In this document: in pieces, positions 1 through 24,770 of the stretch
Layout: each line of letters starts with the position of its first letter
Numbering within the stretch: the first letter of the stretch is position 1
From: Merismopediaceae cyanobacterium
GTDB lineage: Bacteria; Cyanobacteriota; Cyanobacteriia; Cyanobacteriales; Microcystaceae
DNA length: 24,770 nt
Reading direction: 5' to 3'
Assembly: GCA_040382535.1 (NCBI GenBank)
Contig: JBEIFD010000001.1
Location: 1-24,770, forward strand
Notes under the pieces: generated by a model
What the model was told of the DNA's origin: nothing
What the model saw: only the letters and a program-made list of their open reading frames with translations
Database searches by the model: none
Program-made: the position numbers and the translations under genes

Positions 1-405
1 CATGCCCTCATGTCACCCAAGTTAGCGATCGCCCAAATAAAGATCACCCCTCAAGGTTCAGATATTTATCACTTAGTGATCCAGATAGAAAATCAGGGTT
101 TTTTACCGACCTATACCAGCAAAAAAACCTTAGAACGTAAAGCGGTTCGGGCGATCGAGGTGATGCTATCTTTACCCGAAGGCGTAACTTTAATTAGTGG
201 CCAACGGGAACAGAATATTGACCATCTAGAAGGCAGATCGAATAAAGCTTTTTCCTCCTTTGTGTCCAGTGGTGGTGGAATCGATTATCGTCGCCATTTG
301 GAATGGGTCATCAAGGGGCCAGCGAAAAGCGAACTTGAGGTAATGATTTATTCAGAACGCGCAGGAACGATCAAAACTCAGATTTGTCTAGAAAATCAAG
401 AATAG
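1..405 (+). CDS. M14-family zinc carboxypeptidase-like protein, C-terminal part (gene starts upstream of the window)
   Basis: Frame is open from base 1 (HALMSPKL...). The segment ENQGFLPTY...LEGRS...LEWVIK...SERAG resembles the C-terminal domain of bacterial M14 peptidases (recognised from memory). No catalytic motif is inside the window. Confidence 0.7.
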   Translation, partial: HALMSPKLAIAQIKITPQGSDIYHLVIQIENQGFLPTYTSKKTLERKAVRAIEVMLSLPEGVTLISGQREQNIDHLEGRSNKAFSSFVSSGGGIDYRRHLEWVIKGPAKSELEVMIYSERAGTIKTQICLENQE

Positions 406-421
406 CAATCCTGATTTTTAT

Positions 422-440
422 GGATTTGGAAACCAAATCC
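422..440. terminator. Perfect hairpin between convergent genes
   Basis: GGATTTGG-AAA-CCAAATCC, an 8-bp stem. There is no adjacent U-tract on either strand, so terminator function is uncertain. Confidence 0.35.
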
Positions 441-499
441 CTACGGAAAGTTAATGATTTTTTGAGCGATCAGATTTTATGGAAAGAAAACAGAGAACT

Positions 500-1399
500 T
501 CAGCCCAAAGTAATTTTATCTAATTGATCAAAAATTTCCCTATCAACTTCTAAATTAAACTTACGGGCAAAGTGAGCAGGAGAAGCCAGAAGACGGGGTA
601 AATCTTCTAGTTCCATTGTCTTGGGATGGGCCGCTTTCGTTGACCAATCGACATAGCGGTAATTATCATTTTTTAAGTTCAAATGATCTGCATTCGCTAA
701 GATGGTCTGAAAATAGGATTCATCGGCAAACATTCGACGACGATAATGGGAGGTTATGGCATTATTTTGTTGATGAAATTGAATGATATATTCTGCCGAT
801 CGCCGATTTCCGTAGAACCACTGATCCCCGACAAAACAACTGAAATTATTCTTAAAAGGGATAAAAAACTGAGTAATTAAAGGATTATCAATGCGAATAT
901 CTAAATCTCTAGAGTAGGGTCGCTTTCCTAAAAAAGGGATAGAGAATAATTTTAAACCACAGTATCTTTCGTAGGCTAACTTTTGCCAGATAAAACTAAT
1001 TTTGGGGGTTTCTTGATAAACTTTATACCTAATTTTTTCATGATTGATATAGGCATCATATTGATTAGAATTTAATTCAGCTAATATTTCTTGAGCGGTT
1101 TTAATCGGGTAATCCGAACCACTGAGCAAGATAAACCAATCAGGAGAATTTTCCGATTCGTAAAGTAATTTTATTCCCTGTACAGTTGCTTCTACGATAG
1201 AAAAATCGCCCCATTTAGTTTTTAGATGGGGACGAACAAATTTAATATTTTTTGATAAATGATCCACCGACAAAGCACATTTATCAAAATCATGGTGACA
1301 GACAATGGGCGGATAATTAAACATTTTGTTCAATTGAGCCAAAAGTCTATCAATTTGTTGGGGTTGATGATGGGTCAGTAGGACAAAACCGATGGACAT
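500..1399 (-). CDS. Core-2/I-branching beta-1,6-N-acetylglucosaminyltransferase family protein (GT14)
   Basis: 299 aa with the family motifs KWGDFSIVEAT, ILLSGSDYPIK, ADESYFQTIL, RYVDWS and FARKF. Confidence 0.85.
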   Translation of the reverse strand: MSIGFVLLTHHQPQQIDRLLAQLNKMFNYPPIVCHHDFDKCALSVDHLSKNIKFVRPHLKTKWGDFSIVEATVQGIKLLYESENSPDWFILLSGSDYPIKTAQEILAELNSNQYDAYINHEKIRYKVYQETPKISFIWQKLAYERYCGLKLFSIPFLGKRPYSRDLDIRIDNPLITQFFIPFKNNFSCFVGDQWFYGNRRSAEYIIQFHQQNNAITSHYRRRMFADESYFQTILANADHLNLKNDNYRYVDWSTKAAHPKTMELEDLPRLLASPAHFARKFNLEVDREIFDQLDKITLG

Positions 1400-1470
1400 G
1401 ATGCCGTTCGCAATACTTGATGAAAATCAGAGATTGAAGAAGCCTATCATTTTTTTATCCTGTCTGAACC

Positions 1471-2865
1471 CTAAGCAAATTGCTCGGCAGAAACCCATGC
1501 TCCATGAAAACCGTAGGGGACTCGTTGGGGCAGGATAATTCTGGCGATCGCGGGTTGAGTCAAGTTTTGAGCATCTAAAACAATTAATTCGGAAGAATCG
1601 GAGGCTTCATTATAAACAAAGGTCAATAACCAACCGTGATCTTCGGATTGGGCTTGGGGATGGGGAACAAACACCGCCTCTCCCCCATAGGAATTGGGTT
1701 CAAAAGCATGAATTTCAGTTTTGCCCGTTTCTAGGTCATATTTAAGCAAACCATCAAATAAAGGCATTTCTCCCAATTTGGACTTTCCTGCATAGCCGTA
1801 ACGATTTTGACGACCTAAATACTTTTCATTAATCCGAGGAAATTCACAAGCCAGATCGCCCAAAGATCTTTCCTGAACGACTCCTGTTTGTAGATTAAAT
1901 CGCCACTCATAAAGATAGGGAATATTACCCGCACTATTGGTATTTTCTTCAGAAATTCCTAAAGCATTGGTCGATTCCATACGACAGGCAATTAAGATCA
2001 CCTCATCCGCAGACTCATAGGCATTCAGGGTATGGAAACCATAGCAACTAGGACTCTCGAACCAACGAATATCCGACGGTTCACCATGACGAGGCAAAAT
2101 ACCGAAGCGACTGGGGGTTTCTTCTTCAAATAAAAACATGGGTTGTCCCTGGGCCATCCGTTCTGGTCGGAAAGTCAAAGGAAAATCTAGAAAAATGGTG
2201 TAGTGTTCCGTAATGGCAAAATCGTGCATCATTACGCCGACGGGCAATTCAATCGGGATCAATTTCACCAATTCGCCTTCGGGGGAAATAATGCCGTAGT
2301 GCAAAAACGGTTGCTGCATCAGGGAATAACCAAAAAAGAGCATTTCTCCTGTGACGGGATCAACTTTGGGATGGGCAGTAAAAGCGGAAGTGAGCTTACC
2401 CTCAAAGTTTACTGTTCCTACGGTATCCAGGGAGGGTAATTGAATTTGATGGGGTTCTCCTCCTTCCCAAACGGCCAAAAATTTACCACTGTGCCAAACG
2501 AGAGCAGTATTGGCGGTATTTTTCCCTGGCCCGTAGGGATTATCCAATTGGGGCGGCTCTAATAAACCCGACCAGATGGCTTTTCCTACTTCTTTTTCCC
2601 TTTCAAAGCCAAAGGTGCGGATGTAGCGATTGCGATAGGTGGCTTGTCCATTTTCCAGTTGGACACCATGCAACATTCCATCACCATCAAACCAATGGTA
2701 TTGACCGATGGGGGAAAATTGGGGATTTGGCCCATTACGGACAAACATTCCCCTTAATTCGGTAGGAATTTCTCCAATCACTTTGAGGTTTTCGGCTTGA
2801 ATTTCGGTTGAAACGGGGGCAAAGTTACCGAGTAAATAGGGATTGGTTTCCGTGATGGTCATCAT
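1471..2865 (-). CDS. Carotenoid cleavage oxygenase (RPE65/CCD family)
   Basis: Motifs NPYLLGNFAPV, RNGPNP and WFDGDGMLH. Four candidate Fe-binding His residues lie in AHPKVD, MMHDF, FHTLNAYE and YGFHG. Confidence 0.93.
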   Translation of the reverse strand: MMTITETNPYLLGNFAPVSTEIQAENLKVIGEIPTELRGMFVRNGPNPQFSPIGQYHWFDGDGMLHGVQLENGQATYRNRYIRTFGFEREKEVGKAIWSGLLEPPQLDNPYGPGKNTANTALVWHSGKFLAVWEGGEPHQIQLPSLDTVGTVNFEGKLTSAFTAHPKVDPVTGEMLFFGYSLMQQPFLHYGIISPEGELVKLIPIELPVGVMMHDFAITEHYTIFLDFPLTFRPERMAQGQPMFLFEEETPSRFGILPRHGEPSDIRWFESPSCYGFHTLNAYESADEVILIACRMESTNALGISEENTNSAGNIPYLYEWRFNLQTGVVQERSLGDLACEFPRINEKYLGRQNRYGYAGKSKLGEMPLFDGLLKYDLETGKTEIHAFEPNSYGGEAVFVPHPQAQSEDHGWLLTFVYNEASDSSELIVLDAQNLTQPAIARIILPQRVPYGFHGAWVSAEQFA

Positions 2866-2936
2866 AATGATTTTCTAGGATTTTTCTTTAGGATAGCAAG
2901 TTATTACTCAGTTTTGCTCATGGGAAATACATAAAG

Positions 2937-2976
2937 GCGATCGCTTTTTTAGGTTGAAGGGGTAAAGGGCGATCGC
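2937..2976 (+). repeat. HIP1-bracketed mini-element, copy A
   Basis: GCGATCGC-TTTTTTAGGTTGAAGGGGTAAAGG-GCGATCGC. Confidence 0.75.
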
Positions 2977-3027
2977 GGATAATCTCTTAAAATAGAGAAA
3001 GCTAAATATTGCAGAGAGAAAGAAACT

Positions 3028-3627
3028 ATGGCAACCACCGCAGACGACGTATGGCAACTGTTAGCAGAATTAACCACTGCTCAAAAAGAGACCGACCTGC
3101 AACTCAAGGAAGTTAGTCAGGCACAAAAAGAGACCGATCGCCAACTCAAAGAATTAGGCAAACAAACCGATCGCCAACTCAAGGAATTAGGTAAGCAAAT
3201 TGGGGGACTCGGTGCAAAATTTGGCAGTTTTACCGAAGGTCTAGCTCTTCCTTCAATGGAAAAGATTCTAAGACAACGGTTTGGTATGGAAGTAGTCAGT
3301 CCTAGTGTGCGAGCTAGTAAAGAAGGAAAACACATGGAAATTGATGTTCTTGCCTATACCAATGGTAATTTGAATATTGCCTATGTCGTCGAGGTTAAAA
3401 GTCATGCTAGGGAAGATTCTATTACTCAATTAAAAAGTATTCTGCAACGTTTTCGTGACTTTTTCCCTGAACACAAAGATAAACAACTCTATGGCATTTT
3501 AGCCTCCGTTGATATGTCCCCCGAATTACGTCAAAAAACGTTACAAGAAGGATTTTATGTTGCTCGGATTCAGGATCAAGTTTTTGAACTCGATACGCCT
3601 GACAACTTTCAACCCCAAAGTTATTGA
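3028..3627 (+). CDS. DUF3782-like coiled-coil + PD-(D/E)XK nuclease-fold protein
   Basis: N-terminal KETDRQLKEL repeats, then GSFTEG and the EIDVL...VEVKS nuclease-like motif. This is a multi-copy cyanobacterial family. Confidence 0.8.
   Translation: MATTADDVWQLLAELTTAQKETDLQLKEVSQAQKETDRQLKELGKQTDRQLKELGKQIGGLGAKFGSFTEGLALPSMEKILRQRFGMEVVSPSVRASKEGKHMEIDVLAYTNGNLNIAYVVEVKSHAREDSITQLKSILQRFRDFFPEHKDKQLYGILASVDMSPELRQKTLQEGFYVARIQDQVFELDTPDNFQPQSY
3079..3198 (+). repeat. In-frame tandem repeats in the coiled-coil region
   Basis: 33-bp units at 3133-3165 and 3166-3198 (ACCGATCGCCAACTCAARGAATTAGG...), plus a related 42-bp unit at 3079-3120. Confidence 0.8.
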
Positions 3628-3651
3628 CTTTTTTCAATTTACAAGTGAGGT

Positions 3652-3693
3652 GCGATCGCGTTTTTTTTGAATGGGGGGTTAAAGGGCGATCGC
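3652..3693 (+). repeat. HIP1-bracketed mini-element, copy B
   Basis: GCGATCGC-GTTTTTTTTGAATGGGGGGTTAAAGG-GCGATCGC, between the convergent stops at 3627 and 3711. Confidence 0.8.
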
Positions 3694-3710
3694 TTTTAAA
3701 TGAGTCTAAA

Positions 3711-6700
3711 CTAAATCGTTACAAAATTAGTTAATCCCAAGGCTCCTGATAAACCAGTGACTTCAATAATGGCATCAGTAGTTTGACTAAAGCCTGCCGT
3801 TGCGTCATTAATTGCCACAAAAGATCGGGTTCCAAAAGTAAATTGAGCAGCAGAGTTTGCTCCGAAGTTAGTAGTGGTTAATTTGGCGATGATTCCTGCA
3901 TTATCCAAGGTTGCAACTGCTCCTGCATTGGTGAAACTTGATCGTGCGGTGGTAACGAGAAAGAGATCATTGCTTCCATTTGCATTGAAGTCTTTAATCA
4001 CATCATAGTTAGCTAAAAGGGAATCTGTGAGGATTTTGTAACCAAAGCGATCGCTGCCTAAGCCACCTGTCAGAGTATCTTTACCTGCTGCACCTGTCAG
4101 GATGTTGTTTGCACCATTACCTAAAATGATGTTATTAAGAGCATTTCCTGTCCCATTAATTGCAGTTGTTCCTGTTAGGGTTAGGTTTTCTAGGTTGGTT
4201 CCTAATGTATAAGTGATAGAGGACTGAACGGTATCAATTTCTGTGGCAAGGGTAGAGGTTTCTGTTACGAGATCGCCCGCATTATCTACGATATAGTTGT
4301 CATTTCCCAGACCACCAATCAGAGTATCGACTCCTGCTCCACCATTGAGAATATTATTGGCACTGTTACCCGTAAGTATGTTATTACCTGCGTTACCTGT
4401 ACCGTTGATCGCGGCCACACCATTCAGTTTCAGATTTTCAACATTGGCAGGTAAAATACGAGAGATGCTACTTTGCAAGGTGTCGGTGATAATGACTTCG
4501 CCAACGGAGGCGTTAGGATCAAGAATAGCATTCCCAGGACTAGAAAGAGTAACGAGGAATGCTTCATCAGCTTCGTTGAGATTATCGTTGAGGATGGGAA
4601 TACTCAGGGTGGCAAAGGAGCTATTGGGGGCAATGGTTAGAGTCCCTGTTTTGCTGGTGTAGTCAACGTTTGCAGTGGCATCAATGAGAGTAGTGGTGTA
4701 GTTGACGGTGATGGCTTGGCTAACAGGACTACTTAGGCTGACGGTGAGGTAGGCGTTGCTGTCTTTTCCTTCGACTACGCGGATGTCGTTAATGGAAAGC
4801 GAGGGAAAGTCATCGTTGGTAATGGTTCCTGTAACAGCAGCAGTTGTACCAACATTGTAGGTTGTTCCTGTTGCTAGGGAGAGGGCAACAGTGTCGTCAT
4901 TTTCAATGGTAGTATCGGCAGTGGGATCAATAGTTAAGGTTGCTGTAGCTGAGTTGGCTGCAAAGTTAATGGTTTGGCCAGTACCAGGAGTTGCACCTGT
5001 ATAATCGGTGCTATCGGCTGTTCCTGCAATGCTGTAATTGACGGTGAGGGCTGAGGTTGTGGCTCCGGTACGGGTGAAGGTATAGACCAGATTGTTTGTA
5101 CCATTTTCAGTGACGCTTGCGGGAGAAACGGCTAGGGTGATGGTGGAGAGGGAAGCATAGAAAAAGCTATTGCTGGTGAGATTTAAGCCTGTTCGATCGC
5201 GGATGATACCGATGAGTTCGTCGGGTTCGGTGTTGGGTTTATCGATTAAAAGTTGAGTATCGGTTCCGACTACGTTCAAAAGATAGGTCATACCGCCTTT
5301 AAGTTGAATGATGTCTCCTTCGGTGGGGTTGAAGTCGGCAATGTCGGCATAGTCGTTTGTACCCGCGTTGGTTGTTAGTCCGTCGTCGTAGCCAATCCAA
5401 GTGGAGTCAGCTAAGATAAAGCGATCGCCGCCTGCTCCACCAGAAAAAATGTCCTTTTCACCGATGCCAGGGTTGAGACTATTGGGATTAACACCCGTCA
5501 GAAGGTCGTTACCCGCCCCACCGTTAATCGTGTCATTACCAGTCCCACCATTAATGGTATCGTTACCATCACCAGTAACAATGGTGTCGCTTTTTGAAGT
5601 GCCTGTCAGTTGGAACTGCTCGATATTACTAAAAGTAACTTTGTCAGTGCCACCAAAAGTATAGTTTGCGGAATAGTTGCCATTAAATCCCCCGGAGCCA
5701 TTACTGGCAATAGAAGAGACTAGACCATCATAAATATTGAGAGTGTACTCCAAAATCAATACGTCAATCCCAGTACCACCATCAACCACATCATTACCAA
5801 AGCCAGGATTGACCGTATCGTTGTCCCCCCCAAGAGTGAGAGTATCATTGAAACGTCCCTGTAGCTTGATGATATCGTTGCCACTGCCTGTTATTAAATC
5901 AAAGGCTTCGATATTGGTATAACTACTGCCAAAAGGTGCAATAGAGATGCCTTGGGGAACATCTAGGGTTAAATTACTGGTGCTACTGCTGAAATTGTAG
6001 AAGATTTTATCCGTACCATTACCGCCATCAACGATATTATTGCCAGCCCCAGGGGTAATCCAGTCATCACCCTCCCCGCCATTAATTGTGTCGTTACCAT
6101 TACCAGTAACAATGGTGTCGCTTTTTGAAGTGCCTGTCAGTTGGAACTGCTCGATATTACTAAAAGTAACTTTGTCAGTGCCACCAAAAGTATAGTTTGC
6201 GGAATAGTTGCCATTAAATCCCCCGGAGCCATTACTGGCGATAGAAGAGACTAGACCATCATAAGTATTGAGAGTGTAGTCTAAAATCAATACGTCAATC
6301 CCAGCACCACCATCAACCACATCTTGGCCTCGGAGGGGGCGAATTGTATCATTGCCACTCGTCCCCGTAATTACATCATTGCCATTTGTGCCAGTAAAAT
6401 CCTGTTTCTCTACCTGAATAACTTGGCCATTAAGCGTAATTGTTCCGTGATCATTCTCAGCCTTCAAAGCCTGCAAAGTCGTAATACTTAGACTTTCTCC
6501 TTGTACCAAAGCCGCAAAAATTGCTCCCTCATCCCCCGCACTATCAGAAGTATTAATCTGAGCATCCACAAAATGCCCAAACTCCTCCAACAAAACATTT
6601 ACCAAAGACTGTTGACTTGCCGTTGCCAAAAACTGCTCAGACAAATAAATCTTATTCGTACTGCTGGCATAAGCCCCATTTGCCGTACCCCAAACATCGC

Positions 6701-6893
6701 TACTGACTATTTCAATTTGGGGAAACAGACTAAAATTGCCACTTTGCCATTGCGTTTTAAACGTTGCCGCCGTTGCAAAATCATAATTTGATCCAAACGC
6801 CGTATCAAACAGACTTCAGAAATTGCTCAAATTAGCAAAATTCGTGAGCTGGGCATAAACAACGGAAAAATCGAAAGAAAAAGAGCTTATCAT
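3711..6893 (-). pseudogene. Large RTX Ca-binding / Calx-beta surface protein with bluetail-like C-terminus, interrupted by an in-frame TGA at 6816-6818 (remaining ORF 3711-6644)
   Basis: ATG at 6893 is in frame with the 977-aa ORF and reads MISSFSFDFSVVYAQLTNFANLSNF*SLFDTAFGSNYD...NGAYASSTNKIYLSEQF. The protein has many GGxGxD nonapeptides, Calx-beta modules (LSINDIRVVEG...LNDNLNEADEAF) and the C-terminus DAIIEVTGLSG. Confidence 0.8.
5548..6323. repeat. ~245-bp near-identical direct repeat (5548-5792 and 6079-6323), offset 531 bp
   Basis: Both copies encode DVVDGGxGIDVLILxYTLNxYDGLVSSIASNGSGGFNGNYSANYTFGGTDKVTFSNIEQFQLTGTSKSDTIVTGxGNDTING. Confidence 0.9.
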
Positions 6894-6930
6894 GGATTGT
6901 TTACCTCTAATTGTATTTATTTCTATTGAC

Positions 6931-6959
6931 AGTATCTTACCCATTGTCAGAAAAGTCAA
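6931..6959 (-). promoter_or_regulatory. Putative sigma70-type promoter of the RTX gene
   Basis: Minus strand TTGACT (6959-6954), 17-nt spacer, GATACT (6936-6931). The -10 box ends 37 nt upstream of ATG 6893. Confidence 0.5.
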
Positions 6960-7019
6960 TATAGAAAGTTCATACATCTTTTACAATCACTCAATGTAGG
7001 GAAAATTAAATACAAAAAC

Positions 7020-7056
7020 GCGATCGCCCTTCCTGATTAAGAAAAAACGCGATCAC
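7020..7056 (-). repeat. HIP1-bracketed mini-element, copy D (inverted, one HIP1 degenerate)
   Basis: Minus strand GTGATCGC-GTTTTTTCTTAATCAGGAAGG-GCGATCGC, followed by GTTTTTG (start of another unit). It begins 2 nt after the DUF2442 stop. Confidence 0.6.
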
Positions 7057-7058
7057 GT

Positions 7059-7367
7059 CTAAATAGAAACAGTAATCTTATTCTGGAAATAACCCCATTC
7101 TTGAAACTGAGTTTGTAATTCAGGAACGTTACAAAAAGCTAAAAAATATAAATATTCTGGCGCAAAATCTGCACCATTTTGCCAACAAACTGTCCCTAAT
7201 TCCTGATCAAGTTCAAATTGTTGAAATAGTAATAAATCTTGTAAAGGTTCAAAGACTTTACCTGTCAAACTTTCAGATAAATCTGCTATGCCCTCAGAAC
7301 CATTGTTAAATTTCAAGGCAATTTTATAATTGTCAACGTAACTAGCAGAAATAATATGCAAAAACAT
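7059..7367 (-). CDS. DUF2442 domain protein (putative antitoxin)
   Basis: MFLHIISASYVDNYKIALKFNNG...GKVFEPL...GTVCWQNGADFAPEYLY. The ATG at 7367, 4 nt after the upstream stop, is preferred over 7388. Confidence 0.8.
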   Translation of the reverse strand: MFLHIISASYVDNYKIALKFNNGSEGIADLSESLTGKVFEPLQDLLLFQQFELDQELGTVCWQNGADFAPEYLYFLAFCNVPELQTQFQEWGYFQNKITVSI

Positions 7368-7371
7368 TAGT

Positions 7372-7629
7372 TTACTCCAATGGTTCAATCCAATTAATAA
7401 TTTCGCGTTGACGACACAGTTTCCAATTAGCCGCTAGTTCAGATTGATGAAGATCGTGCCACTCTAAAACATGACGGAGCGATCGCTTCGGAAATGATCC
7501 CGTTACTACTCCAGTGTCGATCTCAACAATTACCTCGTATTGTCCATACTTAGCATGGTAATGAGGTGGTAAATGATCATTCCAGTAGAAGCTAATTGTG
7601 ATTCCTAAAAATCGACTAACAACAGGCAT
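7372..7629 (-). CDS. DUF4160 domain protein (putative HicA-like toxin)
   Basis: MPVVSRFLGITISFYWNDHLPPHYHAKYG...LEW...LAANW is the typical DUF4160 signature. Confidence 0.85.
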   Translation of the reverse strand: MPVVSRFLGITISFYWNDHLPPHYHAKYGQYEVIVEIDTGVVTGSFPKRSLRHVLEWHDLHQSELAANWKLCRQREIINWIEPLE

Positions 7630-7704
7630 TTTTAAGTAAAATAGGTAATTTGTTCAAAGTTTAACATTCTATCGTCTCTTTGGACGTGACTCAATAGAAA
7701 TAAA

Positions 7705-7745
7705 GCGATCGCGTTTTTTGAATGGGGAGTTAAAAGGGCGATCGC
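7705..7745 (+). repeat. HIP1-bracketed mini-element, copy C
   Basis: GCGATCGC-GTTTTTTGAATGGGGAGTTAAAAGG-GCGATCGC, nearly identical to copy B. Confidence 0.8.
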
Positions 7746-7775
7746 ATTGAAGAGATTTGAAATAATCTATCCAAA

Positions 7776-7791
7776 TGTCACTTCAGCTACA
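7776..7791 (+). promoter_or_regulatory. NtcA-box-like sequence
   Basis: TGTC-ACTTCAGC-TACA, one mismatch to TGTA-N8-TACA. No TAN3T box at the canonical 22-nt distance. Confidence 0.25.
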
Positions 7792-7851
7792 AACTTAAAT
7801 GCTCTTCTCATTGATCTTGTTACTAGAAGCAAGATTTGAGGAGAGCCGAGA

Positions 7852-9291
7852 GTGCCACTAGCAAACTATAACCCCGAATCATTTTATGATGAACTTTTTT
7901 CTGACGTAGGTTCACCCCGTCCCCACGCCGCCTCCTTAATCCAGTGGATGCAAAATCTACCCACCGAATCCCTACAACAACACCACGAAACCGCCCAATT
8001 AGCCCTATTCAACCTCGGTGTAACCTTTAGGGTTTACAGCGACCAGCAAGGTGTAGAACGAATCTTTCCCTTTGATATTATTCCCCGTATTATTGACGCT
8101 GACGATTGGCAAGCCCTAGAAAAAGCCCTCAAACAAAGAATTAAAGCCTTAAATTGTTTGTTAACTGATATCTACGGCCCCCAACAAATCATTAAAGACG
8201 GCAAAATCCCCCTAGAAATCATCGAATCTGCCAGTGGTTTTCTCAAACCCTGTTTAGGGATTACCCCACCTGCGGGAGTTTGGTGTCATATTACGGGAAC
8301 AGATTTAGTTAGAGACAAAGACGGAACCTGGTATGTATTAGAAGACAATTTGCGCGTTCCATCGGGAATTTCCTACGTTTTAGAAAATCGGCGGGTCATG
8401 AAAAGCACCTTTCCCGAAATTTTTCAAACCATGAACATCCAGCCCGTTGATGACTATCCCAGCCATTTACTGGAAACCTTACTCAACCTAGCCCCGCCCC
8501 GCTTACCCAATCCCAGGGTCGTCGTCCTTAGTCCTGGCATTTACAATTCAGCCTATTTTGAACATTCCTTTTTGGCTCAACAAATGGGCGTGGAATTAGT
8601 CGAAGGTCGCGATTTAATCGTCGTGGATGGTTATCTACAAATGCGGACAACTAAAGGTTTAGAGCGTGTGGATGTAATTTATCGTCGTTTGGATGATGAA
8701 TTTTTAGACCCCCAAGTATTTCGTCCTGACTCCTTCCTAGGAGTTCCTGGGTTAATGGAAGTTTATCGTCAAGGTCGAGTTGCCTTAGCCAATGCGCCTG
8801 GCACGGGAGTTGCTGATGATAAGGTTATCTATGCCTATGTGCCTGACATGATTCGTTATTATCTGGATGAAGAACCTCTACTGGCGAGTGTCCCGACCTA
8901 TTTATGTTGGCGAGAAAAAGACCGAGAATATGTCTTAGATCATTTATCGGAATTGGTAGTGAAATCGGCCAATGAAGCGGGGGGTTATGGAATGCTGATG
9001 GGGCCAAGTTCTACTGTTGCAGAACGGGAAGAATTTGCCGATAAAATTAGAACCCATCCTCGAAATTATATTGCCCAACCTGTGTTAAGTTTATCCCGTG
9101 TACCAACTTTAATTGATGGAAAAATTGAAGGTCGTCACGTAGATTTACGTCCCTATATTCTCAATCGGGGTGAAGAAATTTATGTCCATCCAGGCGGATT
9201 AACTCGTGTCGCTTTAAATAAAGGATCATTGGTCGTTAATTCTTCCCAGGGCGGGGGCAGTAAGGATACTTGGGTGTTAAGCAAGTCCTAA
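7852..9291 (+). CDS. Circularly permuted type 2 ATP-grasp protein
   Basis: GTG start with GAGGAG RBS at 7838-7843. Motifs VLEDNLRVPSGISY, NSAYFEHSFLAQQMG, NAPGTGVADDK, HVDLRPY and LVVNSSQGGGSKDTWV. Confidence 0.93.
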   Translation: MPLANYNPESFYDELFSDVGSPRPHAASLIQWMQNLPTESLQQHHETAQLALFNLGVTFRVYSDQQGVERIFPFDIIPRIIDADDWQALEKALKQRIKALNCLLTDIYGPQQIIKDGKIPLEIIESASGFLKPCLGITPPAGVWCHITGTDLVRDKDGTWYVLEDNLRVPSGISYVLENRRVMKSTFPEIFQTMNIQPVDDYPSHLLETLLNLAPPRLPNPRVVVLSPGIYNSAYFEHSFLAQQMGVELVEGRDLIVVDGYLQMRTTKGLERVDVIYRRLDDEFLDPQVFRPDSFLGVPGLMEVYRQGRVALANAPGTGVADDKVIYAYVPDMIRYYLDEEPLLASVPTYLCWREKDREYVLDHLSELVVKSANEAGGYGMLMGPSSTVAEREEFADKIRTHPRNYIAQPVLSLSRVPTLIDGKIEGRHVDLRPYILNRGEEIYVHPGGLTRVALNKGSLVVNSSQGGGSKDTWVLSKS

Positions 9292-9345
9292 GATCATCAA
9301 TAAATTAAGATCCTAATTATCAATTATTCACTATTACTTATCAAA

Positions 9346-10320
9346 ATGTTAAGCAGAGTTGCAGATTCTATTTATTGGTTAAATCGCTATATTGAACGGG
9401 CTGATAATGTGGCGCGTTTTGTGGATGTTAATCTCAATTTGATGCTGGATTTATCGAATAGTATTAATCAGCAATGGGAGCCACTGGTTCTGACGACGGG
9501 GGATTTAGAATTTTTTCGGGAGCATTACGGGACATTTAATGCGAATAATGTGATTAATTTTTTAACCTTTGATCAGCAATATTCCAACTCGATTATGTCT
9601 TGTCTTTACATGGCACGGGAAAATGCTCGCTCTATTCGGGAAATTATTTCTTCGGAAATGTGGGAAGAGGTCAATGGTTTTTACCTAATGGTTAAGGAAG
9701 CGGCAGAAAAGCCCCCCGAAAATATTCCTAGTTTCTTTTCCCAGGTTAAATTATCCAGTCATCGTTTCGCTGGAGTAATGGATGCAACCATGACCCACAA
9801 TGAAGGCTGGCATTTTGGACGGGTGGGACGGTTTCAGGAACGGGCGGATAAAACGGCTCGCATTTTGGATGTGAAATATTTTTATTTATTGCCCTCAGTG
9901 GAATGGGTGGGAACGCCGTTGGATCAGATTGAATGGATTGCTTTATTAAAATCAGCTAGTGCCTACGAAATGTATCGCAAGTGTGAAAGGCGGATTACTC
10001 CGACGAGTGTGGCGGCCTTTTTAATTTTAAATCGGGAGTTTCCCCGCTCGATTCATTTTTGTTTACATGAACTTCAGCGATCGCTGCATTCAATTGCGGG
10101 AACCTCCTTGGGAACCTGGAGTAATTCAGCAGAAAGGGATTTAGGAAAACTCTGTGGAGAATTAAGTTATTTAACCATTGAAGAAATCATTGAAATGGGT
10201 TTACATGAATTTCTGGATACTATACAGGGAAAAGTCAATAACATTGGCGTAAAAATCGCCCAAACTTTTTTTGTTAATGAACCAGTCTTGCCCCTTGCCC
10301 AATCCCAATATCAAAATTAA
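9346..10320 (+). CDS. Alpha-E domain protein
   Basis: MLSRVADSIYWLNRYIERA, ARENAR, a second ER motif (FQERADKT) and FPRS. It is the canonical partner of the CP-ATP-grasp gene. Confidence 0.92.
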   Translation: MLSRVADSIYWLNRYIERADNVARFVDVNLNLMLDLSNSINQQWEPLVLTTGDLEFFREHYGTFNANNVINFLTFDQQYSNSIMSCLYMARENARSIREIISSEMWEEVNGFYLMVKEAAEKPPENIPSFFSQVKLSSHRFAGVMDATMTHNEGWHFGRVGRFQERADKTARILDVKYFYLLPSVEWVGTPLDQIEWIALLKSASAYEMYRKCERRITPTSVAAFLILNREFPRSIHFCLHELQRSLHSIAGTSLGTWSNSAERDLGKLCGELSYLTIEEIIEMGLHEFLDTIQGKVNNIGVKIAQTFFVNEPVLPLAQSQYQN

Positions 10321-10444
10321 AAACTTCAGAGAATGCCTATTTTTAAAATAATCCTTTTAAAATAGCGAGACAATCTGTTACTTGTCGGTTTATTATTTTA
10401 GAAACTAAACTGCATCTATAGCAATTAATTTGGTAAAAAAACCT

Positions 10445-10768
10445 ATGCTTTCTGACGAAACCCCCAAAAACAGAAAGAATCCCCTAGTTCGAGTTTTTCG
10501 GAAATATCACCGAGTTTTAGGAATTATCCTATGTTTGCCCTTAGTTTTAACCGTTCTCACAGGAGTCGCCTACACGATCGCCGTAGATTGGTTTGAACAA
10601 ACAGACGCGATCGAGCTATTGATGGGACTACACACCCTAAAAATAGTCCATCTGGAAAAATTCTATCCTTTGCTCAATGGGATCGGTTTGATTGGGTTGC
10701 TGGTAACAGGGATGACGATGACGAATTTATTTAAAAAGCCAAAGGGCGTTAATCAAAATCCCGAATAG
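10445..10768 (+). CDS. Small membrane protein, PepSY-associated TM-like
   Basis: FRKYHRVLGIIL...LTVLTG...LMGLHT...YPLLNG with two hydrophobic segments. ATG 10445 is preferred over TTG 10430. Confidence 0.6.
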   Translation: MLSDETPKNRKNPLVRVFRKYHRVLGIILCLPLVLTVLTGVAYTIAVDWFEQTDAIELLMGLHTLKIVHLEKFYPLLNGIGLIGLLVTGMTMTNLFKKPKGVNQNPE

Positions 10769-10779
10769 TTTTTAGTGAA

Positions 10780-11253
10780 TCAGGCTAATTCTTTAACTTT
10801 GGCTAATATAGATTCAACATGACCTTTGACCTTAACACTCGGCCAGACATAAGCGATATTACCCGATGGATCAATCAGGAAAGTTGAACGAATAATGCCC
10901 ATATACTCCTTTCCCATAAATTTTTTCAAACCCCACACTCCATAGGATTCGGCAACTTCGTGGTCTGGATCGCTGAGTAATTGCAGAGCGAGACTATGTT
11001 TTTCGATAAATTTGCAGTGGGATTTGACGGAATCGGGACTCACTCCTAAAACTTTAACGTTTAAATTTTCCCATTCTGCTTGTTTTTGACTGAAATTAAG
11101 GGCTTCTGTCGTGCAACCAGGCGTATTATCCTTGGGATAAAAATAAAGAATTAACCAACTCCCTTGAAAATCTAATAAACTTAGGGTTTTGTCATCTTGA
11201 TTGGTTGCGGAAAAAGGGGGAGCGGGTTGCCCGATCGCAGGAAGTTGGGTCAT
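10780..11253 (-). CDS. bcp: Thioredoxin-dependent thiol peroxidase (BCP/PrxQ)
   Basis: LYFYPKDNTPGCTTEA, SHCKF, RSTFLIDP and VKVKGH. Confidence 0.95.
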   Translation of the reverse strand: MTQLPAIGQPAPPFSATNQDDKTLSLLDFQGSWLILYFYPKDNTPGCTTEALNFSQKQAEWENLNVKVLGVSPDSVKSHCKFIEKHSLALQLLSDPDHEVAESYGVWGLKKFMGKEYMGIIRSTFLIDPSGNIAYVWPSVKVKGHVESILAKVKELA

Positions 11254-11259
11254 TGTAAC

Positions 11260-12114
11260 TTAGTAATGTAAGGGAATTAAAATCAAAGGAACAAAGGCTA
11301 AACCCAATAAAACCCAATTTAAAAAATTATTTTCAATTAACAAGGTATCTGGGGGTTCAATTAGATAATTAATACGGCTAACTAAACGATTATCTTGATG
11401 ATTGAATGCCGCACAGATCGCTTCAAAATTGGGAAAGATGGTCACTTCCTGCATATTTTTGGCGACTAACATCAACGATTCTGCTAATAGCAAGGGATCG
11501 ACCTGTTGAGCTGCTTTTTTGTCTGCCCGAATTTCTCTCATAAATAATAACTCTTGCCAAAGTTGTTCAGTTTGAGGAAGCCAAAAGCTGATCTCGCGCA
11601 ACCAACCCAGGCAGAAAAACCAAAAGGTATCTCGATAATAATAATGGGCATTTTCGTGAGCGAGGACGGCTTGTAAATGTTCCTCGTCTAGACTGTCTAA
11701 TAATCCTTGACTAATCACTAATTCAGGATTCCAGAGGCCAATTTGCGCACTGTAGGGGAATGGTGTCTCTAGGATGCGAGTGGGTTGATTTTGGATAAAT
11801 CCTTTGGTGTAATGCCGAATTTGTTGAATAGCTCTGGTTGCTTGCCAGAGTCGATACAAACCTAATCCCAAGCTCCACAGCAAAAACGCGATCGCCACAC
11901 CATAACTTAACCAACTTGCCTTTAACCCAAACATCATGCCCTGATAACCCATTGAAACAACGGCCAGAGCAGTCATCAGCAGTAATACAGGGGGGAAAAC
12001 AAAAAGAAATAGGACTTTTTGCCAACAAAATCCTGATTCAGGACTTAAAACAGGAATTAATGCCCGTAATAACCAAGCAATGCCTATCGCCAAGATTAAT
12101 ATCATTAAGTGCAT
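11260..12114 (-). CDS. petP: BlaR/M56-like membrane metalloprotease, probable PetP
   Basis: N-terminal TM helices, HEXXH (LAHENAH) and EIRAD. It lies directly downstream of a BlaI-family regulator. Confidence 0.8.
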   Translation of the reverse strand: MHLMILILAIGIAWLLRALIPVLSPESGFCWQKVLFLFVFPPVLLLMTALAVVSMGYQGMMFGLKASWLSYGVAIAFLLWSLGLGLYRLWQATRAIQQIRHYTKGFIQNQPTRILETPFPYSAQIGLWNPELVISQGLLDSLDEEHLQAVLAHENAHYYYRDTFWFFCLGWLREISFWLPQTEQLWQELLFMREIRADKKAAQQVDPLLLAESLMLVAKNMQEVTIFPNFEAICAAFNHQDNRLVSRINYLIEPPDTLLIENNFLNWVLLGLAFVPLILIPLHY

Positions 12115-12123
12115 AGATTAAAA

Positions 12124-12540
12124 CTACTCCCCCCGTTGAGAACGAATGGCTTTCAGTCGGGTTGCGATCGCGTCTAGTTGTTCAATGCTCGCCGTATCTA
12201 AACTATCGGCAAAGGAGGCGACCACATCGGGATTACTAATAGACAAAAATTGCTGTAATTGTTCGTAGGACTTAATTGCCTTAGCCTGAGCCCTAGAAAC
12301 GGTCGCTTTCCAAGAAAACGCCTTACCTTCCCTATGGCAAACCAGCCAACCTTTTTGGGTCAGACGATTTAACACCGTTGTGACTGAAGAATAGGCCAGT
12401 TCGCGATCGGGATTCGCTAAAATTCGTTCATGAATATCTTTTACCGTCGCAATTTCCAGATCCCAAACAATTTGTAAAATCTCGCTCTCTAGGGGGCCAA
12501 GGGACAGTTGATGGGGACGATGGGGAGGAAGCCAAGACAT
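12124..12540 (-). CDS. petR: BlaI/MecI/CopY-family transcriptional regulator, probable PetR
   Basis: LSLGPLESEILQIVW...ELAYSSVTTVLNRLTQKGWL winged helix. The regulator-protease-bcp order matches the Synechocystis slr0240-slr0242 locus as I recall it. Confidence 0.8.
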   Translation of the reverse strand: MSWLPPHRPHQLSLGPLESEILQIVWDLEIATVKDIHERILANPDRELAYSSVTTVLNRLTQKGWLVCHREGKAFSWKATVSRAQAKAIKSYEQLQQFLSISNPDVVASFADSLDTASIEQLDAIATRLKAIRSQRGE

Positions 12541-12635
12541 AAGCAATAGAGATCAATAATTCCTAATGGGGTTAGTGTATCTTAGTAAATAATACGTTTA
12601 ATGCACTCATAGAGCAAATATTCCCAACGAAGCCT

Positions 12636-13427
12636 ATGACTCTTTCTCTTGATAAAACTAACCTAGCGATCGAGTGGGAACTTCTTCCCGCCGATTACAT
12701 TTTACCAGATGATCCTGTGGATAATGATACTCAACCCCTATTAGCCGAAGCCCTCAGAGAAGGCATTACGGAAGCTCAACTCCTTAAATCCACTGGATTT
12801 ATTGCTACCAATTTCGGCATCTGTTTACGAGTGGCGGGAAAATTTGTTATCAAAGCTCCTGATTGGGTTTGGGTGCAAGAAACAAAAGAACAACGCTCTG
12901 GCCGTCGTAGTTATACACCCCACCGAGAAGGAGATTTACCCCAGATAGTGATGGAATTTCTCTCAGAAACCGATGGTGGAGAATATTCTGTCTATCCTAA
13001 TTTTCCCTACGGTAAATGGTACTACTATGAACAGCTACTAAAAGTTCCCTATTACTGTATTTTTGAACCAGAAACAGGACATCTGGAATGTTATGTTTGG
13101 AAGCAAGGACATTATCAACCTTTGACTCCTAATGAGCAGGGTCTATTTTGGATAGAAACTTTAGATCTATTTTTAGGAGTTTGGCAAGGAGAAAGAGCCG
13201 CTCGCCAGGGCTATTGGTTGCGGTGGTGGAATGCTTCAGCAGAATTATTATTGTGGGGCAACGAAAAAGCCCAACAAGAATATCTGAGAGCAGAAAAGGC
13301 TCTTCAGGAATTAGAACAGCAGCGTCTAAAGGTTGTGCAAGCTCTTCAGGAAGCAGAGCAACAAAAACAACAGGCCCAACGGTTAGCTGAAAAATTGAGA
13401 GAGTTAGGCGTTGATCCTAATGGCTGA
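12636..13427 (+). CDS. Uma2 (DUF820) family endonuclease with C-terminal coiled coil
   Basis: LPDDPVDN, KAPDW, PQIVMEFLS, GKWYYYE, WLRWW and the tail AQRLAEKLRELGVDP. Confidence 0.9.
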   Translation: MTLSLDKTNLAIEWELLPADYILPDDPVDNDTQPLLAEALREGITEAQLLKSTGFIATNFGICLRVAGKFVIKAPDWVWVQETKEQRSGRRSYTPHREGDLPQIVMEFLSETDGGEYSVYPNFPYGKWYYYEQLLKVPYYCIFEPETGHLECYVWKQGHYQPLTPNEQGLFWIETLDLFLGVWQGERAARQGYWLRWWNASAELLLWGNEKAQQEYLRAEKALQELEQQRLKVVQALQEAEQQKQQAQRLAEKLRELGVDPNG

Positions 13428-13522
13428 TTTTTAATTAGTATCTATTGACACAAAATACAAACTCCCCCTTAACTAAATTACCTATTGATCGGTTATACTG
13501 GAGAGAGTATTGAGGAAAAATC

Positions 13523-13783
13523 ATGGGACAGCGATTAAAACGGTGGGAGTCACCCCGTCGCGAGGGTCGAAATGACAAGGGCAAAGGGGGTTCGGCACGG
13601 CAACGACAACTGAAAAAACGACAACAGATGTTACGCCAGAAACTCCAAGACAATTCCAATAATTCAGATAAGGGAAGAGATTTTATAAAGAAGTCTCTTC
13701 TTTTTTTGTGGAACAGCTACTTGCGTGTTAATCGTTATAGAAACAAGACCTACAGCATTTTCTTATTCAATCTCAACAGTTAA
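13523..13783 (+). CDS. Small basic protein (WESPRREGRNDKGKGGSARQRQ); candidate alternative ribosome-rescue factor
   Basis: GAGG RBS at 13512-13515 and a TATACT -10 box at 13494-13499. The N-terminal ~42 aa are very Arg/Lys-rich, and I recall similar short proteins as cyanobacterial hypotheticals. The function is inference only. Confidence 0.7.
   Translation: MGQRLKRWESPRREGRNDKGKGGSARQRQLKKRQQMLRQKLQDNSNNSDKGRDFIKKSLLFLWNSYLRVNRYRNKTYSIFLFNLNS
13674..13707 (+). terminator. Intrinsic terminator located inside the small ORF
   Basis: Stem GAAGAGATTT (13674-13683) pairs with AAGTCTCTTC (13691-13700), with one G-U pair and a 7-nt loop, followed by T7 (13701-13707). Confidence 0.7.
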
Positions 13784-13841
13784 GGACATAATATATTATG
13801 TCCCTACAGGATTTTGTCCATCACCTCAACGGCAAGTTTTG

Positions 13842-15416
13842 ATGATTAAAAATTTACATTTTCAGAAAATTATTAATATTAAAAATTATCAAGATAAAGA
13901 GTGGTTAATTGTCTTAACTTTATCAGCATTTTTTCTATGGTTTATTAATTTGGGAAGCGTCGCTCTCAGGGATTGGGATGAAGGTTATTATGCGACTGTT
14001 TCCCAGGATATGTTTAATCGAAATACCTGGCTTTATCCCACCTATCAAGGCCAGCCTTTTTTATTAAAACCCCCTTTATTGTTGTGGCTCATTCATCTGA
14101 GTTATTCCCTCTTGGGTATTAGTGAATGGACATCCCGTTTACCGTCTGCCTTTTTAGCCGCTTGTGGTGTGCCTCTTCTTTATCTAATGGGTCGAGAATT
14201 ATTTATTAATCGTTCTGCGGCTATTTTTTCGGCAGGTGTTTATTTAACGTTATTGCCTGTGGTTAGATTAGGAAGGTTAGCGATGTTGGATGGCATGATT
14301 AACACTTTTCTTTTGTTAGCAATTTTAAGTTTACTTAAAGGAAAAAAATCACCGTATTGGTTAATCGGAATCGGCATTGGCTTGGGGTTAATTACCTTAA
14401 CGAAAGGAATTTTGGTGTTGGCATTGGGTGCGATTTTATTGGTTTTTATTGTTCTGGATGGACGTTGGAAAATTTTACTTAATCCCTATTTATGGATTGG
14501 ATTAATTCTCGGATTTATACCTGTTTTTCTCTGGTATGGTTTACAAGTTCAACATTACGGACAAACTTTTATTCAGGTTCATTTTCAATCCCAAAGCTTT
14601 GATCGCCTCTCGACTGCGGTAGAAGGTAATACGGGGCCGATTTGGTTTTATTTGATTGATTTATTAAAGTATTCCTGTCCTTGGTTTTTCTTTTTTGTCC
14701 CAGGCTTTTATTTATCCATTAAAAACTATCAAAAAAGTTGGGCAAAATTGGCATTAATCGGTAGCATTATGTATTTTGGCACGGTTTCCTTGATGACAAC
14801 TAAGTTACCCTGGTATCTCATGCCTTTCTATGGCTTCTTCGCTTTAATCACAGGGGCTTATTTAGATTATCTCTATCATCATCCTAAAAAATATCCTCGT
14901 TTAATCTTTTATTTACTGAGTTTATGTGGAATTGTCACGTTAGGCGGAGCAATTTATTTTACTTTTTTTCAACCAAAATTACCTTTAGTCTTAATTAGCC
15001 TAACAATATCGATCGCGTTTATTTTGACAGCGATTCAATTTTGGAAAAATCAGCCTAATTTTATTCCAACTTTAATGATCGGTATTTATTTGACCCTGAG
15101 TTTATTAATGATTTCTCCCCTCTGGCTCTGGGAATTAAATGAAGCTTTTCCTGTCAAACCTGTTGCCCAATTAATCAAACAATCTACGCCTTCTAATACA
15201 ACAATTTACACTTCCTTTGCCTATAGTCGTACCAGTTTAGATTTTTATAGCGATCGCCAAATCCTGGCAGTCGATCGCAGTAAGCTAGAAGAATTAAAGC
15301 AAAAACCCAATTATTTTTTGTTGGACAAGGAAAATCTAGAAAAATTAGCCCTAACAAATTATCAAACTCTAGGAAAAGCAGAAGGATTTGTGTTAATCTG
15401 GTCAAATCCTCATTAA
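13842..15416 (+). CDS. ArnT/PMT-like (GT-C fold) glycosyltransferase
   Basis: LRDWDEGYYA, KPPLLLW, SRLPSA and RLAMLD with many TM helices. ATG 13842 is preferred over the 13725 ORF start. Confidence 0.88.
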   Translation: MIKNLHFQKIINIKNYQDKEWLIVLTLSAFFLWFINLGSVALRDWDEGYYATVSQDMFNRNTWLYPTYQGQPFLLKPPLLLWLIHLSYSLLGISEWTSRLPSAFLAACGVPLLYLMGRELFINRSAAIFSAGVYLTLLPVVRLGRLAMLDGMINTFLLLAILSLLKGKKSPYWLIGIGIGLGLITLTKGILVLALGAILLVFIVLDGRWKILLNPYLWIGLILGFIPVFLWYGLQVQHYGQTFIQVHFQSQSFDRLSTAVEGNTGPIWFYLIDLLKYSCPWFFFFVPGFYLSIKNYQKSWAKLALIGSIMYFGTVSLMTTKLPWYLMPFYGFFALITGAYLDYLYHHPKKYPRLIFYLLSLCGIVTLGGAIYFTFFQPKLPLVLISLTISIAFILTAIQFWKNQPNFIPTLMIGIYLTLSLLMISPLWLWELNEAFPVKPVAQLIKQSTPSNTTIYTSFAYSRTSLDFYSDRQILAVDRSKLEELKQKPNYFLLDKENLEKLALTNYQTLGKAEGFVLIWSNPH

Positions 15417-15443
15417 ATATTATTTAAAAATTATTGATTGACC

Positions 15444-17027
15444 ATGACAACGAAACGATTAATTCTAGCCGTTTTAACAGTTATTTCTTTGATTCCTTTT
15501 TTTCTATCTCTCTTCGGGAGTCTGAATGAAGCCCAAATCCAATCTAACTTAGAACTTTCTCAGACAAATTTACTGTTGGATGCGACTGAAATTCAAAATG
15601 ATTTAGGTGAGCTTAGTCAAGATCTTTCGTCGGAACAAATTGAATCCTTAGAAAAACTGTTACTAGGGAATGAACCCTATAGTATTGCTGAAGATCAATA
15701 TAAAGACGCACGGACTTCAATCCAAAAGAATGTCGATCAACTCAATAATCAATTAACTAAGGTAACGAATTTAGTGGGATTAAAGCAAGATGATTTTGCC
15801 GATTTTAAATTAATTCAAAAAAATACCTCTCAAGAAAAACTCATTGAAAAAAGTATTGCTAAAGTCAGAACTAATCTTTATGAGACGGATTTAAAAATTG
15901 GTTTAATTAAGGCGAGACAGGATAAAGTTTCAGAGGCGCAAAAAATCTGGGAAAAATTAATTAATATAGAGTCTGCCGATAATCAGTTAGATAAAATCCA
16001 GAAAACCGCAGAGATTTTAAAAAATTTATGGAGTAATCCCGCGATCGCTGATCCCAATGCTGAATTAATTTTGACCGAAAATCTCAAGGGTTGGTTTCGC
16101 TATCAAGCCTTAGATCGTTACTATGAAATCACTAATCAAACAGAAGCAAAAAGCCAATTAGAAAAACAGCAAACTTTAGTTGCTAACCAAGCTATTTTAA
16201 AACTATTGGCCATTAGTACCCTCCCCCTATTGGGCGGAATGTTAGGAGTTGGTCTTTTAGTGTTTTTATTACTACAATTGTTGATCCAAAAAGAAGAAAC
16301 AATTCTAGCAAATTTTTATCAAAAGACTTGGGAAACACCCTGGGATTGGGAAACAATTTGGCAAGTTTTGATTGTTGGTTTCTTTTTTCTGGGACAAATC
16401 GCTCTGCCCCTTTTGTTGGGATTTATTCATTTTGACGCATCAGCACTGACATTACGAGGCAAAGCCTATTATGTCTTAGCCAGCTATGGCGCAATGACGG
16501 CGGGTGGTCTTTTGGTGCTGTATCTTTCCCTCAAATCTTTTTTCCCTCTGCCCCAGGATTGGTTTCGGTTTAGTTTAGGTGATCGCTGGTTTTTGTGGGG
16601 AATCGGAGGCTATTTTATTGCGTTACCTTTAGTGGTGATTATTTCTTTGATTAATCAACAATTATGGCAAGGTCAAGGCGGTAGTAATCCTCTCTTATTT
16701 TTAGCCCTAGAAGCTCAAGATAAAGTCATTTTAGCGATCTTCTTTTTTACGGCATCGATCGCGGCTCCCTTTTTTGAAGAAATTATGTTTCGGGGATTTT
16801 TATTACCTTCTCTGACGCGCTATGTTCCCGTTTGGGCGGCGATTGGTTTGAGTAGTTTGCTATTTGCTATTGCTCATCTGAATTTATCGGAAGTTTTACC
16901 CCTAGCAATGTTGGGCATTATTCTCGGTGTGGTTTATACGCGATCGCGTAACTTATTGGCTTCGATGTTATTACATAGTTTGTGGAATAGTGGAACGTTG
17001 ATCAGTTTATTTATCTTAGGAAGTTGA
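15444..17027 (+). CDS. CPBP (Abi/CAAX) intramembrane metalloprotease with soluble N-terminal domain
   Basis: APFFEEIMFRGFL, LFAIAH and HSLWN motifs. Confidence 0.9.
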   Translation: MTTKRLILAVLTVISLIPFFLSLFGSLNEAQIQSNLELSQTNLLLDATEIQNDLGELSQDLSSEQIESLEKLLLGNEPYSIAEDQYKDARTSIQKNVDQLNNQLTKVTNLVGLKQDDFADFKLIQKNTSQEKLIEKSIAKVRTNLYETDLKIGLIKARQDKVSEAQKIWEKLINIESADNQLDKIQKTAEILKNLWSNPAIADPNAELILTENLKGWFRYQALDRYYEITNQTEAKSQLEKQQTLVANQAILKLLAISTLPLLGGMLGVGLLVFLLLQLLIQKEETILANFYQKTWETPWDWETIWQVLIVGFFFLGQIALPLLLGFIHFDASALTLRGKAYYVLASYGAMTAGGLLVLYLSLKSFFPLPQDWFRFSLGDRWFLWGIGGYFIALPLVVIISLINQQLWQGQGGSNPLLFLALEAQDKVILAIFFFTASIAAPFFEEIMFRGFLLPSLTRYVPVWAAIGLSSLLFAIAHLNLSEVLPLAMLGIILGVVYTRSRNLLASMLLHSLWNSGTLISLFILGS

Positions 17028-17070
17028 TTATAATGCGGTATAGATCAGCGATCATGTTACTTAATTTCTC

Positions 17071-17409
17071 TCAAAATTCAGGAGGAATTTTTAACATTAA
17101 TTCTTCAATGAGAGACGGTATTTCAGATTGAATCACATTCCAAACAATATTGAGGTTGACATCATCATATTCATGCACTAATCGATTTCGCATTCCATTG
17201 ATTTCTTGCCAAGAGATGTTGGGTAAACTCAGTCGAGTTGCTTCTGAAACCCTTCTTGCTGCTTCAGCAATAATCAAAAGTCGTCGAATGACAGAATCTT
17301 GAAGTTGTACGTTTTCAAGGAACTCATCTTTCGAGCATTGAGCCGTGTAAGTCATAATTAATTCTGCTGACTGGAGCATATCAAGCAGAAATTGAAGATC
17401 CCGTTGCAT
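17071..17409 (-). CDS. HEPN (DUF86/HepT-like) ribonuclease toxin
   Basis: R-X4-H-X-Y motif (RNRLVHEY) and QDSVIRRL...EA. Confidence 0.9.
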   Translation of the reverse strand: MQRDLQFLLDMLQSAELIMTYTAQCSKDEFLENVQLQDSVIRRLLIIAEAARRVSEATRLSLPNISWQEINGMRNRLVHEYDDVNLNIVWNVIQSEIPSLIEELMLKIPPEF

Positions 17410-17713
17410 AAATCACCTGAGCAGAGGAAAGGATTTCATGACGGCGTAGGTAGTTGCGACTATTTTCAATACCCTGACGAGTAATCAGGTCAACATCCCG
17501 ATGAAAAATAGTTTTTAATTCTGTTTCCATTAGCTCTAGCGTAAGGAAAGTGGGATGAGTATTGGGATGAAATTGTACCATCACATCAATATCGCTATTG
17601 GGGCGAAAGTCGTCGCGCAGAACAGAACCAAATAGAGCAAATTCGGTTACTTGCCATTTATGACAAAATTCAGTAATTTTCTCCATTGGTAGCTTGATTG
17701 CTGTAATCGTCAT
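17381..17713 (-). CDS. Minimal nucleotidyltransferase (MntA-like antitoxin)
   Basis: LFGSVLRDDFRPNSDIDV (GS...DxD) and RDVDL. It overlaps the HEPN start by 29 bp. Confidence 0.9.
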   Translation of the reverse strand: MTITAIKLPMEKITEFCHKWQVTEFALFGSVLRDDFRPNSDIDVMVQFHPNTHPTFLTLELMETELKTIFHRDVDLITRQGIENSRNYLRRHEILSSAQVIYATGSSISA

Positions 17714-18329
17714 GTCAGTTTTACTCTTGCTGCAAATTTTTCGTTGATTATGTCTGATGTTATCGCGGAAGTCTTATCATAATCTTTTCACAGGAAAAGC
17801 TATCAACCAATTATTTACAGGTAGAGTTCGTTCTTTTTTCAATTTCTAATTGATGATGATCTTAAGTTAAATCCTAACAACACACTGTCGTTTTTGCTCC
17901 AAGGTAAGCAATCCGTCAAAACCCAGATTCTGTAATACTTATTGGGGTTAGTGATCGTACTTTTTGTGAGAAATGCGGGAAATGTGACGAAACATAAAGC
18001 TGAAAAAGCGGTAATTTTGGTTCAAGATTCTTTGATTTTGACTCAGAGTTTAAATGATATTAAGATTTTTAAACGGATCATTGGCGATCTTCCCAAAGAA
18101 TTAGTTTTAAGTTAAAATTCCCTGTAGTTCATAAATAGGCGCGCAAATTGGCATAATTAAGCTTCTTGTTATGTTATGTGGGAAATTTTCTCGCGATCGC
18201 TCTATGTGAGAGTGATATACGGAAAGGTTCTTAAAAAAATGCGTGTTTAGCGTGATATATGGAAAGTTTCCGTATAATCCATAGTTCGACAGCACCCATC
18301 AATTACACCCAGAGACTAGAGAGGCGAAA

Positions 18330-19400
18330 ATGAAATATACGCTACACACAACGATGAAAACTGCGATTAGTGGATTGGTCATGTCGTGCATGGCATTCGC
18401 TCCTTTGCAACACGCACAGGCTTGTTCACGTGTTCTCTACGAAACGGGCAACCAGACCTATATCACAGGACGCACTATGGACTGGGCGGATGCGTCAGCC
18501 AAAACAGCACTCTGGGTCTTTCCTAGAGGGATGAAGCGCGATGGAGGAGTCGGGTCTAACCCCATCAAGTGGACATCTAAATACGGTTCAATCGCCACTT
18601 CCTTCTATGATCTCGGAACAGCCGACGGCATGAATGAAAAAGGGCTAGTCGCCAATTTACTGTACCTTAACGAGGCGGATTTCGGTGATGCGGCCAAATC
18701 AGGTAAAGCAACGCTGTCTGCTGGTGCCTGGGCACAGTATTTCCTCGACAACTATCCGACAGTGCGGGAGGCGGTTGCCGCTATGGCTGATCCCGCATTC
18801 GCCATCATTGCTCCCCCACTGCCGAATGGGAAAGCGGCAGGCCTGCATCTTTCACTCTCCGATGCGACAGGTGACTCCGCGATCCTTGAATACATCAATG
18901 GGAAACTTGTCATTCATCACGGTTCGCAGTTTACGGTTATGACCAACTCTCCCACTTTCGATCAGCAACTCGCATTGAATACCTACTGGGATCAGGTAGG
19001 GGGAAATAGTTTTCTGCCTGGCACGATCAGTGCCGCAGATCGTTTTGTTCGCGTGAGCTACAACCTCAAAGCGTCACCGAAGTACAAGGATTCCGAGCTG
19101 GCCCTTGCATCGGTATTTTCTCAGATGCGTGCAATCAGCGTTCCGCTCGGCATGGCTGACCCAGACCGTCCAAACATCGCGATGACGCTTTGGCGAACCG
19201 TGGCCGACCAAAAGGCGAAAGTTTACTACTTTGAATCGGTTATTTTTCCCGCAGTTTCGTGGGTCGATATGAATAAAGTCGATTTTGCTGAAGGGGCCAC
19301 GCCAAAAGTTATCCGCATTGAGCGAGGCCAAGCCATTTCGGGTGATGTGTCTGGTGCATTCAAGCCTTCCGAACCTTTCAAGTGGCTTGGGGCGCATTGA
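18330..19400 (+). CDS. Secreted linear amide C-N hydrolase (choloylglycine hydrolase / penicillin V acylase family, Ntn fold)
   Basis: Signal peptide ending AQA, followed by the nucleophile Cys32 (CSRV). Motifs GRTMDW, DGMNEKGL, MTNSP and LPG...DRF. Confidence 0.9.
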   Translation: MKYTLHTTMKTAISGLVMSCMAFAPLQHAQACSRVLYETGNQTYITGRTMDWADASAKTALWVFPRGMKRDGGVGSNPIKWTSKYGSIATSFYDLGTADGMNEKGLVANLLYLNEADFGDAAKSGKATLSAGAWAQYFLDNYPTVREAVAAMADPAFAIIAPPLPNGKAAGLHLSLSDATGDSAILEYINGKLVIHHGSQFTVMTNSPTFDQQLALNTYWDQVGGNSFLPGTISAADRFVRVSYNLKASPKYKDSELALASVFSQMRAISVPLGMADPDRPNIAMTLWRTVADQKAKVYYFESVIFPAVSWVDMNKVDFAEGATPKVIRIERGQAISGDVSGAFKPSEPFKWLGAH

Positions 19401-19508
19401 TCAACAGGAATTCGATGACCTTAATTTTGCCAAATTCTTATCTGGAAGCACTTCTAGAGAATTGCTCCTCTAAAAATTAAGGTAATTAGGACATCAGAAG
19501 AAAAAACG

Positions 19509-20663
19509 ATGACAAATTCTCAGGCCGATCCCTACGATTGGATAGAGCAATGTCTCTCAACTATCCATCAGGCTAATTGGTATCGATCGCCGAAATCCAT
19601 GACCAGTCCACCAGGCCCTGTGATTGAAATTGACGGTCAATCTCTCATTAATTTTGCCAGTAATGACTACCTGGGTTTAGCCACTGATCCCCGTCTCAAA
19701 CAAGCCGCGATCGCTGCCATCCAAGCTTGGGGAACGGGTAGCACAGGCTCACGCCTTCTCAGTGGCCATCGACCGATTCATCAAGCCCTAGAAAACGCGA
19801 TCGCCGAATTCAAACAAACGGAAGCCGCCCTCGTTTTTAGTTCGGGTTATTTGGCCAACCTGGGAACAATTACCGCGTTAGTGGGCCAACGGGATTTAAT
19901 TTTAAGCGATCGATATAACCATTCCAGCCTGAAAAACGGAGCCAAGCTGAGTAGTGCAGCAACTATCGAATATGAACATCAAAATATATCGGATTTAGCT
20001 GAAAAATTGCAACAGAACCGTCCTCAATACCGACGTTGCCTGATAATCAGTGACAGTATTTTTAGCATGGATGGCGATGCCTGTCCCCTACCCGATCTGA
20101 TTAATCTGGCTCAAACCCATGATTCTATGCTTCTCATTGATGAAGCCCACGCAACAGGAGTCATGGGAAAAACAGGCGCGGGAATTGTTGAGCATTTTGG
20201 CTCTCCAAGGGACGGAATTGTTCAAGTGGGAACCCTTAGTAAAGCATTGGGAAGCTTAGGGGGATACGTCGCAGGCAGTGGCAAATTAATCGACTATTTA
20301 CGCAATCGTGCCGCCACTTGGATTTATACAACGGGTCTTTCTCCTGCTGATACCGCCGCCGCGATCGCTGCCATACAAGTTATTCATCAAGAACCCCAAC
20401 GTCGCCAAAAATTATGGCAAAATGTCGCTTTTTTTAAACAACACTTGGGACAGTTAGATTTTTTTCCGACCGATTCCCCCATTCTATGTTTAAAATCAGG
20501 TAAACCAGAAGATGCTCTAAAACTTTCTGAAAAACTCCGTCAAGCAGGAATTTTTGTTCCCGCCATACGCCCCCCGACAGTTCCCAGTAGCCGATTACGT
20601 TTCTCCCTCATGGCGACCCATGACTTAGATCACATCCAAAAACTCGTAACTGCCTTGCAATAG
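19509..20663 (+). CDS. bioF: 8-amino-7-oxononanoate synthase
   Basis: [29 protein letters not shown], the PLP lysine in GTLSKALG, and AIRPPTVP. Confidence 0.95.
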
Positions 20664-20679
20664 ACAATAGAGGGGTTTG

Positions 20680-20717
20680 AGTTAAAATAAGATTTCTTGC
20701 AAAAACTTATCTTAACT
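20680..20717. promoter_or_regulatory. 16-bp imperfect inverted repeat after bioF and upstream of the kinase gene
   Basis: AGTTAAAATAAGATTT-cttgca-AAAACTTATCTTAACT, 14/16 complementary. Confidence 0.4.
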
Positions 20718-20921
20718 AGACAAGACATCACGAAGAGAAGAAACTTTACAGATTATTCTGACTAACGGTTTGGTATAACGTCCCCCAAAAATTTGGTCAA
20801 TGTTAAGGTGTTGAACGTAAAAAAACTTAACAATACTTTATTTCATATCAACCATTAAACAGGCAAAATAGGATCATCCTTTGTTTCTTCAGTCACCAAT
20901 CCTTTCTTTACTCCTTGCTCA

Positions 20922-23708
20922 ATGCGCTGTCTCAATTGTCATCAGGAAGAAATCCCCTCCACTGCGGAATATTGTCCCCAGTGTAAGATTCACTTTCCTT
21001 CTTTATTACGAGATGTGTTAGCGCAAGAAACCTTACTCCGCAATCAGACCTACCGCCTCGATTATGCCCTCGGAAGGGGAAGCTTTGGCATTACCTATCA
21101 AGCTCACCATACCGCTTTAAATGAAGTTTTTGCGATCAAGGAATTCTATCCGATTGAATTTGCGATGCGCAATCAAGTCAATCAGTCGGTAATTATACCT
21201 GATAATTCTGAACATTCCTATCGTCGTGGGTTACAACGGTTCATGGGAGAGGGGCGCATTCTGGCGAAGTTAAATCACCCCTATGTAGTCCGTGTCCACG
21301 ATATGTTTGAGGACAATGACACTGCCTATATGGTGATGGATTTGGTCAAGGGTAGAACCCTCCGCTATATTCTCAAAAAACAGCAGGGCAATCGGTTTTC
21401 TTTGCCTAAAGTAGAAAGTATCCTGGGACAAATTGTTGAGGCTCTAACGGCAATCCATCAATCAGGCATTTATCACCTAGACCTCAAACCAGAAAATGTC
21501 ATTTTGACCCCAGAGAATAAAATTTGCTTGATTGATTTTGGGGCGGCCAGACAGGTGGTTGATTCTCGGCGCATGGAAACTCGCTTGTTTACGGAAAATT
21601 ATGCGGCTCCTGAAATTATAACGGGTGGGGAATTGGGGCCTGAAAGTGATTTATTTGAGTTGGGGATGATGCTCCATCAATTGTTGACGGGGAAACTTCC
21701 GCCCCCTGCGATGAAGCGTTTAAATGAGCAGAACGATTGGCATCCAGAGGGATTAATTGCACCTTGGGATAGGTTAGTTACATCTGCTTTACAGTTGAAT
21801 CGCAGCGATCGCCCTGCTACTGTTCGAGAATGGTGGGAATCGGGTTTCCAGTCATTACAGGAAAAAAACGGTAACGGGCATTATACTATCGCTCCAACCA
21901 TAGAGACGCTACGGGGTCAATTTCCCCTATCGGATCTGCTTCAGGAGGGAATGCAGAAGCGTTTTGGGCGGGGTGTCATCCGAAAGGTGTTGACCCTTTC
22001 TCCAGATTTGGTAGTGGTCATTGCCGCAGGAGGAGCGACGCTTTTTCAGTTATCAACAGCGAAGGCCCTTTGGGAAGTGGATTGTCCCGTCGATTGTGGA
22101 ACCCTGAGTCCCGATCATAAATTGTTGATTTTAGTGTTTCAGCAATGGGTCTATATTTGGGAAATGTCAACAGGCAGACTGGTTCAACAATTTCAGGGCC
22201 ATGAGCAACCGATTTGTCACGTGGTTTGTAGTAATCAAGATCAATTATTTTTCTGTGGGCAAAAGAGCGAAATTGTTACGTCCTGGGATGCCATTTCAGG
22301 TGAAGCCTTAAAGCAATTTTTTAAACCGATGGGGGCGATCGCGCAACTGGCCGTGAGTGGAAGCGGCAAATATTTAGCAACGGGTAGCCTGGACGGAAAT
22401 GTTTATCTTTGGGATGTAGAAAAAGGTCGAGAAATCTGCTCCCTCCAGGGACACGAACAAAGTATTGAAAGTTTAGCCTTTAGTCCCAATGAACAAATCC
22501 TCGCCTCTGGCAGTCGCGACAATACCATTCAACTCTGGTCAATTCCCACCACACAACCCCTAAAAAGGTTAAAGGGACACCTGGACTGGGTAAAAAACCT
22601 CGTGTTTAGTCAGGATAACCGTTTACTCGCCTCTAGCTCTGGCATTCAGGATAAATCCATTCGCCTTTGGCACCTGAGCGAAGGTCAGGAAATTCAACGC
22701 TTTCAGGGACACGAAAATACGATTATTTCCCTAGACTTTTGCCCTCAAAATCGCTATCTTGTCTCTGGTAGTTATGATCAGACCCTTAAAGTGTGGGATG
22801 TCGTTCAGGGCAAGGAATATCGTTCCTTAAAACAACATCATAATTGGGTCTATGGAGTTGCCTGTAGTCCCAATGGGACAAGAATTGCGACGGCAAATAA
22901 TGATCGGATGATCCACCTCTGGAATGTAAAAGATGGCTCGGAAGTAGGGTTATTAGAAGGCCATCGAGATGCAGTAACGAGTGTGGCCTTTAGCCCAGAT
23001 AATCAATATCTTTTGTCGGGGGGTTGGGATAACACCGTCAAGTTATGGGATATTTCCCTGGGGATGGTGGTGAGAACCTTTTCGGAACATACTGATTGGA
23101 TTAGTGCGGTTGCCATTAGTTCTAATTGTAAATATTTGGCTTCTGCGAGTCTGGATAAAACGGTCAGAATTTGGGATGTGTCATCGGGATGGTTAGCGTT
23201 ACTTGGCAATAAATCCCTACGCATTTTGAAGGGACATTTAGATCAAGTTACTAGCCTAGCTTTTAGTCCTGATAGCCGATTACTGGTTTCGGGCAGTAAG
23301 GATCAAACCCTGCGTCTATGGGAAGTGGATTCGGGACAGGAAGTTCATAATTTTATTGGCCATCACCACAATGTTAAATGTGTGGCCTTTAGTCCCGATG
23401 GCGAATTTCTAGCCTCTGGTAGTTGGGATGAAAGTGTTAGAATTTGGCATATTGCTTCTCAAAAACAGATTAAACCCTCCTTTATTCATTCTAGCTACGT
23501 TAATGCTTTGGCTTTCACCCCCGATGGTCAATTTTTAGCCGCAGGAGGACGAGATGGACTAATTTTTATTTGGGACGTTTTATCGGGTAAGGAAATCAAA
23601 AAATTACACGGTCACACGAATCGGATTAATTCCTTGACCTTTCACCTCCAGAGTGGAGAACTGATTTCGGCGGATCAAGATGGCGTGGTGCGGCTGTGGA
23701 GAATATAA
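20922..23708 (+). CDS. Ser/Thr protein kinase with N-terminal zinc ribbon and ~14 WD40 blades
   Basis: CLNC...CPQC; GRGSFGITY, AIKE, HLDLKPEN, DFG and APE; repeated GH...AFSPD...LASGS.D.T..LW units. Confidence 0.93.
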   Translation: MRCLNCHQEEIPSTAEYCPQCKIHFPSLLRDVLAQETLLRNQTYRLDYALGRGSFGITYQAHHTALNEVFAIKEFYPIEFAMRNQVNQSVIIPDNSEHSYRRGLQRFMGEGRILAKLNHPYVVRVHDMFEDNDTAYMVMDLVKGRTLRYILKKQQGNRFSLPKVESILGQIVEALTAIHQSGIYHLDLKPENVILTPENKICLIDFGAARQVVDSRRMETRLFTENYAAPEIITGGELGPESDLFELGMMLHQLLTGKLPPPAMKRLNEQNDWHPEGLIAPWDRLVTSALQLNRSDRPATVREWWESGFQSLQEKNGNGHYTIAPTIETLRGQFPLSDLLQEGMQKRFGRGVIRKVLTLSPDLVVVIAAGGATLFQLSTAKALWEVDCPVDCGTLSPDHKLLILVFQQWVYIWEMSTGRLVQQFQGHEQPICHVVCSNQDQLFFCGQKSEIVTSWDAISGEALKQFFKPMGAIAQLAVSGSGKYLATGSLDGNVYLWDVEKGREICSLQGHEQSIESLAFSPNEQILASGSRDNTIQLWSIPTTQPLKRLKGHLDWVKNLVFSQDNRLLASSSGIQDKSIRLWHLSEGQEIQRFQGHENTIISLDFCPQNRYLVSGSYDQTLKVWDVVQGKEYRSLKQHHNWVYGVACSPNGTRIATANNDRMIHLWNVKDGSEVGLLEGHRDAVTSVAFSPDNQYLLSGGWDNTVKLWDISLGMVVRTFSEHTDWISAVAISSNCKYLASASLDKTVRIWDVSSGWLALLGNKSLRILKGHLDQVTSLAFSPDSRLLVSGSKDQTLRLWEVDSGQEVHNFIGHHHNVKCVAFSPDGEFLASGSWDESVRIWHIASQKQIKPSFIHSSYVNALAFTPDGQFLAAGGRDGLIFIWDVLSGKEIKKLHGHTNRINSLTFHLQSGELISADQDGVVRLWRI

Positions 23709-23753
23709 AGCCCTGTAAAATAGGAAGTCTAAGATCTAGTCTTTCCCTAAATT

Positions 23754-24473
23754 ATGTCTGAAAATTTTGCTTGGTTAACCCCTAGTCATGGTGTGATGTT
23801 GGCACTCCTAGTATTTTTCGCGATCGCCCACAGTGGATTGGCGGCATTACGGAGTTGGGGAGAAACCAAAATCGGGGCAAGGGCCTATCGAGTGTTATTT
23901 GCCCTAGTCAGTATTCCCCTAGCCGTTGTTTTAATCACTTACTTTTTTAATCATCGTTACGATGGGTTGCAATTATGGCAGGTACAGGGTGTGAAAGGAG
24001 TTAAACCCTTGGTTTGGGGTTTATCGGCTCTCTCTTTTTTCTTGCTCTATCCCGCAACGTTTAATCTGCTCGAAATTGCCGCGATCGCCAAACCCGAAAT
24101 TCATCTCTACGAAACGGGTATTATCCGTATTTGTCGCCATCCCCAAATGGTCGGGCAGGTGATTTGGTGCATTGCCCACACGCTTTGGCTGGGAACAACG
24201 TTTACGCTCCTAACTTCCCTCGGACTAATTGCCCATCACGTTTTTGCTGTCTGGCATGGCGATCGCCGTTGGTTCCAAAAATATGGTGATGCCTTCCTCA
24301 AAGTCAAAGAAAGAACCTCGATTATTCCCTTCAAAGCGGTTCTAGATGGTCGCCAAACCCTTAGTTGGCAAGAATTTCTGCGTCCTTCCTATCTGGGGGT
24401 AACAGGATTTATTTTCTTGCTCTGGTGGGGACATCCCTGGCTGATGCAGGTGACCGCGAAAGCTCCTTGGTAG
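23754..24473 (+). CDS. NnrU-family protein, probable 15-cis-zeta-carotene isomerase (Z-ISO)
   Basis: HSGLAALR, YFFNHRYDG, YPATFNLLE, RICRHPQMVGQ and HGDRR match the cyanobacterial/plant Z-ISO pattern. Confidence 0.85.
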   Translation: MSENFAWLTPSHGVMLALLVFFAIAHSGLAALRSWGETKIGARAYRVLFALVSIPLAVVLITYFFNHRYDGLQLWQVQGVKGVKPLVWGLSALSFFLLYPATFNLLEIAAIAKPEIHLYETGIIRICRHPQMVGQVIWCIAHTLWLGTTFTLLTSLGLIAHHVFAVWHGDRRWFQKYGDAFLKVKERTSIIPFKAVLDGRQTLSWQEFLRPSYLGVTGFIFLLWWGHPWLMQVTAKAPW

Positions 24474-24556
24474 ATTTTTCCCCACGCGATCGCCGTCCGG
24501 AAGAAAAAATCTCAGTTGAGATGGTTTTTCGGAGTCTATACTATGTAGCAAAGGCT

Positions 24557-24628
24557 TCAGCAAATTTCGGAAGAAATAATTACTAAATCCATATCTTCCA
24601 TCGGAATGGCTCCTAATAAAACTTGAGG
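24557..24628 (-). pseudogene. Fragment resembling the C-terminus of a clan AA aspartic-protease-like protein
   Basis: Minus frame reads PQVLLGAIPMEDMDLVIISSEIC*. There is no upstream ATG start or D(T/S)G motif before an in-frame TAA near 24734. Confidence 0.45.
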
Positions 24629-24720
24629 CTCCAGCAATTCTAAATTTAGCGTTAGGTAAGGGTTGTAGAAAAAAGGATAATGGGAAAGGAGAACAAAATT
24701 GAAAACAGGAGGCAAAAAAG

Positions 24721-24770
24721 ATGCAAGGGATAATTAGTATGGGTGGAGTTATAGCTTACTTGTTAGCAGG
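24721..24770 (+). CDS. Probable start of a gene running off the window (MQGIISMGGVIAYLLAG...)
   Basis: AGGAGG RBS at 24707-24712, 8 nt before the ATG. The frame is open to the end of the window. Confidence 0.4.
   Translation, partial: MQGIISMGGVIAYLLA

Follow-up and report, generated by a model that had tools for sequence, protein, structure and literature searches.

The four short repeats described here are members of a family of tiny non-coding modules spread through the genome of a unicellular cyanobacterium, in each of which the palindrome HIP1 (GCGATCGC) bounds a short spacer on both sides. The family comprises about 280 copies, of which 157 are intergenic pairs of two perfect HIP1 sites and 120 are intergenic pairs in which one HIP1 carries a single mismatch. 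Sites differ by the presence or absence of a unit made up of one spacer (17-30 nt) and one HIP1; this unit occupies an otherwise single HIP1 site, and an occupied site reads HIP1-spacer-HIP1. These elements are probably HIP1-delimited modules that are copied into HIP1 sites and resemble SDR5 and REP elements, with a role in termination being secondary. To our knowledge, the function of HIP1 itself has remained unresolved for thirty years. Among named genomes, MAGs of Snowella come closest (98% and 89% amino-acid identity), a genus that NCBI places in Coelosphaeriaceae, and the host is a Snowella-like unicellular lineage outside Nostocaceae.

Elements and gene cassettes in the window

The window is the whole analysed stretch of 24,770 nucleotides. 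A sequence-only reading had located four HIP1-bracketed copies in it, with copy D inverted and all of them intergenic, and this description proved accurate for 4/4 copies. The elements and the cassettes between them are as follows; gene calls are crude longest-ORF calls.

2937-2976, plus strand: copy A, two HIP1 around a 24-nt spacer, T-first strand on plus
3028-3627, plus strand: DUF3782 gene, a multicopy cassette gene between copies A and B
3652-3693, plus strand: copy B, HIP1, 26-nt spacer, HIP1
3694-7048, no strand assigned: variable cassette with the RTX/Calx-beta gene and the first HIP1 and spacer of copy D, absent in congener G001
3711-6644, minus strand: RTX/Calx-beta gene (Pfam matches)
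7020-7056, minus strand: copy D, inverted, with the T-first strand on minus, a 21-nt spacer and a second (outer) octamer, GCGATCAC, one mismatch from HIP1
7059-7629, minus strand: cassette of two small overlapping genes between copies D and C
7059-7388, minus strand: DUF2442 gene (Pfam matches)
7372-7629, minus strand: DUF4160 gene (Pfam matches)
7705-7745, plus strand: copy C, HIP1, 25-nt spacer, HIP1

Only 4 edits separate B from C, a pair that had been called near-identical and that stands in direct orientation. The window has 20 further HIP1 sites, none of them paired at the spacing of A to D, in agreement with the earlier statement that the window holds no further copies. Copy A lies between the divergent starts of a carotenoid-oxygenase gene and the DUF3782 gene, and copy C between those of the DUF4160 gene and an ATP-grasp gene. 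Copy B, with TTTT after it, lies where the DUF3782 and RTX genes converge at their 3' ends, and copy D begins directly after the DUF2442 stop codon and runs into a U-rich tract. Given this adjacency and this tract, copy D is terminator-like; beyond the short T run of B and the U-rich tail of D, A and C have no such tails, and a simple terminator scan of the four window copies called 0/4.

The copies mark off gene cassettes, a delimitation that had gone unnoticed in the sequence-only reading. The DUF3782 gene has several paralogues in this genome and its relatives, and the DUF2442/DUF4160 cassette is presumably toxin-antitoxin-like, judging from what is known of both families. The segment 3694-7048 (3.36 kb), bounded by copies B and D, is missing from contig C43 of G001. 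Both end points of the missing segment lie in HIP1 octamers, and the junction in G001 runs from the B spacer straight into the GCGATCAC octamer of D.

A genome-wide family with a one-strand hairpin

Perfect HIP1 pairs with spacers of 17-30 nt number 201 genome-wide, with a spacer mode of 21 nt, and 157 of them (78%) are intergenic, against 24% of all HIP1 sites. Neighbour pairs amount to 10-23 per 1-nt spacer bin at 17-30 nt, fall to about 2 at 31-48 nt and return to about 5 beyond 49 nt, with zero pairs genome-wide at 2-10 nt; the count at spacers of 15-30 is 2.4 times that at a control spacing of 60-75. Roughly 5-10% of the HIP1 copies of this genome are found in paired units. Most elements are solitary or form gene-free chains.

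The spacers fall into families. There are 214 similar spacer pairs, compared with 23-29 when spacer middles are shuffled, and single linkage yields a superfamily of 74 spacers with copies A and D inside. Of 194 inter-contig pairs, 187 show homology that stops at the HIP1 brackets, and only 7/194 have any similarity in the 300-nt flanks. For example, copy A has two near-identical spacers on other contigs with unrelated flanks, and copy D belongs to a GATTAAG-loop subfamily of 13 copies, most of which also have unrelated flanks. When spacer cores are matched with few mismatches, HIP1 or near-HIP1 almost always stands at their flanks. In several arrays, units are chained head to tail through a common HIP1, up to 4-6 units long, and contig C415 carries three consecutive 21-nt units with a 29-bp period.

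Every copy has a stem. On the T-first strand, a T run follows the first HIP1 and a purine run precedes the second, forming a hairpin of 12-16 bp. The imperfect hairpin that had been inferred for the four window copies is real on this strand, at -17 to -21.5 kcal/mol against -11 to -13 kcal/mol on the other; the RNA hairpin of copy A has -18.1 kcal/mol on plus and -12.2 on minus, and copy D folds at -21.5 kcal/mol (z -4.8). Covariation, proposed earlier as a check on the fold, gave no support, with no base pair in the elements covarying beyond column composition.

Such hairpins raise the question of whether the family consists of ordinary intrinsic terminators or hairpins for RNA stability, evolved in place or moving with genes, whose stems were converted to HIP1 by a genome-wide HIP1-creating force; because HIP1 is its own reverse complement, both stem arms would become HIP1. 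Gene 3' ends are indeed preferred. Convergent regions hold 32% of elements but 21% of single intergenic HIP1 sites (chi-square p = 0.001), and in tandem regions the median distance from an element to the upstream stop codon is 37-51 nt. The T-first strand folds better than shuffled-spacer controls (-16.4 vs -14.8 kcal/mol), and a T tract follows the hairpin on this strand in 31/106 isolated copies (29%; background 10.5%), as the position and tail of copy D exemplify. Furthermore, in G002 a classic terminator with HIP1-half stem ends stands at a site that holds elements in three congeners, which suggests that some copies may arise in place. However, convergence does not explain near-identical spacer loops in unrelated flanks, and copies A and C, like 18-19% of elements, lie between divergent gene starts. 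Sense and antisense orientations (34 vs 22) do not differ significantly (p = 0.14), the orientation within arrays is constant whatever the gene direction, and chains of up to 4-6 units exceed what termination needs. The missing covariation and a six-fold lower pair count in congeners of the same HIP1 density also count against terminators as the origin of the family, which is unlikely. Of the terminator or RNA-stability role that the sequence-only reading had offered as an alternative, the lean towards 3' ends and the 29% T-tract share stand, whereas the divergent settings of A and C, the orientation counts and the constant array orientation do not fit it.

Empty sites, cassette joints and comparison among congeners

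Element abundance is lineage-specific despite equal HIP1 density. The six congeneric genomes carry 4,274-5,806 HIP1 sites each, and their perfect pair counts are 201, 205, 129, 88, 34 and 35 in G000, G004, G001, G002, G003 and G005, against control-spacing counts of 84, 94, 72, 64, 46 and 45 in the same order. Congeners of equal density thus differ six-fold in pair count, and paired HIP1 cannot be put down to background density.

Two clean empty sites, each a single HIP1 at the orthologous position in congeners, were found. The site of copy A is a single HIP1 in G005 with homologous flanks, and in G001 it holds a B/C-type spacer, a case of different occupants at one site in close relatives. 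On contig C84 of G000, 1,157 bp with three elements and two cassettes stand where G004 has one HIP1. Copy C shows the other side of the comparison, with orthologues in G001 and G004 that have 3-6 spacer changes and flanks of 91-98% identity. The sequence-only reading had envisaged a mini-repeat, REP-like or mobile, with a HIP1 left at either end, and had named further copies, clustered spacers, an excess over HIP1 density and empty single-HIP1 sites among the checks; these came out in its favour, and the proposal is mostly supported. Each clean empty site, taken alone, is equally readable as a precise deletion between two HIP1 sites. The direction of events rests on few cases and on an outgroup argument made from unrooted similarity ranks. 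In addition, most elements cannot be compared across genomes, having one non-syntenic flank, which fits the model and limits the test, and the compared contigs were picked for high element density.

HIP1 sites and elements coincide exactly with the ends of insertions, deletions and synteny breaks. Homology-block ends lie no more than 8 nt from HIP1 in 20/61 cases against 4% at random (eight times chance), and inside elements in 14/61 against 2.5%. Similar pairs on one contig number 20, with 1.25 expected, and 20/20 are direct repeats. These copies flank cassettes of 0.3-4 kb with genes on either strand, many of them toxin-antitoxin, which encode ParE/ParD, DUF5615 or HTH proteins, and the arrays hold a single orientation regardless of gene direction. 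One conserved element is joined to three different right-hand neighbours in three genomes. Plain single HIP1 sites also act as joints, and HIP1 appears to act as a recombination point.

This arrangement recalls integrons, in which small accessory cassettes, often toxin-antitoxin, are gained and lost between similar hairpin sites (attC) in direct orientation. An integron-like system with one hairpin site per cassette and an unidentified HIP1-acting site-specific recombinase would account for the gain and loss end points exactly in HIP1, for the changing neighbours of the conserved element and for the strand-specific fold, which would take the role of a folded attC site. Yet the integron integrase IntI was not found, the best TIGR02249 match reaching 50.5 bits against a cut-off of 265; the assembly searched is 85% complete, and absence is unproven. 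attC sites are 57-141 bp long, and the present elements of 31-46 bp have about one third of that length. Cassette genes here lie on both strands, the majority of elements are solitary or in gene-free chains, and single HIP1 sites serve as joints as well. We regard this possibility as doubtful, slightly more so than the terminator origin.

Another known route is that of REP/REPIN-type repeats, moved by RAYT or by an IS200/IS605-type Y1 transposase acting on single-stranded hairpins. REP elements (PMC3116915) share with the present ones their shortness, intergenic position, imperfect palindromes, hundreds of copies, bias to gene 3' ends and lineage-specific expansion, and Y1_Tnp matches (9, 5, 3, 2, 0 and 0 in G000, G004, G001, G002, G003 and G005) run parallel to abundance. 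Six related genomes are a non-independent sample for this parallel, though. No RAYT, a gene usually flanked by such repeats, is present here; the Y1 genes stand beside tnpB in ordinary IS605-type units that have their own C-rich end hairpins and contain none of the HIP1 elements. Neighbouring copies of similar sequence are all in direct orientation (20/20), never in the inverted doublets that form the replicative unit of REPINs, and the conserved part of the elements is the host's own iterated palindrome. Movement by such a transposase is very improbable. As a separate observation, the paired HIP1 with their A/T extensions can be read either as inverted termini or as a duplicated 8-bp target, of which a MITE would have both, its terminal repeats being shared with a parent insertion sequence.

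Relation to SDR5, possible mechanism and significance

The nearest counterpart is SDR5, described as a small dispersed repeat of about 21 nt (Elhai et al. 2008, via PMC13756078) found in HIP1 (PMC4390886, PMC5861425). It is inserted between the third and fourth nucleotide of one HIP1, which it splits, and occurs in Nostoc punctiforme and other heterocystous cyanobacteria (via PMC4390886, PMC5861425, PMC13756078), being limited to Nostocaceae (PMC5861425). Both are very small, non-coding and dispersed, occur strictly with HIP1, show signs of mobility and lack a transposase. SDR5 measures about 21 nt and the spacer mode here is 21 nt (range 17-30), but the unit gained here is the spacer plus an 8-nt HIP1. 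SDR5 splits one HIP1, whereas two complete HIP1 sites bracket the present spacers; HIP1-splitting inserts of 18-30 nt do not recur in this genome, and the two geometries could be reconciled only by an SDR5 module that itself has HIP1 halves at its ends. The present elements have many spacer subfamilies instead of one consensus, form chains, are associated with cassette joints, and belong to a Snowella-like lineage, not to Nostocaceae. In Synechococcus PCC 6301, a precise deletion flanked by HIP1 (Gupta et al. 1993, via PMC13756078) is similar in that both end points lie in HIP1 octamers and one HIP1 is left in the short allele; it was a single laboratory event, unlike the recurrence across natural congeners and the repeated spacer family seen here. 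Such precise excision has been documented, as has integration of transforming DNA that depends on HIP1 (PMC13756078), and current ideas on HIP1 include DNA uptake, methylation-dependent integration and recombination (PMC13756078, PMC5861425).

Under the favoured reading of HIP1-delimited modules, HIP1-bounded DNA segments would be joined into HIP1 sites by recombination or by cut-and-join at the palindrome, presumably through an unidentified enzyme acting in trans. The mini-elements may be the smallest of these segments, or cassette end pieces left after HIP1-to-HIP1 loss. Their T run and purine run are inferred to bring the HIP1 stem from 8 bp up to 12-16 pairs, via G-T/G-U pairs and only on one of the strands, and this one-strand extension may matter for a single-stranded DNA intermediate. 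Terminating or RNA-stabilising hairpins at gene 3' ends could then be a secondary effect. Simple joining of arbitrary HIP1-bounded fragments would predict neither the narrow length range, with its trough at 31-48 nt, nor the conserved ends with their T run and purine run; for these, an added structural or selective constraint is needed. No copying enzyme or intermediate behind the elements has been identified. A bolder version makes HIP1 the crossover site of a cassette exchange without integron integrase, with the hairpins as minimal mobile units and docking sites and an unidentified HIP1-specific nuclease or recombinase that would take up, rearrange and remove accessory genes, many of them toxin-antitoxin, at these joints. 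It remains speculative, with the odds against it; if true, the iterated palindrome would gain a concrete role in genome plasticity and in the integration of transferred DNA.

HIP1 has been thought to spread by substitution, not insertion; in this genome, at least some paired HIP1 units are gained and lost as insertions. Between congeners, natural gains and losses of cassettes and breaks in synteny have their exact end points in HIP1 octamers. Such MAGs are probably more fragmented on account of these hairpins, which in annotation can pass for terminators. HIP1-associated mini-repeats, represented by SDR5 in Nostocaceae, are extended to another lineage and to a second, bracketing geometry. Snowella lineages that have or lack the expansion while being equal in HIP1 density provide a comparative system in which to seek an enzyme acting at HIP1 and to ask whether HIP1 favours modular gene exchange.

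Four bracketed copies and the genome-wide spacing of HIP1

The window is contig C1 of the genome under study (G000; 4.21 Mb in 791 contigs, 41% G+C, completeness 84.7%), and it contains 28 copies of the HIP1 octamer against 0.2 expected. The sequence-only reading had claimed four HIP1-bracketed mini-elements here, and all four are confirmed as intergenic HIP1 pairs (4/4):

Copy A, 2937-2976: 24-nt spacer, in the gap between two divergently transcribed genes, for a carotenoid oxygenase and a DUF3782 protein
Copy B, 3652-3693: 26-nt spacer, where the DUF3782 gene and an RTX/Calx-beta gene converge
Copy D, 7020-7056, inverted: 21-nt spacer, outer octamer GCGATCAC, immediately 3' of the stop codon of a DUF2442/DUF4160 pair
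Copy C, 7705-7745: 25-nt spacer, between the DUF2442/DUF4160 pair and a divergent ATP-grasp gene

On one strand, termed the T-first strand, the spacer of each copy has a T run at its 5' end and a purine run at its 3' end. Four elements alternate with three cassettes (small accessory-gene segments) in this region, with an element at each end; the cassettes encode DUF3782, RTX, DUF2442 and DUF4160 proteins. The DUF3782 gene (window 3028-3627) is multicopy in G000 (contigs C187, C318, C90 and C269), and related genomes have it in tandem arrays, such as the three copies on contig C6 of G009. Facing this gene is a weak sigma-70-like match (9/12; window 2954-2983), with its -35 hexamer within the copy A spacer and its -10 hexamer just past the second HIP1; copy A may contribute promoter parts at its site.

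Across G000 there are 5,557 HIP1 sites (1.32 per kb). The density of neighbouring pairs peaks for spacers of 17-30 nt, at 10-23 per 1-nt bin. It is zero for 2-10 nt, drops to about 2 in the 31-48 nt range and is near 5 at longer distances. Perfect pairs with spacers of 15-30 nt are intergenic in 157 of 201 cases, compared with 24% of all HIP1 sites, and the intergenic spacers have a mode of 21 nt; these calls rest on a crude longest-ORF gene set, 82% coding. If one of the two octamers may carry a single mismatch, 120 more intergenic pairs qualify and the total rises to about 277 elements. Outside the peak, HIP1 is avoided at short range, the random model giving about 6 pairs per bin at 31-48 nt. 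A separate small family with a 13-nt spacer, apart from the peak, was also observed in G000 outside the window (C18:2229-2257, C18:3848-3876, C201, C326, C40, C540 and C376); several of its spacers are related, and seven of eight members are intergenic.

Spacer families and orthologous sites in relatives

Clustering sorted the spacers into a superfamily of 74, including copies A and D, and many smaller families, with copies B and C as a two-member cluster of their own. Spacer pairs at an edit distance of 20% or less number 214, compared with 23-29 after shuffling the spacer middles with the ends kept. Any similarity in the 300-nt flanks was found for only 7 of 194 similar pairs on different contigs, and for only 4 of 49 pairs within 2 edits. 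Spacer cores that match with few mismatches almost always have HIP1 or near-HIP1 on their flanks. Since the flanks are dissimilar and the cores are bracketed in this way, homology starts and stops at the HIP1 brackets, the signature of a dispersed repeat that is copied without regard to its context. Units also join head to tail through a common HIP1 into chains, the longest of 4-6 units, in which adjacent units often come from different subfamilies. The possibility that the unit is an extended palindrome (A run, HIP1, T run) was rejected: among single intergenic HIP1 sites, 16% of sides carry a T run, and 21 sites have one on both sides, against about 20 expected.

The nearest named genomes are Snowella MAGs. 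Snowella belongs to Coelosphaeriaceae according to NCBI, and the host is therefore not a member of Nostocaceae. Pairs at spacers of 15-30 were compared with those at a control spacing of 60-75 in G000 and its congeners G001-G005.

Table. HIP1 pairs in G000 and its congeners; ratio, pairs at 15-30 divided by pairs at 60-75
Genome; HIP1 sites; pairs at 15-30; pairs at 60-75; ratio
G000; 5,557; 201; 84; 2.4
G004; 5,806; 205; 94; 2.2
G001; 4,758; 129; 72; 1.8
G002; 4,274; 88; 64; 1.4
G003; 4,888; 34; 46; 0.74
G005; 5,005; 35; 45; 0.78

From these ratios, the excess within the genus is limited to the part nearest G000. Elsewhere in the order it is patchy, being present in G014, G024, G026 and G030 and absent in G022, G018, G021, G023 and G028. 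Genome G026, of another family, has chains with the same T-run/purine-run architecture (C105:2757-2854 and C85:6461-6526), so this architecture extends beyond Snowella. One G026 spacer resembles the type of copies B and C.

Comparison of orthologous sites bears on a prediction of the sequence-only reading, namely that close relatives would have empty sites with a single HIP1. Two such sites were found: the copy A site in G005 is a single HIP1 between homologous flanks, and a site on contig C84 is one HIP1 in G004 and 1,157 bp in G000, comprising three elements of one type plus two small cassettes. At the copy A site, G001 is occupied by a spacer of the B/C type, and in G002 synteny breaks at that very HIP1. 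At other sites the spacers of G000, G004 and G001 are different or strongly diverged between flanks that are 90-97% identical, and orthologues of copy C have 3-6 changes in 25 nt compared with flanks 91-98% identical. An automated search of both flanks against all fetched congener loci returned no empty site; colinearity on both sides held for just two loci, copy C and one more, both of them occupied, and most elements have one flank that is non-syntenic in the congener loci. The proposal of a mobile mini-repeat is thus supported by dispersed spacer families, unrelated flanks and single-HIP1 alleles in congeners. The elements are a lineage-specific family of dispersed HIP1-bounded modules, in which the unit that varies consists of a spacer and one HIP1 and occupies a HIP1 site.

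Cassette joints and candidate enzymes

Cassettes are also gained, lost and rearranged exactly at HIP1 sites and at the elements. G001 is without window 3694-7048 (the RTX gene and the copy D spacer), and its junction joins the copy B spacer straight to the GCGATCAC octamer of copy D. When five contigs were compared with congeners, 20 of 61 homology-block ends lay within 8 nt of HIP1 (4% at random) and 14 of 61 inside an element (2.5% at random). One element on contig C3 is kept in three genomes, each with a different right-hand neighbour. Similar spacers on the same contig amount to 20 cases against 1.25 expected, all 20 in direct orientation; the segments between them are 0.3-4 kb long with genes on either strand, and those examined encode ParE/ParD, DUF5615 (PIN-like), HTH and isochorismatase proteins. 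The RTX/Calx-beta gene, wholly absent in G001, shares about 90% identity across 2 kb (window 4810-6868) with G008, a genome of another genus. The RTX cassette may be a recent transfer; no HIP1 pair was found in the flanks of the G008 homologue, and that locus is uninformative.

The Y1 transposase was considered as the mover and rejected: its genes lie in ordinary IS605-type units, and nearby HIP1 elements lie outside them. These units (Y1 tnpA plus tnpB) are located in G000 at C332:797-2698, C24:9955-11701, C532 and C337, and their ends carry C-rich hairpins of their own. Y1_Tnp matches in six congeners (9, 5, 3, 2, 0 and 0) parallel the abundance of HIP1 elements, and this six-genome correlation is the only remaining link. 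No integron integrase scored above the cut-off in G000, whose assembly is 84.7% complete.

Folding, the terminator reading and known systems

The four window copies fold at -17 to -21.5 kcal/mol on the T-first strand and at -11 to -13 on the opposite strand. Genome-wide, the T-first strand reaches -16.4 kcal/mol, compared with -14.8 in shuffled-spacer controls, with stems of 12-16 pairs, and the opposite strand folds no better than such controls; the gain arises entirely because the T run faces the purine run. In three registers, spacer positions equally far from the 5' and 3' ends showed no covariation, and column composition fully accounts for the 65-85% pairing at positions 2-5.

The other role proposed from sequence, that of a terminator or RNA-stability element, holds only in part. 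On the T-first strand, 29% of isolated copies have a T tract behind them; the figure is 11% for the opposite strand and 10.5% for the background. Elements lie in convergent regions more often than single intergenic HIP1 sites (32% vs 21%) and in divergent regions less often (18% vs 30%; p = 0.001 for both shifts together), and in tandem regions the median distance from the upstream stop codon is about 40-50 nt. Set against this placement at 3' ends are the lack of covariation and an orientation preference that is not significant (34 sense, 22 antisense). A simple terminator scan called none of the four window copies, owing to loop size and internal mismatch, and Rfam gave no match over the whole window at gathering thresholds. 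At site L123 of G002 (G002:C112, ~1330-1400), orthologous to G000:C415:1700-1736, where three congeners carry HIP1-bracketed elements, G002 has an ordinary terminator, with a perfect stem whose ends are halves of HIP1 and a T run behind it. This terminator may represent a precursor state or convergent evolution.

Among described systems, the nearest is SDR5 of Nostocaceae, a comparison made without aligning sequences. According to PMC4390886, PMC5861425 and PMC13756078, SDR5 is a repeat of about 21 nt located only within HIP1. SDR5 splits HIP1, whereas the G000 elements are bracketed by it, belong to another lineage and comprise many subfamilies; no repeated HIP1-splitting inserts of SDR5 geometry were found in G000. 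REP/REPIN sequences and integron attC arrays each have some features in common with the elements, but both failed defining tests. A HIP1-flanked deletion is known from one event in the laboratory (Gupta et al. 1993, as cited in PMC13756078). The searchable literature yielded no account of short-range HIP1 pairs, and Xu et al. 2018 described HIP1 periodicity at kilobase scale only.

We infer that HIP1-bounded segments would be joined into HIP1 sites through recombination or cut-and-join at the palindrome, by an enzyme that has not been identified. The mini-elements would be the smallest such segments, or cassette end pieces remaining after HIP1-to-HIP1 deletion; simple fragment joining fails to account for their narrow length range and fixed ends. 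The hairpin, formed on one strand, may be of use to a single-stranded intermediate, and terminator or RNA-stabilising activity at 3' ends would be a secondary effect. HIP1 is tied here to insertion events and cassette exchange, and the comparative system formed by these genomes makes the link testable.

Follow-up and report, generated by a model that had tools for sequence, protein, structure and literature searches.

The window analysed here is a 24,770-nucleotide stretch of the genome of a Merismopediaceae cyanobacterium (contig JBEIFD010000001.1, positions 1 to 24,770 of the forward strand). The subject of this study is a small gene within it, an 86-codon open reading frame (ORF) on the forward strand at 13523–13783 that ends in a TAA at 13781–13783. 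Directly upstream of the small gene lies a gene for a Uma2-family endonuclease-like protein, and on its 3′ side, on the same strand, is a gene for a PMT_2 glycosyltransferase. The window also encodes a BlaI/Penicillinase_R-type repressor and, adjoining this, a membrane protein with an HExxH motif of the kind found in BlaR1/MecR1-type sensor proteases. The positions of these genes and the features that can be recognised in and around the ORF are collected in Table 1.

Table 1. Features of the small gene and of the genes near it in the window
Feature	Position	Strand	Basis or remark
Membrane protein gene (HExxH motif)	11260..12114	-	
BlaI/Penicillinase_R-type repressor gene	12124..12546	-	
Uma2-family endonuclease-like gene	12636..13427		
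-10-like hexamer TATACT	13494..13499	+	Sequence reading; presumed own promoter
Shine-Dalgarno sequence GAGG	13512..13515	+	Sequence reading; 7 nt 5′ of ATG
Conserved coding domain, residues 1–42	13523..13648	+	RLKRWESPRR, GRNDKGKGGS and basic helix; 21 invariant columns
Hydrophilic linker, variable, without in-frame stops	13649..13673	+	Orthologue comparison
Intrinsic-terminator stem-loop within the ORF	13674..13700	+	11-bp stem, 5-nt loop; fold and orthologues
U7 tract	13701..13707	+	Sequence reading; expected transcript 3′ end
Read-through tail, unconstrained, to chance stop TAA	13708..13783	+	Tails unrelated among orthologues
PMT_2 glycosyltransferase gene	13842..15416	+	

The original prediction, made from the DNA letters alone, gave the gene a -10 box and a ribosome-binding site of its own. 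Both TATACT and GAGG are present as claimed, and the starts of metatranscriptome contigs from two runs, at 13515 and 13518, are consistent with a transcription start site just 3′ of the -10 element, but a consensus promoter scan did not call the hexamer at 13494–13499; a promoter at this site is plausible on the strength of the hexamer. Position 13494, given in that prediction as the start, is that of the -10-like TATACT, the ORF itself beginning at the ATG at 13523.

The conserved N-terminal domain

The N-terminal domain encoded by the ORF was found in 34 of 41 relatives by six-frame search and, using a family profile, in 117 of 401 evenly sampled cyanobacterial genomes, in single copy each. 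Within the order to which the window belongs it is near-universal in several families (41/46 and 25/26, for example, with 19/19 in one genus), and it occurs in a few other orders of the same class; the same profile search of the 401 genomes found it in none of 33 members of one large family and in two of 217 in the rest of the phylum. More than 559 loci are present in species-representative genomes. Named carriers include Chamaesiphon, Nostoc, Calothrix, Dolichospermum, Tolypothrix, Pleurocapsa, Coleofasciculus, Stenomitos, Myxacorys and Pseudanabaena, together with Microcoleus-type strains, Snowella, Leptolyngbya boryana and Stanieria. Contigs from bins labelled Chloroflexaceae, Sericytochromatia and Alphaproteobacteria (loci L035, L045 and L068) carry the cyanobacterial gene at 76–83% identity and are probably mis-binned cyanobacterial sequences. 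The 1753 public homologous proteins, which form 451 clusters at 50% identity, are all named ‘hypothetical’ and have no Pfam domain; in these proteins the domain is always N-terminal and is never part of a fusion.

The invariant columns were counted across 16 diverse orthologues. They include W8, E9, S10 and P11 in the N-terminal segment and K19, G20, G22 and G23, followed by A25, R26, R28 and K32. A KGKGS-type motif in a Lys/Arg-rich context is present, the resemblance to known factors being at the level of the motif only. AlphaFold2, applied to the alignment, predicts coil for residues 1–22 and a single helix for residues 23–45 (helix pLDDT 77–94).

The pattern of substitution in this domain is that of a protein. 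Per-column entropy among 93 distinct loci is 0.48, 0.22 and 1.30 at codon positions 1, 2 and 3, respectively, with third positions varying about three to six times more than first and second positions. Arginine, leucine and serine codons are swapped between codon families (CGN/AGR, CTN/TTR), tryptophan and methionine codons do not vary, and the orthologues conserve a start codon (ATG or GTG) preceded by a Shine-Dalgarno sequence. The third-position excess and the codon-family swaps indicate a translated protein rather than an RNA and, judged by this comparison of codons, residues 1–42 are shown to constitute a translated, selected protein domain.

A terminator hairpin within the reading frame

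The arms of the hairpin within the ORF (5′ arm 13674–13684, 3′ arm 13690–13700) form 11 pairs, including G–U, around a loop at 13685–13689. With the U7 tract that follows (13701–13707) the structure spans codons 51–62, and the end of the U tract lies 74 nt from the stop codon. A hairpin with U7 had been predicted at 13674–13707, and our analysis recovered the same coordinates. The 61-nt hairpin stretch has a folding energy of −19.7 kcal/mol (z = −3.65), a value equalled by one in 200 shuffled sequences, and in the computed fold an AAGG sequence pairs with part of the U tract, lengthening the stem. A generic terminator scan did not detect this A/U-rich hairpin because its stem has fewer than three G–C pairs by the rule of the scan. 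Taken alone, without its orthologues, the hairpin in the window is suggestive only.

To compare the orthologues, 100 loci were picked by tblastn and the next 160 nt of each was scanned for a T tract preceded by a stem-loop. The tblastn query was the consensus of the N-terminus only, making the choice of loci independent of the 3′ sequence. A stem-loop with a T tract is found in 98 of the 100 loci. Of the two exceptions, L038 shows no such hairpin in the 97 nt remaining to the end of the contig. The other, L020 (G009:C13, about 1055975–1056145), keeps the hairpin and the rest of the domain but has TAG at the invariant tryptophan codon (RLKR*ESPRR); the gene may have become a pseudogene recently, the TAG may be an error of sequencing, or it may be read through.

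Each of the 93 distinct orthologous loci has a terminator hairpin located after the domain and ahead of the first stop codon in frame (median ΔG −16.8 kcal/mol). Hairpins with a ΔG of −12 or below are present in 98% of the distinct loci, compared with 4.3% of 352 windows drawn from the same loci as controls. The hairpin is found in each of the three codon phases (40, 32 and 21 loci) and its 7-nt stem ends have 36 different sequences among the 93 loci, with pairing always kept, indicating that what is conserved here is an RNA structure and not a peptide. The original prediction had proposed that an in-frame hairpin and U tract should precede the stop across genera whilst the tails diverge, and this is the pattern observed in many cyanobacterial families; orthologues with a stop codon before the hairpin, which the same prediction listed as evidence against it, were seen in no case.

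The reading frame itself behaves differently on the two sides of the hairpin. The 2055 codons that run from the end of the domain to the 3′ end of the hairpin include no in-frame stop, as against 34 stops in the +1 frame and 189 in the +2 frame, and this in spite of a linker that ranges from 8 to 124 nt among orthologues and is not alignable. Past the hairpin, the median distances to the first stop in the three frames are 44, 35 and 30 nt, and with distances this similar the coding frame is no longer distinguishable. The tails are unrelated even within a genus in which the N-termini are 96–100% identical. Only four of the 93 loci have a complete stop codon no more than 9 nt from the G/C core of the stem; at these loci, where the stop abuts the U tract, transcription might run through the stop.

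Ten more members of the family were taken from complete genomes. Nine were readable, other orders included, and all nine have the same layout; the most divergent of the ten (L111) was located by neither search. At a locus from the Microcystaceae (L107:1004–1210, genome G015) the terminator comes right after the domain, with almost no linker, giving a predicted product of about 50 residues. The small gene is present in all six sampled species of the genus to which this locus belongs, and the layout of the locus defines what would be the minimal functional unit. The same locus is present in many metatranscriptomes.

Eight metatranscriptome runs contain part of the region 13300–14000, and the assembled contigs of four of these runs, from four studies, were compared with the window. 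Three runs provided contigs from close relatives (90–99% identical), covering 13452–13672 at a depth of 23 (run X1), 13515–13662 (X2) and 13518–13681 at a depth of 17 (X7); in X7, the small transcript is the sole assembly product from a 900-nt stretch. The contigs end 25–45 nt before the U tract, as expected of thinly covered, structured 3′ ends, and 13696–13757 is covered by no contig in the four runs, contigs being a guide to presence rather than absence. These results fit a discrete RNA, about 190 nt long, with its start just past the -10 box and its end at the hairpin. We infer that the 3′ end lies at the U tract, which would leave the message without a stop codon. Transcripts running through to 13783 had been named beforehand as a result that would speak against such a message; no contig reaches the stop, the three ending at 13662–13681.

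Comparison of the orthologues shows a frame that is kept open exactly as far as the conserved terminator and not past it, and a stop-less, tmRNA-gated design is in our judgement very probable. Of the original prediction of an ‘ArfA/BrfA-type ribosome-rescue factor encoded on a non-stop mRNA’, the non-stop, tmRNA-controlled part is borne out as far as sequence comparison can take it, whilst the rescue-factor part is something that we infer.

Comparison with known rescue systems

In trans-translation, the products of non-stop messages are tagged by tmRNA–SmpB and then proteolysed. To our knowledge, no gene class besides arfA and brfA is built without a usable stop codon, and the only release-factor-dependent back-up rescue factors that we know of come from some proteobacteria (ArfA, ArfT) and from Bacillus (BrfA). 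The mRNAs of both arfA and brfA lack a stop, and the products of both genes are controlled by tmRNA tagging (PMC6299226, PMC6881298).

ArfA (YhdL, PF03889) is found in beta- and gamma-proteobacteria, where its mRNA is truncated before the stop codon by a terminator or an RNase III site. The protein is tagged by tmRNA unless trans-translation fails, and a KGKGS motif together with Lys/Arg residues binds the empty mRNA channel (PMC6299226). Like ArfA, the cyanobacterial candidate has an invariant K-G-x-G-G in a basic context, but its motif is near the middle of the protein and is followed by a long helix, and only about 18 residues precede it compared with about 33 in ArfA. Alignment to E. coli ArfA with hhalign is confined to 14 columns around the KGKG motif (probability 2%), in agreement with the earlier description of an N-terminus shorter than that of ArfA and otherwise dissimilar.

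BrfA (YqkK) from Bacillus subtilis is RF2-dependent and shares with the candidate its small size, its basicity and the presence of a rho-independent terminator within the coding region (PMC6881298). The brfA gene has 71 codons and a product of about 62 residues, the basic C-terminal part of which senses the empty mRNA channel (PMC6881298). The candidate shows no sequence similarity to BrfA by PDB profile, Pfam or NCBIfam and comes from cyanobacteria rather than Bacillus. ArfT of Francisella is a basic protein of 40 amino acids that bears a motif of the KKGGS type and a charged helix with a presumed role in ribosome binding, and recruits release factors; in contrast to the candidate, arfT lacks an internal terminator and ends in a stop codon of its own (PMC6299226). 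A wider KGG-repeat family has been proposed by Burroughs and Aravind (PMC6514570). The tails of SmpB and ArfB are also basic and form a helix in the vacant mRNA channel, and the candidate is likewise basic, with a predicted helix; in the genome's own SmpB, the sequence GKGKK can be seen by eye just before the tail helix. Unlike these proteins, the candidate has neither the GGQ hydrolase domain nor the SmpB body and, lacking the GGQ domain, cannot act alone as ArfB does.

Searches with family models gave no match in Pfam at E ≤ 1 (with ArfA, KGG and RF-1 models included), in NCBIfam (ArfB included) or, for the region 13300–13900, in Rfam. A scan of the whole genome with PF03889 did not match the small-gene locus. 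The family profile was also compared with all PDB chains, which we take to include the BrfA–ribosome structure, and at E ≤ 10 a single chance-level match was obtained, to an unrelated nucleolar protein. Look-alikes in the ESM Atlas included no usable named match, and hhalign comparison with the genome's own SmpB and ArfB produced no significant alignment. Similarity to BrfA, ArfT/KGG, ArfB and SmpB was not detectable by Pfam, NCBIfam, PDB profile or hhalign. In a complex prediction, the conserved domain folded with Snowella RF2 gave a score of 0.06, which carries no weight for or against binding.

Membership of each known family was considered and rejected: of ArfA (PF03889), given no family-model match and an alignment limited to the motif; of the ArfT/KGG-repeat group, given no Pfam match, an internal terminator and no usable stop; of ArfB (NF006718, RF-1 domain), true ArfB genes being present elsewhere in the genome; and, by sequence, of BrfA (YqkK), given no match by PDB profile, Pfam or NCBIfam. 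What the small gene does share with arfA and brfA is their design, a terminator that would end the mRNA before the stop, conserved here in 93/93 loci. Literature searches for a cyanobacterial ArfA-type factor, or for the peptide motif, returned nothing relevant, and a 2024 survey of 162 cyanobacterial genomes recorded arfA in none, arfB in 90 and rqcH in 161 (PMC11633108), both of which agree with the original statement that no such factor was known in cyanobacteria. The regulatory logic is already known; what is new is the family of the protein and the phylum in which it occurs. The small gene is a strong candidate for the first ArfA/BrfA-type factor in cyanobacteria.

The genome that contains the window encodes tmRNA (with the tag ANNIVSFKRVAVAA), SmpB, RF1 and two copies of ArfB. 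The ArfB genes (L120, G000:C150:5194–5607, 137 aa, and L121, G000:C610:1565–2005, 146 aa) may have arisen by true duplication, or the bin (contamination 1.9%) may combine more than one strain. RF2 was not found in the window's own assembly, which is 85% complete, and is present in the sister genome G001 of the same genus, where the first 24 codons of prfB (L118:2220–2300, minus strand) are followed by the classical programmed +1 frameshift site, CTT TGA C. ArfB is above cut-off in only nine of the 41 relatives. Its distribution is not complementary to that of the small gene, ArfB being found in 7/32 genomes with the gene and 2/9 without it.

A gene for tRNA-Leu(CAA) is located upstream of the small gene and on the same strand in 25 of 60 loci, often 20–35 nt before the ATG. 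These loci include L037 (1396–1478), L040, L050, L059, L061, L077 and L089. An M48 peptidase gene precedes the tRNA-Leu(CAA) in 24/94 loci. This arrangement suggests that the tRNA and the small gene were ancestrally transcribed together, as a tRNA–mRNA co-transcript. No tRNA was found in the window, which appears to have lost the tRNA-Leu(CAA) context, the gene there seeming to use its own promoter.

What the peptide might do

By analogy with ArfA and BrfA, the product of the small gene is most likely a back-up ribosome-rescue factor, a reading that we hold with moderate confidence. Transcription would stop at the in-frame intrinsic terminator (13674–13707) and, with the end of the transcript inside the frame, ribosomes translating a message without a stop codon would run to its 3′ end and stall. 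The product would be a basic peptide of about 60 residues with its functional part in residues 1–42, where a disordered N-terminal segment (RLKRWESPRR...GRNDKGKGGS) leads into a basic amphipathic helix. With trans-translation working, tmRNA–SmpB would add its tag and the peptide would be degraded; with trans-translation saturated or lost, untagged peptide would build up and, as ArfA and BrfA do, bind stalled ribosomes with an empty mRNA channel. The KGKGGS segment and basic helix would occupy the channel, whilst W8, E9, S10 and P11 in the N-terminal segment offer a candidate surface for a release factor, recruitment of which would free the nascent chain. The tmRNA tagging, ribosome binding and release-factor recruitment proposed here are all modelled on the known systems.

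The features of the protein (small, very basic, with KGKGGS and then a basic helix) are consistent with a rescue factor, and such a factor could fill a gap left in cyanobacteria by the limited occurrence of ArfB among the relatives and the absence of arfA from the 162 surveyed genomes (PMC11633108). Several points count against the rescue reading. No homology to any known rescue factor was detected, the segment of about 18 residues that precedes KGKGGS falls short of the length of the RF2-binding part of ArfA, and the gene does not have a distribution complementary to that of ArfB. RqcH is present in nearly all cyanobacteria (PMC11633108), such that a further back-up is not obviously needed, and the position of the 3′ end rests on assembled contigs that stop before the U tract. 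A more specific proposal, which strikes us as rather unlikely, is that the peptide is a tmRNA-gated ribosome factor which cyanobacteria invented independently, which is unrelated in sequence to ArfA, BrfA and ArfT, which shared a transcript with tRNA-Leu(CAA) ancestrally and which perhaps acts in a new mode; this may involve recruitment of RF1 as well as RF2, handover to ArfB/RqcH or an mRNA-channel plug that silences ribosomes.

If the rescue reading is correct, the stop-less logic of rescue has been invented independently a further time, in a major photosynthetic phylum, and it becomes possible to explain how cyanobacteria without ArfB cope with the loss of trans-translation. It would also provide a short and sharply defined peptide for structural study of how an empty mRNA channel is sensed. 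The rule that emerges, of a frame open to a conserved terminator and random thereafter, offers a general method of searching for such factors in any genome collection. The small gene can be tested directly in carriers such as Leptolyngbya boryana and Stanieria, insofar as their growth and manipulation are possible.

Of the alternatives, the one that fares best is a peptide with some other activity, such as the silencing or protection of idle ribosomes via the empty mRNA channel, a partnership with ArfB, Pth or RqcH, or a role as a nucleic-acid-binding stress regulator, a variant in which the peptide might report low trans-translation capacity. This seems to us credible but unlikely: arfA and brfA, the only genes known to us with the stop-less design, both encode rescue factors, KGKGGS followed by a basic helix is the layout common to channel-sensing rescue factors, and none of the alternative functions is positively supported. 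Nevertheless, the stop-less architecture supports tmRNA gating and is silent on activity, the peptide has no homology to ArfA, BrfA or ArfT and a short N-terminal segment, and the gene coexists with ArfB and, according to the literature, with RqcH (PMC11633108).

It is improbable that the gene encodes an ordinary small basic protein made from transcripts that read through as far as the chance stop, the hairpin then acting as a leaky terminator or 3′ stabiliser. The stem in the window is rich in A and U, contigs cannot rule out read-through, and some in-frame stop always exists downstream, within 15 nt of the stem in 15 of the 93 loci. Set against this, the tails are unrelated in length as well as sequence, even within a genus, and the similar distribution of the first post-hairpin stop in the three frames indicates that no tail is under selection. 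Roughly 34 to 190 stops would have been expected in the linkers at the rates of the other frames, where none is observed, and 13696–13757 is crossed by no RNA contig.

Ribosome-mediated attenuators likewise have an ORF that overlaps a terminator and, with a same-strand gene following in the window, the ORF could be read as the leader peptide of an attenuator for the PMT_2 glycosyltransferase, with translation through the hairpin preventing termination. We rejected this as very improbable because downstream genes are not conserved (the largest family accounts for 7/94 loci) and are mostly convergent (50/92 loci have their next gene on the opposite strand); moreover, strict purifying selection on 42 residues in several orders is unlike what is seen in leader peptides. 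Scarcely credible is a non-coding small RNA or tRNA-Leu trailer that ends at the terminator and carries a fortuitous ORF, for although the discrete transcript of about 190 nt and the tRNA-Leu(CAA) that precedes it on the same strand at 25 of the 60 loci would suit such an RNA, there is no Rfam match and the reading is rejected on the codon-position pattern, with its third-position variation, synonymous Arg/Leu/Ser swaps, fixed Trp/Met codons and conserved start codon and Shine-Dalgarno sequence.

A palindromic segment at 13783–13819 (GGACATAATATATTATGTCC...) adjoins the chance stop codon on its 3′ side. It is present in single copy in the assembly, allowing up to three mismatches, and matches 33–38-nt pieces, on both strands, in three otherwise unrelated contigs from one metatranscriptome; it may be a mini-repeat that is dispersed in related strains.
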